Positions 1-64,000 of a stretch of 64,000 nt of DNA are shown piece by piece (positions within the stretch are counted from its first letter, which is position 1; each line of letters begins with the position of its first letter). This DNA comes from Dehalococcoidia bacterium (GTDB lineage: Bacteria; Chloroflexota; Dehalococcoidia; Bin125): assembly GCA_963663895.2 (NCBI GenBank), contig CAXXRD010000001.1, positions 544,001 through 608,000 on the forward strand, in the 5' to 3' direction. The translations under genes and the position numbers were made by a program. The notes beneath the pieces were generated by a model, which was not told the DNA's origin, did not search any database, and worked only from the letters and a program-made list of their open reading frames with translations.

Positions 1-342
1 GTCCGCGTCCATGCCGCTGATGGAGGCCTCGTTGCGGGCGCAAACGATCTGCGCCTGCCGGGAGCGCGCGGCCACGCTGAAGTCGATCTCCGCCGACGGC
101 AGCGAGGAGACGAACTCGCTGAGCAGCCGCGCGGGGATCGTGATCGCTCCGGGCTCCTCGACGCGCGCGCCCACCCACGAGGTGAGCGCGATCTGGAGGT
201 TGGTGGCGGCGAGCTTGAGCCGGTCCTCTTCCGCGGAGAGCAGCACGTGCGAGGTCTGGGGCAGCGTGGGGCGCGACGCGACCGCGCGTCCCACAATATC
301 GAGGCCTCGCTTGAGCGCCTCTTGCTGGACCGCCAGTTTCAC
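1..342 (-). CDS. dnaN: DNA polymerase III beta sliding clamp, 5' part (runs off window start)
   Basis: Manual translation from GTG at 342: MKLAVQQEALKRGLDIVGRAVASRPTLPQTSHVLLSAEEDRLKLAATNLQIALTSWVGARVEEPGAITIPARLLSEFVSSLP, a typical beta-clamp N-terminus; GGAGG upstream. Absent from the ORF track because it is truncated. Confidence 0.95.
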   Translation of the reverse strand, partial: MKLAVQQEALKRGLDIVGRAVASRPTLPQTSHVLLSAEEDRLKLAATNLQIALTSWVGARVEEPGAITIPARLLSEFVSSLPSAEIDFSVAARSRQAQIVCARNEASISGMDAD

Positions 343-465
343 CCGCAAGCCTCCACGGCCCTACAAATGCGAATCGATCTATGCGATTGACTGGATGATT
401 GTAGAGCACCAGAGAGGCCAATAGCGACGCAACAGCGGGCAGTTGCGCGGCAGTCGACAGAAGTT

Positions 466-485
466 CGTGGAGAAACGGTGGATAA
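466..485 (-). promoter_or_regulatory. Two tandem DnaA-box-like 9-mers upstream of dnaN
   Basis: Minus strand TTATCCACC (485-477, 1 mismatch to TTATCCACA) and TTCTCCACG (474-466, 2 mismatches); TACAAT -10-like hexamer at 403-398. Confidence 0.5.
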
Positions 486-491
486 CGTGCG

Positions 492-1790
492 TTATCGGCT
501 GCGAGCGACTTCGTCAAGGGCCTTCGCGATGGCGGATTCGGTGAAGGCGATCACTTCGTTGGTGTGCGCCAGCGAGACGAACATGGCCTCGAACTGGGAA
601 GGCGCGACGTTGACCCCCGCGGCCAGGGCGGCGTGGCAGAAGCGTGCATAGGCCGCCGTGTCGCTGGCCTGGGCCGTGGCAAGATCCGTGGGCGGCTGGG
701 CCTGGAAGAAGACGGTGAGCAGGGAGCCGGCGCGGCTCACCGTGACCGGCAGGGACGCGCGCCGCGCCGCCGCCGTGATCGCCGCCGCCAGCCGGGCGGC
801 GCGCCGATCGAGCCGGTCGTAGACGCCGGGATCGCTCAGCTCGTCGAGCGTCGCGACGCCGGCCGCCATCGCCAGCGTATTGCCCGCCAGGGTCCCCGCT
901 TGATAAACAGCGCCCAGCGGCGCCAGGTGCTTCATGATCGCCGCCGGGCCGCCCACGGCGCCGATCGGGAGCCCGCCCCCGATGATCTTGCCCAAGCAGG
1001 TGAGGTCCGGCGTGACGCCGAACTGCGCCTGGGCGCCGCCGCGGGTGAGGCGAAATCCCGTGATCACCTCATCGAAGATGAGGAGCGCCCCGGCGCCGAG
1101 GGTGATCTCCCGCAGCCCTTCCAAGAAGCCCGGCTGCGGCGGCACGAGGCCCATGTTGGCGGCCACCGGCTCCACGATCACGCCCGCCAGATCATCGGCG
1201 TAGGCGCGAACGATGCGCTCGACGCCCGCCAGATCGTTGTAGCGGGCGACCAAGGTCTCGGCGGCGTAGCTCGCGGGGACGCCGGCGCTGTCCGGCAAGC
1301 CCAACGTGGCGAGCCCCGACCCCGATCGCGCCAGCAGGCCGCCGGCGTGCCCGTGGTAGCAGCCGGCGAACTTGATCAGCTTGTTGCGGCCCGTATACCC
1401 GCGCGCGAGCCGGATGGCGGTCATCGTCGCCTCGGTGCCGGAGTTGACGAACCGCACCTGCTCGATCGAGGGGACCGCGGCCACGACCCGCCGCGCGAGC
1501 GCCGTCTCCAACTCCGTGGGGGCGCCGAAGGCCGTCCCGGCGGCGGCGGCATCGCGGATCGCGCCAATGACGGCCGGATGGGCGTGCCCCAGGATCAGCG
1601 GCCCGTAGGCGCACACGTAGTCCGCGTAGGCATTGCCGTCCAAGTCGTAGATGTAGGCGCCACTGCCGCGGTCGATGACGGGCGGCTCTCCGCCGACCGC
1701 GCCAAAGGCCCGCACGGGGCTATTCACGCCCCCGGGAAAGAGCTCCTGCGCGGCCTGAAACGCCGCCCGCGACCGCGGCCGGTCTCTCAC
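492..1790 (-). CDS. hemL: Glutamate-1-semialdehyde 2,1-aminomutase
   Basis: PGGVNSPVRAF, SGTEATM, FDEVITGFR, GKIIGGGLP and YQAGTL motifs; start placed at GTG 1790, overlapping the upstream stop, rather than at the 588-aa ORF start. Confidence 0.95.
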   Translation of the reverse strand: MRDRPRSRAAFQAAQELFPGGVNSPVRAFGAVGGEPPVIDRGSGAYIYDLDGNAYADYVCAYGPLILGHAHPAVIGAIRDAAAAGTAFGAPTELETALARRVVAAVPSIEQVRFVNSGTEATMTAIRLARGYTGRNKLIKFAGCYHGHAGGLLARSGSGLATLGLPDSAGVPASYAAETLVARYNDLAGVERIVRAYADDLAGVIVEPVAANMGLVPPQPGFLEGLREITLGAGALLIFDEVITGFRLTRGGAQAQFGVTPDLTCLGKIIGGGLPIGAVGGPAAIMKHLAPLGAVYQAGTLAGNTLAMAAGVATLDELSDPGVYDRLDRRAARLAAAITAAARRASLPVTVSRAGSLLTVFFQAQPPTDLATAQASDTAAYARFCHAALAAGVNVAPSQFEAMFVSLAHTNEVIAFTESAIAKALDEVARSR

Positions 1791-2563
1791 GGCGCCGCCG
1801 CGGGAATGAGGCGCAAGAGCCCGCGCAGGTCGGGGAAGGTCCAAGTGGCCTCGAACGCCGGTTGATGGGAGGGCGTCTCGCGCTCGAAGCGCTGCACCCG
1901 GTAGACCGGCATCCCCACGCTGCGGGCGCCCGTGACGTCCGCGATCGGATGGTCGCCCACGTGCAGCACTTGCGCGGCCGGCAGGTCGAGCGCCCGCAGC
2001 ACGGCCTCGTAGAAGGGACGGCGCGGTTTGTAGGCGCGCACGTCTTCCGACGACACGACAACGTCCACGCTGATCTCCGCGCCCCGCAGCGCCGCGGCCA
2101 GGTGCCCGCGATCGGCGTTGCTCGCCACCGCGACGGTCACGCCCGCCGCCCGGATCCCATCGACCACCTCCTTGCTCTCCTCGTAGGCCGGCGCCCGCCC
2201 GAGCTCGTCGAGCAGATAAGCCGTCGCCGCATGCGCATCGACCGCGCTGACCTTCCATAGATCGAGGGCGTAGCCGAAGAACAGCGGCCAGCTCTCTTGG
2301 AAGGTGCGGAACGGGGGCTCGGGCCCGTCCAGGGGCCGCTCCGGATCGAGTCCCATCGTCTTGGCGAACTCCCTCGCGGCCTTGATCCAGTCGTCCCAGA
2401 CCGCGCCCGCGTCGGCGGCGACGCCGTGCCGGGCGAAGAGGGTGCGGATCGCCGGAACGAACGCTCGTTCGTCGAAGTCAATGAGGGTGCCGTAGCAGTC
2501 GAAGGCGACTGCCCGGATGTGCGAGAGGTCGACGCCCGCTAGTCCGTTGCTCGTTGCAGCCAG
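1787..2563 (-). CDS. HAD-superfamily hydrolase (haloacid dehalogenase type II-like); start uncertain
   Basis: Motifs [14 protein letters not shown] and [10 protein letters not shown]; no ATG/GTG/TTG near the domain start; CTG at 2563 lies 8 nt after AAGGAG. Confidence 0.8.
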
Positions 2564-3549
2564 CGCGCCATCTCCTTGGCGTGATACGTGAGGATCAGGT
2601 CCGCACCGGCGCGCTTGATCGCGGTCAGCACTTCCGGCACGACACGATTCTCCTCCAACCATCCGTTGGCCGCAGCCGCTTTCACCATCGCGTATTCGCC
2701 GCTGACGTTATAGGCGGCGATCGGACAATCCATGCGATCACGCGCTTGGCGGATCAGATCCAGGTACGGGAGCGCGGGCTTCACCATCACCATATCCGCG
2801 CCCTCGGCAAGGTCTTGCGCGATCTCGCTCAGCGCCTCCCGCCCGTTGGGCGGGTCCATCTGGTAGCTCCGGCGATCGCCGAAGGCCGGCGTCGAGTCCG
2901 CCGCCTCGCGAAAAGGACCGTAGAAGGCCGAAGCGAACTTGGCGGCGTAGGCCAAGATCGCGACATCCGGCAAGCCCGCACCGTCGAGAGCGCCGCGGAT
3001 CGCTCCCACACGGCCGTCCATCATGTCGCTGGGCGCCACGATGTCCGCCCCCGCCTCCGCCTGGCTCAGTGCCGTGGCGGCGATCAGCTCCACGGAGGCG
3101 TCGTTCTCGACCACGCCGCCCGCGCCCAGCACGCCGCAGTGGCCGTGATCGGTGTACTCGCAGAGACAGACATCCGTCATCACGACCAGGTCGGGATCGG
3201 CGTCCTTTAGCACCCGGACGGCCTGCTGCACGATACCGTCCGCGGCGTACGCTTCGGACGCCCGCGCATCCTTGCGAGCCGGAAGCCCGAAGAGGATGAG
3301 CGCGGGAATTCCGAGCGCTCGCAACTCGCGCGCCTCCTCCGGCAGTTGGTCGATCGAGAGGCGGCTCTGTCCCGGCATCGACGCAATGGGGGCGCGCACA
3401 TCGCGGCCGTGCGTCACGAAGAGCGGATATACGAAGTCGTCCGCCGCCAGCCGCGTCTCCCGGACCATCCGTCGCATCGTCTCGCTCCGGCGGATGCGGC
3501 GGTGCCGGCGCGGAAGTGCGAGCCGTGTTGCGCGGTTCGTGTCAAGCAT
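2539..3549 (-). CDS. hemB: Porphobilinogen synthase
   Basis: [14 protein letters not shown] zinc site, [31 protein letters not shown]. Confidence 0.97.
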
Positions 3550-5086
3550 GGGATGTCACTTTACCGAATGCATCCTTGAGCGCCTTCACCAAGCCAGGGA
3601 TCGTATGCTCCTCGCTGACTACATCCACGCGCAAGCCTAACTCGCGCGCCCTGGCGGCCGTGACGGGACCGATACAGGCCACGAACGGCTGCTCCAGCAG
3701 CTCCGTTCTCCCGTCCAACAGCTCGACACACCCTTGCACCGTCGACGAAGCGGTAAAGGTCGCGATGTCGATCTCCCCCGCCTCGAGCCGCGCGATGACG
3801 GCCGAATCGGCCGTGGCAGGTCGACGCGCGACGTAGAACACCACATCGTCGACGGTCGCGCCACGGCGGCGGAGCCCCTGGGGGAGGACCGTTCGCGCTC
3901 CGTCAGCCCGAGCGAGCAGCATCCGCGCCCCTTCCAAGGGATGATCGGCGAGGGCCAAAAGCAACTCCTCGGCCACGTACCGGGCCGGCACCACGTCCGC
4001 ACGAATCCCCCGGCGGGCTAGCGCCCCGGCGGTCGCCTGGCCGATCGCGGCGACCTGGACACCGCCCAAGGCGCGGCTGTCATGTCCTGCCCGATCGAGC
4101 GCGGCGAACAGCTGATCAACGCCATTGGCGCTCGTGAGGATGGCCCAGTCGTAGCGGCCCGCGGCCAGATCGGCGACGGCGGCGGCCGTGGCGGCGCTGG
4201 GCCGTGCCTCAATCTCGATAGCGGGGAATTCGATCGGCTCGGCGCCTTCCCGGACGAGGCATCGCGCCATCTCGCTCACCTGCGTCCGTGTGCGGGTGAT
4301 GAGAACCCGCTTGCCGAAGAGGGGTCGTTGGTCGAACCAGCGCAGCTTCGCCCGTAACGAAACCACCTGCCCCACGATGAGGACGGCGGGGGCGGCGAGG
4401 CCCGCTGCATCGGCCGCGGCGGGGAGTCGTGCCAGGGGCGCTTCCACGACCCGCTGCTGCGGCGTGGTCCCGCGCTCCACGAGCGCGGCCGGCGTGTTGG
4501 CCGGGCGGCCGTGCTCGATCAGCCGCTCGCACACCGCAGCGAGCGTCCGCCTCGCCATGAGGCAAGCGATGGTGTCGGGCCCGCGCGCGATCGCTTCCCA
4601 ATCGATGGCGCTGTCGACCTTCAACGCATCTTCGTGGCCGGTGACGACCACGAAAGACGATGCGAGATCGCGATGGGTCACCGGAATCCCAGCATAGGCA
4701 GGCGCTGCAACCGCCGAGCCCACGCCGGGGACCACTTCAAAGGGAACTCCGGCTGCCGCCAGCGCTTCCGCCTCCTCGCCGCCGCGTCCGAAGACGAACG
4801 GATCGCCGCCTTTGAGGCGCACCACAGCCTTCCCGGCGCGGGCGCCGTCGATCAACGACCGTGCGATCTCGGCCTGCGGCATCGCCTGCGCGCCGGCTTC
4901 CTTGCCGACGAAAACGCGCTCCGCTTCGGGACGGACTTCCTGCAGCAGCGCGGGATTAATCAAGCGGTCGTAGACAACGAGATCGGCCCGGCGAAGCCGC
5001 TCCCGTCCCAGCAGCGTCAGCAAGCCCGGGTCGCCGGGACCGGCGCCGACGAGACTCACCAAGCCGGCCGCGTCGCCGCGCGTCAC
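3542..5086 (-). CDS. cobA: Fused uroporphyrinogen-III C-methyltransferase / uroporphyrinogen-III synthase (CobA-HemD)
   Basis: N-terminal [12 protein letters not shown] and [16 protein letters not shown]; C-terminal HemD-type [28 protein letters not shown]. Confidence 0.93.
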
Positions 5087-5997
5087 GAGACGCTCCGGCC
5101 GATCAGCTCGTGGACGCCCTGCTTCCGCAGCGCCGCCGCCAGCGCATGCCCTACCGCCTCCGGATCATCGGCGGGACCGGAGCGCTGCGCCGTAATCGTG
5201 CGCGCCGCGCGTTCGCCGTAGGCCGCGCCCACAACCGTCACCTCACCCGCGCGCACGTGACCCAAGGCCGCGACCGGCAGCGCGCAGCCCGCTCCCAGTG
5301 AAGCCAGCACCGCTCGCTCGGCCCGCACCGCCAGCGCAGTTGGCCGGTGATCGAGGGACTCCAGCTCCGCGATCGTCTCACGCTCGCCGCGCCGCGCCTG
5401 CAGCACAACCGCGCCCTGGCCCGGCGCGGGAAGCATGCGATCGATCGGCAAGTATTCGCTCACTACATCCAGGCGCCCGAGCCGAGCGAGACCGGCGGCT
5501 GCCAGCACAGTGCCATCGTAATCGCCGCGCTGGACCTTCTCGATACGGGTGTCGACGTTGCCCCGAATGTTCGGAGTCTCGACATCCTGGCGCAGGGAGC
5601 GGAGCTGGGCCGCGCGCCGCCGACTGCTCGTGCCAACGCGCGCGCCGGCCGGCAGCCCGGCCAATGACGATCCGCTGCGGCTGACCAGCACGTCGCGCAC
5701 ATCCGCGCGGGGCAGGTACGCCGCCAGCTCCGTTCCCTCCAGCGGTGCGATCCCCACATCCTTCGCGCTATGCACCGCCACATCGATCCGCCCATCGAGA
5801 AGCGCCTCCTCGATAGCGCGGGCGAAAACACCGGGACCAGCGATCGACGCCAGCCGCGCCTCGGGCTGCTGATCGCCCAGCGTGCGGCAGACGACGACTT
5901 CCACACGCACGCCGGCGGCCTCGATCGCTTGCACCGCCTCCTGCGTCTGCACGCGCGCCAGCCAGCTGCCGCGCGTGCCTACCCGCAGCGTTCGCAA
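5083..5997 (-). CDS. hemC: Hydroxymethylbilane synthase (porphobilinogen deaminase)
   Basis: GTRGSxLA, AVHSAKD, GTSSRRR, RGNVDTR, PAPGQG, GAGCALP; start at TTG 5997 just after the hemA stop. Confidence 0.95.
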   Translation of the reverse strand: MRTLRVGTRGSWLARVQTQEAVQAIEAAGVRVEVVVCRTLGDQQPEARLASIAGPGVFARAIEEALLDGRIDVAVHSAKDVGIAPLEGTELAAYLPRADVRDVLVSRSGSSLAGLPAGARVGTSSRRRAAQLRSLRQDVETPNIRGNVDTRIEKVQRGDYDGTVLAAAGLARLGRLDVVSEYLPIDRMLPAPGQGAVVLQARRGERETIAELESLDHRPTALAVRAERAVLASLGAGCALPVAALGHVRAGEVTVVGAAYGERAARTITAQRSGPADDPEAVGHALAAALRKQGVHELIGRSVS

Positions 5998-5998
5998 G

Positions 5999-7237
5999 TC
6001 AGCGCTCCTCCAGCGCGAACAGCCGCCGAACGGCAGCCGCGTCCACATCGTCCTCTTTCAACGCCTGGATCGGCTCGTGCAGCAGCTTTTTCACGATCGC
6101 GGCGGTCATCTTCTCAAGCTTGGCAGTGGAAGCGTCGTCGAGCGCAAGCTCGCGGACCGTGCGTTCCGTCTCCGCCCGGCGGATCGCCTCCGCTCGGTCG
6201 AGCAAGGCGGTAATCGCCGGCACCGCTCTCCGCGACTCGACCCAGCTGGTGAACTGCTCCGCAGCGGCCGACACGAGGCACTGCGCATGGGCCGCCGCCT
6301 GTTCGCGCAGCCGCAGGTTCGCCTCCGAAATCGTCTGCAGATCATCGATGTCGAACAGTCCCACGCCCGGCAGTGCCCGGACCACCGGGTCGACATCCCG
6401 CGGGACCGCGACGTCAAGAATCGTGATGGAGGATTCACGGATCGCAAGCACCTCTTGCAGGCGTGCGCGATCGAGAAGGAAGCCCTCCGCCGCGCTGGAG
6501 GTAATCACGACATCCGCCTGCACAAGCGCACTGGTCAGATCCGCAAACGGGACCGCCGCGCCCTGCAGCTCCAGCGCAAGCCTCTCCGCCCGCCGAGCCG
6601 TGCGGCCCGTGACGGCCACATCGTGGACCCCCGCGTCGCGCAGCGCCCGGGCCGCGAGCTTGCCCGCTTCCCCCGCACCCACCACAAGCGCACGCTTGCC
6701 GTGCAACGAGCCGATCCGCTCGCGGGCGAGATCAACGGCCGCGCTACTCACGGATACCGCAAATCGCGCGATGTCCGTCTCATGCCGGCAGCGCTTGCCC
6801 ACCTCCAGCGCCGCATGAAAGAGCCGCGCCAGTACGGGATCCAGGGATCCGGCGCGAGACGCACCCTGCAATCCCCGCCGAACCTGGCCCAGGATCTGCC
6901 CTTCACCCAGGATCATGGAATCAATCCCGGCTGCCACGCGGAACAGATGCGCGGCCGCGTCGTGCTCCCGCAGCTCATAGAAACTGGGGAGCAGCTCGCT
7001 GCCGTCGATCCCCTTCAAGCGCGAGAGGTGAGCGACCAGATCGCTCGGACGGTCACTCGCATCGTGGCTATTGACGTACAGCTCCACGCGATTGCACGTC
7101 GAGAGCACCGCTCCGTTGCCGAACCGGTCGCGGAGCGACTGCAGCGCCAGTGGCGCCTCGCGATGGTTGAGCGCGAAACGCTCGCGCGCCTGCACGGAGG
7201 CTGTGCGATGGGAGACCCCCGCAGCCAGCAGCGTCAT
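5999..7237 (-). CDS. hemA: Glutamyl-tRNA reductase
   Basis: STCNRVE catalytic motif, GIDSMILGEGQILGQV, VGAGEAG, DVAVPRDVD. Confidence 0.97.
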   Translation of the reverse strand: MTLLAAGVSHRTASVQARERFALNHREAPLALQSLRDRFGNGAVLSTCNRVELYVNSHDASDRPSDLVAHLSRLKGIDGSELLPSFYELREHDAAAHLFRVAAGIDSMILGEGQILGQVRRGLQGASRAGSLDPVLARLFHAALEVGKRCRHETDIARFAVSVSSAAVDLARERIGSLHGKRALVVGAGEAGKLAARALRDAGVHDVAVTGRTARRAERLALELQGAAVPFADLTSALVQADVVITSSAAEGFLLDRARLQEVLAIRESSITILDVAVPRDVDPVVRALPGVGLFDIDDLQTISEANLRLREQAAAHAQCLVSAAAEQFTSWVESRRAVPAITALLDRAEAIRRAETERTVRELALDDASTAKLEKMTAAIVKKLLHEPIQALKEDDVDAAAVRRLFALEER

Positions 7238-7935
7238 CGAACGGTGCTCCGCGCCGCGGGACGCGTCACCGCGAGAGCGGTAGGCAGCGGCTCCTGCGGC
7301 AGGATGGGCGCACCCAGGCGAGACAGCAACAAGGCCTTCGCTTGGCCCCAGCGCCGTTGCGCCAAGAGCGAACGGAGCCGTCCGTCAATGGCAGCCTGCC
7401 AAGTGTCCTGTGGAATTTGCAGCAGCACGCCGCGGCGCTTGAGTTCGGCGCGCACTTCAGCCAGGAGCTCCGCCAGCGCTTCGAAGTCCTCGGTGAAGTA
7501 GGCGTCCAGCTCCTCACGCACGCGCCGGGCCATCGCGGGGCTGCCTCCGCCCGTCGAGATCGCGATGGTGACCGGACCGCGTCGCACCACGGCGGGAAGA
7601 ATGAAGTCGCAGTTATCGGGATCGTCCGCCGCGTTGACCCACGCCCCGCGGGCACGCGACTCAGCACGGACTTGCGCATTGGCCGAGCGGTCGTCCGTCG
7701 CCACCATCACGATCGCGAAGCCCGTCGCGTCGTCCGAGCTATACGCGCGCGCCACGTGCTTGATCCGCCCCTCCGCCACCCACGCGGCCAGCGTCGGGTG
7801 CAACTCCGGACTGACGACGGTGACCTGCGCCTCGGCGGCCAAGAGACCCCGGACCTTCTGTAGCCCGATCTCGCCGCCGCCAACCACCAAGCATGGCTTG
7901 TTCTTCAGCTCCACAAAGATCGGGTAATAGACCAC
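7234..7935 (-). CDS. Precorrin-2 dehydrogenase / sirohydrochlorin ferrochelatase (SirC / CysG N-terminal type)
   Basis: YYPIFVEL, VVGGG, NAADDPDNCDF and ISTGGGSP; GTG at 7935 preceded by GGGAGGG. Confidence 0.9.
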   Translation of the reverse strand: MVYYPIFVELKNKPCLVVGGGEIGLQKVRGLLAAEAQVTVVSPELHPTLAAWVAEGRIKHVARAYSSDDATGFAIVMVATDDRSANAQVRAESRARGAWVNAADDPDNCDFILPAVVRRGPVTIAISTGGGSPAMARRVREELDAYFTEDFEALAELLAEVRAELKRRGVLLQIPQDTWQAAIDGRLRSLLAQRRWGQAKALLLSRLGAPILPQEPLPTALAVTRPAARSTVR

Positions 7936-7951
7936 GCGTCCCTCCCTCGGC

Positions 7952-8617
7952 TTAACCGTGTCGGCCAAGACCGGGGACGGACGTCCTGGCCGCCTCACGC
8001 TCGTAGGCTGCGGTAAGCGCCACCAAAATCTCGTCTTCAAGCCGCGAAACTCGCTCCCACACGCCTCCCGCAGCGCCAGCCGCCATGCCCTGCGTTTGGG
8101 CGTGGCGAGTCACCACCTCTGCCACGCCGGTGCGGAAATAAGAGAACGCGGCCACTGCCTCTGAAAGGCCCAACCCGGCCTCGCCCAGTAACCGTCCGTA
8201 ATCCGCGCCGACGCGGCTGGCCTCGGCGGTCAGGGCACCTTCGTCCGGCTCCGCTTCCGCGGCCCGGCTCACTAGCTCAACGGTATGGCGACCCAGATCA
8301 CCAAGGGCCCGTCGTGTCTGATCGGTGAGCCGCCCGAGCCAGGCCGGCGCACGTCCTTCATCCAAGCGAGCGCGGATGTGGCGGAGCGCCTCCCCATCGA
8401 TCTGAAACCCGTCACCGCCCGCTCCCCCCTCCGTCAACCGGCTCAACTCCCTCGCCGCGAAGCGGCGATGGCCACCCGGCGTCCGGAAGCTGCGGACCGT
8501 GCCGGCGTCCGCCCAGCGGCGCAGCGTGGACTCACTGACACCCAGGACACGACTGGCCTGCCCCAGAGTGAGCCAAGAGCTCAGCGCGCGCGCGGACCCG
8601 GATCCACTTTTGCTCAA
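7952..8617 (-). CDS. MerR/excisionase-type HTH DNA-binding protein with all-alpha C-terminal domain, first gene of the hem operon
   Basis: WLTLGQASRVLGVSESTLRRWADAG...RTPGGHRRF helix-turn-helix; helical C-terminal domain of about 150 aa. Confidence 0.8.
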   Translation of the reverse strand: MSKSGSGSARALSSWLTLGQASRVLGVSESTLRRWADAGTVRSFRTPGGHRRFAARELSRLTEGGAGGDGFQIDGEALRHIRARLDEGRAPAWLGRLTDQTRRALGDLGRHTVELVSRAAEAEPDEGALTAEASRVGADYGRLLGEAGLGLSEAVAAFSYFRTGVAEVVTRHAQTQGMAAGAAGGVWERVSRLEDEILVALTAAYEREAARTSVPGLGRHG

Positions 8618-8692
8618 AACTACTCAAATCTACCGAAAAATACGCGAATCTCTGGGAATTCTAAGAGCGATACGGACAGCGGACAAGGAATT

Positions 8693-8708
8693 TGTGACGA
8701 AACTCACA
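8693..8708. promoter_or_regulatory. TGTGA-N6-TCACA operator (CRP/FNR-family or Rex-like)
   Basis: TGTGA CGAAAC TCACA in the AT-rich gap between the ribH stop and the HTH gene start. Confidence 0.75.
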
Positions 8709-8719
8709 GATCGGAAAGG

Positions 8720-9217
8720 TTACGACGCCGAGCCGCCATCCGACCAGTGCTCACGTGCCAACGCCAACACGCGCGCGCTCTCGATAGCGGCGCGCGCCGC
8801 CTCTTCGCCCTTGTTCCCGGCAGTACCGCCCGCGCGCGCGAACGCCAGCTCGGTGGAGGGGGTGGCCAGCACCTCGAAGATGCAGGGCACGCCCGTATCC
8901 GTCGAGACCGCGGCGATCCCGCGGGCCGCTTGATCCGCCACCAACCGATAGTGGTCCGTCTCGCCCTGGATCACCGCGCCAAGACAGATCACCGCGTCGT
9001 AGCGCTCGCTCGCGGCGGCGGTGCGCGCAACCAGCGGAATCTCGAATGCGCCGGGAACCCAGAAAACATCAAGGGCGTCTTCACTGGCGCCGCGCTCGAC
9101 GAGAGTCCGCAGAGCGCCTTCCAACAAGCGCTTGCCAATGACCTCATTGAAGCGAGACACCACCAGTGCGAAGCGCAAACCGGTGGCATCGTCGCCGCCC
9201 TCGAAGACCCGCGCCAT
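8720..9217 (-). CDS. ribH: 6,7-dimethyl-8-ribityllumazine synthase
   Basis: VSRFN, VPGAFEIP, CLGAVIQGETDH, GNKGEEAA. Confidence 0.97.
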   Translation of the reverse strand: MARVFEGGDDATGLRFALVVSRFNEVIGKRLLEGALRTLVERGASEDALDVFWVPGAFEIPLVARTAAASERYDAVICLGAVIQGETDHYRLVADQAARGIAAVSTDTGVPCIFEVLATPSTELAFARAGGTAGNKGEEAARAAIESARVLALAREHWSDGGSAS

Positions 9218-9225
9218 GCGGTCAG

Positions 9226-10635
9226 CTAGCCGGAACGGGCGCGCGGCTTGCGCGCGCTGCGCTTCTTCGTCGCCGCCGTCTTCGGCGAGGATGCCCGCTT
9301 CGCTCGACGCTTCTGGCCCGCCTGCGCCGCCGGAAGCGCGTCCGACGGCGGGGCAGTGCCCTCTCCGGGACCAGCGTCGAGCAGATGGCCCATCTTCTCG
9401 CGCTTCGTCGCCAGATAGCGCTCGTTGTAGGGATTGGGCTCGGTTGCGAGCGCGACTCGCTCCACAACTTCCAGGCCATAGCCGCTCAGGCCCGCTCGTT
9501 TGGCGGGGTTATTCGTGAGCAAGCGGATCTTCGATATCCCGAGGTCGCGCAGGATCTGCATGCCGATCCCGTAGTCGCGCATGTCGACGGGCAGGCCGAG
9601 CGCCAGATTCGCCTCCACGGTGTCGAGTCCGCCGTCTTGCAGAGCGTACGCCCGCAGCTTGTTGTGGAGCCCGATCCCCCGTCCTTCCTGCCGCATGTAG
9701 ACGAATGCCCCCCTGCCTTCCTCGGCGATGCATTGAAGCGCGGACATCATCTGCTCTCCACAATCGCAGCGCAGGGAATGAAACACATCGCCCGTCACGC
9801 ACTGTGAGTGCACGCGGACCAGCGCCGGCTCGGCGAGGGAGAGGTCGCCCATCACGAGCGCGACATGCTCATCCACCTTCCCTTTGACCCGATACCCCAC
9901 CACGCGGAACTCCCCGAATTGGGTAGGAAGGGTGGCGTCCGTGATCCGCTCGACCAGCTTCTCAGTCTGGAAACGGTGCTTAATGATCTGCTCGATGCTG
10001 ATCATCTTGAGACGGTGGCGCCTCGCGAAGCGAACCAGATCCGGAAGGCGCGCCATCGTCCCGTCCGACTTCATGATCTCGCAGATCACCGCACCGGGCT
10101 CGAGTCCGGCCAGCTTGCAGAGGTCGACGCTGCCTTCCGTCTGTCCAGCCCGGACCAAGACGCCGCCATCGTTGGCGCGCAGCGGGAACATGTGCCCCGG
10201 CGCCGTGAGGTCTCGGGGCTTGGTGTCCGGAGACATCAGAACGTGCACGGTGCGCGCGCGGTCGGCGGCCGAGATACCGGTACTTACCCCGTTCCGCGCC
10301 TCCACGGACACGGTAAAAGCGGTCCCGAACGGCGCGTCATTGCGGTCTTCCCCAACCATCAGCGGCAAGCCCAGGTGGTCCAAGCGCTCGCCCGTCATCG
10401 TGATGCAGATCAACCCACGACCGTACTTGGCCATGAAGTTGATCGCCGCCGGCGTCACGTACTGGGCGGGGATGCAAAGGTCCCCCTCATTCTCCCGCTC
10501 TTCATCATCCGTGATGATGACGAAGTGTCCCTGCTGGAACTCCTGAATGGCCTCTTCGACCGTCGCAAATGGATTGCCGCGGCGGGAGCCAGTGCGACTG
10601 GGTCTCTTGCGTTTCCCGGCTTTCGCCGCCGCCAT
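9226..10635 (-). CDS. ribBA: Bifunctional DHBP synthase / GTP cyclohydrolase II
   Basis: DDEERENEGD, TGISAADR, RAGQTEG, RVHSQCVTGDVFHSLRCDCG, QEGRGIGL, LLTNNP. Confidence 0.97.
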   Translation of the reverse strand: MAAAKAGKRKRPSRTGSRRGNPFATVEEAIQEFQQGHFVIITDDEERENEGDLCIPAQYVTPAAINFMAKYGRGLICITMTGERLDHLGLPLMVGEDRNDAPFGTAFTVSVEARNGVSTGISAADRARTVHVLMSPDTKPRDLTAPGHMFPLRANDGGVLVRAGQTEGSVDLCKLAGLEPGAVICEIMKSDGTMARLPDLVRFARRHRLKMISIEQIIKHRFQTEKLVERITDATLPTQFGEFRVVGYRVKGKVDEHVALVMGDLSLAEPALVRVHSQCVTGDVFHSLRCDCGEQMMSALQCIAEEGRGAFVYMRQEGRGIGLHNKLRAYALQDGGLDTVEANLALGLPVDMRDYGIGMQILRDLGISKIRLLTNNPAKRAGLSGYGLEVVERVALATEPNPYNERYLATKREKMGHLLDAGPGEGTAPPSDALPAAQAGQKRRAKRASSPKTAATKKRSARKPRARSG

Positions 10636-10651
10636 GGCTTGCTGGCGCTCC

Positions 10652-11248
10652 CTACGAAAGCCGACCGAGGCCCCGCTCTTCGAGCCACTGACCTACGTAA
10701 CGCGCGATGATGTCCGTCTCCAGATTCACCCGCGCTCCCCGCGCACGCTGCGTGAGGTTCGTGTGCTCTTGAGTATATTGCACGAGCGAAACGGAGAACG
10801 TCGCATCCGTCTTGGCCATGACGGTCAGGCTGGCCCCGTCCACGCACACAGGCCCTTTCATCACAATGTAGGAGAGTAGCTCGCGCGGCGCCGCATACGT
10901 CGCGATCAGCGCCTCGCCTTCAGGCCGTAGGTCTTCAAGCGTGCCCGTTCCTTCGACCACCCCGCGCACGATGTGGCCGCTGAGACGGTCCGTAGGCCGG
11001 AGAGAACGTTCGAGATTCACCCGCGATCCGACAACGAGATCGGCCAGGTTACTGCGACGGTAGGTCTCCGGCATCACGTTGGCGAAGAAGAGGCCATCGT
11101 GCAGTTCCGCCACTGTCAGATCCACGCCGTTGACCGCAATGCTGTCACCGGCTTGGGCGTCCTCCACAATACGCGGCGCTTCGACACACAGGACGCCCTG
11201 ATCCGAGTTCGTGACCGTTCCTACCTCCTCAATGATCCCGGTGAACAC
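10652..11248 (-). CDS. ribE: Riboflavin synthase (alpha chain)
   Basis: Canonical MFTGIIEE N-terminus (GTG 11248), GDSIAVNG, VNLE repeats, GHIVRG. Confidence 0.95.
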   Translation of the reverse strand: MFTGIIEEVGTVTNSDQGVLCVEAPRIVEDAQAGDSIAVNGVDLTVAELHDGLFFANVMPETYRRSNLADLVVGSRVNLERSLRPTDRLSGHIVRGVVEGTGTLEDLRPEGEALIATYAAPRELLSYIVMKGPVCVDGASLTVMAKTDATFSVSLVQYTQEHTNLTQRARGARVNLETDIIARYVGQWLEERGLGRLS

Positions 11249-11256
11249 ATCGTCCC

Positions 11257-12882
11257 TCAATCCGGCGCGCGCGCGGCGAGGGTACCCGCCGGCCGCAAGT
11301 CCTTGATCAACAGCACGCGTTCGTCAGCAGCGCGACGGTAGTACCGGTAGCCGCGCCGCGCCCATTCCCGCCGAGATTCACCGTCGTCGCGCTCCACGTC
11401 AGCCGCTAGCCAGTCGAACCCCCGGCCCGCTGCGGAGGCTTCCGCCGCTTCGATGAGACGGTCCTCCAACTCGAATGCGCAGCCTTCGCCCATCAGCAAC
11501 GGGTCCAAGAAGGCCTTCCCTTCCGCTTGATTCGAACCGGATCGCTCGTACGCCACCCCCAAGCAGCCCAGGACGCGGTCTTTTTCTTCAAGAGCGAGCC
11601 ACACGTTGCCCGCATCGCGCTGGAGACGTTCGAACGCTTGCCGCACGGCCGCCTGTGCAGCGACGGGCCGGGTATCCCCTTCCGCCAGCTCCAGGCAGCA
11701 CTCAAGGTCCGCGAGGCCAGCGGGCCGCAACGCAACCGACTCCCACAACCGTGGACATCGTGGGTAGCCGCTGACGAGCAGGTCCGGCCCTAGCCGTTCC
11801 ACCGACACCTCTCGCAGCCGCAGCGCCTCGGCCATACGCGCCGCGCCGCGGCCGCCCACCGCGCCAGCGCCGTCACCACCGATGATCATGGGCGCCACGA
11901 CCGCCGCGACCTTGTCGACCAGTCCGAGATCAAAGAGGGCGCCGTGCACGGTTCCTCCGCCCTCGACCAGCAGCGTCACAACGCCGAAGCGCTGTGCGAG
12001 CAGTTGCAGCGCGGGCGCCAGCGCAACGCGGCCTTCGTCCGAGGTCACGCGCTCGACGGTCGCGCCCGTGGCCTCTATCCGCTCTTGCCATTCTTGAGAG
12101 GCAGCGCTCGTCGTAAGAACAAGCGTGTCCGCGACGTCCTGCCGCCGCAGAACGCGGGCCGCGGGTGAGATGCGGCCGCGGCTGTCCAGCACGACGCGGA
12201 GCGGCTGATGCGTCGCTGCGGTCGCATGGTCGGGCCGCGCGGTGAGCTCCGGATCGTCGACAACCACGGTGGACACCCCCACCAGGATTGCGTCGATCTG
12301 GGCGCGCAGCGCGTGTGCCCAAGCGCGCGTTTCCGGCGAGCTGATCCAGCGCGAGTCACCATTGGTCGCGGCGATCTTGCCATCGAGACTCGCCGCAAAC
12401 TTCACCGTCACGAAAGGGCGTCCCGCCCGGCGATGATGTGCATAGGCTTCATAGTGCCGCCGCGCCACCCCGGCGCCGTCACCCACCTCAACCCCGACTC
12501 CCGCCTCGCGCAGCTGCTCAATGCCACGGCCATCGACACGCGGATCAGGGTCTCGGATCGCCACGACAACGCGCTCGATCCCCGCCGACAGGATCGCATC
12601 GGTGCAAGGCGGCGTGCGGCCTTGCATTGAGCAGGGCTCAAGCGTCACGTACAGCGTGCTGCCGCGCGCGGCATCGTCCGCGCATTCGAGCGCGACGACC
12701 TCCGCATGAGCGCCGCCGGGGGGGCAAGTCGCACCCTCGCCTATCACGGCGCCGTCTCGCACGAGCACCGCCCCCACGGTGGGGTTTGGACTCACCATCC
12801 CCACCACCGAGCGCGCTAGCTCAAAAGCGCGCTGCATTGGCGCTGAGATCCGACCATCGGCGGGAGTTGGCCGCGTTGTCAT
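11257..12882 (-). CDS. ribD: Diaminohydroxyphosphoribosylaminopyrimidine deaminase/reductase with a C-terminal GNAT-like extension
   Basis: PNPTVG, HAE, TLEPC...TPPC, ASLDGKIA, VEGGG; about 160 extra C-terminal residues after DLLVSG. Confidence 0.93.
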   Translation of the reverse strand: MTTRPTPADGRISAPMQRAFELARSVVGMVSPNPTVGAVLVRDGAVIGEGATCPPGGAHAEVVALECADDAARGSTLYVTLEPCSMQGRTPPCTDAILSAGIERVVVAIRDPDPRVDGRGIEQLREAGVGVEVGDGAGVARRHYEAYAHHRRAGRPFVTVKFAASLDGKIAATNGDSRWISSPETRAWAHALRAQIDAILVGVSTVVVDDPELTARPDHATAATHQPLRVVLDSRGRISPAARVLRRQDVADTLVLTTSAASQEWQERIEATGATVERVTSDEGRVALAPALQLLAQRFGVVTLLVEGGGTVHGALFDLGLVDKVAAVVAPMIIGGDGAGAVGGRGAARMAEALRLREVSVERLGPDLLVSGYPRCPRLWESVALRPAGLADLECCLELAEGDTRPVAAQAAVRQAFERLQRDAGNVWLALEEKDRVLGCLGVAYERSGSNQAEGKAFLDPLLMGEGCAFELEDRLIEAAEASAAGRGFDWLAADVERDDGESRREWARRGYRYYRRAADERVLLIKDLRPAGTLAARAPD

Positions 12883-13168
12883 CGGGTCATCGGCGGTCGA
12901 TCATCGCTATCGTCCCCAACGGCACTCACCGGCACAGCCGAGGCAAGCGCCGATCGCCCCGGTCAATGCGACGACGATACGCCGAGAGGCCAGTGCCCCC
13001 GTCAGCTCTCGGCCGGACAGCAACGCGCTCCCCCTCCATCGCTCTCGATCGCAGCCGGGCATCCTTCGCCGTGCTACATCGCATCGCTATCGCGTTATTG
13101 TCGCATGCGCGGTGATCTCATCGCCGCGCCGGATGGAACAGGATAACTGCGAAGACGCGTGCGGCGAG

Positions 13169-14845
13169 CTAGAAGCTCCGGGCGCGGCGGCGCAACCAAA
13201 TGGCTACAGCCAGCACCGCGCTGAAAACCGCCACAATCCCAAGCGTCATCTGGAGCGGACGCAGCCAAGGAACACTCGTTTCGCCGTCGGCGGACGCCGC
13301 CGCCGGCCGGCCGGTGGGAGCAGCGGCCGGGCCTCGCTGCGAGCCGTCAGACTCCGAAGCAACGATCGGGACTGCTTCCGGGCCGCCGTCCTGCGCGCCA
13401 TCAAGGGCTGGATCCGCTGCCGCCGGAAGCGCGTCCGCCGACTCTGAAACGACGGCGGGGGCTGTCCCTGGGGACGCAGGCCCTTCGTGGATCCGAGCGT
13501 CAGCGGCTTGGTCTTCCACCTCAGGCACCGCCAGTGGATCGTCACCCGCTGGCATTTCAACATCTGCGACGGGCATGTCTGCATGGCCAGGAGCAGCGTC
13601 GCCGGAGACCGGTTCGTCCAATGACGCCGCATCGGCCGACGGCTCCATCATGCCGGAGCTTTCGCCGGAGATCTCGTCAGAGCTTCCCTCTCCAACCGGT
13701 ACGTCCGTGGAGACGCCGGGCGCGGGCTCCGCCGTTTCAGAGCGAGCATCCTCGACGGGCTGGGCAATGTCGTCCTCCGAAGCGCCGGCGTCCACCGCGA
13801 CATCGGCGACATCGGCGGGGGGCGCGGTTTCCGCCTCCTCGTCACCTGCCGACAAGGACTCAGCATCCCCAGAGGTATCCAGCACTGCCTCCCCTTCCTC
13901 GGGTACCAACGCGGACTCGTCCTCCCTCAGCGAGGGTCCAGCGTCCTCCGAGGTCTCCGGCGGCACGACAGCGGCGGGCTCTTTCTGCCCGCCCAACGAG
14001 TCATCGCCTGGCGCATCCACTGGCGTTTCCTTGTCGAACTCCGCGACTGCTTCCGCCTCGATAGCGGCTACTCCCAGGCCCACGTTCCCTTCGGGGACGA
14101 TGTCATCCGCGCGCGAGGCTGGGTCGTCCGCAGCTTCGGAGGCGACAAGCGCGACCGAGCCAAAGCCATCCGAGCCCGGAAGGAAGATGTCCAGCAGCTC
14201 CGGCACCGCCGCAACAAACGTCTCCTCGATCACTTCCTCAAGAGCTTCCTCAAACTCCGGGGCAGGCGCAGGTTCGACCTCCACCACGCGCGGGGCCTCC
14301 TGCTCCGGCGCCGCGGGAGCGTCGGGGCCTTCAACGAGCAACACCGAGTCCACGCGCACAGCGGCCTCAGGCGCCTGAGTAACAGTGGGATCGTCAGTGG
14401 AAGCGACAGCCTCGGCCACAACCGGCGCCGCTCTCTCCACGACCACGGTCTGCGAAACTTGCTGCACGACGGCTGTACCCGATCCATCGTCGAGGTCGAT
14501 CACAACGGCCGCTACGAGCGCCGCGGCCATCATGATCGAAACGGAAGCAGCGAGGCGCGGCACGCCCGGGCCGCCCCAGCCAGCGGCGTCCGCCGTGGGG
14601 CCGGGCCTGAATGCGGGCCGAGCCGCCAGTGCCGGGCTGAGCGTGAAGCTGCGGGGCAGCGCTTCCGTTCCCAGCGCCTTGAGCATTCCCTTGGTGTCAC
14701 GCAGCTGGGTCACCTCACTCTGGCAAGCGGCACAGACAGCCAGGTGACGTGCGAATGCCTCACGGTCCCTGGGACCCAACGCTCCATCGACGAACGCGGA
14801 GGCGTCGTCATGGATACGACGGCGAAGCAGCAGACGACCGATCAC
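13169..14845 (-). CDS. Putative anti-sigma factor (zf-HC2) with a long acidic low-complexity region and a second C-terminal TM helix
   Basis: H-x3-C-x2-C (HLAVCAAC), TM segment, D/E/P/A-rich stretch, TM plus RRR tail; start overlaps the ECF sigma stop. Confidence 0.8.
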   Translation of the reverse strand: MIGRLLLRRRIHDDASAFVDGALGPRDREAFARHLAVCAACQSEVTQLRDTKGMLKALGTEALPRSFTLSPALAARPAFRPGPTADAAGWGGPGVPRLAASVSIMMAAALVAAVVIDLDDGSGTAVVQQVSQTVVVERAAPVVAEAVASTDDPTVTQAPEAAVRVDSVLLVEGPDAPAAPEQEAPRVVEVEPAPAPEFEEALEEVIEETFVAAVPELLDIFLPGSDGFGSVALVASEAADDPASRADDIVPEGNVGLGVAAIEAEAVAEFDKETPVDAPGDDSLGGQKEPAAVVPPETSEDAGPSLREDESALVPEEGEAVLDTSGDAESLSAGDEEAETAPPADVADVAVDAGASEDDIAQPVEDARSETAEPAPGVSTDVPVGEGSSDEISGESSGMMEPSADAASLDEPVSGDAAPGHADMPVADVEMPAGDDPLAVPEVEDQAADARIHEGPASPGTAPAVVSESADALPAAADPALDGAQDGGPEAVPIVASESDGSQRGPAAAPTGRPAAASADGETSVPWLRPLQMTLGIVAVFSAVLAVAIWLRRRARSF

Positions 14846-15501
14846 GGCTCCCTCCTCGCCCGAGGCGAGGCGTTTTCTTGCTCGTACCCAGCTAGACGCT
14901 CCCGGCCAGATCCTAGTTCCCCGTTCCGCAGCAAGTAGTCCCGCAGACGGGACCTCCCGCGGCTGATCCGGGACTTCACCGTCCCGATCGAGGTTCCCAT
15001 CGCCTGGGCGATCTCATCGTAGGAAAGCTCCTGCACGTCGCAGAGGATGATCGCCATGCGTTGGTCCTCCGGCAGCGTCTCCAGACCGTGCTGGATCGCC
15101 CGCAGCGTCTCGGCCCCCAAAGCGGCGCGTTCGGGCGAGGGCGCGCCATCGGCAGGAGCGACCCACTCCCCCTGCCGTTCACGCAGGGCATCAAGCGAAT
15201 CCACGGGGCGGCGCTTGCGCTTGCGCAGTTCGTCCCGGCAGCGGTTCCCCGCGATCCGCAAGATCCAGGCTTGGAACGATCCCCCGCGGTAGCGCCCGAG
15301 TCCGCGCCAAGCGGCAAGGAACGTCTCCTGCGCCGCGTCCTCCGCCGCGGGAGCCGACGAGAGCATCCGCAGACACAGCCCGAACACGGACCGCTGGTAG
15401 CGCTCGACCAACGTGTTAAAGGCAGGCAGGTCCCCGGCCTGGGCCATCGTCGCCAGGGCGTCGTCGCTCAGCCGTGAGTCGGTTCCCCGATCGTCACTCA
15501 T
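14842..15501 (-). CDS. ECF sigma-70 factor
   Basis: Region 2 AEDAAQETFL...WILRIAGNRCRD; region 4 LSYDEIAQAMGTSIGTVKSRISRGR; start placed at ATG 15501. Confidence 0.92.
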   Translation of the reverse strand: MSDDRGTDSRLSDDALATMAQAGDLPAFNTLVERYQRSVFGLCLRMLSSAPAAEDAAQETFLAAWRGLGRYRGGSFQAWILRIAGNRCRDELRKRKRRPVDSLDALRERQGEWVAPADGAPSPERAALGAETLRAIQHGLETLPEDQRMAIILCDVQELSYDEIAQAMGTSIGTVKSRISRGRSRLRDYLLRNGELGSGRERLAGYEQENASPRARREP

Positions 15502-15686
15502 CCGGCCACAGCAAGCCTTCCAGGGCAGGCAAGTGAAGCACGCCCCGCCGAGTCCATCAGCGACGACGGAGCACACCGTACGACCGCACCGACCCGCCGT
15601 GCTTCAAACGATCTCCGTTACGCGGCCGGATCACAGACTAGCAACTGATCGGGGCCGCCCGTAGGCTGGTTGCAGCCCCAACGACG

Positions 15687-16316
15687 ATGAATCTGCACTA
15701 CGGTCCCCTGCGCGACATCCTCGAGACGGTCATCTTGGCGTTGATCGTCTTCTTGCTGGCGCGCGAGGCGATCCAGAACTTTCAAGTCGAGGGCACCAGC
15801 ATGGTGCCGACCTTGCAAAACGAAGACTTCGTGCTGGTCAACAAGCTGGCCTACCGCCAGCTCGATATCGGACCGTTCGACGCGCTTGTCCCCGGGAAGC
15901 ACAACGGTGACTTCCTCTTCGGTCCCCCGCAGCGAGGAGATGTCGCCGTCTTCCATTCGCCTCAGGATGAATCCCGCGACTTCGTGAAGCGCGTCATCGG
16001 CTTACCCGGAGAGACCGTGCAGATCCGCGGGGGCGCCGTGTTCGTGGACGGGGTACCAGTCAACGACAGCTTCCTCGTCAGTGGACCAGCCGCCGGCAGC
16101 AACGGCACCACGTACGTGCCGCCCGGCCATTACTTCGTCTTGGGAGACAATCGCAGCGCCAGCCAGGACTCCCGCAGCTTCGGCCCGATCCCTCAACGCC
16201 TGATCGTCGGGAAGGTCTGGGTCCGCTGGTTCCCCTTCGACGCGATTAGCGGTGGCGGCAGCAAGGATCTCGAACCGGCCGGCGCCGCGCAGCTCCCGGC
16301 CGCGCCGGCGCCCTAA
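15687..16316 (+). CDS. lepB: Signal peptidase I
   Basis: TM segment, GTSMVPTL (catalytic Ser), FVKRVIGLPGE (catalytic Lys), GDNRSASQDSR. Confidence 0.95.
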   Translation: MNLHYGPLRDILETVILALIVFLLAREAIQNFQVEGTSMVPTLQNEDFVLVNKLAYRQLDIGPFDALVPGKHNGDFLFGPPQRGDVAVFHSPQDESRDFVKRVIGLPGETVQIRGGAVFVDGVPVNDSFLVSGPAAGSNGTTYVPPGHYFVLGDNRSASQDSRSFGPIPQRLIVGKVWVRWFPFDAISGGGSKDLEPAGAAQLPAAPAP

Positions 16317-16321
16317 GCCTC

Positions 16322-16882
16322 ATGCCGGACGATGCGACACGCCTCCTGCGCGCTGCCGGCGCCCTGCTTACGGGACATTTTCAGTACACCTCCGGCCGGC
16401 ACGGAGCGCTGTACGTCGAGAAGTTCCGGCTGCTGGAGAATCCCGCGGCGACGACCGAGCTGTGCCGCCACATCGCCGAGCGCTTCCGCGCCGCCGCGGT
16501 GGAGATCGTGGCCGGTCCCACAACAGGCGGCACGCTTCTCGCCTTCGAGACCGCCCGCCAGCTCCGGGCCAAGGCCTTCTCCGCAGAGCGCAACCCGCAA
16601 GGCAACGGGCGGATCTTCGCGCGCGGCTTCACCTTCGCGCCCGGGGCGCGGACGCTGGTGGTCGATGACGTTCTCACGACGGGCGGCTCGCTGCGCGACA
16701 CGCTGGCCGCAGTACGCGCGGCCGGCGGCGAGCCCGTCGGCGTCGCCGTTATCGTCGACCGCACCGGGCGGCGGACCGACTTCGGGCTGCCCTTTTACGG
16801 GTGCCTCACCCTCGACATCGAGGCGCACGCGCCGGAACAGTGTCCGCTTTGCCAGCAACAGGTTCCCTTGACGATCACCTAA
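16322..16882 (+). CDS. pyrE: Orotate phosphoribosyltransferase
   Basis: GHFQYTSGRH, PRPP-binding VVDDVLTTGGS, C-terminal CPLC. Confidence 0.93.
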   Translation: MPDDATRLLRAAGALLTGHFQYTSGRHGALYVEKFRLLENPAATTELCRHIAERFRAAAVEIVAGPTTGGTLLAFETARQLRAKAFSAERNPQGNGRIFARGFTFAPGARTLVVDDVLTTGGSLRDTLAAVRAAGGEPVGVAVIVDRTGRRTDFGLPFYGCLTLDIEAHAPEQCPLCQQQVPLTIT

Positions 16883-16988
16883 TTCACCTAATTCGATCCC
16901 GGCGAGCGATCCCCGCCCAGGCCGCCCGAACGCCCATCAACCGCTTGGCGGCCCCGCCCTATCTCCCTAGTCCGGCCCTCTTCCCGTC

Positions 16989-17513
16989 TCATTCCAGGAG
17001 ATACCCAACCGCGACGACGTTGCGGCCGCTCTGCCCGCTCCCCTCGACGATGACGACGGTCGCTCCGGAATCCGCCGTCCCGACGTCCAAGGTCGCAAAG
17101 CCATCGGCCTCGGTGCGCACCCGCTCGCCCGGCAGGCCCAGCGCGTCGAAGGCCGCCTCGTAAAAGTCGAGGACCGTCCCCGCATCGTCGTCCGTCTCCC
17201 AAAACACGAGGAACTGCGGGCGGCCTTCCTCTTCAACCGCCGCGCTCTGGGTGAGGACGCCGCGCGGGTAGACCAGCTCCGGCGGAAAGCCCTCTCCTGG
17301 GGTCTCTCCGGCCGTGAAGCTCGTCCGTCTCTCCGGCCCCTCAATGGAGAAGTCCTCGCCCTCGACCCGCAGAACCGCCTCTCCTTCTTCGCCCTCCAGG
17401 ACGAGGGAGCGGTCGCCTCCAGCCTCTCCGGCGCCGCCGTTGCCGCAAGCGGCCAGCAGCGCGACCGCGGCCAGCGGCACGAGCAACCGAACGAACCGCA
17501 ACGGACGATCCAT
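16989..17513 (-). CDS. Hypothetical lipoprotein
   Basis: Signal peptide with lipobox LLAAC; acidic mature region. Confidence 0.7.
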   Translation of the reverse strand: MDRPLRFVRLLVPLAAVALLAACGNGGAGEAGGDRSLVLEGEEGEAVLRVEGEDFSIEGPERRTSFTAGETPGEGFPPELVYPRGVLTQSAAVEEEGRPQFLVFWETDDDAGTVLDFYEAAFDALGLPGERVRTEADGFATLDVGTADSGATVVIVEGSGQSGRNVVAVGYLLE

Positions 17514-17643
17514 CGCTCTCCTTCCGTCCGCAACTCCCGCCGGGAAACGTCCGGCGACGCGCCTGCGCAACGGCGCGGCGCGCTGACGACCTCCCGTCAC
17601 TGCTATTCTCTACCACGCCTTGCGGACTCGAAGGAGGCCCACC

Positions 17644-18645
17644 GTGCCCCACCCGCAACGCATCGCCGTGATCGACGTCAGCCACTGGCACGCGCGCTAC
17701 GACGCCGCCTATCTGCAGATCCTGCGCGACCTGCGCCTGCAGATCGTCGGCGTCTCCGACCGCGACGCCCGGATCGCCCGGCAGTGCGCGGACGAGTTCG
17801 AGAGCCGCGCCTTCGACGACTACCGCGCCATGATCGAGGAGAGCAAGCCGGAGTTCGTCATCGCGCTGGGGCGCCATTGCGACATGCCGGAAACCTTCCG
17901 CTACCTCGTCGACAGCGGCATCCCCTTCGCGATGGAGAAGCCCTGGGGCATCGCGGCGGAGACCGTCACCGCGCTGGCCGACCTGGCGGAGGCGAGAGGC
18001 GCCTGGGTCGCCGCGCCCTTCATGATCCGCTACCTGCCCTGGGCCCAGACCGCGAAACGGATGCGCGCCAGCGGCGAGTTCGGCACCGTTTCGCACATCG
18101 TCTTTCGCATGATCCGGCCGACCATGCAGCGTTACCACGACTGGGGCTCGCCCTGGATGTACGACCGCGCCGCCGCCGGGGGCGGGGCCCTGACCAACCT
18201 GGGGCCGCACGGCATGGACATCGCCCGCTTCATCACCGGCGAGGAGCCCGAGGTCCTCTCGGCGGTGATCAGCCACGCCGTGCACAAGACCGCGGTCGAG
18301 GATTATGCGCTGGCGACCCTGCGCACGCCGAGCGGGATCATCGTGCACAACGAGGTCGGCTACACGATGCCGACCTGGCCGAAGAACAGCAGCGACCTCG
18401 AGCAGAAGGTCGCCGGCGGCAAGGCGATGCTGGAGCTGGTCCCGGAGGGGCTGCACCTGCTCACCTCCGACCGCGACGAGGTGATCCCGGCCGAGTCCAG
18501 CTTCGCCCCGGGCTACCCGCTCACGATCCGGCACTTCCTGGAGGCGCTCGGCGCGGGGAATCCCCCGCCCGTCACCGCGCGCGACTGCGCCCGCGCGGTC
18601 CAGTTGATCCACGACGCCTACCGCCTGGCGGGCCGAGCGGCGTAG
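17644..18645 (+). CDS. Gfo/Idh/MocA-family oxidoreductase
   Basis: MEKP motif, GGGALTNLGPHGMD; GTG after AGGAGG. Confidence 0.88.
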   Translation: MPHPQRIAVIDVSHWHARYDAAYLQILRDLRLQIVGVSDRDARIARQCADEFESRAFDDYRAMIEESKPEFVIALGRHCDMPETFRYLVDSGIPFAMEKPWGIAAETVTALADLAEARGAWVAAPFMIRYLPWAQTAKRMRASGEFGTVSHIVFRMIRPTMQRYHDWGSPWMYDRAAAGGGALTNLGPHGMDIARFITGEEPEVLSAVISHAVHKTAVEDYALATLRTPSGIIVHNEVGYTMPTWPKNSSDLEQKVAGGKAMLELVPEGLHLLTSDRDEVIPAESSFAPGYPLTIRHFLEALGAGNPPPVTARDCARAVQLIHDAYRLAGRAA

Positions 18646-18725
18646 GCGCCTGCCACGCGACCATGCGCCGGGACCTGCATCCGCGTGAACCGCGAACAGC
18701 CGCGGCATCGTTGTAGCATTCGCGC

Positions 18726-18801
18726 GGGCCCTTAGCTCAGCTGGAAGAGCAGCGGACTTTTAATCCGAAGGCCCAGGGTTCGAGTCCCTGAGGGCCCACC
18801 A
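18726..18801 (+). tRNA. tRNA-Lys(UUU)
   Basis: GGGCCCT acceptor arm, TAGCTCAG D-arm, CGGA-CTTTTAA-TCCG anticodon arm, GGTTCGAGTCC T-loop, encoded CCA; 76 nt. Confidence 0.97.
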
Positions 18802-18912
18802 CACCGGCGAAAGAGAAGGGTCAAATCTCAACGTGACCGACCCTCTGTCGTCGGACGTCATGCGAACCTGGAATTGACTCATCGGTCTAGGCAACTCGAT
18901 GAGAGACGCGGC

Positions 18913-20388
18913 ATGAACCCTGTTCCCAAAGTCATGAGCACGCAGCACCCGGATAACGCAACGCCGGCGCCCTTCGCCGACGAGGCAGGAGTGTTGAAGG
19001 GGGAAGGGGAAGTCGCTGAGGCCGCAAGCGTCTTCGCCCTGGGTTGTGACGAGCAGATGTGGGACTCCGAAGGCAAGGAGGCCGACACCCAGGTCGTCCG
19101 GAAACTTCTCACCAGTCACCCAGACTTATTTCGCAATCAGTTTCAGCTTGGTCGAGACGTAGCCCTGACGCTGCGCGTGCCCAATCCGCGTATCGAGCAC
19201 GACATGCGCAAGTCGATGGTCGAGGCCTTACAGAGTGTGCCTTCGGCGTGGGACATGGCGCATGGCTTCTACAGCGATGACCACGCCGACCCTATCCAGG
19301 AGGTCATCCTTCCGTTCACCACCTCTGCGGAAGAGCTCTCTTTGGTCGAGGCCTACTATCAAAAAGTGATCGTAGGCCATGAAGACCAGGTGTTGATCCA
19401 AGGGCAGACCGTCAGGGACTGGGTGGGGGAGTTTTTCCCAAAACGCGTGCGCGTCATTCCCCTCATCGAGGACATGGAGAGCCTACTCCATTGCGACCGG
19501 ATCGTGGAGGAGTACGTGGGGCCCAGAGACCTGCCCTACCAGCGGGTATTCCTTGCGCGAAGCGATCCGGCGCTCAACTACGGCATCATCGGCGCGGAGT
19601 TGGTGCTGAAAGTGGGGTTGCTACGTCTTCACAATCTGGAAGACCAGCTCGGACTGCCCCTCTACCCTGTCATCGGCGCCGGCTCCGTCCCCTTTAGGGG
19701 CCACCTGACTCCGCTCAACATCGAGCGGGCCCACATCGAGTACCCAACCGCCCAGACCCTCACCGTCCAATCGGCCTTCAAGTACGACTACAACACAGAG
19801 GTGGTCCGCAACGGCATCTCGCAGATTCGCGCGCGCGAGCGGGGCGAACCCGTGCCGGTCACGCGGGAGCGCGCCTGCGAGATCATCGACAAGACCACCG
19901 CCGAGTACCAGGCCAATGTGCAGAAGCTGATCGGGGCCATCAAGGCCGTGTCGCCTCACGTACCCAAGCGGCGCGAACGGAAGCTCCACGTCGGCCTCTT
20001 CGGTTACGGCCGCTCCCTGGGCGGAGTGGGCGGGGTGACGCTTCCCCGGGCAATCAGCTTCACCGCTTCCCTGTACTCCATCGGCATTCCGCCGGAACTG
20101 CTGGGCCTCGCTTCGTTGACGGAGCAGGACGTCCTCTACGTCAAGGATGTCTACCCGAGTCTGTTTGGAGACCTGCGTGCCGCCCTGCGCTTCGCCAATG
20201 AGCGCCGTGTCAGGGAGTTGCTTGGCGAACCGTACTCGGCTGTCCTGAGTCGATTCGCAGGCGAGCTTGACCAGGTCCACGAGGGCCTGACCAGCGCCAT
20301 CTGGGCAAGCGTCGGCCAAGACGGCCCAACAGGACATATCACCCACTTCATCGAAGAGGCCGCCCACCTGCGCCGCTTCCTGGGCTAA
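18913..20388 (+). CDS. ppcA: Archaeal-type phosphoenolpyruvate carboxylase
   Basis: About 490 aa; MSTQHPDN, QMWDSEGK, FLARSDPALNYG, GSVPFRG, TVQSAFKYD, GYGR...LPRAISF, R-x-FLG C-terminus. Confidence 0.93.
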   Translation: MNPVPKVMSTQHPDNATPAPFADEAGVLKGEGEVAEAASVFALGCDEQMWDSEGKEADTQVVRKLLTSHPDLFRNQFQLGRDVALTLRVPNPRIEHDMRKSMVEALQSVPSAWDMAHGFYSDDHADPIQEVILPFTTSAEELSLVEAYYQKVIVGHEDQVLIQGQTVRDWVGEFFPKRVRVIPLIEDMESLLHCDRIVEEYVGPRDLPYQRVFLARSDPALNYGIIGAELVLKVGLLRLHNLEDQLGLPLYPVIGAGSVPFRGHLTPLNIERAHIEYPTAQTLTVQSAFKYDYNTEVVRNGISQIRARERGEPVPVTRERACEIIDKTTAEYQANVQKLIGAIKAVSPHVPKRRERKLHVGLFGYGRSLGGVGGVTLPRAISFTASLYSIGIPPELLGLASLTEQDVLYVKDVYPSLFGDLRAALRFANERRVRELLGEPYSAVLSRFAGELDQVHEGLTSAIWASVGQDGPTGHITHFIEEAAHLRRFLG

Positions 20389-20550
20389 AGACCGCTCCCG
20401 CCCGGGTCGGGCAAGGACCCCGACGAGGCGCCGATGGTCGAGCGGGTCCGCCAGGCGGCCGCGATCCCCGGCTGGCAGGGGTTCTAACGGCCTACTCCGG
20501 CTGCGAGGCGTGGCGGCGGGCGGGCTCCCCAGCGGCTGACGACCGGCTGG

Positions 20551-21345
20551 CTATCCCTGCGACCGTTTTCGGCCACCCAGGCCGATCGTCGCCAGACCCA
20601 GCGCCAGTCCCACCGGCGCGATCGCCAGGGCGGCCGGTACCGGCGCGTGGCCGGCCGAGCCGGCCAGCACATCCCCCAGACTCGGCCCGGCCGCCGTCGC
20701 TTCCTCGGCGTCGGCGTGATCGTCGGCGTGATCGTCTGCGCGCTCGGTGGCCTCCTCGTCCGCGTCGTCGGCGGCGTGGTGGTGGTCGTCCGACGCCATG
20801 GCCTCCTCGTCCGCATCGTCGGCGGCGGCGTGGTGGTCGTCCGACGCCGGGGCCTCCTCGTCCGCATCGTCGGCGGCGTGGTGGTGGTCGTCCGACGCCA
20901 TGGCCTCCTCGTCCGCATCGTCGGCGGCGGCGTGGTGGTCGTCCGACGCCGGGGCCTCCTCGTCCGCATCGTCGGCGGCGTGGTGGTGGTCGTCCGACGC
21001 CATGGCCTCCTCGTCCGCATCGTCGGCGGCGTCGTGGGCGTGGTGGTCGTGGTCCGCGTGTGGGTTGAGATTCGCGTCGATGTGTTGCCAGACCCCGACG
21101 GCCGCGCTGACGATGGCCAGGACGGCCACCGCTCGCGCCAGGAAGACCGTCGCCGTCGTCTGACGCACGACGAGGGCCACCACGGCGACGCTGATGATGC
21201 CCAGCGTGATCCACGGCGCCAACTGCCAGGCGCCGAGCCAGTGGCGCTCGTAGGCGAGCGCCAAGGCGGTGCCCGCCACGCCCAGCACCACGAGCAGGAG
21301 CAACCCCGCCCGCAGTCCGCCCGCTGCCCCGTCCCGTCTGATCAT
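20551..21345 (-). CDS. Membrane protein with a His/Asp-rich tandem-repeat loop
   Basis: Three N-terminal TM segments, about 5.5 copies of a 17-aa AADDADEEA(M/P)ASDDHH(H/A) repeat, C-terminal TM segment. Confidence 0.8.
   Translation of the reverse strand: MIRRDGAAGGLRAGLLLLVVLGVAGTALALAYERHWLGAWQLAPWITLGIISVAVVALVVRQTTATVFLARAVAVLAIVSAAVGVWQHIDANLNPHADHDHHAHDAADDADEEAMASDDHHHAADDADEEAPASDDHHAAADDADEEAMASDDHHHAADDADEEAPASDDHHAAADDADEEAMASDDHHHAADDADEEATERADDHADDHADAEEATAAGPSLGDVLAGSAGHAPVPAALAIAPVGLALGLATIGLGGRKRSQG
20749..21032. repeat. 51-bp coding tandem repeat, about 5.5 copies, with two alternating variants (102-bp higher-order unit)
   Basis: Near-perfect units; the ...gacgccatggcc... 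and ...gacgccggggcc... variants alternate. Confidence 0.95.
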
Positions 21346-21452
21346 GCCGCTCCCCGTACCTGTTGGCCCCTCATCATAGTGGCTGCCATCCCCGGCCGGC
21401 GCGGGTTCCGGCGGCCCGCCGCGGGCAGCCCGCTCCTCACCGCCCGGTCCCA

Positions 21453-21475
21453 GGTTCGAGCCCCTGAGGGCCCAC
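21453..21475 (+). mobile_element. Duplicated tRNA-Lys 3' end (att-like direct repeat)
   Basis: GGTTCGAGcCCCTGAGGGCCCAC matches 18777-18799 at 22 of 23 positions. Confidence 0.8.
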
Positions 21476-21539
21476 GGGAGCGGACGACATCGGGAACCGT
21501 TCCGGCGAGGTTCGCGCCGGCCCTAGCCGTGCTGCCGGC

Positions 21540-21776
21540 CTATCGATCCGCCCTGGCGGTCACGAACGTTGCGATGTTGGCCAGCAGCCATGCGGAGGCC
21601 GCGCACAGCTGCAACCACGCCCCAGGGGAGTCGACCCCGGAGATCAGCATGCTGCTGATCCAGAAAATGCTGGCCGCCGTTTGCCCGAGCCAGGTGAGGC
21701 GCCGCACCCCGGCCAGCCGGCTTCGCCCCGCGCCGGACGCGGCGACCGCCTCGGCATTTCCGGTCAGCAGGCGCAC
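21540..21776 (-). CDS. Small two-TM hypothetical protein
   Basis: Two hydrophobic helices (LTWLGQTAASIFWISSML; WLQLCAASAWLLANIA); GTG overlaps the end of the upstream oxidoreductase. Confidence 0.6.
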   Translation of the reverse strand: MRLLTGNAEAVAASGAGRSRLAGVRRLTWLGQTAASIFWISSMLISGVDSPGAWLQLCAASAWLLANIATFVTARADR

Positions 21777-22897
21777 TGCGTCCCGCAGCAGGAGAGGTCG
21801 TCGAGGTACATGCCCCACTGGCGGTACCCCTCCAGCGCTTCCGCCGGCATCTCCAACGCGGTCGCCACGGCCTTGGCGACGACGGCGAATCGTTGCCGGT
21901 ACTTGAAGATGAAGCAGAAGACGTGATCCTCATGGCGCACGGCGGGGCCGCAGAGAAACACGCCCGGCACGATGGTCGATTCATCATGCTCGCTCAGAAG
22001 GAGCGAGCCATCGTCGCGCCGCTCAAACAGATCCGCGACCAGCTTGTGGCTCCCCCCATCGAATCCGCCCGCCAAGAGCGGCGGCACGCCGGTGTGAAAC
22101 CGATCCCCGTCCCGGGCCGTGACCTCGTACATGTCGCCCGCGCGCGCGACCGATTCGATCGGCGTGTTCGGGAAAAGCTCCACCCGCTTGGCGAACCGCT
22201 CCTCCCGCATCCGTTCGAGCGTGAACGGGGAGAGTGCGACGCTCGGATCGGAGCTCTCCTCCTCCCAGGGGCAGTCCTTGTCGAACAGCCGCACGCGCTT
22301 GTCGCGGCAGGCCAGGTGGAAGGCCGCGTCGACGCCGCTCTCGTAGCCGCCCACCACGATGAAGTCGTCGCCGTCGAGCGCCTCATAGCTGTCGATGGTC
22401 GCGGTGTGGCGGCACAGTTGGCTGCCCGAGAACCCGTCCAGGCGCGGGTACTGGAACTCGCCGGCGGCCCAAATGACGTGCTTGGCCTGCAAGGTCTCGC
22501 CGGCCGTCTCGATGCGAAAGCCGTCGCCAGCCTTCGCCACCTGCATCACGTCGGTATCCCGGCGCACGGGCACCTCGAAGTACCGCGCCACCGCACGCAG
22601 ATAGCCCGCGTACTCCTCGCCCGTCGGATGCTCGACCCCCAACGTGAACGCGGGGGAAGTTCCGATCGCGATCGAGTTCAGATCGAGCATGCCGATCGAG
22701 TTGGTCGCGTACGAGGGCGTGATGAAGCGCGTCTCGGCCGGCCAGGCGGCGAACGACGCCCCGACCGTGTGGCGATCGCACACGACGAAATTCTCGATGC
22801 CGGCATGCTTGAGCGCCACCGCGGCGCCCACGCCAGCGGCGCCGGCGCCGACGACGACGACGTCATAGACGATTTCCCTGCTCTTGGTGCCGTTCAA
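21764..22897 (-). CDS. FAD/NAD(P)-dependent oxidoreductase (pyridine nucleotide-disulfide class) with a Cys-rich C-terminal tail
   Basis: VVVGAGAAG, AAGEFQYP, VVGGYESGVD, FCFIFKYRQRF, DDLSCCGTQCAC end; TTG 22897 follows GGAGGAG. Confidence 0.88.
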   Translation of the reverse strand: MNGTKSREIVYDVVVVGAGAAGVGAAVALKHAGIENFVVCDRHTVGASFAAWPAETRFITPSYATNSIGMLDLNSIAIGTSPAFTLGVEHPTGEEYAGYLRAVARYFEVPVRRDTDVMQVAKAGDGFRIETAGETLQAKHVIWAAGEFQYPRLDGFSGSQLCRHTATIDSYEALDGDDFIVVGGYESGVDAAFHLACRDKRVRLFDKDCPWEEESSDPSVALSPFTLERMREERFAKRVELFPNTPIESVARAGDMYEVTARDGDRFHTGVPPLLAGGFDGGSHKLVADLFERRDDGSLLLSEHDESTIVPGVFLCGPAVRHEDHVFCFIFKYRQRFAVVAKAVATALEMPAEALEGYRQWGMYLDDLSCCGTQCAC

Positions 22898-23042
22898 TGC
22901 AGACTCCTCCCGTCGCCATTCCAATCCGACATTCCCATCAACATTCAAATCGGACGTGTTTCGATCTCCCGCCGCAGGCCCGTGCCGGCCCGCCGACCTC
23001 GGCCGAGCCGTGCGCCCGGGGTGGGCTGTCGCCTGTCTCCAC

Positions 23043-23063
23043 TAATAAGAATCATTCTTATTA
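23043..23063. promoter_or_regulatory. Perfect 10-1-10 AT-rich palindrome, Fur/Zur-family box
   Basis: TAATAAGAAT-C-ATTCTTATTA in GC-rich surroundings, about 145 bp upstream of the oxidoreductase. Confidence 0.8.
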
Positions 23064-23437
23064 TTCGCGACGAGCAATCGTAGGTCCGGGCTCGGGATGG
23101 GTCAACCCATGCCGCGCCACGACGTCGTGGAGCGAGTCGTGGCGCGGCATGGCCGGCCGCGGGCGGCGGGAACGCGGCCGGGGGCCGGCCACGCGGGAGG
23201 CACTGGATGCAGAGACGCATGCCCGGCGTTGCGGGGATCGAGCGCCCGCGGATCGCCCCGGAAGCCGGGGCGCGGTCCCGCCGAGCTTCCGCGCGCCGCG
23301 CGCAGCCGCGCGCTTTTAATTACCCCCCCACATTGGGCGCACCCTACATCTAGGACTTCTAAGCAGCCTTCTCCCGCCAGCCCGCCGGGGTCGGCGTATG
23401 ACGGCCATGCCCGCGGCGTGGCCGCTTTTCCGCGTCC

Positions 23438-24403
23438 ATGCCGAGAGCCGCCGCCTACGCGACCGCCCGCACCATCAAGACGAGCGCCGACGTGGAAGTC
23501 CGCGTCTGGCAAGCCGTCAGCGACGAGGCCCTTTATATCAGCTACCGCCCCGCCGGCGGGACGTGGACCACGGACAACACGCCGCTGGACATGGCCGAGC
23601 TGAGCGCGTCGGGGCGCTTCCGGCAGAGTCCGATCACGACGGTGTCCGTGCCCGTCAGCGTTCCCGTGCCGGAGCCGCCGCCGTTCGACGATCACGGCAA
23701 CACCCTGGCCGTTGCCAGCCCCCTGGCGCTCGGCGCGACGATCGACGCCATGATCGATTACGAAGGCGATGCGGACGCGTTCGCCTTCGAGGCGACGGCG
23801 GGAAGCTGGTACCGCATCGCGATCGGGGGCGATCTCGCGCTCGCGGTCGGGGGCGATCTCGCGCTCGCGGATCGAAATGTCAACCTGAACCTGCACGGTC
23901 CCGATGGAGTGTGGATCGAGAGCTTCTTCGGCGCCGCCGGCCGCTTCGCGGCCGCGGCGACGGGCCGGCATTACTTCACCATCTACTCCTTCGCGCATCC
24001 GGCGCTTCCCGGTTCACCGTGGACCGGCCCCTACACCCTCACCGTCACCCCGGTCGATCCCCCCGGCCCGCCACCCCTCACCCTGGCCCTCTCGAATGAC
24101 GCCGACGGGGCGCTGCTAATGGCCGCCCGCTTCGCGCCGGACGCGACGCCGTACGCCGGCGCCGCGATCATCTTTGCGAGCGGCGCGCAGCTCAGCTACA
24201 CCCTGACCGCGGCGCCGGCGGCGGGCGCGTGGGCCGATCTCACCGCGCAGCACTCGTTGGCGGTCGCGCATGGCCTCGTGACCACCGCCCACTTCTTTGT
24301 CGGCTCCTCCGGGGAAGTCGGCTATCGCGACTATGACTGCGTCGCCGACGACGCCGCCAGCACGGCCGAGCGCACCGTCTACGAGTGTCGGGAACGGGAG
24401 TAG
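23438..24403 (+). CDS. Hypothetical protein with a pre-peptidase C-terminal (PPC)-like domain; probably 5'-truncated surface protein
   Basis: DDHGNT...IDYEGDADAFAFEA...GPYTLTV pattern; no signal peptide. Confidence 0.55.
   Translation: MPRAAAYATARTIKTSADVEVRVWQAVSDEALYISYRPAGGTWTTDNTPLDMAELSASGRFRQSPITTVSVPVSVPVPEPPPFDDHGNTLAVASPLALGATIDAMIDYEGDADAFAFEATAGSWYRIAIGGDLALAVGGDLALADRNVNLNLHGPDGVWIESFFGAAGRFAAAATGRHYFTIYSFAHPALPGSPWTGPYTLTVTPVDPPGPPPLTLALSNDADGALLMAARFAPDATPYAGAAIIFASGAQLSYTLTAAPAAGAWADLTAQHSLAVAHGLVTTAHFFVGSSGEVGYRDYDCVADDAASTAERTVYECRERE
23823..23870. repeat. Perfect 24-bp tandem duplication (in-frame, 8 aa)
   Basis: TCGGGGGCGATCTCGCGCTCGCGG present twice. Confidence 0.9.
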
Positions 24404-24469
24404 GCGCCCTGCTACCCTGCCGGCGCCGTCGCGTTCCCGTTGACCGCGCGACGAGCCTCTAGCGCCGGC

Positions 24470-24655
24470 GGGGCGCGGGATCGTGTAGTGGATCGTGGCT
24501 CGCCCGGGCCGCACCGGGATCGCCTTCACGAAGGAGCGCACGAACGCCCGTGTCTCTGTGCTCTCGCTGGGAGCGAGGAACTCGCTCATCTCCTCCGCGC
24601 AGGCCGCCACGGTCTCCGCGCCGTCCAGCAGCGCGCGACGCCCGGCGAGCGTGGC
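24470..24655 (-). pseudogene. C-terminal fragment of a large serine recombinase/integrase
   Basis: ATLAGRRALLDGAETVAACAEEMSEFL...ETRAFVRSFVKAIPVRPGRATIHYTIP resembles the C-terminal coiled-coil/beta tail of these enzymes; no catalytic domain. Confidence 0.6.
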
Positions 24656-24679
24656 GCCCGGTCATCGTCCAAGCGCCCG
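24644..24679 (+). repeat. 36-bp direct repeat, copy 1 (copy 2 at 26497-26532)
   Basis: GGCGAGCGTGGCGCCCGGTCATCGTCCA(A/G)GCGCCCG, one mismatch between copies. Confidence 0.85.
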
Positions 24680-24685
24680 GCCGGC

Positions 24686-24810
24686 CCGTGGGTTCGACTC
24701 CCAACTCGCGCAGCAGGCGGGCAGCGTGGTGTAGGCGGCGCCCGTGTCGACGGTGGCCTCGATCTCCCTGGACGGCCCACCGTTCATACCGGAGATCCGG
24801 AATCGATTCT
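24686..24810 (-). pseudogene. Frameshifted fragment of a small clan-AA (retropepsin-like) aspartic protease
   Basis: FRISGMNGGPSREIEATVDTGAAYTTLPA, then a frameshift, then LLRELGVEPTG; contains the DTGA motif. Confidence 0.65.
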
Positions 24811-25055
24811 AGCCCGTCACCGGCAGGCGCGAGCCCGCCGCTGGGGTTCGAGCGTGTCCCGGCCGTACGGGGCATACAAGGGTCCGGGCAGTGCCTTCCG
24901 ATGCGAGCGCCCCTCAGCGCCCGGCGCCTCGCTCCTGACGAGGAAGAGCGTCTCTACCTTTTCGCCCCCCGACCATCCCGACACTGAATCCCTGTACGGC
25001 GGCTTTTTCGCGTCCCGCGGTCTTTTGGGTCGGCGGCGAACGCAGAACGCCGGAG

Positions 25056-26420
25056 TCAGCGCGCCTCGACGAACAGGGTGTAGGTACCGAGGTCGTAGCC
25101 CCAGACATCAATGTAGTGGTCGCCGGAGTAGTCGGCCAGCCAGTAGATGCGCGAGGCGAAGGTGTCCGCATAGTCGTCGCTGAAGGCCAGTTGCCGCCAC
25201 TCCGCGTCGTAGAGCGTGAGCACGGAGTCACCCAACGTGACGAGTCCGATGTCGATCTCGTAGAGGACGCCCTGCTCCGCCTCGAAGACGAAGTAGTCGG
25301 AGTCGTGATCCGAGCCCAACTCCCCCGACGCCTGCACTCCGACGGCGATCACGGTGGCGCCGTCGGGGAAGTCGGCGTGGTCGTCGGGGCCGTCGCCGCT
25401 CGCGGCGCTCGCCGCGTCCGTGAACTGGGACAGGACGGGCAGGCAGACCAGCAGGCCCGTGTAGAAACGTTCGGCCCCCGGGCTGTCCTCGCCGACCAGA
25501 TCGGACGCCTCGGTCTCATCCAGCAGTCGACGCAGGCACGCCTCCGCCTCGGGGTCGATCTCCGGTCCGCCGCCGCCGAAGCTGGCCAGCAGCGACGGCG
25601 AGCAGCGGAACAGACCAAAGGTCAGCTCCACCAGTGGCGCGTCGTCGCCCGCGTCCATCGCGTCCAGCAGCGCGATCACGTCCAGCTCGCGGGCCCACTC
25701 TCGGATGCAGGCGCGTTCGGGCTCACTGACCGCGTCGCTGTCCACGCCAATCTCCGCCGCGACCGACTCGAACAGCAACTCGGGCAGGCAGCGCCAGATG
25801 CCGGCGAGGAAGGCGTTGCCCTCCGGGCCGTCGTCCTCCCTGGCCGCCACCACGGTGGCGGGATCGACCCCGGCCAGAACCTCGCGCAGGCAAGCCATTT
25901 CCGCTGCGCCGGCCTCCATCCCCTCCTCCTCCATGCCCGCGAGCAACGAGCCGAGCAGCAGGTCGCGGCCGGTCTCCGGGGCGAGGCAAGCGAACAAGTC
26001 CGTTTCCCAGGCCGGGGTCGTTTCTTCGCGCAAGACCTCGCGCGCAAGCAGCGCCGCCGCCTCGTCGCCGAACTGGTCGCGGATGCAGGCCTGCTCCGAA
26101 GCCGTCAGCGTCTCGAACACATCCTGCCAGGACGTGCTGCGATCGAGAGTCAGCGCCCACTCCGCCGATTCGTCTGCGTCCTGCGGCGCGTCGCCGGCGG
26201 AGGGTTCGGCCTGCTCATCGTTCGCCGTTGATGCCGCCGCGTTGCGCTGCTCGGTCCGCGATTCGGCGGTCTCCGGCTCATCCGCCGCCGTGGTCGTCTC
26301 CGCAGCCGGCCCGACGGCGTCGGGCGCCGGATCGCCGCCCGAGCAGCCGGCCAGCGTGGCGACCGCGACGAGCGCAAGCGTCAGTGATATCAGCCAGTGG
26401 CGCAGGATCGCATTCACCAC
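25056..26420 (-). CDS. Lipoprotein with repeated Cys-paired helical units and a C-terminal PPC-like domain
   Basis: Lipobox LAGC; four E-x-AC(I/L)R...C(L/S) units; DDHAD...DSDYFVFEA...GTYTL domain. Confidence 0.75.
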   Translation of the reverse strand: MVNAILRHWLISLTLALVAVATLAGCSGGDPAPDAVGPAAETTTAADEPETAESRTEQRNAAASTANDEQAEPSAGDAPQDADESAEWALTLDRSTSWQDVFETLTASEQACIRDQFGDEAAALLAREVLREETTPAWETDLFACLAPETGRDLLLGSLLAGMEEEGMEAGAAEMACLREVLAGVDPATVVAAREDDGPEGNAFLAGIWRCLPELLFESVAAEIGVDSDAVSEPERACIREWARELDVIALLDAMDAGDDAPLVELTFGLFRCSPSLLASFGGGGPEIDPEAEACLRRLLDETEASDLVGEDSPGAERFYTGLLVCLPVLSQFTDAASAASGDGPDDHADFPDGATVIAVGVQASGELGSDHDSDYFVFEAEQGVLYEIDIGLVTLGDSVLTLYDAEWRQLAFSDDYADTFASRIYWLADYSGDHYIDVWGYDLGTYTLFVEAR

Positions 26421-26496
26421 GATTCACCCTGTGTCCGAGACGCCCAGACCCAGGCTACTGCGTTGCGGCCCGGCGGTCTTGCGCTTGGCCTGTGAA

Positions 26497-26532
26497 GGCG
26501 AGCGTGGCGCCCGGTCATCGTCCAGGCGCCCG
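26497..26532 (+). repeat. 36-bp direct repeat, copy 2
   Basis: Matches 24644-24679 with one mismatch. Confidence 0.85.
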
Positions 26533-26553
26533 CCGCCGGCATACCTTTCGCGC

Positions 26554-28311
26554 TTACTCTTCCTCGTAGTAGGCGCTGGAGAATACATACCCGTCGTGGC
26601 GAATGATCCAGAGATTCACCACCAAATTCCCCGATGCTCTCGGATTGGGCCACTCGTACTGGAACCAGTGGCCTTCCTCCGTCGCGCCGAGCATCTCTTC
26701 GCCTATCGGCTCTCCGGCCAAAATCCCCCTGAACGCGCCGGCCGCCTGGCCAACCAGTTCGGGCGCCACGGCGGAGGCAACGATATCGCCCTCGGGACCG
26801 ACGATCATCAGCCAGTACGAGCCATCTATGCTCTCTTGGCTGTTGTAGTAGGCCAGCGTCGCCTCCACGCCCTCCCGTTCGTAGTATGCGATCGCCTTTT
26901 GCACGTAGCCTTTCGCGTAGGCTGCGGGATCATCAACGGCCGGATAGTAGCCCGACGCGAAGATCAGCCCGTCGCGGCGCACCGCGTAGCCCACCTTGGG
27001 AACTTCCTGCAGCGTCACCGGGTGCGGCCAGAGGTACTCCACCCAGACGCCTTCGCCGCCATCCTCGGCCGCGGCCAGCGCCTTGCCCAGCTCGTAGCCG
27101 TCCGACCCCACCACCTCCTTGATGTCCGTCCCGATCAGCCGGGGCAGCAGGGGATGGACGTGGTAGATGTCGTTCGCGTCGGTGGCGAAGAGGTACCACT
27201 CGCCCTCGAAGCTGGCGACGCTGTTGTAGTAGTTGCGCATGGACTCCAGACCGTCGCGCTCGTACCGCTCAATGGCCCGCTCCACGTACTGCACGGTGTA
27301 CTCCCGTGGATCGGCGTCCTGCCAGGGGGGGGAATCCACCTTGGACCCGCCGGCATAGTAGCCCGACGCGAAGATCAGCCCGTCGTGGCGGACGGCCCAG
27401 GTGATCTTCGGCTGCTCCTTCCGGGTGACCGGATGGGGCCACAGATACTCCACCCAGACGCCCTCCTCGGTGGCCCGGGCGATCTCCTTGCCCAGCTCCT
27501 GCCCGTCGGACCCCACCACCTCCTTGATATCCGTCCCGATCAGGTGCGGGAAGACGGGATGGACCAGGTAGTGGTCGTCGGCCCCGATCAGGAACAGGTA
27601 GAACTGACCCTCCAGGCTGTCCGGGCTGTTGTAGTGGGCGATGACGGCGTCGAGGCCGTCCGCGTTGTACTTGGCGATGGCCTTGTTCACGTACTCCTTG
27701 GTGGGCTCCGCCAAGTTCTCCTGCAGGACGGAGTGGCTGGATATGAAAAGCCAGCCGTCGTAAAGGATGAAGTAGGTGCGGAGATCATCCTCTCTGACCA
27801 CGACGCCAGCGTCCGTCAGGGTAGGATGGATCTCCCGATGCTCCAGCCAATCGCCGGCCTCGGTCGCTCTTTCCAAGAAATGGCCAGCATATTCGTACTT
27901 CTGGCCCAGAATAATGTCCTGATAAAACGGGATCGCTATCGCCGTGCCGTCATCCCCGTCGAGGATGATCAAGTACCGTTCCCCCTCGATGCTCTCCTCA
28001 CTGCTGTAGTAGGCGACGGTGGCATCCAGCCCGTCCCGCTTGTACCGCTCTACCGCCTCCTCCACGTAGGCGCGGGTGAGGGCGTCGTCTTCGTTGACGG
28101 GCTCGGATTCCGGGGTCGGCGCCGGCGCCGGCTCAGCAGGCTCGGGCGCCGGAGTTGCCGCCGGCGCAGGCTCGGCGGGGTCGGCCACAGGGGTCGGCGG
28201 CGGGTCATCGCCGCAGGCCACACTGAACGTCGCCACAGAAACCAAGGCAAGCGCCAATATCAGCAGGGCCGCGCCCGCCGACCGCCGCGCAACCCGTCTC
28301 GTCTGCAACAT
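26554..28311 (-). CDS. Lipoprotein with four tandem single-Cache-like domains and no output domain
   Basis: Lipobox SVAC, Pro/Ala linker, four units of YVxxAxxxY...G...YNS...YLF...G(V/H)W(V/F)EYxWP...(H/R)DGxxFxS. Confidence 0.82.
   Translation of the reverse strand: MLQTRRVARRSAGAALLILALALVSVATFSVACGDDPPPTPVADPAEPAPAATPAPEPAEPAPAPTPESEPVNEDDALTRAYVEEAVERYKRDGLDATVAYYSSEESIEGERYLIILDGDDGTAIAIPFYQDIILGQKYEYAGHFLERATEAGDWLEHREIHPTLTDAGVVVREDDLRTYFILYDGWLFISSHSVLQENLAEPTKEYVNKAIAKYNADGLDAVIAHYNSPDSLEGQFYLFLIGADDHYLVHPVFPHLIGTDIKEVVGSDGQELGKEIARATEEGVWVEYLWPHPVTRKEQPKITWAVRHDGLIFASGYYAGGSKVDSPPWQDADPREYTVQYVERAIERYERDGLESMRNYYNSVASFEGEWYLFATDANDIYHVHPLLPRLIGTDIKEVVGSDGYELGKALAAAEDGGEGVWVEYLWPHPVTLQEVPKVGYAVRRDGLIFASGYYPAVDDPAAYAKGYVQKAIAYYEREGVEATLAYYNSQESIDGSYWLMIVGPEGDIVASAVAPELVGQAAGAFRGILAGEPIGEEMLGATEEGHWFQYEWPNPRASGNLVVNLWIIRHDGYVFSSAYYEEE
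26945..27715. repeat. Near-identical direct repeat of about 770 bp (partner 28795-29565) encoding Cache domains 2-3
   Basis: Colinear at a constant 1850-bp offset at both ends; long identical stretches seen by eye. Confidence 0.92.
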
Positions 28312-28373
28312 GTCGTTTCCCTCTCCCTGCCTGGCGGCTTAGGCAGCCGTTCCTCGCCCTAACTTATCTACGC

Positions 28374-30335
28374 CTATCCGTCGCTCTGGGCCGAATCAGG
28401 AACGTCCGGCCGGTCGTCGTAGTAGCGTGAGGTGAAGAGCAGCCCGTCGTAGCGGATGGCCCAGGTATGCGCGTACAAGATCTCCGAGGACCGGACGTTG
28501 GGGAAGACGTTGCTGACCCAGAGGCCCTCCTCGGTGGCCGCCGCCATCTCCCTGCCAATCTGCCGGATGCGGCCCGCGCCAAGATCCTTCAAGTCGGTCC
28601 CTATGAGATGTTGAGCGAGCAGGGCGACGCGCACGATGTCGTTCTCATCGGCCAGGGTCAGGCTCCACTGGCCGTCAGCGCTCTCCTCACTGTTGTAATG
28701 GGCGATGGTGGCGTCCAGGCCGTTGGCCTGGTAGTACTCGACGGCCTGCTGTACATACGCCTGGGTCTGCGCCGCCGGGTCTTCCACGTGGACGTAGTAG
28801 CCGGAGGCGAAGAGCATCCCGTCGCGGCGCACCGCGTAGCCCACCTTGGGAACTTCCTTGAGCGTCACCGGATGCGGCCACAGGTACTCCACCCAGACGC
28901 CTTCGCCGCCATCCTCGGCCGCGGCCAGCGCCTTACCCAGCTCGTAGCCGTCCGACCCCACCACCTCCTTGATGTCCGTCCCGATCAGCTGGGGCAGCAG
29001 CGGATGGACATGGTAGATGTCGTTCGCGTCGGTGGCGAAGAGGTACCACTCGCCCTCGAAGCTGGCGACGCTGTTGTAGTAGTTGCGCATGGATTCCAGA
29101 CCGTCGCGCTCGTACCGCTCAATGGCCCGCTCCACGTACTGCACGGTGTACTCCCGCGGGTCGGCGTCCTGCCAAGGGGGGGCGCCCGCCTCGGGCGCGC
29201 CGACATAGTAGCCCGACGCGAAGATCAGCCCGTCGTGGCGGACGGCCCAGGTGACCTTCTGCTGCTCCTTCCGGGTGATCGGATGGGGCCACAGGTACTC
29301 CACCCAGACGCCCTCCTCGGTGGCCCGGGCGATCTCCTTGCCCAGCTCCTGCCCGTCGGACCCCACCACCTCCTTGATGTCCGTCCCAATCAGGTGCGGG
29401 AAGATGGGATGGGCCAGGTAGTGGTCGTCGGCCCCGATTAGGAACAGGTAGAACTGGCCCTCCAGGCTGTCCGAGCTGTTGTAGTGCGCGATGGTGGCGT
29501 CGAGGCCGTCCTCGTCGTATTTGGCGATGGCCTTGCGCACGTACTCCTTAGTGGACTCTCCCACGTCCTCCGTCAGGGCGGAATGGCTGGCGACGAACAC
29601 CAGGCCGTCATGAAGGACGCCAAAGACCCGTCGCGGCTCCTCCTGCTTGGTGACCGGGTTGATGCCCCGGGTCGTAACCCAGCGGCCTTCTTCGGTGGCG
29701 ACGGCTGTCAACCCCCCCAAAGCGGGGAACCTCGAGCCGGGGCCGACGTACTGGCCCTCCAGGCTGCGAAGGGCGTGGTACACCAGCAATACGCTTTCTT
29801 CAGCGTCCAGGATGATCAGCGGGCGCCCGTCGGCGACGCCGGTCGCGCTCCGGTAGTAGGCGACCGTGGCCGCCCGCCCATTGGCTTTGTAGTAGTCGAT
29901 GACGTCCATCACGTAAGCGTGGGTGAGTATCTCGTCCGCGTTGTTCAGGCCATGGATCGCGGTTAGCGACTGCCACGCGCCCCAGGAAGTGGCGGCGGGG
30001 GCTTGCCGGCTCTCGCTGCCCACGCTGAACCAGTAGGCGTCGTCCTTGATGAGACTCTCGGCTGGTACGACGTGCGTGGCGCCGGCCGGGACGGCGGCGT
30101 AGTGCAGCGCCGCGGTCCAGTCGCCGGCGTCTCTGGCCGCCTGGTATTCGTCGTCGTTCATCCACGCCACCCAGTGGGCGGCGGCATCATTCTGGTCCCA
30201 GCTGACGAGGACGCCTTCCTCGGTGCTGACCAGCGTCACCCCGCTGGGCGCCGCTGGCGAGTGCGCGGCGGCGGCGAAGCCGACGAAGCAGAGGGCGATG
30301 AGGGCGGGGGCGCTGAGAGCCACAAAGCGTTTCAC
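28374..30335 (-). CDS. Secreted protein: beta-rich (FN3-like) N-terminal module plus four tandem Cache-like domains
   Basis: Signal peptide; PAAPSGV...VSW...YWFSVG module; four Cache units paralogous to 26554-28311. Confidence 0.82.
   Translation of the reverse strand: MKRFVALSAPALIALCFVGFAAAAHSPAAPSGVTLVSTEEGVLVSWDQNDAAAHWVAWMNDDEYQAARDAGDWTAALHYAAVPAGATHVVPAESLIKDDAYWFSVGSESRQAPAATSWGAWQSLTAIHGLNNADEILTHAYVMDVIDYYKANGRAATVAYYRSATGVADGRPLIILDAEESVLLVYHALRSLEGQYVGPGSRFPALGGLTAVATEEGRWVTTRGINPVTKQEEPRRVFGVLHDGLVFVASHSALTEDVGESTKEYVRKAIAKYDEDGLDATIAHYNSSDSLEGQFYLFLIGADDHYLAHPIFPHLIGTDIKEVVGSDGQELGKEIARATEEGVWVEYLWPHPITRKEQQKVTWAVRHDGLIFASGYYVGAPEAGAPPWQDADPREYTVQYVERAIERYERDGLESMRNYYNSVASFEGEWYLFATDANDIYHVHPLLPQLIGTDIKEVVGSDGYELGKALAAAEDGGEGVWVEYLWPHPVTLKEVPKVGYAVRRDGMLFASGYYVHVEDPAAQTQAYVQQAVEYYQANGLDATIAHYNSEESADGQWSLTLADENDIVRVALLAQHLIGTDLKDLGAGRIRQIGREMAAATEEGLWVSNVFPNVRSSEILYAHTWAIRYDGLLFTSRYYDDRPDVPDSAQSDG
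29946..30335. repeat. 390-bp inverted repeat (partner 32566-32955): shared signal peptide plus FN3-like module
   Basis: Both genes encode EGVLVSWDQNDAA.HWVAWMNDDEYQAA.DAGDWT.AL...YWF.VGSESRQ.PAATSWGAWQS.TAIHGL, colinear; the ribosome-binding regions are also similar. Confidence 0.9.
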
Positions 30336-30395
30336 GGTTCCATCTCCTGAGCGATTGTCGCCGGCGGATCCTGTCCGTTGGGTTGTTCAGATGTC

Positions 30396-30496
30396 GAGCG
30401 CGCGGATTGATGGTCAATACCATCCTGCCTGTGGGTTAGAGTAGCGGAAGGCGAGCGCGGGGGCACGGTCGCGGAGCGCGCGGGTTTGATGGTCAA
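30396..30496. promoter_or_regulatory. Two copies of GAGCGCGCGG..TTGATGGTCAA in the divergent promoter region
   Basis: TTGA-TGG-TCAA palindrome at 30407-30417 and 30486-30496, each preceded by GAGCGCGCGG. Confidence 0.55.
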
Positions 30497-30527
30497 CCAT
30501 TCCGAGATAGCTTGAAGGTGATTCAAA

Positions 30528-32249
30528 ATTCGCTACGAACCGGATGAGAAGTGCCCGCCGCTAGTGGCAATGACTTCGGCGGTGCAGATATTCCTACCCA
30601 ACACCATCGGCCTCATCATGCTCGTGGCGCTGGTGGTGCGGGCAGCCGGCGAGTCCGACGCCTATTTGAGTTGGGTGACATTTACCGCGCTGGCAGTCTC
30701 CGGCGCCGGCATGATCCTACAAGCCTTTCGGTTCCGGTATCTGGGGTCGGGCCGCCTCATCGTCACCAACTTCAACATTCCCTTCCTGGCGGTTTGCGCT
30801 TTGGCGATCGAAGCCGGCGGGCCGAATCTGCTGGCCAGCTTGATAGTGGCTTCTACGTTGGTGCAGTTCGTTTTGACCCTGCGCCTCGCCGCCCTCCGCC
30901 GGGTGTTTACTTCGACAGTGAGTGGAGTAGTGGTGATGTTAGTGGCGGTTTCCGCCGTGCCTTACATCATCAGCAGCACAGTGGTCGTACCGGAAGGCGT
31001 ATCGTCGACGCTTTTTTTGGCGCCTGGACTGGCCGCTCTGATCGTTGGGATTGCAATATCTCTTCACGGCACGCCGCTTTGGCGCATGTGGATTCTGCCG
31101 GTCACCGGAGCGGCAGGCATAATTGTAGCCGCGCCCCTGGGATTCTACGACATCGGCTCCATAATTGATGCTCCGTGGGTGAGCTTGCCCGGTTTCGGTT
31201 GGCCTGGGTTGGACCTGTCCTTTGACACGAATTTCTGGGCCCTGTTTCCGGTCTTCGTGTTTGTGAATCTGACTGCATTTATGAAAACAGTGGGGGATTT
31301 ATCGGTGATTCACCGCGCCTCCTACCGGAAACCGGAGGCGACTGACTACCGTGCGGTTCAGAGGGGTCTAAACACGTACGGGATGGGCACCCTCTTTTCC
31401 GGCCTCCTGGGAACTGTCCCCGTCGCCGCGCCATGGGCGGTCACCGCAGTGTACATCGGCTTTAACGGCATCGCTGCCAGGAGCGTCGGGATATACCTGG
31501 GACTGCTGACCATAGCAGTCGCCCCCTTTTCCAAATTTCTGGCCGTATTGATCGCCATCCCCGGCCCGGTGGTAAGTGCGGTATACATCATCATTTTCGG
31601 GCTGCTCTTTGTCGAAGGCGCGAAAACGGTCTTCGGCAGTCTCTTCACCGGCCAAGTTGACCAGAAAAAATCCACTATCACCGGCATTTCTATGGTGCTC
31701 GGCCTGTCTGCCGGGATTTTCAGCGGACTTACGGAAGGGATTACCAGTCAGTTGGTGGGCAATACCATCGTCGTCGGCGGTCTTGCGGCCATTGGCATGA
31801 CCTTACTCAACGAATTACCAAGTTTTCGCATCAAGCGGTTGCAGGTTGATCTATCCGAGGCTTCTCTGCCTGCCGTTGACAATTTTCTTAGCCAATTCGC
31901 CGACAGCCATTCATGGACGGAGAACGGGAAAGCCCGGCTGCGGCTGGTAGGGGAAGAGGTGCTGTTGAGCCTGCTGGAAGAAGAGAATGATGGACAGGCG
32001 GAGCAGAAGCGCCGGTTGGTCGCCACGATTCGCCCTGAAAGCAATTCAGCCGAGCTGGAGATCGTGGTTGCTTCGGACGACGCCATCCAAGGAAATATCG
32101 AAAGCCGCATGATGTACCTGGACGAGGGACAGGCGCTGGAGGACGATCAAGGGATGTCCATCCGCATCCTGCGTCAATACGCCTCATCCGTGCACCATCG
32201 CCAATACTACGGCGTAGATATAATCACTTGCCGTGTGATGGATGAGTAG
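30528..32249 (+). CDS. NCS2 (xanthine/uracil permease)-family protein with a soluble C-terminal HATPase-like extension; start uncertain (ATT 30528 or GTG 30564)
   Basis: IRYEPDEKCPP N-terminus, many TM segments, IPGPV motif; C-terminal RLRLVGEEVLLSL...GMSIRILRQYASSVHHRQY domain; visibly more AT-rich than its flanks. Confidence 0.75.
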   Translation: MRYEPDEKCPPLVAMTSAVQIFLPNTIGLIMLVALVVRAAGESDAYLSWVTFTALAVSGAGMILQAFRFRYLGSGRLIVTNFNIPFLAVCALAIEAGGPNLLASLIVASTLVQFVLTLRLAALRRVFTSTVSGVVVMLVAVSAVPYIISSTVVVPEGVSSTLFLAPGLAALIVGIAISLHGTPLWRMWILPVTGAAGIIVAAPLGFYDIGSIIDAPWVSLPGFGWPGLDLSFDTNFWALFPVFVFVNLTAFMKTVGDLSVIHRASYRKPEATDYRAVQRGLNTYGMGTLFSGLLGTVPVAAPWAVTAVYIGFNGIAARSVGIYLGLLTIAVAPFSKFLAVLIAIPGPVVSAVYIIIFGLLFVEGAKTVFGSLFTGQVDQKKSTITGISMVLGLSAGIFSGLTEGITSQLVGNTIVVGGLAAIGMTLLNELPSFRIKRLQVDLSEASLPAVDNFLSQFADSHSWTENGKARLRLVGEEVLLSLLEEENDGQAEQKRRLVATIRPESNSAELEIVVASDDAIQGNIESRMMYLDEGQALEDDQGMSIRILRQYASSVHHRQYYGVDIITCRVMDE

Positions 32250-32565
32250 CGCGGCCAGAGTGAGGGGGATCTCTTCCTTCAAGCAGAGAGGGACTTGCCG
32301 GCATTTCCGGACCAGGGCATACTCGTCGTTGACGGGGACATCCCACTCTGGCGTGGCGCGTCCACCGATCGCAACGCCAAACCGAGGGATGGTCTGAATA
32401 AGTCTGCGGCTGCGGCATGGGATGCCCCGCGCGCCCGGATGGCCGTCCGGCTCCAATCCGTCATGCGGGTGAAGGCCGGAGTGCTGGTCGGGTAATTTCG
32501 CCGCCGCGCGACGCAACCTGTGCAGGCCCCCGGCCTCTGCCGACGAATATTCCGGAGATTGCATC

Positions 32566-34674
32566 GTGAAACATCTGCTTGCCCTGGCCGCTCCCGTTCT
32601 CATCGCCCTCTGCTTCGTCGGCCTGGTGTCGGCGCAAGCCCCGCCGGCGGCCCCGACCGGCGTCATGGTGCACAGCGCCGGCGAGGGCGTCCTCGTCAGC
32701 TGGGACCAGAACGATGCCGCCGTCCACTGGGTGGCGTGGATGAACGACGACGAATACCAGGCGGCAAAAGACGCCGGCGACTGGACCACGGCGCTGCGCT
32801 ACGCCTCCGTCCCGGCCGGCGACACGCACGTCGTCCCCGCCGCGCGTCTCATCAAAGACGCGGACTACTGGTTCGCCGTGGGCAGCGAGAGCCGACAAAC
32901 CCCCGCCGCCACTTCCTGGGGCGCGTGGCAGTCGGTGACCGCGATCCACGGCCTGGACGGGGACGCAGACATCGTCGACCAGCTCCGCGAGAACGCGGAG
33001 GCGTTCGAGTACGCCATCGGACAGCCGGGCGGGACGCTGACGCGGGCGACGATCGGCGAGCCGCTGACCCTGAACCTGGCCATCGCCAACGACGCCTCTT
33101 CGTCGGGCATCCTCAGCTTTCTGTTCGAAGGGCTGACCGAGACCTCTTGGCTGACGGACCGGGTCGAGCCCGCGCTGGCGGAGTCCTGGGAGCGCTCGGA
33201 TGACGGGCTGACCTGGACCTTCCACCTGCGCAGAGACGTCACCTGGCACGACGGGCAGGGCTTCACGGCCCAGGACGTGGACTTCACCTTCAACCGGATC
33301 ATCTACAACGACGAGATCCCGGCCAGCAGCCGGCCGACGTTCACCTTCCGCTTCCCGGACGAGGAGAGCGGCGGCTGGCGGGAAGCGCCGATGACCGTCA
33401 CGGCGCTGGACGCGTACACGGTCCAGTTCGTTCTGCCGGTTCCTTTCGCGCCGTTCCTGCGCTCCATGGGCACCGCTATCTACCCCAGGCACATCCTGGA
33501 GCCGCACGTGGACGACGGCACGTTCGCCTCGACCTGGGACATCGACACGGACCCCGCCGCCGTGATCGGCACGGGTCCCTTCACCATTGAGCGCTGGGAC
33601 CGCGGCGAACGCCTGGTCCTGCAGCGCAACCCGAGCTACTGGCTCCGGGACGAGGCGGGCAACCGCCTGCCCTACCTGGACCGGGTGATCTACGAGATCG
33701 TGGCGGATACCGAGGTCACGCGCGCCCGGTTCCAGGCAGGCGCGACGGACGTGCACAGCATGCGCGGCGAGGAGTTCGCGATCTTCGAGCCGCTGCAGGA
33801 GGAGGGCAACTTCACGATCCACCGGCGCGGTCCCGCCTTCGGGACGACGTTCCTGGCGTTCAACATGAACCCCGGCAGCGATCCCGAGAGCGGCGAGCCG
33901 TACCTCGCGGCGGAGAAGCTGGAGTGGTTCCGGAACCCGCAGTTCCGCCGGGCCGTCGCGCACAGCGTCGACAAGGCAGCGATCATCCGGGGGGTCCAGG
34001 ACGGACTCGGCTACCCGCAATGGTCCTCCGTCAGCCCGGCCGCGGGCGACTTCCACAACCCCGACGTCCGCCGCTACGCGTACGACATCGACGAGGCCAA
34101 CGCGATCCTCGACGGCCTCGGTTGGGTGGACAGCGATGGGGACGGGATCCGCGAAGACGGCGCCGGCAACCCGATCGAGTTCTCGCTGGTGACCAACAGC
34201 GACAACACCGTGCGCGAAAAGGTCACGCTGCGGTTGCAGGAGGGACTCGCTCAGATCGGCGTCCAGGCGAACTATATACCGGTCGAGTTCGGCGTTCTCG
34301 TCTCCCAGCTGACGGCATCCTACGACTGGGAGACAATGGTGATCGGCTTCACCGGGGGATCGGACCCGTACGGCGGCATCGGGTTCTGGCACAGCAGCGA
34401 GCCTCTGCATCTGTGGCACCCGAATCAGTCTCAGCCCGCGACGGAATGGGAAGCCGAGATCGACGATCTCTACGTCAGGGCCGCCCAGGAGTTGGACCGT
34501 GACAGGCGGGTGGCGCTCTACCACCGCGCCCAGGAGATCGCCGCCGAGCATGTGCCGGTCATTTACACGACGCTCCCCGAGCGGCTGAGCGCGGTCCGAA
34601 ACGTCTTCGGCAACACGACGCCTACGTTGTACGGGCTCTGGGACATCCGCTACCTGTACCGAACGGACCGCTGA
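32566..34674 (+). CDS. Family-5 ABC substrate-binding protein with an N-terminal FN3-like module
   Basis: EPALAESWERSDDGLTWTFHLR...WHDG...DVDFTF, GTGPF, NPSYW...PYLD; no permease genes adjacent. Confidence 0.88.
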   Translation: MKHLLALAAPVLIALCFVGLVSAQAPPAAPTGVMVHSAGEGVLVSWDQNDAAVHWVAWMNDDEYQAAKDAGDWTTALRYASVPAGDTHVVPAARLIKDADYWFAVGSESRQTPAATSWGAWQSVTAIHGLDGDADIVDQLRENAEAFEYAIGQPGGTLTRATIGEPLTLNLAIANDASSSGILSFLFEGLTETSWLTDRVEPALAESWERSDDGLTWTFHLRRDVTWHDGQGFTAQDVDFTFNRIIYNDEIPASSRPTFTFRFPDEESGGWREAPMTVTALDAYTVQFVLPVPFAPFLRSMGTAIYPRHILEPHVDDGTFASTWDIDTDPAAVIGTGPFTIERWDRGERLVLQRNPSYWLRDEAGNRLPYLDRVIYEIVADTEVTRARFQAGATDVHSMRGEEFAIFEPLQEEGNFTIHRRGPAFGTTFLAFNMNPGSDPESGEPYLAAEKLEWFRNPQFRRAVAHSVDKAAIIRGVQDGLGYPQWSSVSPAAGDFHNPDVRRYAYDIDEANAILDGLGWVDSDGDGIREDGAGNPIEFSLVTNSDNTVREKVTLRLQEGLAQIGVQANYIPVEFGVLVSQLTASYDWETMVIGFTGGSDPYGGIGFWHSSEPLHLWHPNQSQPATEWEAEIDDLYVRAAQELDRDRRVALYHRAQEIAAEHVPVIYTTLPERLSAVRNVFGNTTPTLYGLWDIRYLYRTDR

Positions 34675-34724
34675 CCGGCGCCCGCTGAATCGAAGGTGCT
34701 CGTCAGCGGCCGGGTCTCCCGGCC

Positions 34725-35792
34725 TTAGAGATTGTCCTCGAAGAAGGCGACGATCCGGCGCCGGTACTCGTCCGGGGCGGTGGTGGCGCCCTCACTGTGT
34801 CCCGCTCCGGGGATCAGCCAGAGCTCCTTGGGCTCGCCCGCCGCCGCGAAGATGGCCTCGCTGTCGGCCGGGGAGATGGTCTCGTCGTCGAGGCCGTGCA
34901 TCACCAGCAGCGGCGTGGGCGACAGCGCTGGGACGGTCCGCTCGGGCACGACGTCGTCTGTGCCGATGCCCGTCCGGCGCTCCGCCAGCCACACGGTGAT
35001 GGGCGCGAAGGGGAACGCCGGCAGGCCGACGAAATGGCTGAAGCTCTGGGCGACGGCCGAGTCCACGCTGCGGAACGGCGCCTCGGCCGCCACGGCCAGC
35101 ACGTCGTCGCTCTCCGCCGCCGCCAGGATGGCGGTGGCCCCGCCCTGGGAGAGTCCCAGCAAACCGACCTTGGAGCCGTCCAAGCCGGGTCTGGCCTTGA
35201 GATGGTCGATCGCGGCCAGGGCGTCCTCCCGCTCGTAGTAACCGAGGGAGACGAACTCCCCGCCGCTCTCCCCCCGGTTGCGGAAGTCGAACAGCAGAAC
35301 GGTGAAGCCGGCGTCGTACAGCATTTCGGCGTGCGGGAGAAGCTCCCGCCGGTCGCAGCGGTAGCCGTGCAGGAGCACCACCGCCTCGTCGCGCTCGCCG
35401 ACGGCCAGCCAGCCCGCCAGCCTGGTGCCGTCCGCGCTGCGGAAGGCGACCGGCTCGACCGCCGCTTCCAAAACAGGGTACTCGGCCAACTCGGGCGGGT
35501 CGTCGCAGGCGCTGGGGTGGATGGCCCGCTCGGAGCCGATCCAGGCCACCCCCAGCAACAGCAGCGCGGTGAGGAGCACGCTGGCGCCCATGTAGCCGTT
35601 GGCCGCCGCCCGCGGCCAGCGCCGTTCGCTCGGCCGCAACCACATGTAGAGGTAGACGAAGGGCGCGGGCACGAACACCCAGGCGACGAGCAGGACCGCG
35701 AACGAACCGCCGCCCATCCCCATCAAGGCCGCGAAGGCGGCGACGGCCGCCAGAAACAGCCCGATCCCGGCTTTCAGGGCATTACGCGTCAT
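34725..35792 (-). CDS. Membrane-anchored alpha/beta hydrolase
   Basis: N-terminal TM segments; LHG, GLSQGG nucleophile elbow, HGLDD, GAGH. Confidence 0.85.
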   Translation of the reverse strand: MTRNALKAGIGLFLAAVAAFAALMGMGGGSFAVLLVAWVFVPAPFVYLYMWLRPSERRWPRAAANGYMGASVLLTALLLLGVAWIGSERAIHPSACDDPPELAEYPVLEAAVEPVAFRSADGTRLAGWLAVGERDEAVVLLHGYRCDRRELLPHAEMLYDAGFTVLLFDFRNRGESGGEFVSLGYYEREDALAAIDHLKARPGLDGSKVGLLGLSQGGATAILAAAESDDVLAVAAEAPFRSVDSAVAQSFSHFVGLPAFPFAPITVWLAERRTGIGTDDVVPERTVPALSPTPLLVMHGLDDETISPADSEAIFAAAGEPKELWLIPGAGHSEGATTAPDEYRRRIVAFFEDNL

Positions 35793-35938
35793 CGGAGTGA
35801 GATACCAGCCTTCGTACGGCTCAGCAAATGCTCGCTCGGGAAATACTCGTCTCGCCCGGAGGATGAGGCAACGGCATGTCGCCAGTCCACCTTCCCTTAG
35901 GGAGAGACGCTTGCAGAGCTCCCCAACGCCTCTCTCGC

Positions 35939-35963
35939 CATTCCGGCGAAAGCCAGGATCCAG
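35939..35963 (+). repeat. Degenerate REP-like palindromic element
   Basis: CATTCCGGCGAAAGCCAGGATCCAG resembles the widespread GTCATTCCGGCGAAAGCCGGAATCCAG hairpin repeat; single copy in this window. Confidence 0.4.
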
Positions 35964-36244
35964 CAGGCTGAAGGCTCCCGCGAGAGTGCCACGCACTTCG
36001 CCCAGCCGTCGGTCCCGTGAGAGATCAGTTCGCTAGCTATCAGGCCTCCTGCTAGGGGGTGAACCTAACTGAGAAGAGGGCACGTATAACTTAGAGGAGG
36101 ATGCGTCCCTGATTCGTGTCCTCTCCTCTCGCGCCAGGCGCAGGAAATGCGCAGGGGCAGGGTGGAACAGACAAGCAGCGCTGCGGATTTGGGTAGGAGA
36201 CCGATATGCTTTCGAGCCCCGTCTTGGCTCCCCATCGTGTGGAC

Positions 36245-37315
36245 ATGCTCCGGCACCTCTTGCTGGCGTTGGCCGCGGCAGCAGGGATGGCCGCTTCCGG
36301 TTACGTACTTAGCTCGCAGGCAGCGGCCGATTTCTTACGCGAAGGAGCGGTGCGCTTCACGGGGCTGGAGGGCGAAACGCTCCGGCTGGTGCTGGGGCTG
36401 GGCGCATTGGCGGCGACGGCCATCGCGGTAGGGGCGCTTTGGCATCAGGTGACTCATCCGCGGCTACTGCTGGCGGCTATCGCGCTGGGCGGCGGCATGT
36501 TCTTAGCGCACGCGGTTCTGATGCCGATGGCCGTCTTGCTCGTGATGGCCGCTGGCACGGATTTTTCCCAGCACGTGACTCGGGAGCGCTTCGATTGGGC
36601 CAGGCGAAACCCAGCCGTGTTGGGCGGCGGCGCCTTGGCGGGAGCGGGCGCACTGGCGGCGGGAGTGTGGCTCTCGATCTGGCTACTCGGGCCGCTGTTT
36701 GACGAGGGGACGCGGCTTGACGAGATGCTCGGTTTCGAAGTGGCGGGGTTGGTGGATCCAGGGGTAGTAGTCGAGCCGGCAGTAGTCGAACCGGTAGTAG
36801 TCGAGCCTGCGACGGTCGAGCCCGCCGCGGCGGAAGAAGGCGAGGCCGTCGCTGCCGTGCCGAGCGCGCCCGATGCGACGACGGCGACTGAGGAGGACGT
36901 ACCGACGGGCGAGACGACGCGGACGGACACGTCCAGCGTGGCCGACGCCGCGGCCGACCCGGCGCCCGCTGCTGAGAGGACGGGCAGTCTGATATCGAGC
37001 GGCATGCTCATGGGGACGGACGCGTTCCACACCGGGAGCGGCGACGTGCTGCTGGTGAGCGATCCGGAAGGCAACTTGATCCTGCGCTTCCAGGAGTACT
37101 CGGTGCGAAATGGACCGGACCTATTCGTCTACCTGACACCCGATCCCGAGGGCGACGTGCACGCGAACGGCGCCGTCAACCTCGGCGCCATCCGGGCGAC
37201 GAGCGGCTTCGTGAACTACGAAGTGCCAGCGGACGTCGATCCGACCTCGTTCCGCGCCGCCGTGATCTACTGCCGGGCCTTCTCCGTAACCTTCGCGGTC
37301 GCGGAACTCACTTAG
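36245..37315 (+). CDS. Membrane protein with a C-terminal DM13 domain
   Basis: Several TM segments, acidic linker with VVEP repeats, NGPDLFVYL...G...NY...IYCRAFSVTF DM13 signature. Confidence 0.8.
   Translation: MLRHLLLALAAAAGMAASGYVLSSQAAADFLREGAVRFTGLEGETLRLVLGLGALAATAIAVGALWHQVTHPRLLLAAIALGGGMFLAHAVLMPMAVLLVMAAGTDFSQHVTRERFDWARRNPAVLGGGALAGAGALAAGVWLSIWLLGPLFDEGTRLDEMLGFEVAGLVDPGVVVEPAVVEPVVVEPATVEPAAAEEGEAVAAVPSAPDATTATEEDVPTGETTRTDTSSVADAAADPAPAAERTGSLISSGMLMGTDAFHTGSGDVLLVSDPEGNLILRFQEYSVRNGPDLFVYLTPDPEGDVHANGAVNLGAIRATSGFVNYEVPADVDPTSFRAAVIYCRAFSVTFAVAELT
36764..36823. repeat. 15-bp coding tandem repeat, 4 copies
   Basis: Encodes VVVEP-AVVEP-VVVEP-ATVEP. Confidence 0.8.
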
Positions 37316-37388
37316 GCGTACGGCTCCGTCTTGGTAGGCTGTCGGATGCACCGAGGGTCGGGAGCCCCGCGTCGGCAAGGAGCGTGTC

Positions 37389-37862
37389 ATGGGCGACAGC
37401 GACAGCGAGACCGAGATGCGGCCTGCCCTGCCCGAATGGATCCAGAGCCATCTGGATCGGTATCTGGCAACGGACGGAGCGGATGGACACCTATGGGACT
37501 CCACCGCCTTCGGCGGGAGTGGCAAGATCCCGACGCTACTGTTGACGACGACGGGGCGGCGATCCGGTAGCCGCAACCCGCTGCCGCTGATCTACGGCGA
37601 AGCCGACGGGGCCTACGTGATCGTTGCGTCCAAAGGCGGCGCATCCGAGCACCCCGGGTGGTACCTCAATCTGGTGACGGAGCCGCAAGTCGGGGTGCAA
37701 GTGCTGGCCGAGCGCTTCTCGGCGCGCGCGCGCACGGCGACCGGAGACGAGCGGGCGAAGCTCTGGGATCAGATGGCGCGGATCTATCCGCCCTACAACG
37801 ACTACCAAAAGAAAACCGACCGGGAAATTCCGGTGATCGTTTTGGAGCATACGGGCAGCTAG
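37389..37862 (+). CDS. Deazaflavin (F420)-dependent nitroreductase-family oxidoreductase (Ddn/FDOR-A type)
   Basis: LLLTTTGRRSG, VASKGG...HPGWYLNL, YQKKTDREIP. Confidence 0.9.
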   Translation: MGDSDSETEMRPALPEWIQSHLDRYLATDGADGHLWDSTAFGGSGKIPTLLLTTTGRRSGSRNPLPLIYGEADGAYVIVASKGGASEHPGWYLNLVTEPQVGVQVLAERFSARARTATGDERAKLWDQMARIYPPYNDYQKKTDREIPVIVLEHTGS

Positions 37863-37896
37863 CGCCGCCGGGCGCGGGCTAGAAGTGGATGCGGGC

Positions 37897-38760
37897 ATGA
37901 GACGCGATGTGCAGTTCAACGCGGGGGGCGTACAGCTGGCCGGCTGGCTGTACCTGCCGGAGAGGGGCGAGGGCGCGCATCCGCTCGTCGTGATGTCGCA
38001 CGGGTTCTCGGCGGTTCGGCGCATGGGGTTGGATGACTACGCGCGCGTCTTCGAGCGAGCAGGGCTCGCCTGTCTGGTGTACGACCACCGCGGATTCGCC
38101 GAGAGCCAGGGGGAGCCGCGCCATGAAGTAGATCCGTGGCAGCAGATCCACGACATGCGGGATGCGATCTCATTCGCACGTTCCTTGCCGGAGATTGACC
38201 CGGAACGGATCGGCATCTGGGGCACCAGCTACGCCGGGAGCCACGTGATCGTCGTGGGTGCGATCGACCGGCGGGTGCAGTGCGTCGTCGCACAGGTACC
38301 GCTGATGAGCGGGTCGCGCACGCTTCCGCGCTGGGTGCCCGCCGCGAAGCTGGCGGGGCTGCGGGACGCCTTCGATAGTGATCGCGACGCACAAGCCCGC
38401 GGCGAGCCGCCGCGGGTCGTCACCGCCTCCCCCAGTGGGAGCGACGCGGCCGCCTGGGCGGAGGCGATCGACAGGGATGGCGCCTATCCGAACGAGGTCA
38501 CGCTGCGCAGCATGGAGTTGCTGACGGAATACGAGCCCGAGACGTTCATCCACCGCATCGGCCCCACGCCCTTCCTGATGATCGCCGCGACACAGGACAT
38601 CACCACGCCCACCGAAGAGCAGCTGGTCGCGTTTTCACGTGCGACGGAGCCGAAGCGCCTCGTCTTGATTGCAGGCGGCCACTACGACCCCTACATCGGC
38701 GAGTTGGAGGAGGCAAGCGCCGCGGCGCGCGATTGGTTCGTCGAGCATCTGACGCCTTAG
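37897..38760 (+). CDS. Alpha/beta hydrolase
   Basis: HGFSA, YDHRGFAESQGEPR, GTSYAG, GGHYDPY. Confidence 0.85.
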   Translation: MRRDVQFNAGGVQLAGWLYLPERGEGAHPLVVMSHGFSAVRRMGLDDYARVFERAGLACLVYDHRGFAESQGEPRHEVDPWQQIHDMRDAISFARSLPEIDPERIGIWGTSYAGSHVIVVGAIDRRVQCVVAQVPLMSGSRTLPRWVPAAKLAGLRDAFDSDRDAQARGEPPRVVTASPSGSDAAAWAEAIDRDGAYPNEVTLRSMELLTEYEPETFIHRIGPTPFLMIAATQDITTPTEEQLVAFSRATEPKRLVLIAGGHYDPYIGELEEASAAARDWFVEHLTP

Positions 38761-38959
38761 CCGGAGGCCGGATCCAAGACATCCATCCGATCAGCGTTCG
38801 CGAGGACTTCGCCGGTATTGCCCAAGCGTTCTCGGAACGCACTCGTATCCGATAGCCGTCCGCGAGAGCCGCTTCGAGGCTATCGACGATCGCCCACGCT
38901 CGCCTTGTGGTATATCGAGGAGCAAGATTGCCGCGTGGTCGCAAGCAAGGAACGTTTCC

Positions 38960-40702
38960 ATACGCACCTATTACGACATCCAGCTCGGTGAGCGCCGCGT
39001 GGAGGCGCGGGCGCTTCGCGGCGAGGCGATCGTGCAGGCGGGGCGCTACCTCATTGCAAAGACGCTGCTCGGAATGGGAGTGGCGGGCGTCGACCCGTTG
39101 TCCCCCGAGAACCCACTGATCTTCTCGGCGGGCCCGTTCGCCGGGACCGCCTTCTCCAACGCGAACCGCACAAGCGTGGGCTGCAAGAGCCCGCTCACGG
39201 GTGGGATCAAGGAAGCGAATGGGGGCGGTACCTTCGCCTACGCACTCGGGCAGCTAAGGATCTGCGGATTGACCCTGCTCGGGGCATCTCCGGATTGGGT
39301 CGTACTGCGGCTGACCAAGGACGGCGGTGTCGAGTTCCACGAGGCGGCGCCATACGTCGGCAAGGGCAACTTTGAGGCGGCCGATCTGCTGCTGGAACGC
39401 TACGGCAAGAGAGTCGCGATCGCGCTCTGCGGCCCCGTGGGGGAGTACCAGGGTCTCCTGGCAGGCGTAGCGTTCACGGACAAGGACCGCCGTCCGGCGC
39501 GGCTGGCGGCGCGGGGCGGGGTGGGCGCGGTGATGGGATCCAAGAAAGTGAAGGCGATCGTCGTGGACATGGACCGCCCGCCTCCGTTCGAGGAGCCCAA
39601 GAAAGTCCAAGCCAGCATTAAGGACTACGCCGGGAAGCTACAGGCCGACGAGATCATTCAGAACACGTACGCGCCCTTGGGCACCATGTCGATGGCCGAC
39701 CTCCAGAACACCGTGGGAGGACTGCCGGTGCGCAACTTCAGCGCAGGACAGCTGGCCAACGTCTCGGCTGGGGAGACGTTCAAGATGGGCGCCGACTACA
39801 TCGCCCCGCTCAACACGTCGCGGGGCGGATCGCAGACCCACGCCTGTATGCCAGGCTGCATCATCCGCTGCAGCAACGTGTATCACGACGCCAACGGCAA
39901 GGAAGTCGTCTCGCCGGTGGAGTACGAGACCTTGGGGCTCCTCGGATCGAATTGCGGAATCAGCGATCCTGACGAACTTGCGGAGCTGAATGCGATCGCG
40001 AACGACTTGGGTATCGACACGATCGAGACCGGTGCGACCTTGGCCGTCCTGATGGAGGCGGGGGTCGGCGCATTCGGCGACGCGGCTTTCATGCGCGACT
40101 GCCTGACGGAGATCCGCCAAGGCAGCGAGCAGGGACGCCGCTGGGCGCAGGGAACGGCGCGCGTGGGGGCGCACTACGGGGTGCGCCGGGTGCCGGTGAT
40201 CAAGCGACAAGCGATGAGCGCCTACGACCCGCGGGTGGTCGAGGCGACCGGCGTCGCGATGATGGCGACGGCGCAGGGAGCAGACCACACCGTCGGCAAC
40301 TTGGCACGGCTGAACACGTTCGAACTGGACAACGCGTCGCTGATAGAGCAAAGCCTGACCCAACAGCGGAAGGTGGCGGCGACGGACTCCTTGGGCCTCT
40401 GCGTCTTTGGTCAGAGCGTGACTAACGTCAACCTGGAGTTCTTGGTGAGCGCGTTGAACGCCGCCCACGGAACCGAACTCGGTGAGGAATTTTTCGAAGC
40501 ACTGGGAGATGCAACGCTCCGGTTGGAGCACGCGTTCAACCGCGAAGCCGGCTTCACGGAACAGGACGACGAGCTGCCGGCGTTCTTTTACGATGAGCCG
40601 CTGCCGCCCACCGGTCGAGTGGCTCGCTTCCACGCGGGTGACCTGCGGGGGATGTACGAGCGCCCGGCGCCCATAGCAGCGAAAGCCGAAGACCATGGTT
40701 AA
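38960..40702 (+). CDS. Aldehyde:ferredoxin oxidoreductase family (W/Mo-pterin); start uncertain (ATA 38960 or GTG 38999)
   Basis: KSPLTGGIKEAN, AARGGVGAVMGSKK, CMPGCIIRC 4Fe-4S motif, EYET, DSLGLC. Confidence 0.88.
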   Translation: MRTYYDIQLGERRVEARALRGEAIVQAGRYLIAKTLLGMGVAGVDPLSPENPLIFSAGPFAGTAFSNANRTSVGCKSPLTGGIKEANGGGTFAYALGQLRICGLTLLGASPDWVVLRLTKDGGVEFHEAAPYVGKGNFEAADLLLERYGKRVAIALCGPVGEYQGLLAGVAFTDKDRRPARLAARGGVGAVMGSKKVKAIVVDMDRPPPFEEPKKVQASIKDYAGKLQADEIIQNTYAPLGTMSMADLQNTVGGLPVRNFSAGQLANVSAGETFKMGADYIAPLNTSRGGSQTHACMPGCIIRCSNVYHDANGKEVVSPVEYETLGLLGSNCGISDPDELAELNAIANDLGIDTIETGATLAVLMEAGVGAFGDAAFMRDCLTEIRQGSEQGRRWAQGTARVGAHYGVRRVPVIKRQAMSAYDPRVVEATGVAMMATAQGADHTVGNLARLNTFELDNASLIEQSLTQQRKVAATDSLGLCVFGQSVTNVNLEFLVSALNAAHGTELGEEFFEALGDATLRLEHAFNREAGFTEQDDELPAFFYDEPLPPTGRVARFHAGDLRGMYERPAPIAAKAEDHG

Positions 40703-41960
40703 AGTGCTCCTGCAGATATATCCGATGATCCCGGCGGCGGACGAAGACGAGAGGCGCGCGCAGCGGCCGATCGGTCGTGATGTCGAGCGCTATCACGCGG
40801 TCATCAAGGAATGCGACGAGTTGGTCAAGGCCTGCGACGCGCTTGGCCTGTGGGGCGTCTCGACGATCGAGCACCACTTCCACTCGGAGGGCTACGAACT
40901 GGGTCCCAATCCCGGCATGCTGACGATGCGTTGGGGCACCATCACGAAGAACCTGCGCGTGGGCGCGCTGGGCTACGTGATGAGCGCGCAGCACCCGATC
41001 CGGGTCGCGGAAGAGATCGCGATCTTGGACCACCTCACCGACGGTCGCTGCTTCGCGGGCTTCGCACGTGGTTACCAGGATCGCTGGACGAACATCATCG
41101 GACAGCACCTGGGCACACGGGCGACGCATTCGGACGGCGGCCCCGACGACCAGATCAATCGCGATATCTTTGAGGAGCAGGTACAGATGGTGCTCGATGC
41201 CTGGACGCAGGAGAGCGTCGAGCAGAACACGCCGCTTTGGCAGATCCCCTACCCCTACGACGAGGGGATCAGTTGGTGGATGGCCGACGCTACCAAGCGG
41301 CTCGGCGCACCCGGCGAGATCGGGGACGACGGCCGGGTCCACCGGGTGAGTGTGGTGCCGGCGCCCTACACGAAGCCCTACCCGCCGGTCTTCGTCGCCA
41401 GCAGCGGCTCCGTGCCGACGATCGAGTATTGCGGCCGGATGGGCTTCATCCCTACCTACTTCACGAACGTCGAAAAGGGGGCGGAGATGGGGATGATGTA
41501 CCTCAACGCCGCCCGGTCGGCGGGGCACGATATCGCCTTCGGGGAGCGGCAGGCGACCACCCGCTGGCTGCAGCTCGGCGACACGCACGAGGAGGCGGTC
41601 TCAGCCGCCGCCTCTTACGATGCCGAGATCCAGCGCAACTTCTACAACCTGTTGGCGCTGGCGGCGCGCCGCCAAGTGCAGGCGCTGCCACAGGACACCA
41701 GCATCCATACCTTCACGGAGGTGGTAGAGCAATCGGAGCAGCACTGCGTGGGCACGGTCGACGAGGTGCGTGAAAAGATGGTCCGCCAGTGGCAGGAGCT
41801 CCCGGCGGAGTACTGCGTGCTGATCTTGCACTATGCCCAGCAGCCGCTCGACAGCTGCATCTGGAACCTCGACACGTTCATGCGGGAGATCAAACCGGCC
41901 TTGGACGAGATCACGGCCGCGGCGCGTCTGCCCGGCTCCACGCCGGTGGCCGACCACTGA
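40695..41960 (+). CDS. Luciferase-like (LLM) flavin-dependent oxidoreductase
   Basis: EHHFHSEG, HPIRVAEEIAILDHLTDGR, GFARGYQ, P-x-P-x-TKPYPP. Confidence 0.9.
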   Translation: MVKVLLQIYPMIPAADEDERRAQRPIGRDVERYHAVIKECDELVKACDALGLWGVSTIEHHFHSEGYELGPNPGMLTMRWGTITKNLRVGALGYVMSAQHPIRVAEEIAILDHLTDGRCFAGFARGYQDRWTNIIGQHLGTRATHSDGGPDDQINRDIFEEQVQMVLDAWTQESVEQNTPLWQIPYPYDEGISWWMADATKRLGAPGEIGDDGRVHRVSVVPAPYTKPYPPVFVASSGSVPTIEYCGRMGFIPTYFTNVEKGAEMGMMYLNAARSAGHDIAFGERQATTRWLQLGDTHEEAVSAAASYDAEIQRNFYNLLALAARRQVQALPQDTSIHTFTEVVEQSEQHCVGTVDEVREKMVRQWQELPAEYCVLILHYAQQPLDSCIWNLDTFMREIKPALDEITAAARLPGSTPVADH

Positions 41961-42029
41961 CGATCGCGGCAGAACCAAGGCAGGCCGCGGCAGGCGGCGC
42001 CGTACGCGGCCTGCGGCCGGGCAGGCGGA

Positions 42030-43529
42030 TCAAGCAGAAGACTCGGCGTTCACCCTGTCGAAAAGATGCACGACCTCGCGAGACGGCTTCGGCGTGAGAA
42101 GGGAGATCACCACGGCCACGAACATGGCGATCAAGAAGCCCGGCGTGGCAGGCTGGATATCCCACATTCCCGAGGGTCCACCGTCCAGAAATCCCCAGAC
42201 CGAAGCGACCGCCGTGCCCGCCAGGATGGACGCGGCCGCTCCCCAGAAGTTGAACCGGCGCCAGAACAGCGCCAGGATCGTGACCGGCCCGAAGGCCGCA
42301 CCCATTCCGCCCCATGCGTAGCTGACCAATTCGAAGATGGATTCTGGGTAGACGATGGCGACCACCGCCGAAATGCCGCCGATGATCACCAGCAGCAGGC
42401 GGCCCAACCACACGCGCGCGTTCGCTGTGATCGCATAGGCAACGCGCTTGATGAACGGCAGGTCGTCGGTGGCGACGGCCGATGCCAGAAGCAACTGCGA
42501 ATCCGCCGTGCTCATCACGGCCGCGATCACCGCCGTCAGAAGCAGCCCCGTCACAACGGGATGGAAGAACGTCTCGGACACCACCAGATACACGCGCTCG
42601 GTGTCCGCGACCTCCGGCAGCAGGCCTGCGTCGGAGAGAGCGGGATAGGCAAGGATCCCGAGCAGCAACGCAAGCGCGTAAACGGCCACCACCCAGATCG
42701 TGGAGATGTTGCGGCTCCTGACAACCCTGTCTTCCCGCTCCAATGCCATGAAGCGCTGCAGGATCCGTTGGGCTCCGAAGGCGCCAAAAGCCCACCCTGC
42801 TGCCGAGAGAGCGAAGATGAAGTCGACCGTCCCGCCGTCGCCATGCGTCAACGGATTCAGAAAACCGGGGGAAGAGCCTCCCACTCCTGCAAACGGACTC
42901 TCCGACGAAGCGATCAACGTAGCCGTGATCACCAAAAGGCTGACCAGCATTAATATTGCCTGGGCCACGTCCGTCCTGGATACCGCCAAGAATCCGCCAA
43001 TTAATGTGTAGGACGCTACGGCGACAAGGGTCAGCAAGATGCCCGTCGTCGCTTCAATCCCAAAGAGCGTTTCCAGAAGCTTCGAGCCGCCAACCAGACC
43101 GGAGCTCACATAGAAAATGACAAAGAAAATCGTAATGATCGAAGTGAGCGTCCGTAAGATCCCAGTCGTATCTCCAAACCGAACCTCGAAAAACTCCGGA
43201 ATAGTCAGGGCATTGTTCGCTTCGATAGTGTACCGGCGCAACTTCTTGGCGAGGACCGTCCAGCTCAGCCAGATACCGACCGCCGCGCCTGCGGGGACCC
43301 ACATCTCCACGGCGCCGTGACTGAAGGCCAGAGCGGGGAGGGCCAGCATCGTCCAAGCGCTCGTCGTCGACGATCCGGCGCTGAGCGCCGCCGTGAAACT
43401 GCCCAACCGCCTGCCGGCCAGCGCATAGTCCGACATGCTCCGTATCTTGCGGGCCTTCACCAATGCGATGCCGATCAACATCACAAAGTAGAGGCAGAAA
43501 ACAACGATGACCCACGTGCTAGACATCAC
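42030..43529 (-). CDS. putP: Sodium/proline (SSS-family) symporter
   Basis: DYALAGRRLG, LTIPEFFEVRF, GGFLAVSRTD, AAVMSTADSQLL, YAWGGMGAAFGP. Confidence 0.85.
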   Translation of the reverse strand: MMSSTWVIVVFCLYFVMLIGIALVKARKIRSMSDYALAGRRLGSFTAALSAGSSTTSAWTMLALPALAFSHGAVEMWVPAGAAVGIWLSWTVLAKKLRRYTIEANNALTIPEFFEVRFGDTTGILRTLTSIITIFFVIFYVSSGLVGGSKLLETLFGIEATTGILLTLVAVASYTLIGGFLAVSRTDVAQAILMLVSLLVITATLIASSESPFAGVGGSSPGFLNPLTHGDGGTVDFIFALSAAGWAFGAFGAQRILQRFMALEREDRVVRSRNISTIWVVAVYALALLLGILAYPALSDAGLLPEVADTERVYLVVSETFFHPVVTGLLLTAVIAAVMSTADSQLLLASAVATDDLPFIKRVAYAITANARVWLGRLLLVIIGGISAVVAIVYPESIFELVSYAWGGMGAAFGPVTILALFWRRFNFWGAAASILAGTAVASVWGFLDGGPSGMWDIQPATPGFLIAMFVAVVISLLTPKPSREVVHLFDRVNAESSA

Positions 43530-43589
43530 AATTCCGGTTTCTAGCGTATAAGTACAACATCTGAAGCCGTCGCCCGCGTGAGAATGATT

Positions 43590-44507
43590 TCAAATCAGCT
43601 GTCGGCGCTCAAGAAAATCGATGGTCAACGCGACACACTGCTCCGGCTTTTCCAACTGCAGAAAATGCGTGGCCTCGGGCAGAAAATCGTAGTCGAGATC
43701 GGTGAGGGTACCGAGGTCCACGCTTGGTAGAAACGCATGTGGCTCCGTCGGATCGGCGCCAATGGCCTTGACCGGACAGCGCACATTGCCCAGATCCAGC
43801 TGGAGCACCCAACCGAAAAAGAACTGCGCGACCTGTGCCTCGTACTCCCTGGGGCAACGAAGCGCATAGCCCTCCCCGTCCGGGACGGGGCGCAAGGTCG
43901 TCTCCGCCATGAGATCCACAACGCCCGGAAGCAACCGCTTGAAAGCAGGCGCGTCGCGGTAACGGTTTACGAACTCTTCCCGGTTTTCAAACCAAGTGCG
44001 GCGCCGCTTGATTACGTCGTGCATCTGGTGGCTCACTTGGTACATATCCTCCAGCAAGACGCTGGGGGTGCAGATCGCCGGATCGAAGAGGACGAGAGCA
44101 GAAAAAATATTCTCTGCCGAGGCTCCGCTCCATCCTTGCGCGTAGAGCAGGGCGGGCAGCGTCGACATGGAATGGAACACTCCTACCGCAGGCTTCTCCC
44201 CAAAGTTCCGGCGAATAGCCCGGACGACGCCTTCGCAGTCTTGCGCAAAGCTAGGAATGTGATGACTTCGTTGGTCGCCAACTGGGTTCCAGCCGTGGTT
44301 CCGAATGTCGTAGATGAACAGATCGAACCTCGCCGCCAATAGGGACCAGTACGGATAGTAGGTATCAGCGGATAACCCGTTGCCGTGACTCAATATCATC
44401 CGCGGACCGTCGGGGGTTCCGTGCCGCCGCACGTATACGCGCGCACCGTCGGCCATCTTCACTTCAAGAACCGCCAGCGCCTCCGGCAGCGTCCAGCGAT
44501 TAGTCAT
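43590..44507 (-). CDS. Alpha/beta hydrolase
   Basis: HGNG, DIRNHG, FHSMS elbow, THFLQLEKP. Confidence 0.8.
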   Translation of the reverse strand: MTNRWTLPEALAVLEVKMADGARVYVRRHGTPDGPRMILSHGNGLSADTYYPYWSLLAARFDLFIYDIRNHGWNPVGDQRSHHIPSFAQDCEGVVRAIRRNFGEKPAVGVFHSMSTLPALLYAQGWSGASAENIFSALVLFDPAICTPSVLLEDMYQVSHQMHDVIKRRRTWFENREEFVNRYRDAPAFKRLLPGVVDLMAETTLRPVPDGEGYALRCPREYEAQVAQFFFGWVLQLDLGNVRCPVKAIGADPTEPHAFLPSVDLGTLTDLDYDFLPEATHFLQLEKPEQCVALTIDFLERRQLI

Positions 44508-44519
44508 CGATCGAGCGGG

Positions 44520-44801
44520 TCAGGAAAGCCATGGGGGATTATATACGTGAGTATTCACACTGGAAGGCCACCAGGGGCAGTTCCAGCTCTTCGCAGATGC
44601 GGAAGGCGACATCGTAGGAGGAGCAGAAGAGGTCCGCCTCCGTATCAATGGAAATCCGTCCACCGTGTCACCAGCGAGGCGTCCACCCACACGGTCGCCG
44701 GCCTCGAGCAGGATCAGGGAGAAGCCCTGCTCTTGGAGGGCGTAGGCGGCGCTCAGCCCGGCGGCTCCTCCGTCAACCACGACGACCCCTCTCTCACTCA
44801 C
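44520..44801 (-). pseudogene. N-terminal fragment of an FAD-dependent amine-oxidase/protoporphyrinogen-oxidase-like protein
   Basis: VVVVDGGAAGLSAAYAL...LEAGDRVGGR...VDGF; the first Gly of GxGxxG is replaced by Asp, and similarity is lost after about 50 aa. Confidence 0.65.
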
Positions 44802-45102
44802 GACGAGATCCTCTTACCCCTCTTGGGAACGACGGCGCACAACAGGTGTGACACCAGCCGAAGTGGGACGCTCGCGCCGTGGCGAACTTGCGATCGCATT
44901 CTTACGATCGCGTCAAAGTACTTCCCAAACGAGTGTAGGTGCCATACAGGGTTGGATGTCACGGCCCGATGATCAGAGCCTGGCGACCCCATACAGCAAC
45001 GAGTAGGCGCTGCTCCCGCAGGATGGAGATTGGATATCCGCCAACAAGGGGCATGTAGTGCCGGACCGCATCCGATAGCCGGTCGCCAGGAACGGCCGCG
45101 CC

Positions 45103-45684
45103 TCAGCCAACCGCGGTGGCCAGCTCAAGGAGCTTTCTTACCGTTCTCCAGTTTCGAGCCGTGCCGGTAGTCGAGAGGCTGGAGTCGAAGTAGCTGTTCG
45201 TGAGCTTGCTGCGGGCAACCCCGTTCGGACAGTGGAGAAAGACCTCGCGACCCAATACCACGAACTCGTCGCCTGGTGAGCGATTCGGGTCCAATACTTC
45301 AACGTGCGCAGGGTCGGGTAGGTCTGCCAGGAAGAGGACAAGCAGCTTGCCCGCTTCGGCTCCAGCTTCCGCGAAGGGGTTAGCCTGCACGATCTCCTGG
45401 AGTTCCCGGGCTGTGCGGGTGACCACTGGAACACGATAGCCGAAGCGACTCAAGATCGACGTACTGATCAGAGATGGGATATCTTCTGCCAAAGCTGGTT
45501 CTGCACGAAAGAGCACGTTCCCACTCTGGATGTAGGTCTGAACGTCGTCGCACCCCGCGTCCCGGAACATTGCGGCGAGATCCTTCATCGGCAGTTTGTT
45601 CTTCCCACCGACGTTGATCCCGCGAAGCAATGCGACGTTTGCGCCTGTCGCGCTGCGCACGCTGTCAACGGACATGTTGGGCAT
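45103..45684 (-). CDS. DUF1697-family protein
   Basis: VALLRGINVGG, TYIQSGNV, NPF, TARNWRTV. Confidence 0.88.
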   Translation of the reverse strand: MPNMSVDSVRSATGANVALLRGINVGGKNKLPMKDLAAMFRDAGCDDVQTYIQSGNVLFRAEPALAEDIPSLISTSILSRFGYRVPVVTRTARELQEIVQANPFAEAGAEAGKLLVLFLADLPDPAHVEVLDPNRSPGDEFVVLGREVFLHCPNGVARSKLTNSYFDSSLSTTGTARNWRTVRKLLELATAVG

Positions 45685-46200
45685 GTTCCTTCCCGGTTCC
45701 GGAGACCCCTCGACTACTCCGGCGCGTCCTCGCCAGCGAGTAGCCGTTCCGTGGACGTGAAGGGGACGGCGGCCAGGCACATGGCGTCGGGATGGCATTC
45801 TAACCAGACGCTTGAGTCGTGCGGAAAGAGTATGGGCGTAGGGCGCACGCAGCCAAATTCCTCGGGGGCAGGATAGCTTAGTGGGCTGCTGTGCTATGAG
45901 CGGCGAAGAGGTTTCGGCGTCCCATTCGGTTACTGGTCCCACGTTGGGGCCATCTGCAGCCGACCTGATCAGGAAGAGGCAACAGGAGGCGCTTGGACTC
46001 AATCTGGCAGGCTTCAGAACACGACGGGCCACGTGAAAGTTCGGAGTACAGTACGCGAGGTCCGACTAGGATCGTCACGAGGACTGCACCTCCGCAGCGA
46101 GCGGAAACGGATTGCTTCGGTCCGATCCCAGGCACTGCCGCAGCAGTAACGGGCTCCCCTTCAATCCTCTCCACCGCATCCCTGCCGGCAGGCGGAGGCT

Positions 46201-46815
46201 CTAGTTTCTCGCTTGCGCCGCGAGCGCGCGGAGAAGGGCGAGGAACTCTTCGGCTGTCGAGAGGGGGACGCGTACGCCGTTCACCAGCACGAAGGGGGTC
46301 GAAGCGATGCCCAAGCGGCGCGCCTCCTCGACCCCCGCCATCAGGGCATCCTGATGGGTCCGCGAGTCCAGGCAGTCCGAGAACCGATCCAGGTCCAAGC
46401 CGGCGGCTCGCGCAGCGCCGTCCAGCTCCGCGCTCGACAGCCCCTGCGCCTGCCGCTCGAAGAGCGCATCGTGGTACGGGAAGAAGGCGTCTTGATCGGC
46501 CGCGCACTCGGCGGCGAGCGCCGCCGCCTCGCTCGCCGGGCCCAGGTGCGGGAAATGCCGGAAGGTGAAGCGGGCGATCCCCGTCTGCACGAACTCATCC
46601 TCAAAGGGCGGCTCAAACTGAGTCGCGAACACCCGGCAGCCGGGTCACTGGAAATCGCCCCAGTGCACCACGTGGAGCGGCGCCTCCGCGAACCCGAGCG
46701 TGTTGCGCTCGGTTGGGATAGCGGCCGGCGCCTCGCTCTCGGTCCCGCCATTGCATGCCGCCGCCAGCAGGCAGGCCAGCAGCAGCGCCCCCAAAGCCAG
46801 CCGTCGTCGCCCCAC
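46201..46815 (-). CDS. DsbA/thioredoxin-fold lipoprotein with an in-frame TGA at the first Cys of CxxC (probable selenoprotein, UPGC)
   Basis: GGGAGGA-GTG start; lipobox LAAAC; LGFAEAPLHVVHWGDFQ-TGA(46647-46645)-PGC; then FRHFP, AAECAADQ and GIASTP (cis-Pro) in the same frame. Confidence 0.85.
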
Positions 46816-46945
46816 CGTTTCCTCCCGCTCACCCGCACCCTACCATCACCACCGCGGCCGCCGCCTCGATCGGCGGCCGGCGCGCCGGCGGACGCTGCTA
46901 GCATCAGGGCCTGAAGGCAGCGCCAGCAGGCAGAACGGTCGGAAG

Positions 46946-47893
46946 ATGGACGCGCCGTCCCTGTCCCAGACCTACCGCGCAATCTTGACGATCCGGCGCT
47001 TCGAGGAGCGTCTGCTCTCCCTTCACCACGAGGGCCTGATTCAGGGCTCGATGCACCTGTGCAACGGCCAAGAGGCTATCCCCGTGGGCGCCTGCCGTGA
47101 GTTGCGCGCCGACGACGCCCTGACCGCGACATACCGCGGGCACGGCTGGGCGATCGCGCGCGGCCTGCCTCTGCCCGATCTGTTCGCCGAGCTCATGGGC
47201 CGGGCTTCCCCGCTGTGCGGCGGCCGGGGCGGCTCCGCCTATCTGTGCGGCGCGCCGTACGGTTTCCTGGGCGAAAACTCGATCGTCGGCGCCGGCGTGC
47301 CCATCGCCGTCGGCGCCGCCCTGGCGGCACGGCGCGACGGCGACGGCGCGGTCAGCCTCGTCTCGATCGGCGACGGCGCCCTCAACCAAGGGGCGGTCGG
47401 CGAAGCCCTCAACTTCGCCGCCGTGCTAGCGCTGCCGCTCGTCGTCGTGGTCGAGAACAACGTCTACTCGGAGATGACCCCGATTAAGGAGATGGTCGCG
47501 ATCGACCCACTGGCGCAGCGGGCGGCCGGGTTCGGCATTCCCAGCGTCACCGTGGACGGCAACGACGCGGCCGTCGTCCAAGCCGCCGTGGCCGAGGCCG
47601 TGGCGCGAGCCCGGAGCGGCGAGGGGCCGACCTTGGTGGAAGCGATGACCGAGCGCCTCGTCGGGCACTACACCGGCGACGCGCAGCAGTACCGGCCCGC
47701 CGGGGAGGTGGAAGCAGCCAAGACCCGCGAGCCGTTGACCCGGCTGCGGGCGGCGGCGGGGCAGGAGCTCGGCACGGAGCTGGCGGCCGTTGACGAGGAG
47801 GTGGAGGCGGCGATCGAAGGCGCCGTCCAAGAGGCGATGCGCTACCCTCGCCCCGACCCCGCCGGGGCCGCTCTGGGCGTCTATGTCGACTAA
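46946..47893 (+). CDS. TPP-dependent dehydrogenase E1 alpha subunit (acetoin/pyruvate DH family)
   Basis: HLCNGQEA, YRGHG, GRGGS, GDGALNQG...ENN, RLVGH. Confidence 0.9.
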   Translation: MDAPSLSQTYRAILTIRRFEERLLSLHHEGLIQGSMHLCNGQEAIPVGACRELRADDALTATYRGHGWAIARGLPLPDLFAELMGRASPLCGGRGGSAYLCGAPYGFLGENSIVGAGVPIAVGAALAARRDGDGAVSLVSIGDGALNQGAVGEALNFAAVLALPLVVVVENNVYSEMTPIKEMVAIDPLAQRAAGFGIPSVTVDGNDAAVVQAAVAEAVARARSGEGPTLVEAMTERLVGHYTGDAQQYRPAGEVEAAKTREPLTRLRAAAGQELGTELAAVDEEVEAAIEGAVQEAMRYPRPDPAGAALGVYVD

Positions 47894-48884
47894 CGCCGCC
47901 ACCGGGGAGATCACCTACATCCGCGCCGTCAACGAGGGGCTACGGTGGGCGCTGCGCGAGTATCCCAAGGCCCTCATCCTCGGGGAGGACGTCGCCCTTC
48001 CCAACGGTCCCTTCGGCGCCACGCGCGGCCTGCACGGCGAGTTCGGCGACCGCGTCATCGATACGCCGATCACGGAATCGGCCTTCGTGGGGGCCGCCAT
48101 CGGTGCCGCCATGCGCGGCTACCGGCCGATCGTCGAGATCATGTTCATGGACTTCACGCAGGTGGCGATGGACCAACTCGTGAATCAGCTCCCCAACATC
48201 CACTACGTCTCCAACGGCGGCTTCCGCGTGCCGCTCACGATTCGCACGCAGCAAGGGCGCACGCCGGGATCCTGCGCGCAGCATTCCCAGAGCCTCGAAG
48301 CGGTGTTCGCGCACGTTCCCGGGATCCGCGTCGGCCTGCCCTCCAACCCGCAGGACGCCTACGACATGCTGCGCAGCGCCATCGCCTCCGACGATCCCGC
48401 CATGATTATCGAGAGCCGCGCCCTCTACGCCAGCAGGGGACCGGTCGATCTGGAGCGGCCGCTCGCCCCCATCGGCGGCGCGCAGTTGCGGCGGCCCGGC
48501 GAAGACGTGACCATCGTGAGTTGGTCGCGGATGGTCGGCGAAGCGGAGGCGGCGGCCCAACGCCTGGAGGCCGAGGGCATCAGCGCCGCCGTGATCGACT
48601 TGCGCTGGGTTTCGCCCGTCGATCACGACACGATCGCCGCGTCGCTCGAACGGACCGGACGGCTGGTGATCGCGCACGAGGCGAACCGCACCGCCGGCTT
48701 CGGCGCCGAGCTGGCCGCGTGGGCCACGGAGGAGCGCTTCTGGGACCTCGACGGCCCGGTGGCCCGCGTCGGCGCCCCGGACATCCGCATGCCCGCGGCC
48801 GCCACCTTGCAGGAGGCGCTGCTTCCGAGCGCGGAGTCCATCGCCGAGACGGTTCGGGCTACCCTGAACGCCGCACCGGCCTAG
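47883..48884 (+). CDS. TPP-dependent dehydrogenase E1 beta subunit
   Basis: GEDV, DTPITE, EIMFMDF, AQHSQS, IDLRW. Confidence 0.9.
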   Translation: MSTNAATGEITYIRAVNEGLRWALREYPKALILGEDVALPNGPFGATRGLHGEFGDRVIDTPITESAFVGAAIGAAMRGYRPIVEIMFMDFTQVAMDQLVNQLPNIHYVSNGGFRVPLTIRTQQGRTPGSCAQHSQSLEAVFAHVPGIRVGLPSNPQDAYDMLRSAIASDDPAMIIESRALYASRGPVDLERPLAPIGGAQLRRPGEDVTIVSWSRMVGEAEAAAQRLEAEGISAAVIDLRWVSPVDHDTIAASLERTGRLVIAHEANRTAGFGAELAAWATEERFWDLDGPVARVGAPDIRMPAAATLQEALLPSAESIAETVRATLNAAPA

Positions 48885-48908
48885 CCCCGGACGACCGGAG
48901 GGCGCCCC

Positions 48909-49706
48909 GTGGAGCTGCAGCGCCTCAAAGGCAAGATCGCGTTGATCACCGGCGGCGGCAGCGGCTTCGGCCGCGCCACCGCCCTGCGCTTCGCCGCGGA
49001 GGGCGCCGCGCAGGTGTTCCTGGTCGACCTCAAGCAAGACCGGCTTGACCGCGTCGTCGGCGAACTGGCCGCAACGGACGCCCGGGCCACGGGACTGTGT
49101 GCCGACGTCGGCCTCAGCACCGACTGTCGGCGGGTCGTCGACACCGCGGTCGAGACGGCCGGCCGCCTCGACATTCTGGTCAGCAACGCCGCCGCCTGGA
49201 CCGAGGAGGCCTTCCTCGACATGCAGGAGGACTCGTGGAACCGCGTCATCGCGGTCAACCTCAGCGCCTCCTTCCTGCTCGGCCAGGCGGCCGGACGCGT
49301 GATGAAGGAGCAAGGCGGCGGCGTGATCGCCTACACCTCCTCGATCTCCTCCCTCGGCGCCTCCAAGCTGTTCGCGCACTACAGCGTCACCAAGGCGGGG
49401 ATCGTGAACCTCGTCCAGAACATGGCGATCGAGTTGGCGCCGTACAAGATCCGCGTCAACTGCGTCAGCCCGGGCCCGGCCAACACCCAGCAGTCACGCG
49501 ACATCGTGGGCGAGGAGTTGATGCAGGAGTTCCAGCACAGCTTCCCGCTCGTCCCGCTGCAGCAACGGCTGATCGAGCCGGAGGAGATCGCGGCGGCTTT
49601 CGCGTTCCTCGCGTCGGACGACGCGGCGATGATCACGGGCCAGAACGTAGTGGTGGACGGCGGACTCACCGCACACGCCTATTCCATCCCGGAGGGAAGC
49701 GCATGA
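48909..49706 (+). CDS. Short-chain dehydrogenase/reductase
   Basis: TGGGSGFG, YSVTK, RVNCVSPG, VDGG. Confidence 0.92.
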   Translation: MELQRLKGKIALITGGGSGFGRATALRFAAEGAAQVFLVDLKQDRLDRVVGELAATDARATGLCADVGLSTDCRRVVDTAVETAGRLDILVSNAAAWTEEAFLDMQEDSWNRVIAVNLSASFLLGQAAGRVMKEQGGGVIAYTSSISSLGASKLFAHYSVTKAGIVNLVQNMAIELAPYKIRVNCVSPGPANTQQSRDIVGEELMQEFQHSFPLVPLQQRLIEPEEIAAAFAFLASDDAAMITGQNVVVDGGLTAHAYSIPEGSA

Positions 49707-50446
49707 AGATCCTACCGGACGTCTACATCGTTGGAGGCGGCGATTACGCCTTCAATCTCTCGAACCGTCTCGACTGTCACGTCTACCTAATCGACGGCGG
49801 CGACGAGATGGCGCTGATCGACACCGGCTTCGACGGGCCGGAGGAGATCCTGCAGAACATCAAGGACGACGGCATCGACCCGGGCCGCATCTCCACGATC
49901 TTCTCCACGCACTACCACGCCGATCACACGGGCGCCCTCGCCCGCGTCAAGCGAATGCTCGGCAACATCCCGGTCATCACCGGCGCGGAGGCGGCGCCGA
50001 CCATCCGCGCCGGCGACGCCGATCAGATCGGACTGACCTGGGCCCAATCCTTCAACTTCTATCCGCCGGAGTTCCGCTGGGAGGGCTGCGACGTCGAGGA
50101 CGAGATGACGGACGGCAAGCGCTTCCAGATCGGCAATATCGAGCTGGAGGCGATCGCCACGCCGGGCCACTGCATGGGCCACTACTGCATCCTCTCCCAC
50201 AACAGCGCGCGCGCCTGCCTCTTCAGCAGCGACCACATCTTCTGGGGGGGGCGCATCATCTTGCAGAACGTGCAGGACTCCAGCGTGCAAGAGTACGCCG
50301 ATTCCATGAATAAGCTGCTGGACTACGAGTTCGAAGCGCTGCTCCCGGGCCACCTGACACCGTCGCTGCGGAACGGGAAGCGGCACGTGGTCGCCGCCGC
50401 CGATCAGTTCAACCGCATCGGTCTGCCGAAAGGGCTGCTCGACTAA
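49703..50446 (+). CDS. Metallo-beta-lactamase-fold hydrolase
   Basis: THYHADH, TPGH, FSSD and LPGH metal ligands; ATGA overlap with the SDR stop. Confidence 0.9.
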   Translation: MKILPDVYIVGGGDYAFNLSNRLDCHVYLIDGGDEMALIDTGFDGPEEILQNIKDDGIDPGRISTIFSTHYHADHTGALARVKRMLGNIPVITGAEAAPTIRAGDADQIGLTWAQSFNFYPPEFRWEGCDVEDEMTDGKRFQIGNIELEAIATPGHCMGHYCILSHNSARACLFSSDHIFWGGRIILQNVQDSSVQEYADSMNKLLDYEFEALLPGHLTPSLRNGKRHVVAAADQFNRIGLPKGLLD

Positions 50447-50464
50447 CGGGCCGAACGGCTCGCC

Positions 50465-50788
50465 TCAGGCGGGATGCGGCGCCGGATCTTCCGCGAAGAA
50501 GCGCCGGACCGCCTCGGTATCCGCGAAGCGGGGCGTATCGGCACGGGCGGCTTGCCCCGCGGAACTTTGAAACGCGGTCAGGGCGGCCTCAACGGAGTCG
50601 AACCAAAGCTGGCCGATGCCGTCGTACACGGGTTCGTATCCCGGAGCGGAAAGCGTCGGCCCGAACTGATAGCGGCGCAGCCCCGGGAGTCGCCCGATGA
50701 GCGCCGCGTGGTCCTGCGTCCAGAGCCGGAGAAAGGTCTCGCGATCGAGATCGGCGCGACGCTTGACCAACACGATGTAGCGAACCAC
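50465..50788 (-). CDS. EthD-family protein
   Basis: W...HAALIGRLPGLRRY, YDGIGQLWFDS, ADTPRF. Confidence 0.85.
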   Translation of the reverse strand: MVRYIVLVKRRADLDRETFLRLWTQDHAALIGRLPGLRRYQFGPTLSAPGYEPVYDGIGQLWFDSVEAALTAFQSSAGQAARADTPRFADTEAVRRFFAEDPAPHPA

Positions 50789-50799
50789 TGCCGGCCTGA

Positions 50800-51573
50800 C
50801 TACACCGCCAGGTAGCCACCGTCGACCACGAAGGCGGCCCCCGTCACGTAAGAAGCTTCGGGCGAGGCCAGGAAGGCAACGGCGGCGGCGATCTCGTCGG
50901 CCGTTCCCATCCGTCCTATCGGCTGCGCCTCGTTCGCGATCCGCTCCGCCTCCTTAGGGTCATCGGCGCCGTTGATGTAATCCCAGCTCAACTGCGTGGC
51001 GATGATGCCGGGACAAACGCAGTTGGCGCGGATCCCCTGCTTGGCGTACTCGGTCGCCAGCGTGCGCGTCATATTAATCATGCCCGCCTTCGCCGCGTTG
51101 TAGCCAACGTTGCCCGGCCAGGACACCTCGCCCGCGATCGAGGAGACGTTGATGACGATGCCGGAGCCGCGCGCCAGGAAGTGCGGCAGCGCCGCGCGCG
51201 CCATCACGAACGGGATCGTGAGGTGGATCGCGAGCATCCGCTCCCAGAGTTCGTCGTTGTAATCGGCGAAGGCGACCGGCTGCGTCACGTCGAGCCCGGC
51301 GTTCCCCACGATCACCTCCAGGTCACCCAGCCGCTCGATCGCGTCGGACACCAACCGGACCGCCTGGACGCGATCGGTGAGGTCAGCCTGGAACGTCTCC
51401 GCCCGGACGCCGCGGGCGCGAAGCTCGCCCGCCACGCTTTCCGCTTCGTCCATATGCGCGTAGCCGCACACGGCGATGTCGCGCCCCTGCTCGGCGAGCT
51501 TGCGCGCCGACGCCGCACCGATGCCACGCGACGACCCGGTAACGAGCGCAGGACCTAACTTCTCCGCGCCCAT
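50800..51573 (-). CDS. Short-chain dehydrogenase/reductase
   Basis: TGSSRGIG, NAG, YNAAK, RANCVCPG, VDGG. Confidence 0.92.
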   Translation of the reverse strand: MGAEKLGPALVTGSSRGIGAASARKLAEQGRDIAVCGYAHMDEAESVAGELRARGVRAETFQADLTDRVQAVRLVSDAIERLGDLEVIVGNAGLDVTQPVAFADYNDELWERMLAIHLTIPFVMARAALPHFLARGSGIVINVSSIAGEVSWPGNVGYNAAKAGMINMTRTLATEYAKQGIRANCVCPGIIATQLSWDYINGADDPKEAERIANEAQPIGRMGTADEIAAAVAFLASPEASYVTGAAFVVDGGYLAV

Positions 51574-51823
51574 TGCGCTTCCTTTCACAAAATCTATCGG
51601 GGATCGCCGTTCGGCCGACCTCTTTGGGAGGCGGATCCTCCAGCACTCCCGACCATAATGTCAATGAGCCGCTCCCAAGCCGAACCACGTTCGAAAACCT
51701 ATCCAATCCTCCTATACTCCGCACCATGAGAGGCTGCGCTGCGTGCTGCGAGAAGCACGGCGCGGATAATGGAGCGAGCGCTGCCGCCGATCGAGCGACA
51801 GCGTTTTAAGAAAGGAGTGCGAG

Positions 51824-53554
51824 ATGTCCCTTGAAGACCGCCGGAGGACGCTGCGCGGGCGCAGCGTAAGCAGGCGCGCGCTGCTTTCCGCAGCGGGGTC
51901 GGCTGGCGTTGGCGCCGCGGGCCTCGCTCTCGTTGGCTGTGGCGACGACGATGATGCCGATGCAGATGCCGTAGCGGAGACCGCCGAGCCCGCCGCGCCC
52001 GCACCGGAGCCGGAGGTGGTCGCAGAGGCGCCCGCCGGGCCGGTATCGGGCGGGATTCTGCGCGAGGGCTACAGCCGCGGCAGCGAGCGCATGGACCCTA
52101 TCGCGGCGTTGTGGTGGGACGGGTCGTCGTTCCCCGCGGTGCATGAGACGCTCTTCGCCCTCGACGAAAACGCCGAGAACCTGCCGCTGCTCGCCGCCGG
52201 CTGGGAGATCAGCGATGACGGACTCAGCTGGAACTTCCAGATGCGCGACGGGCTGACGTTCCACACCGGCAAGCCGATCAATGCGGAAACCGTGGCCGCT
52301 TCGCTGAATTGGACCAACAACCCCGAGGGCGGCGGCTTCGTCTTCCTGTTCTGGGGACCGGTCGAGAGCATCACCGCGACCCCGGACAACACCGTACGGA
52401 TCGACTTCTCCCACCCCTTCATCGGATTCCCCACGGTCGCCAACAACGGCTACGCCACGGTGTTCGACACGGAGCTGTGGGAGCAGCTGCGCGGCGATTA
52501 CGGCACGACCGGCGAGGACGGAGGCAGCGGACCCTTCACGCTGACCGAGTACGTCCCGGGAAGCCATCTGGAGGTGGCGCGCTGGGCCGACTACCAGGGT
52601 TCCACGTTGCCCTTCCATCAAAACCAGGGCCCGGCATACATCGACGGCATTCGCTGGGTCGACGTGCCGGAGGCCGCGACGCGGGCGGCCGAGCTCGAAG
52701 AGGGCAACATCGACGCCCTGCACGCACCTGCGTTCTCCGACGTCCAGCGGCTGAAGGACAACCCCGACTTGGTCGTGATCGAGAACGTGACCTGGGGCCA
52801 CTACTTCATGGGCCTCAACCACGAGCGCGCCAACCTGGGATTCAACGACCCGCGCGTGCGGCTCGCGATCTCCAAGGCGATCAACCGCCAAGCGATCGTC
52901 GACACCGTCTTCTTTGGCTCGGGTGAGCCGGCCTACGGCTTCGTGCCCACGGCCGACAAGTACTACGACGCCGGCGTCGTCGACTTCAGCCAATACGACC
53001 CCGAAACCGCCGCCAGTTTGCTCGACGCAGCGGGCTGGTCGATCGGCAGCGACGGCATCCGCGAATCCGGCGGGGACCGCATGTCGTTCACTCTTCCCTC
53101 CGAGCCCGCGGATGAGGAAACCCAAGTCGCTCAGGCGGTCCAGGAGTTCCTGCGTGACGCAGGCGTCGATATGAACTTCACCCCGACGGAAACCGTCTTC
53201 GGGGACATCATTGAGGGAGACATCGACGGCTACTTCTTCAACAACCTCTGGCACGACATGATCGACGGCACCCTCTTCTGGGCGAAAGGGGAGTTCATCG
53301 GCGGCTGCTGCAACGGCGCCCGCGCCAACATCCCCGAGGTCAACGAGGGCTACGACAAGTGGATCATGGCGGCGACCGAAGAGGAGCGCGAAGCAGCCTC
53401 ACGCCAGATCCAGCTCGCCGCGGCGGAGCAGGTGCCGTTCCTGCCCATCGTGACGCCCGCCAACGTCTGGGTGCACAACCAGCGCGTACACGGCTGGGAT
53501 CCGCTGCAGCCCAACCTCTACCCCTTCTACCAAGACGTTTGGATCGAGGCGTAG
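51824..53554 (+). CDS. Family-5 ABC substrate-binding lipoprotein with a Tat signal
   Basis: SRRALL, LVGC lipobox, GSGPF, FNDPRVRLAISKAINR. Confidence 0.92.
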   Translation: MSLEDRRRTLRGRSVSRRALLSAAGSAGVGAAGLALVGCGDDDDADADAVAETAEPAAPAPEPEVVAEAPAGPVSGGILREGYSRGSERMDPIAALWWDGSSFPAVHETLFALDENAENLPLLAAGWEISDDGLSWNFQMRDGLTFHTGKPINAETVAASLNWTNNPEGGGFVFLFWGPVESITATPDNTVRIDFSHPFIGFPTVANNGYATVFDTELWEQLRGDYGTTGEDGGSGPFTLTEYVPGSHLEVARWADYQGSTLPFHQNQGPAYIDGIRWVDVPEAATRAAELEEGNIDALHAPAFSDVQRLKDNPDLVVIENVTWGHYFMGLNHERANLGFNDPRVRLAISKAINRQAIVDTVFFGSGEPAYGFVPTADKYYDAGVVDFSQYDPETAASLLDAAGWSIGSDGIRESGGDRMSFTLPSEPADEETQVAQAVQEFLRDAGVDMNFTPTETVFGDIIEGDIDGYFFNNLWHDMIDGTLFWAKGEFIGGCCNGARANIPEVNEGYDKWIMAATEEEREAASRQIQLAAAEQVPFLPIVTPANVWVHNQRVHGWDPLQPNLYPFYQDVWIEA

Positions 53555-53586
53555 AGAAGCAGCGAAGCAACCCGGGATCGCGATCG

Positions 53587-53618
53587 GGCCGGAGGCGGCG
53601 GATCCGCCGCCTCCGGCC
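53587..53618. other. Perfect 32-bp palindrome (intercistronic stem-loop) between the SBP and permease genes
   Basis: GGCCGGAGGCGGCGGA-TCCGCCGCCTCCGGCC; no U-tract. Confidence 0.75.
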
Positions 53619-53643
53619 TGCGGAGCGCAGGGAGTAGGCTTCC

Positions 53644-54579
53644 GTGCTGCGCTATCTGCTGTGGCGGTCGGTCTACACCGTCGCCGTCATCTTCGCGGCG
53701 TCCCTCGTCATCTTTTTCACGCTGCGGATCTCACCGGGGACGCCCGAGTTCATCATCCATCAGCCCATGGCGGCCGAGGAAGAGCGCCAGCGCTTCCGGG
53801 AGGAGCAGGGGCTCAACGATCCCATCATCGTCCAGTACGGGAACTTCCTGGGGGACGTGTTCCGAGGCGATCTCGGGACCTCGATCGACAGCAATATCCC
53901 GGTCGTCGACCTGATCGCCGAGTTCGGCAAAAACAGCGCCATCCTCGTCGCGGCCGGCGTGCTGGTCACCTTCAGCATCGCCATCCCCCTCGGCGTGATC
54001 GCCGCCGTCAAGCGCAACAGCTGGATCGACCAGACGATCATGGGCTTCGCCGCCCTCGGCATGGGCATTCCCAACTTCATCCTGGCGCTGTTCTTGATCC
54101 TGGTCATCGGCATCGAGCTGGACTGGCTGCCCATCTCCGGCAAAGGCGGCATTAAGCACCTCATCTTGCCCACTATCGTTCTCGCGGCGGAGGGGGTCGC
54201 CGTGATGCTGCGCCTGATGCGCGCCTCCATGCTGGATCAGCTCCAGCAGGACTACATCCGCACGCTCCGCGCTAAAGGGCTGAGTCGCTGGCGCACCATC
54301 TGGCAGCACGCGCTTCGCAACGCGCTGCTGCCGATCATCTCGCTCTCGGCGCTCCAAGTCGCGGCACTGATCGGCTACACCTTCGTGGTGGAGACGATCT
54401 TCCGCTGGCCCGGCATCAGCCGGCTGTTGATCGAGAGCATCCTCCAGCGCGACTACCCGGTCGCCTTGATGATCACCTTGCTCTTTACGATCGCGGTCAT
54501 CCTCGCCAACTTCGTCGCCAACATCGCCTACAGCCTCGTGGACCCCCGTATCCGCCAGGAAACGATGCTGCGCGTATGA
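53644..54579 (+). CDS. ABC permease (DppB/OppB type)
   Basis: GDLGTS, DYIRTLRAKGL, HALRNA, VETIFRWPG, DPRIR. Confidence 0.93.
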   Translation: MLRYLLWRSVYTVAVIFAASLVIFFTLRISPGTPEFIIHQPMAAEEERQRFREEQGLNDPIIVQYGNFLGDVFRGDLGTSIDSNIPVVDLIAEFGKNSAILVAAGVLVTFSIAIPLGVIAAVKRNSWIDQTIMGFAALGMGIPNFILALFLILVIGIELDWLPISGKGGIKHLILPTIVLAAEGVAVMLRLMRASMLDQLQQDYIRTLRAKGLSRWRTIWQHALRNALLPIISLSALQVAALIGYTFVVETIFRWPGISRLLIESILQRDYPVALMITLLFTIAVILANFVANIAYSLVDPRIRQETMLRV

Positions 54580-55508
54580 GCGCCCTCCAAGACGCGGCCC
54601 TCTGGCACGAGCCGCCGGCGCCCGAGCAGACCCGCCGGCACCAGCTCCACGCCGGCCTGCGGCTGCTGGCGCGCAACCGGCTGGCGCTGATCGGCGGCGG
54701 CATCAGCCTCGTTTTCGTGCTCATCGGCATCGCAGGCATCGTTATCATCGGCTTCGATCGGTTCCACGATCTCTACCTCGACCAGACCCTCGACTCCGCC
54801 GTCATCCTGCGGGCGCCCTTCACAGGCGAGAACGTCCTGGGCACCGACGCCCTCGGCCGCGACCTGCTCGCGCGCACCGTGGCCGGGATCGGCGTATCGA
54901 TCATGCTGGCGCTGGCGATCACGGCCCTGACGCTCATCATCGGCATGGTGCTGGGCACCGTCGCGGCCTTCTACGGCGGCTGGATCGACGTGGTGATCAG
55001 TGCCGTCATCGACGTGACCTGGGGCTTTCCCATCATCCTGCTGGCGGTGGCGCTGTCCGGCGTCTTCGACCGAGGGATCGAAGTCGTGATCCTCTCGGTC
55101 CCGCTGATCCTTTGGGCCGGCTTCGCACGGATCGTGCGCGGAGAAGGGCTCAGCCTGCGGGAACGGGACTTCGTTAAGGCCGCCCGCGCGATGGGCGTGC
55201 CGGACTGGAAGATCATCCTGCGGCACTTCGTGCCGAACCTCGTCGCCCCGACGATCGTCATGGGCACCTACTACATCCCCGTGGTGATCGTGTTCGAAGG
55301 CGCACTCTCTTTCCTCGGCCTCGGGACGCAACCGCCAACGCCAAGCCTCGGGCTCATGGCGGCTGAAGGCCGGCAGCATCTCCTCAATGGCGATCACTGG
55401 GTCGTTACGGTGCCCGGCGTTTCGCTCGTGCTGATGGTGGTCGGCTTCAACACCCTTGGGGATGGCCTGCGCGACATCCTCGATCCCAGACTGCGAGGCG
55501 TGCGATGA
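54576..55508 (+). CDS. ABC permease (DppC/OppC type)
   Basis: LGTDALGRD, FVKAARAMG, LSFLGLG, GDGLRDILDPR. Confidence 0.93.
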   Translation: MSALQDAALWHEPPAPEQTRRHQLHAGLRLLARNRLALIGGGISLVFVLIGIAGIVIIGFDRFHDLYLDQTLDSAVILRAPFTGENVLGTDALGRDLLARTVAGIGVSIMLALAITALTLIIGMVLGTVAAFYGGWIDVVISAVIDVTWGFPIILLAVALSGVFDRGIEVVILSVPLILWAGFARIVRGEGLSLRERDFVKAARAMGVPDWKIILRHFVPNLVAPTIVMGTYYIPVVIVFEGALSFLGLGTQPPTPSLGLMAAEGRQHLLNGDHWVVTVPGVSLVLMVVGFNTLGDGLRDILDPRLRGVR

Positions 55509-56500
55509 CGGCCGACGCGACACTCCTCCGCATCCTTGATCTCACCGTCGACCTCGCCACCGAGGAGGGCAAGGTCCGCCCTGTGGACGGCGTCTCCCTC
55601 TCCCTAGCCACCGGGGAGATCCTGGGGCTCGTCGGGGAAAGTGGATGCGGCAAGACGATGACCGCCCTCGCGATCATGCGCCTCCTGCCCGAGCCGGGCT
55701 CCCGCACCAGTGGCGCCGTTCGGCTCATGGACCGCGACCTCCTGGCCCTGCCGGAGGCCGACATGCGACGCGTGCGCGGCCCTTCGATCTCGATGATCTT
55801 CCAGGAACCGATGACCAGTCTCGACCCGGTCTTCACGATCGGCCATCAATTAACGGAAACCATGCGCGCCCACCACAAGATCGGCCGCCACGAGGCCCGT
55901 GAACGCGCCATCGGCATCCTGGAACGCGTTGGCATTCCCAACCCCGCGCAACGCCTGAACGACTACCCGCACCAGCTCTCCGGCGGCATGCGGCAGCGTG
56001 TCATGATCGCGATCGCCCTCATCCTCGAGCCGCAGCTTCTTATCGCGGACGAACCCACGACGGCCCTGGACGTCACTATCCAGGCCCAGATCCTCGAATT
56101 GATCGACGACCTCCGCCAGCGCTCGCACATGAGCGTGCTCCTGATCAGCCACGACCTCGCCGTGGTCGGACAGGTGGCCGAACGCGTCGCCGTCATGTAC
56201 GCGGGGGAGGTCGTCGAGACCATGCCCACGACCAGCCTCTTCGTCGCACCGCGCCACCCCTACACCCAGGGCCTGCTCCGCTGTATCCCAGGCCTCGCGC
56301 ACGACAGCGGCGCAACCGAAGCCCGCCTCCATGTGATCGAGGGGCGCGTCCCGGAACTGCGGAACTTGCCGCCGGCGTGTCGTTTCGCCCCTCGCTGCCC
56401 TTACGCTATGGACCGCTGCTGGAACGAGCGTCCCCAACTGGAGAAGGTCGCGGATGAGCAATACCTCCGCTGCTGGAACCCGCAGCCCTTCCGTGCCTGA
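55505..56500 (+). CDS. ABC ATPase (DppD/OppD type)
   Basis: GESGCGKT, LSGGMRQR, DEPTTALD, Cys-rich C-terminus. Confidence 0.95.
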   Translation: MTADATLLRILDLTVDLATEEGKVRPVDGVSLSLATGEILGLVGESGCGKTMTALAIMRLLPEPGSRTSGAVRLMDRDLLALPEADMRRVRGPSISMIFQEPMTSLDPVFTIGHQLTETMRAHHKIGRHEARERAIGILERVGIPNPAQRLNDYPHQLSGGMRQRVMIAIALILEPQLLIADEPTTALDVTIQAQILELIDDLRQRSHMSVLLISHDLAVVGQVAERVAVMYAGEVVETMPTTSLFVAPRHPYTQGLLRCIPGLAHDSGATEARLHVIEGRVPELRNLPPACRFAPRCPYAMDRCWNERPQLEKVADEQYLRCWNPQPFRA

Positions 56501-57494
56501 AGCGCCGCCGCTCCTCGAGGTCCACAACCTCAGCAAGCGCTTCCCGGTGCGGCGCGACCTCCTGGGCCGTCCCACGAGCTGGCTCAGCGCCGTCGACGCG
56601 GTGAGCTTCACGATCCGGCGCGGCGAAACGTTCAGCATCGTCGGCGAAACCGGCTGCGGGAAGAGCACGCTGGGACACCTGATCATCCGCCTGCAGCCTG
56701 CGGATACGGGCAGCGTCCTTTTCGACGGCGAGGCCGTTCTCAGCTCCAGTCGTCACCATCTTGGGCAGCTGCGGCAGCGGATGCAGCTCGTCTTCCAAGA
56801 CCCGTTTTCCTCGTTAAACCCACGGATGAAGGTCGGCGCGATCGTCTCGGAAGGCATGCACCGCCTTCGTCTCGGCCGCGCGAACCAACGCCGCCGTACC
56901 CAGGAAGTCTTGGAGATGGTCAGGCTCGCTCAATCCTACGCCGCTCGCTACCCGCACGAGCTCAGCGGCGGACAGCGCCAGCGCGTCGCGATCGCGCGCG
57001 CGCTGGCCGCCAATCCTGAGTTCCTCATCCTGGACGAGCCGGTCAGCGCGCTCGACGTCTCGATCCAAAGCCAGGTGCTGAATCTCCTCCACGACCTCCA
57101 GCAGGAACTCAACCTCACCTACCTCTTCATCAGCCATGATCTGGCAGTCGTGCGCCACATCTCGGACCGGGTCGGAGTAATGTACCTGGGCAAGCTGGTC
57201 GAAACGGCGGACCGGGATGATCTCTTCGGAAACCCGCTTCATCCCTACACGCAAGCGTTGCTATCCGCGATTCCGCGTCCCCAAGCCCGCGACCAGCACC
57301 GGGATCGCATTAGCCTCGAAGGGGAAGCCCTAAGCCCGATCGACCCGCCACGGCAGTGCCGATTCGCCAGCCGCTGCTTCCGCGTGATCGATCGTTGCTG
57401 GACGGAGGTGCCACCGACGGAGTCACAGAAACCCGAGCACGACGCTGCTTGCTTTAACATCGCCCCGCCCACCGATGCAACGGCGGGTCCGTAA
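56493..57494 (+). CDS. ABC ATPase (DppF/OppF type)
   Basis: GETGCGKS, LSGGQRQR, DEPVSALD; GTG 56493. Confidence 0.95.
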   Translation: MPEAPPLLEVHNLSKRFPVRRDLLGRPTSWLSAVDAVSFTIRRGETFSIVGETGCGKSTLGHLIIRLQPADTGSVLFDGEAVLSSSRHHLGQLRQRMQLVFQDPFSSLNPRMKVGAIVSEGMHRLRLGRANQRRRTQEVLEMVRLAQSYAARYPHELSGGQRQRVAIARALAANPEFLILDEPVSALDVSIQSQVLNLLHDLQQELNLTYLFISHDLAVVRHISDRVGVMYLGKLVETADRDDLFGNPLHPYTQALLSAIPRPQARDQHRDRISLEGEALSPIDPPRQCRFASRCFRVIDRCWTEVPPTESQKPEHDAACFNIAPPTDATAGP

Positions 57495-57546
57495 TGCGCG
57501 AACAGATCGATCCAGTGGAGCCGCACGCAAAAGATCGGAGAGCACA

Positions 57547-58002
57547 ATGCACAGGCTCATGCTGATCCAACTCAACCACGACGACCCCAATCACTTCCGC
57601 GTCATCGCCGATAGCGCAGACGATTCCGTGTCGGAAGCGAGCCCGGCCGCCGTCCCAGCCGCCGCCGGCGGCGCCGGCTGGGAAGAGTTCGATGACTCCA
57701 CAGGCTTCAGCAGTCCGTATGCCACCGTGCCCTGTGAAGGCAAAGTCAGTGATCTCGGCTATTGGTACGTGAACAAGACCGGCAACGTCCTGGACTATGA
57801 CTTCGTCGCGGCGGGCCTATCCGAACGCAAGGTGATCACGAGCGGCGAGCTGCACGCCGAATACAACGGGCGGCGCTACGTCGCGAAGGCCGGCGACAGC
57901 ATGCTGTTCCTCACCGATCCCGAGGAAGACCAACCCTTCCTCGTCCGCTTCCTCGGCGACCACGAGTGCACCATCGTCTACACGGAGTACGCTCTGCCCT
58001 AG
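57547..58002 (+). CDS. Cupin-like hypothetical protein
   Basis: E-x-KVITSGEL...AKAGDSMLF beta-barrel pattern without the usual His metal ligands. Confidence 0.6.
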   Translation: MHRLMLIQLNHDDPNHFRVIADSADDSVSEASPAAVPAAAGGAGWEEFDDSTGFSSPYATVPCEGKVSDLGYWYVNKTGNVLDYDFVAAGLSERKVITSGELHAEYNGRRYVAKAGDSMLFLTDPEEDQPFLVRFLGDHECTIVYTEYALP

Positions 58003-58038
58003 CCGCGCGCATAACGAGGACGGGGACGGGAAAGCGAA

Positions 58039-59604
58039 ATGACTGCGGATTGGATCGTCGTCGGCGGGGGCCATAACGGCCTCACCTGCGCCGCCTACCT
58101 GAGCAAGGCCGGCGAGGACGTTCTCGTGCTGGAACGGCGCGACGTCCTGGGCGGCTGCGGCACGAGCGAGCCAGCAATCCCCGAACTCCCCGGCTTCACC
58201 TTCAATCCCGGTGCCTTCGACTTGCTGGGAATCCGGGAGCAACCGTTCTTTCACGACCTCGAACTCGAGAAGAACGGCCTCGAACTGCTGACAGTGGAGC
58301 CGATGTTCCTCATGCCGTTCCCCGACGGCCACCGCATCTTCTTCTGGCGTGACCTGCACCGAACCGCCGAGGAGATCGCAACCGTCTCGCCCCGCGACGC
58401 CGAGCGCTACGTCACCTGGGTCGAGTTCTGGGCGCAAGCCTTCGAGATGCTCGATCCCATCAACACCGGCGCGCCGCCCTCGTTCGCCGCCATGGCCTCG
58501 CTCATGGAGGACTCGCCCGAGGTCGAGGAGCTGCTGCGCGTCATGATGATGCCCGCCCGGCAGTACATCTACGAAACGTTCGATTCCACGCAGATGCAGG
58601 GGCTCGGCGCCTTCATGGCGCTCCAGACCAAGAGCTCGCTGGACCAACCTGGCTCGGCGCTCGCGATGACCGAGCTCGTCATGAGCCACTACGGAGGCGT
58701 CTACCGGCCCCGGGGAGGCATCGGGCAGGTCTCCGCCGCCGTCGCGCGCGCCTTGCAATCGTACGGGGGACGCATTCAGCCCGAAGCCGCCGTCGCCGAA
58801 CTTCTCGTGCAGGACGGCCGCGTCCGCGGGGTGCGGCTCGACGACGGCGAGCGGCTGGAGGCCCGCAAGGGCGTCGTCACGGCGATCGCGCCCCAGACGG
58901 TGTTCCTCGAGATGATCGCGCAGGAGCACCTAGAGCAAGCCTTCTTGCACCGCGTCCGCCATCTGCAGAACGACAACACCGCCGTCATCAAGGCCTATTA
59001 CGCGCTCTCCGCGCCGCCGCAGTTCTCGCCCGTGGGCGACGACGGCAGCCGGCCTGAGTTCCGCATCCCCGCCGCGATGATCACGCCCAGCGTGGACTAC
59101 GCGGACGCCATGTGGGCGGAGATCCGGCGTCGCGAGATCCCCGCGCACCCCTGGATCTGGTGCACGTTCTCGACGGGGCTCGACCCCAGCATGGCGCCGC
59201 CGGGACAGCACGCCCTGGGCCTGCACTGCTGGGTGCCCTATGAACTCGCCGATCAGCGCGACTGGGACGAGGCCAAAGAGGAAGCCGCGATGCGCATGTT
59301 CGACACCTACTGCGCGTACGCGCCCAACCTCAAGGACAAGCTGCTCGGCTGGGCGGCGCGGACGCCAAAGGACTGGGAGCAGATCGTCGGCATTCCCAAG
59401 GGCAACAACTTCCACATCGACATGGTGCCGCACCAGGTCTTCGGCTTCCGGCCGCTGCCGGAACTCTCGAACTACCGGACCCCGATCGGCGGACTCTATC
59501 TGACCGGAGCCGGCACCCATCCCGGTCCGGCGATTACCGGCCTCCCAGGGCACAACACGGCTCAAGAGATCCTGCGCGACCTGGGGAAGGTGGAGGACGA
59601 CTAG
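58039..59604 (+). CDS. Phytoene-dehydrogenase-like FAD-dependent oxidoreductase
   Basis: VGGGHNGL, LERR..LGG, YRTPIGGLYLTGAGTHPG. Confidence 0.9.
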   Translation: MTADWIVVGGGHNGLTCAAYLSKAGEDVLVLERRDVLGGCGTSEPAIPELPGFTFNPGAFDLLGIREQPFFHDLELEKNGLELLTVEPMFLMPFPDGHRIFFWRDLHRTAEEIATVSPRDAERYVTWVEFWAQAFEMLDPINTGAPPSFAAMASLMEDSPEVEELLRVMMMPARQYIYETFDSTQMQGLGAFMALQTKSSLDQPGSALAMTELVMSHYGGVYRPRGGIGQVSAAVARALQSYGGRIQPEAAVAELLVQDGRVRGVRLDDGERLEARKGVVTAIAPQTVFLEMIAQEHLEQAFLHRVRHLQNDNTAVIKAYYALSAPPQFSPVGDDGSRPEFRIPAAMITPSVDYADAMWAEIRRREIPAHPWIWCTFSTGLDPSMAPPGQHALGLHCWVPYELADQRDWDEAKEEAAMRMFDTYCAYAPNLKDKLLGWAARTPKDWEQIVGIPKGNNFHIDMVPHQVFGFRPLPELSNYRTPIGGLYLTGAGTHPGPAITGLPGHNTAQEILRDLGKVEDD

Positions 59605-59608
59605 TCAC

Positions 59609-60064
59609 GTGCCTACCGCTCAGCGCACCTTCGAAGTGCAGGCCCCCGCCGCCACGGTCTGGGCCTTCCTCAGCAACCTCGAGCGCCTCGGCCCCTGCTT
59701 GCCGGGCTGTACGGGCGTCGATCTCCTCTCGCCGACGGAGGCGGACTGGCGGATGGAGACGAAGATCGGCTTCATCCGCAAGCGCTTCGTGGTGCGCACC
59801 AGGACGACCACGCTGGAAGAGCCGGCGCACGCGGCTTGGACCGGTGAATCGGACGACCTCACCGCGAGTGGGACGATCGATGTGCGCCCGCGCGCGCCGG
59901 ACCGCACGGAAGTCACCTACCGCGGCACGGTCAAGGGGCAGGGCCCGGCCCGGCAGCTGCTCAATCGCTACTTCAAGTCCCGTCTGGACCGCGATATCGA
60001 CGCCTTCGTCGCCAACGTGCGCGCCGCCTTGCAGCCAGAAGCCGCGCCTGCCTCAGATCCCTGA
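59609..60064 (+). CDS. CoxG/SRPBCC-family protein
   Basis: VWAFLSN...CLPGC pattern and size. Confidence 0.8.
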   Translation: MPTAQRTFEVQAPAATVWAFLSNLERLGPCLPGCTGVDLLSPTEADWRMETKIGFIRKRFVVRTRTTTLEEPAHAAWTGESDDLTASGTIDVRPRAPDRTEVTYRGTVKGQGPARQLLNRYFKSRLDRDIDAFVANVRAALQPEAAPASDP

Positions 60065-60065
60065 C

Positions 60066-61364
60066 GTGGCGCAACCAGCGACCACGCTTCTCCTCTGGTG
60101 GTGGGGCGAAGACGAAGCCCCCGGCCTCGGCCGCTGGTTGCACAAGACGATCGAAGCGTTCCAGACCGCAACCCCCGGCGTCCGCGTGAAGGCGGATCTC
60201 GAAGAGGGCTGGGAGGTCGTGGACCGCTTCACCAAAGCGGCAGCGGCGCGGCAGCCGCCCGACCTCCAGTACTTCTGGAACGGCAGCTACCACATCGAAA
60301 ACGCCTGGCGCGGCTACATCGCCCCCCTCGAGCCGTTGATCCCAGCCAGCGAACTCGAACGGATGGGGAGCACGCCACTGAGTACCTACCGGAGCCAGAC
60401 GTTCCGGGCGGGCTGGTACCTGATTCCCGTCGTGTGGCTGGTCAACCGGCGCATTCTCCTCCAGTCGGGGGTCGACGCGGACGCCATCCCCCCGCGAACT
60501 TGGGACGATCTGCTGGCGCAGTGCGAGCAGGTCAAAGCCGCGGGCCACATCCCCATCGAAACCGGTGATCTTGAGGGGGATTTCAGCGTGTGGTGGCTGA
60601 CCCACTTCCTCGTGCAACAGTTCGACAGGCCGCGAGACGCCGGGCAACTGTTCCTCGGAGGGCTCGACTGGCGCGATCCGCCCCACTACGCCCACTGGGA
60701 CATGCTCAAGACGGTCTGGGAGGCCGGCTACATCAACGCCGACGCGCCGACAACCGACCTCTGGGAGGCCGTGCGCCGCTTCAGCGAAGGGCAGGGGGCG
60801 TTCACGCTGGCTTCGGGCCCGATGTTCCCCGCTTGCGAGCGGGCCCTCGGCGACGACGTGATCGTTGCCGTGGCGCCGGTCGCAGGCGGCGGCGCGCTGG
60901 CGGGGCTGCCCATCATCGACACGCAGGGGCTCGGCATCGCCAGTGACAGCGATCATCAGGAGGAAGCGGCGCGCTTCCTCCGCTTCCTGCACCGCACGGA
61001 GCAGCTGGATCGTCTCTGGGAGGAACTTCGCCTCCTGCCCGCGAACACGGCTTGGGGCGGAGGGGAACGGATCGCACACCCGGAGTACCGCAAGATGTGG
61101 GACGGGTTCGTCCGTGGTCCGGCGACGCTGTACCTGCCCGACCTGATGCCGGTCTACTTCCACTTCGAAGGCATGGCGCCGCTGGGGAGACGGATCATGG
61201 CCGGCGAACTGGACGGCGCTGGCGCCGCCGCCCATGCCGCCGAGGTGACGCGCCAGTGGCGCGCACGAACCAGCGACGAGGTGGAGCACTACCGGGTATG
61301 GATCGAGGGGCTGCCAGCCGAGACTCCCGATCGGGATACGGGGACACGAGGAACGCCTCCGTGA
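60066..61364 (+). CDS. Family-1 (sugar-type) solute-binding protein lacking a signal peptide
   Basis: PPDL, PPRTWDDLL..C...KAAG..P, EEAARFLRFL; begins directly at the first beta strand. Confidence 0.75.
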   Translation: MAQPATTLLLWWWGEDEAPGLGRWLHKTIEAFQTATPGVRVKADLEEGWEVVDRFTKAAAARQPPDLQYFWNGSYHIENAWRGYIAPLEPLIPASELERMGSTPLSTYRSQTFRAGWYLIPVVWLVNRRILLQSGVDADAIPPRTWDDLLAQCEQVKAAGHIPIETGDLEGDFSVWWLTHFLVQQFDRPRDAGQLFLGGLDWRDPPHYAHWDMLKTVWEAGYINADAPTTDLWEAVRRFSEGQGAFTLASGPMFPACERALGDDVIVAVAPVAGGGALAGLPIIDTQGLGIASDSDHQEEAARFLRFLHRTEQLDRLWEELRLLPANTAWGGGERIAHPEYRKMWDGFVRGPATLYLPDLMPVYFHFEGMAPLGRRIMAGELDGAGAAAHAAEVTRQWRARTSDEVEHYRVWIEGLPAETPDRDTGTRGTPP

Positions 61365-61807
61365 GCGACCACGGCGCCGACATTCGCCAAATGCTCGAGG
61401 CCTTCTGGGTGAGCGACTGGAAGAAGGCCATGGCCTTCTTCGCGGATGACGCGATCTACGAGGACCCATTGCTCTCCGAGCCCGCCCGCGGCAAGGAGGC
61501 GATCCTGGCCGTGTTCCAGTACTGCCACCAATGGGGACGGCTGGAGGGAGAGATCCGCAGCTGCTTCAGCGGCGACGGCTTCGCGGTCGCCGAGCTTCGG
61601 ATCCGAGGCACCATGATCGCGCCGGCCGAAGGGATGCCGCCCGCAGTCGTGGGGCGGCGGTTCGACTTCGCGGAGGCGGACGTGTTCGAGCTCGACCCCG
61701 CCGGCAAGATCGTGCGGGAGACGATCTACCCAGACGTCTACACTTTCCTGCGCCAGATCGGCCTGGAGTCCGGCCACGGGAGTGACGCGGGGGAGGGAAA
61801 CCCCTGA
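61361..61807 (+). CDS. NTF2/SnoaL-like protein
   Basis: FFADDAIYEDP...GKEAI, DVFE...GKI...YPD. Confidence 0.82.
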   Translation: MSDHGADIRQMLEAFWVSDWKKAMAFFADDAIYEDPLLSEPARGKEAILAVFQYCHQWGRLEGEIRSCFSGDGFAVAELRIRGTMIAPAEGMPPAVVGRRFDFAEADVFELDPAGKIVRETIYPDVYTFLRQIGLESGHGSDAGEGNP

Positions 61808-62853
61808 AAGCGGCACGCCTCCACAGCTATCGCGAGCCCTTGCGCCTGGAGGACGTGCCCGTCCCCGAGCCGCAAGCGGACGAGGTCCTGGTGCGCGTGG
61901 CCGGCGCCGGCGTCTGTCACTCCGACCTCTACGTCATCGATGGCGAGCTCTCCGAATACGTCTCGCTGCCGGTGACCATGGGGCACGAGATCGCCGGCTG
62001 GATCGCGAAGCCCGGACCGCGAGCCGGCGGCCTCATCCCCGGCGAGGCGGTGGCGGTGATGGTGGGGTGGGGGTGCGGCGCCTGTGAGTGGTGCATTACC
62101 GGACACGAGCAGATCTGCCCGCGCGGGAACGAGGCGGGCAGCACGATGGACGGCGGCTTCGCGGAGTACGTGCTGGTGCCCCACCCGCGGCACCTGGTCC
62201 CGCTGGGAACGCTCGACCCGATCGACGCCGCTCCGCTCGGCGACGCGGGCATCTCATCCTATGCGGCGGTGCGGCGCGTGCGCCCCTACCTCATGGGCGG
62301 CGCCGCGATCGTGATCATCGGCGTGGGCGGGCTGGGGCAGATGGCGGTGCAGATCGCGCGCACGCTCAGCGGCGCCCGCATCATCGCCGTCGATCGGCGG
62401 GCGGAGCAGCTCCAGCGCGCCCGGGACCTCGGCGCGGACGAGACGTTGGAAGCCGGCGACGGCGCCGCTGACCGCATCAAGGATCTGACCGGCGGCGAAG
62501 GCGCGCATGCCGTGCTCGACTTCGTCGGCACGGACGAGAGCCTGCAGCTCGCCGTCCAGATCGTGCGGCAGCGCGGCATCGTCGCGATGCTAGGGCTGGC
62601 CGGCGGCACGGTCCCCTTCGGCTTCTACACGCAAGCGCCCGAGGCCGTGCTGACGACCATTTACGCGGGCACCCGCGCCGACCTGGATGGCGTGGTCGCC
62701 CTGGCGCGCGCCGGCCGCATCGAGAGTCAGGTGACCCGCTACCCGCTGGACGACGTCAACGCTGCCCTCGACGACCTGCGCGCGGGACGCGTCAGCGGAC
62801 GCGCCGTGCTGGTGCCCTCGCAGCCGGACGCGAGCCCGCGACCCGATCGCTAG
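61804..62853 (+). CDS. Zinc-dependent alcohol dehydrogenase (probable CTG start)
   Basis: (M)KAARLH N-terminus, GVCHSD, GHE, CGACEWC...C, GVGGLG. Confidence 0.92.
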   Translation: MKAARLHSYREPLRLEDVPVPEPQADEVLVRVAGAGVCHSDLYVIDGELSEYVSLPVTMGHEIAGWIAKPGPRAGGLIPGEAVAVMVGWGCGACEWCITGHEQICPRGNEAGSTMDGGFAEYVLVPHPRHLVPLGTLDPIDAAPLGDAGISSYAAVRRVRPYLMGGAAIVIIGVGGLGQMAVQIARTLSGARIIAVDRRAEQLQRARDLGADETLEAGDGAADRIKDLTGGEGAHAVLDFVGTDESLQLAVQIVRQRGIVAMLGLAGGTVPFGFYTQAPEAVLTTIYAGTRADLDGVVALARAGRIESQVTRYPLDDVNAALDDLRAGRVSGRAVLVPSQPDASPRPDR

Positions 62854-63332
62854 GCTTCCACGATCTCGAAAAAGCAGAGGGGGTTGCCGTCGGGATCGTA
62901 GAGATAGGTCGTGTAGCTCTCCACCCCGTCCAGGAGGTAGTGCTGCGGATCCGCCACCACATCGACGCCCGCCGCGCGCAGCTCGGCGACCACCGCGACG
63001 CTGTCCCGCAGCGCGAACGGGACGATCGCGACGCCCGGGTCGGAGAAGGGCCGCTTGGGGCCCGGCGGACGCTTGGGCTGCACGTACTCGATCAGCTCCA
63101 GCTTGGAGCCGTCCTGCGCCTGCAGGAACGCGACCTTGATCCGCGCGCCGGGGATGCCGCAGACCCGCTCGTGGTAGGCGTCCCAGCGGGCCTGCTCGGC
63201 CGCATCCCATCCCGCGCCGGCGCCCTTCACCTCCACCACCTCCATCCCCAAGAGATCGCGGTAGAAGCCCAAGGCCCGATCCAGATCGCTGACCGTGAGG
63301 GCGGTGGTGTCGACGCCAGTGACGAGCGGCAT
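62850..63332 (-). CDS. VOC/glyoxalase-family protein
   Basis: VSDLDRALGFYRDLLG, LELIEY, YLYDPDGN. Confidence 0.88.
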   Translation of the reverse strand: MPLVTGVDTTALTVSDLDRALGFYRDLLGMEVVEVKGAGAGWDAAEQARWDAYHERVCGIPGARIKVAFLQAQDGSKLELIEYVQPKRPPGPKRPFSDPGVAIVPFALRDSVAVVAELRAAGVDVVADPQHYLLDGVESYTTYLYDPDGNPLCFFEIVEA

Positions 63333-63615
63333 GGCCAAACCTCCAGGACGCCAGGCTAGCAAAGTGCCCCCGCCGCGACTCGGCGCGCGGGCGGCCACTC
63401 AGCCCGACCGAGGCCTAAAGGGGGTTCCAATCCGCGATGGCGCGCCCTGAATCGAGCGCTTTAGCCTGCCAAGATCAGCCGCAGCGTAGTGCGGGCCACC
63501 GGCTCAGTTAGTGGAGCAGCTTTTGTCCACCTCTTGAGAGACCGCCGGGCGGCAGGGTCAAGTAGCGTGGTAATTAATCCCTATAGTCCCCTTATCGAGA
63601 GCATGGGAGGGGATC

Positions 63616-64000
63616 GTGGCGAGCATATTCACGGCGATCGATGTTGAGACAGCGAATCCCAACATGTCATCGATCTGCTCCATCGGCGCAGCAACATTTG
63701 AGGACGGCAGGTTGGCGGGGGAGTGGTACTCGCTCATCAACCCTCGCGATTGGTTCTCACCGATCAACACAGCAATACACGGAATCGGCGAGAACGATGT
63801 CGAAGGGGCCAGAACGTTCGGCGACGCGCTGCACGAGCTTCGCGACGTGATGGACGGTTGCGTGGTCGTACATCACACGCACTTCGATCGTACGGCGATA
63901 GCGCAGGCCGCGCAGCGTTGGGGCGTTGACATTCCTGACTGCATCTGGCTTGACTCCGCCCGCGTTGCGCGCCGGGCTTGGACGGAAGTCTCGCGACGCG
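63616..64000 (+). CDS. DEDD 3'-5' exonuclease (DnaQ-like), 5' part, runs off window end
   Basis: Manual translation from GTG: ASIFTAIDVETANPNMSSICSIG...LINP...IHGI...HTHFD. Confidence 0.88.
   Translation, partial: MASIFTAIDVETANPNMSSICSIGAATFEDGRLAGEWYSLINPRDWFSPINTAIHGIGENDVEGARTFGDALHELRDVMDGCVVVHHTHFDRTAIAQAAQRWGVDIPDCIWLDSARVARRAWTEVSRR

Follow-up and report, generated by a model that had tools for sequence, protein, structure and literature searches.

A candidate DsbA-fold selenoprotein with a U-P-G-C active site in a Dehalococcoidia bacterium

Introduction

Does the in-frame TGA of a minus-strand gene in a Dehalococcoidia bacterium end a short peptide, or is it read as selenocysteine (Sec) in the active site of a longer thiol oxidoreductase? 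The question is raised by a locus in the window, which is the whole 64-kb stretch of DNA analysed here. Selenoproteins with a UxxC motif in this kind of protein are known from predictions. The DsbG-like and DsbA-like ones are already present in family tables of papers from 2005, 2006 and 2026 (PMC1088965, PMC1794560, PMC13188914), and in one of these 'DsbA-like' (COG2761) and 'DsbG-like' (COG1651) are separate UxxC rows (PMC1088965). The 2026 review ties 'DsbG-like' to NF041057, the Rcas_1661 family thioredoxin-like (seleno)lipoprotein, and describes such selenoproteins as largely uncharacterised (PMC13188914). No experimental study of such a DsbA-fold selenoprotein was found in the open-access literature. 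In BSepDB, two Dehalococcoidia rank within the top ten bacteria by richness in selenoproteins (PMC13326102). An earlier note on this DNA had proposed an exported UxxC thiol oxidoreductase, and the position of the stop in relatives, the pairing of Cys and TGA in homologs and the predicted fold all support that proposal. On this comparative evidence, the gene is very probably a true selenoprotein gene in which UGA57 would be read as Sec.

Results

Gene organization and reading frame

The frame extends on the minus strand from a GTG at 46815-46813 to a TAG at 46203-46201 and is interrupted by a single stop, the TGA, which lies in the context W-G-D-F-Q-[TGA]-P-G-C of the translation. The features of the locus are given in Table 1. 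The Shine-Dalgarno-like sequence which the earlier note had placed before the GTG is present, and the 56-aa proteins P0211-P0213 are called from the same GTG start. GC3 is 0.86 on both sides of TGA57 and matches that of the neighbouring genes. The N-terminus shows a basic region, a hydrophobic region and the sequence L-A-A-A-C21 in this order, and the order is kept in all four N-terminal fragments found. The sequence at Cys21 resembles the lipobox that had been claimed for the protein, with Ala instead of the Leu, Val or Ile of the consensus at -3.

Table 1. Features of the candidate selenoprotein gene, in window coordinates
Feature	Position	Strand	Evidence
Whole gene, 204-aa DsbA-fold (Thioredoxin_4) lipoprotein-like selenoprotein candidate	46201..46815	-	Translation, Pfam, model, fold matches
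In-frame TGA, codon 57, attacking position of U-P-G-C, predicted selenocysteine	46645..46647	-	Alignments, pairing
Shine-Dalgarno-like GGAGG, 5 nt upstream of GTG	46821..46825	-	Sequence
Predicted signal peptide at codons 1-20, with Cys21 as probable lipidation site	46753..46815	-	Sequence, pLDDT 51-64 at residues 1-30
Cys60, resolving cysteine of UxxC, start of helix 58-76	46636..46638	-	Cys in 81/81 genomic matches
Cys104 (46506-46504) and Cys148 (46374-46372), helical insert, probable second structural disulfide	46372..46506	-	
Thr173-Pro174, read as cis-proline loop of DsbA-type enzymes	46294..46299	-	Pro in 81/81, Thr in 78/81 matches
6-bp hairpin directly after UGA, sequesters bases needed by the earlier proposed hairpin	46631..46645	-	Folding
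Best SECIS candidate, +19..+37, 7 pairs and one mismatch, loop GUU 26 nt after UGA	46608..46626	-	-6.0 kcal/mol

The gene is isolated: a TPP-dependent dehydrogenase E1 operon runs divergently from it, and a DUF1697 gene lies downstream. No promoter or terminator consensus was found near it. In the DUF1697 gene (45103-46032, minus strand) the domain begins at residue 133 of the longest ORF, suggesting that its true start is probably near 45680. A search of the window for a second gene with TGA readthrough gave candidate lists of 9 and 14, among which by eye only the present gene appears to form a continuous protein.

Some other features of the window were also recorded. A 93-aa ORF at 44520-44801 (minus strand) resembles an amine oxidase-type protein over its FAD-binding beginning only and then diverges; from its sequence it is probably a gene remnant. 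In each of two adjacent exported proteins at 26554-30335 (minus strand), Cache domains are matched twice and no further domain is matched with confidence; part of the N-terminus of the second recurs in the solute-binding protein at 32566-34674. The tRNA-Lys at 18726-18801 (plus strand) is followed by a PEPcase_2 phosphoenolpyruvate carboxylase gene (18874-20388, plus strand), presumably of the archaeal type, whose GC at second and third positions is below that of its neighbours, and the sequence hints at a possible insertion site. Two lipoprotein-like ORFs of 454 and 203 aa, at 25056-26420 and 16989-17600 (both minus strand), have no Pfam match.

Position of the stop in close relatives

A protein search with the read-through sequence, in which 8000 candidates were scored, gave 58 matches. 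The top five are C-terminal fragments (129-143 aa, 79-97% identity), and each begins downstream of codon 57, while the best full-length match is merely 44% identical. The 56-aa N-terminal part used as query found four matches among 11 candidates, and all four end exactly at H-W-G-D-F-Q; as these relatives are known from proteins alone, TAA or TAG is conceivable in place of TGA. Among the four, P0211 is the window protein's own cluster, with 4 members and an identical 56-aa fragment on 9 contigs. The other three N-terminal clusters are 83-88% identical to P0211 and 78-80% among themselves, and one fragment with 88% identity is named 'hypothetical protein, Chloroflexi bacterium'. Gene callers thus split the gene as had been anticipated, and the public sets hold a 56-aa 'hypothetical protein' and a headless thioredoxin-domain piece.

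A sequencing or assembly error in the window would have to recur in the identical fragment on 9 contigs and at the same residue of three clusters with 83-88% identity; nothing was found in its favour and its probability is practically negligible. The earlier note had proposed relatives as the test between a selenoprotein and an error or nonsense mutation, and the stop occupies the same codon position in 4 of 4 N-terminal fragments. Judged from these sequences, the stop very probably marks neither a sequencing error nor a pseudogene.

The public records themselves could be taken at face value, as two real genes, one for a 56-aa lipopeptide and the other for a 143-aa protein that starts from the GTG at 46632. 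This agrees with what the gene callers report, but that GTG has no Shine-Dalgarno-like sequence upstream, and the predicted starts of the downstream piece vary among relatives, at the equivalents of residues 61, 72 and 76. The division would also cut off strand 47-53 of the thioredoxin sheet from the remaining strands. Two separate genes are a highly improbable arrangement.

Two further headless DsbA-fold proteins of 133 aa, P0018 and P0020, show 43-48% identity and start after the active site. They probably represent another split Sec clade, as suggested by their sequences, and they group with a Cys form in a quick tree.

Cys/TGA pairing in genomic homologs

A scan of GTDB genomes gave at least 592 pattern matches, of which at least 370 were confirmed. 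The best 80 loci, with 30-45% identity and no close relative among them, were analysed and gave 81 matches over the site. At the equivalent of codon 57 these have TGC (51), TGT (18) or TGA (12) and nothing else, so the pairing of Cys and TGA in orthologs, which had been suggested as a check, is found as 69 Cys and 12 TGA. The TGA homologs are distant from the window protein, at 32-44% identity. The other three cysteine positions are never stops; besides Cys60 (Table 1), Cys104, which falls inside one of the two search seeds, is Cys in 81 of 81 matches and Cys148 in 80 of 81. One other stop, at a C-terminal end, was observed in the 13,751 aligned codons of the 81 matches. All 12 TGA loci are open on both sides, with 73-186 codons before and 142-347 codons after the TGA.

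The 12 TGA genes are distributed over Chloroflexota (11) and Symbiobacteriaceae (one, L078), and five of them are near-copies. The Symbiobacteriaceae gene parallels the listing of Symbiobacterium thermophilum with a DsbG-like selenoprotein (PMC1794560). In the quick tree, TGA rows are scattered among Cys forms, and the window protein with its five split relatives forms a separate long-branched clade with support 100. The tree was used only for this clade and for the scatter of TGA because it is a quick one and its count of changes ignores Cys rows. A search of 50%-identity representatives was dominated by multi-domain proteins and was uninformative on Sec.

Two explanations of the TGA can be weighed by this distribution. 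In the first, UGA would be a general sense codon (Trp or Gly, tables 4/25) or would be read as Cys through some other recoding. Nothing was found in favour of it; the organism uses TGA as a normal stop, which ends 8 of the 23 window genes picked as confident, and the aligned residue is Cys or TGA in 81/81 matches and never Trp or Gly. Such a reading of UGA is very improbable. In the second, the TGA is a nonsense mutation, either in an inherited pseudogene or in a Sec gene stranded after the loss of the Sec machinery. A single substitution converts TGC or TGT to TGA, the window holds no Sec genes and the SECIS is weak. Against this, both halves are intact and conserved across clusters just 78-93% identical, the even GC3 extends across the TGA, and stops replace this Cys in 12 of the 81 homologs but never the other three Cys. 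We regard a nonsense mutation as improbable.

At three of the 12 TGA loci a heterodisulfide reductase A (HdrA) gene within 10 kb also carries a TGA, in a C-A-A-[TGA] context. As HdrA is a listed selenoprotein family (PMC1794560), the genomes of these three loci very likely recode UGA. The split HdrA genes are all on the minus strand (L057 19488, L068 15229, L069 19361). One locus, L070, encodes two DsbA domains in a single frame (3416-4942, plus strand); the leading domain bears the TGA (U-P-Y-C), and the trailing one has Cys (C-P-F-C). Upstream of this TGA by about 0.8 kb, at position 3066, another frame with S-P-T-[TGA]-G-C-C is a second selenoprotein candidate.

Sec machinery

The 51 ORFs of the window that were scanned include no selA, selB or selD, and no tRNA-Sec was found in the 64-kb window, its sole tRNA being the tRNA-Lys. 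Similarly, no tRNA-Sec was found in the 12 TGA loci and no sel gene among the 85 of 126 flanking ORFs of these loci that were scanned.

Fold and structural relatives

When codon 57 is taken as Cys, Thioredoxin_4 of Pfam (PF13462) matches residues 39-195 and spans the TGA (E 7.7e-31). The score is 108 bits against a gathering threshold of 23.2 and covers model positions 7-163 of 165. Pfam DSBA (PF01323) matches residues 99-184 (E 2e-11). The AlphaFold2 model, made from a 36-row alignment with C for U, has a mean pLDDT of 89.8, with 164 residues above 90. It composes a confident domain from about residue 38, preceded by a low-confidence N-terminal anchor and linker (residues 22-37), and shows a thioredoxin fold with a helical insert, in which position 57 precedes helix 58-76. 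The model has no N-terminal dimerisation domain.

Foldseek analysis placed Corynebacterium diphtheriae TsdA, Bacillus subtilis BdbD and Wolbachia alpha-DsbA1 at the top, with TM 0.73-0.77. TsdA (4pwo, 7unn) and BdbD (3eu3) are the best matches in both sequence and fold (TM 0.74-0.77, rmsd about 2 A, 25-28% identity). Codon 57 had been assigned to the nucleophilic Cys, and the TGA indeed aligns with the first Cys of CxxC in 4pwo and 7unn. Like TsdA and BdbD, the window protein is predicted to be membrane-tethered and to have a CxxC-type motif at the start of a helix and a Thr-cis-Pro loop. Thr173-Pro174 was read as this loop because it matches the Thr-cis-Pro loop described for TsdA, T248-P249 (PMC9974433). 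The motif of the window protein, like that of TsdA, contains no His. Unlike the U-P-G-C of the window protein, TsdA and BdbD are Cys enzymes, with CPFC in TsdA.

Wolbachia alpha-DsbA1 (3f4r-3f4t; TM 0.73, 22-23% identity) is an alphaproteobacterial Cys enzyme with a second Cys pair, C97/C146, in its helical domain, and the entry 3f4t among the fold matches is its C97A/C146A variant. This pair was likened to Cys104/Cys148 by spacing alone, and Cys104-Cys148 is probably a second, structural disulfide.

Family placement

The label 'DsbA-like', given to the protein in the earlier note, holds for the DsbA-type fold, but the best curated model is that of the 'DsbG-like' proteins. NF041057 is the sole NCBIfam match (E 2.3e-33); its score of 115.8 bits is below the cut-off of 190, so the protein is not a member of this equivalog, and the match covers profile positions 82-231 of 247 only. 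Among the 10 of 12 TGA homologs scanned, all nine single-domain ones are also below the cut-off, at 125-177 bits, and the two-domain L070 alone passes it, by summing its domains. The window protein shares with the DsbG-like/NF041057 proteins the UxxC at the attacking Cys, the thioredoxin fold with helical insert and a predicted lipoprotein-type N-terminus, while it differs from them in its shorter N-terminal linker and its own long-branched clade. With the 'DsbA-like' form 1 (COG2761, PF01323) it has in common the UxxC motif and the DsbA-type fold, but PF13462 fits far better than PF01323, the placement being made by Pfam and NCBIfam models. By these profile matches the protein belongs to the broader DsbG-like/Thioredoxin_4 UxxC selenoproteins, a kind already known from predictions.

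SECIS-like hairpins

The published bSECIS model has a loop of 3-9 nt with G in its first two positions, a stem of 4-16 bp, a distance of 16-37 nt between UGA and loop, and an energy of -7.5 kcal/mol or better (PMC13188914). A canonical SECIS is given for 87.4% of the BSepDB entries (PMC13326102).

The hairpin put forward in the earlier note can be drawn in the sequence, with -8.6 kcal/mol, but only 14 nt separate its loop from UGA, and the upper stem pairs with a probability of at most 0.01 in four context windows; it was rejected as a likely SECIS. As drawn, it has a probability of 0.04 in isolation. The best fold of the 34-nt piece has -10.3 kcal/mol, which is no better than chance (z = -0.15 against shuffles). 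In windows that include the UGA, its bases are taken by the 6-bp hairpin which directly follows the UGA. It is probably the wrong SECIS.

The best candidate, at +19..+37, agrees with the published geometry, and the distance of its loop from UGA is within the 19-30 nt of the TGA homologs. Its energy alone, calculated by ViennaRNA (Table 1), falls short of the published limit, while the 41-45 nt after UGA, including both hairpins, reach -16.9 kcal/mol. Its probability is 0.99 in a 45-nt window and 0.04-0.42 in longer windows, in which it competes with a longer hairpin that has no leading G. Among synonymous recodings of the window's 60 nt, 12 of 400 reach its score. Its formation requires ACT65 and TTT67, which are both rare (4% of Thr and 10% of Phe codons, respectively); the sole two TTT codons of the gene (67 and 71), among 15 Phe, fall in the hairpin region, and codons 64-72 are the least adapted stretch of the gene outside its first few codons.

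Comparison between TGA and Cys loci revealed that, within the family, SECIS-like hairpins follow TGA more often than Cys. A loose hairpin test was positive in 11 of 12 TGA loci against 27 of 69 Cys loci (24 of 44 when GC-matched), and the window itself fails it. When a compact G-loop hairpin was required at -6 kcal/mol or better, a test and threshold chosen after the looser one, it was present in 12/12 TGA loci (8/8 with near-copies merged) against 11/50 GC-matched Cys loci, and at -7.5 the same test gave 5/8 merged TGA loci against 8/50. Consensus folding of nine post-UGA sequences found no shared RNA structure. In a fixed register taken from four homologs, 62% of cells are paired against 33-43% in slid controls, but the pairing does not exceed that of shuffles (95 of 500), nor does the covariation; the window hairpin is shifted by one codon from this register. 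From its position and geometry, the +19..+37 hairpin is a plausible SECIS of the window gene.

Genes beside the TGA homologs

The flanking ORFs were scanned at nine TGA loci, where a VKOR gene is beside one and a redoxin gene beside another, and no neighbourhood common to the family was found in these flanks. The VKOR gene is just downstream of the homolog at L078 (7016-7480). The TlpA-like redoxin gene is just downstream of that at L080 (3597-4154) and is followed by Lgt. Genes for SCO1 and cytochrome c oxidase subunits are just downstream of the homolog at L066 (11009-15796).

Discussion

The product of the locus is most probably one 204-aa Sec protein, exported and lipid-anchored with a DsbA-type domain, made by the standard bacterial Sec route. 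SelB and tRNA-Sec, with a stem-loop in the coding sequence which is most likely the +19..+37 hairpin, would read UGA57 as Sec. The protein would then be exported and anchored via lipidation at Cys21, presenting a monomeric DsbA-type domain outside the cytoplasmic membrane. In its active site Sec57 would attack, and Cys60 would resolve the intermediate through a selenenyl-sulfide. The enzyme is predicted to carry out thiol-disulfide exchange with exported proteins as substrates, and its most likely role is to form and reshuffle disulfides as TsdA and BdbD do. The membrane partner, of VKOR/DsbB or DsbD type, would be encoded elsewhere, and the 64-kb window has no match to DsbB, VKOR or DsbD.

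The same selenoprotein may instead act mainly as a reductase or isomerase, or as a protector of exported cysteines like DsbG or ScsC, supplied by a DsbD/CcdA-type donor. This differs from the explanation above only in the direction of catalysis. Se-S pairs are more reducing than S-S pairs, and the lower potential that Sec would give to the active-site pair suggests a reductase or isomerase role. Isomerisation or repair is favoured by the lower potential of the Se pair, the motif without His and the redoxin beside L080, together with the SCO1 and cytochrome oxidase genes after L066. Selenocystine has about -488 mV against about -240 mV for small thiols (PMC11639659). TsdA, the closest structure, also has no His, and isomerase and reductase activity in vitro are reported for it (PMC9974433). 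Disulfide formation is favoured by the monomeric, TsdA/BdbD-like build and by the VKOR gene adjoining L078. The model lacks an N-terminal dimerisation domain and is closest in fold to TsdA and BdbD. In vivo, TsdA can substitute for the oxidase MdbA (PMC9974433). A mainly reducing or isomerising enzyme is a real possibility, to which we give less weight than to disulfide formation and reshuffling.

Taking disulfide formation further, the clade might be a dedicated Sec-based disulfide-forming oxidase of the Chloroflexota envelope, with a selenenyl-sulfide donor reoxidised by a VKOR-type partner and with Cys and Sec forms interconverted several times. This is a speculative and rather unlikely extension.

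For the annotation of the family, the locus represents a correctable gap because the clade is below the NF041057 cut-off and is split into two pieces in the public sets. The protein would offer a small, monomeric and exported test case for the role of selenium in the DsbA fold. If the clade is indeed a Sec-based disulfide-forming oxidase, selenium, to which a reducing role is usually ascribed, would do the reverse and drive oxidative protein folding in the Chloroflexota envelope.
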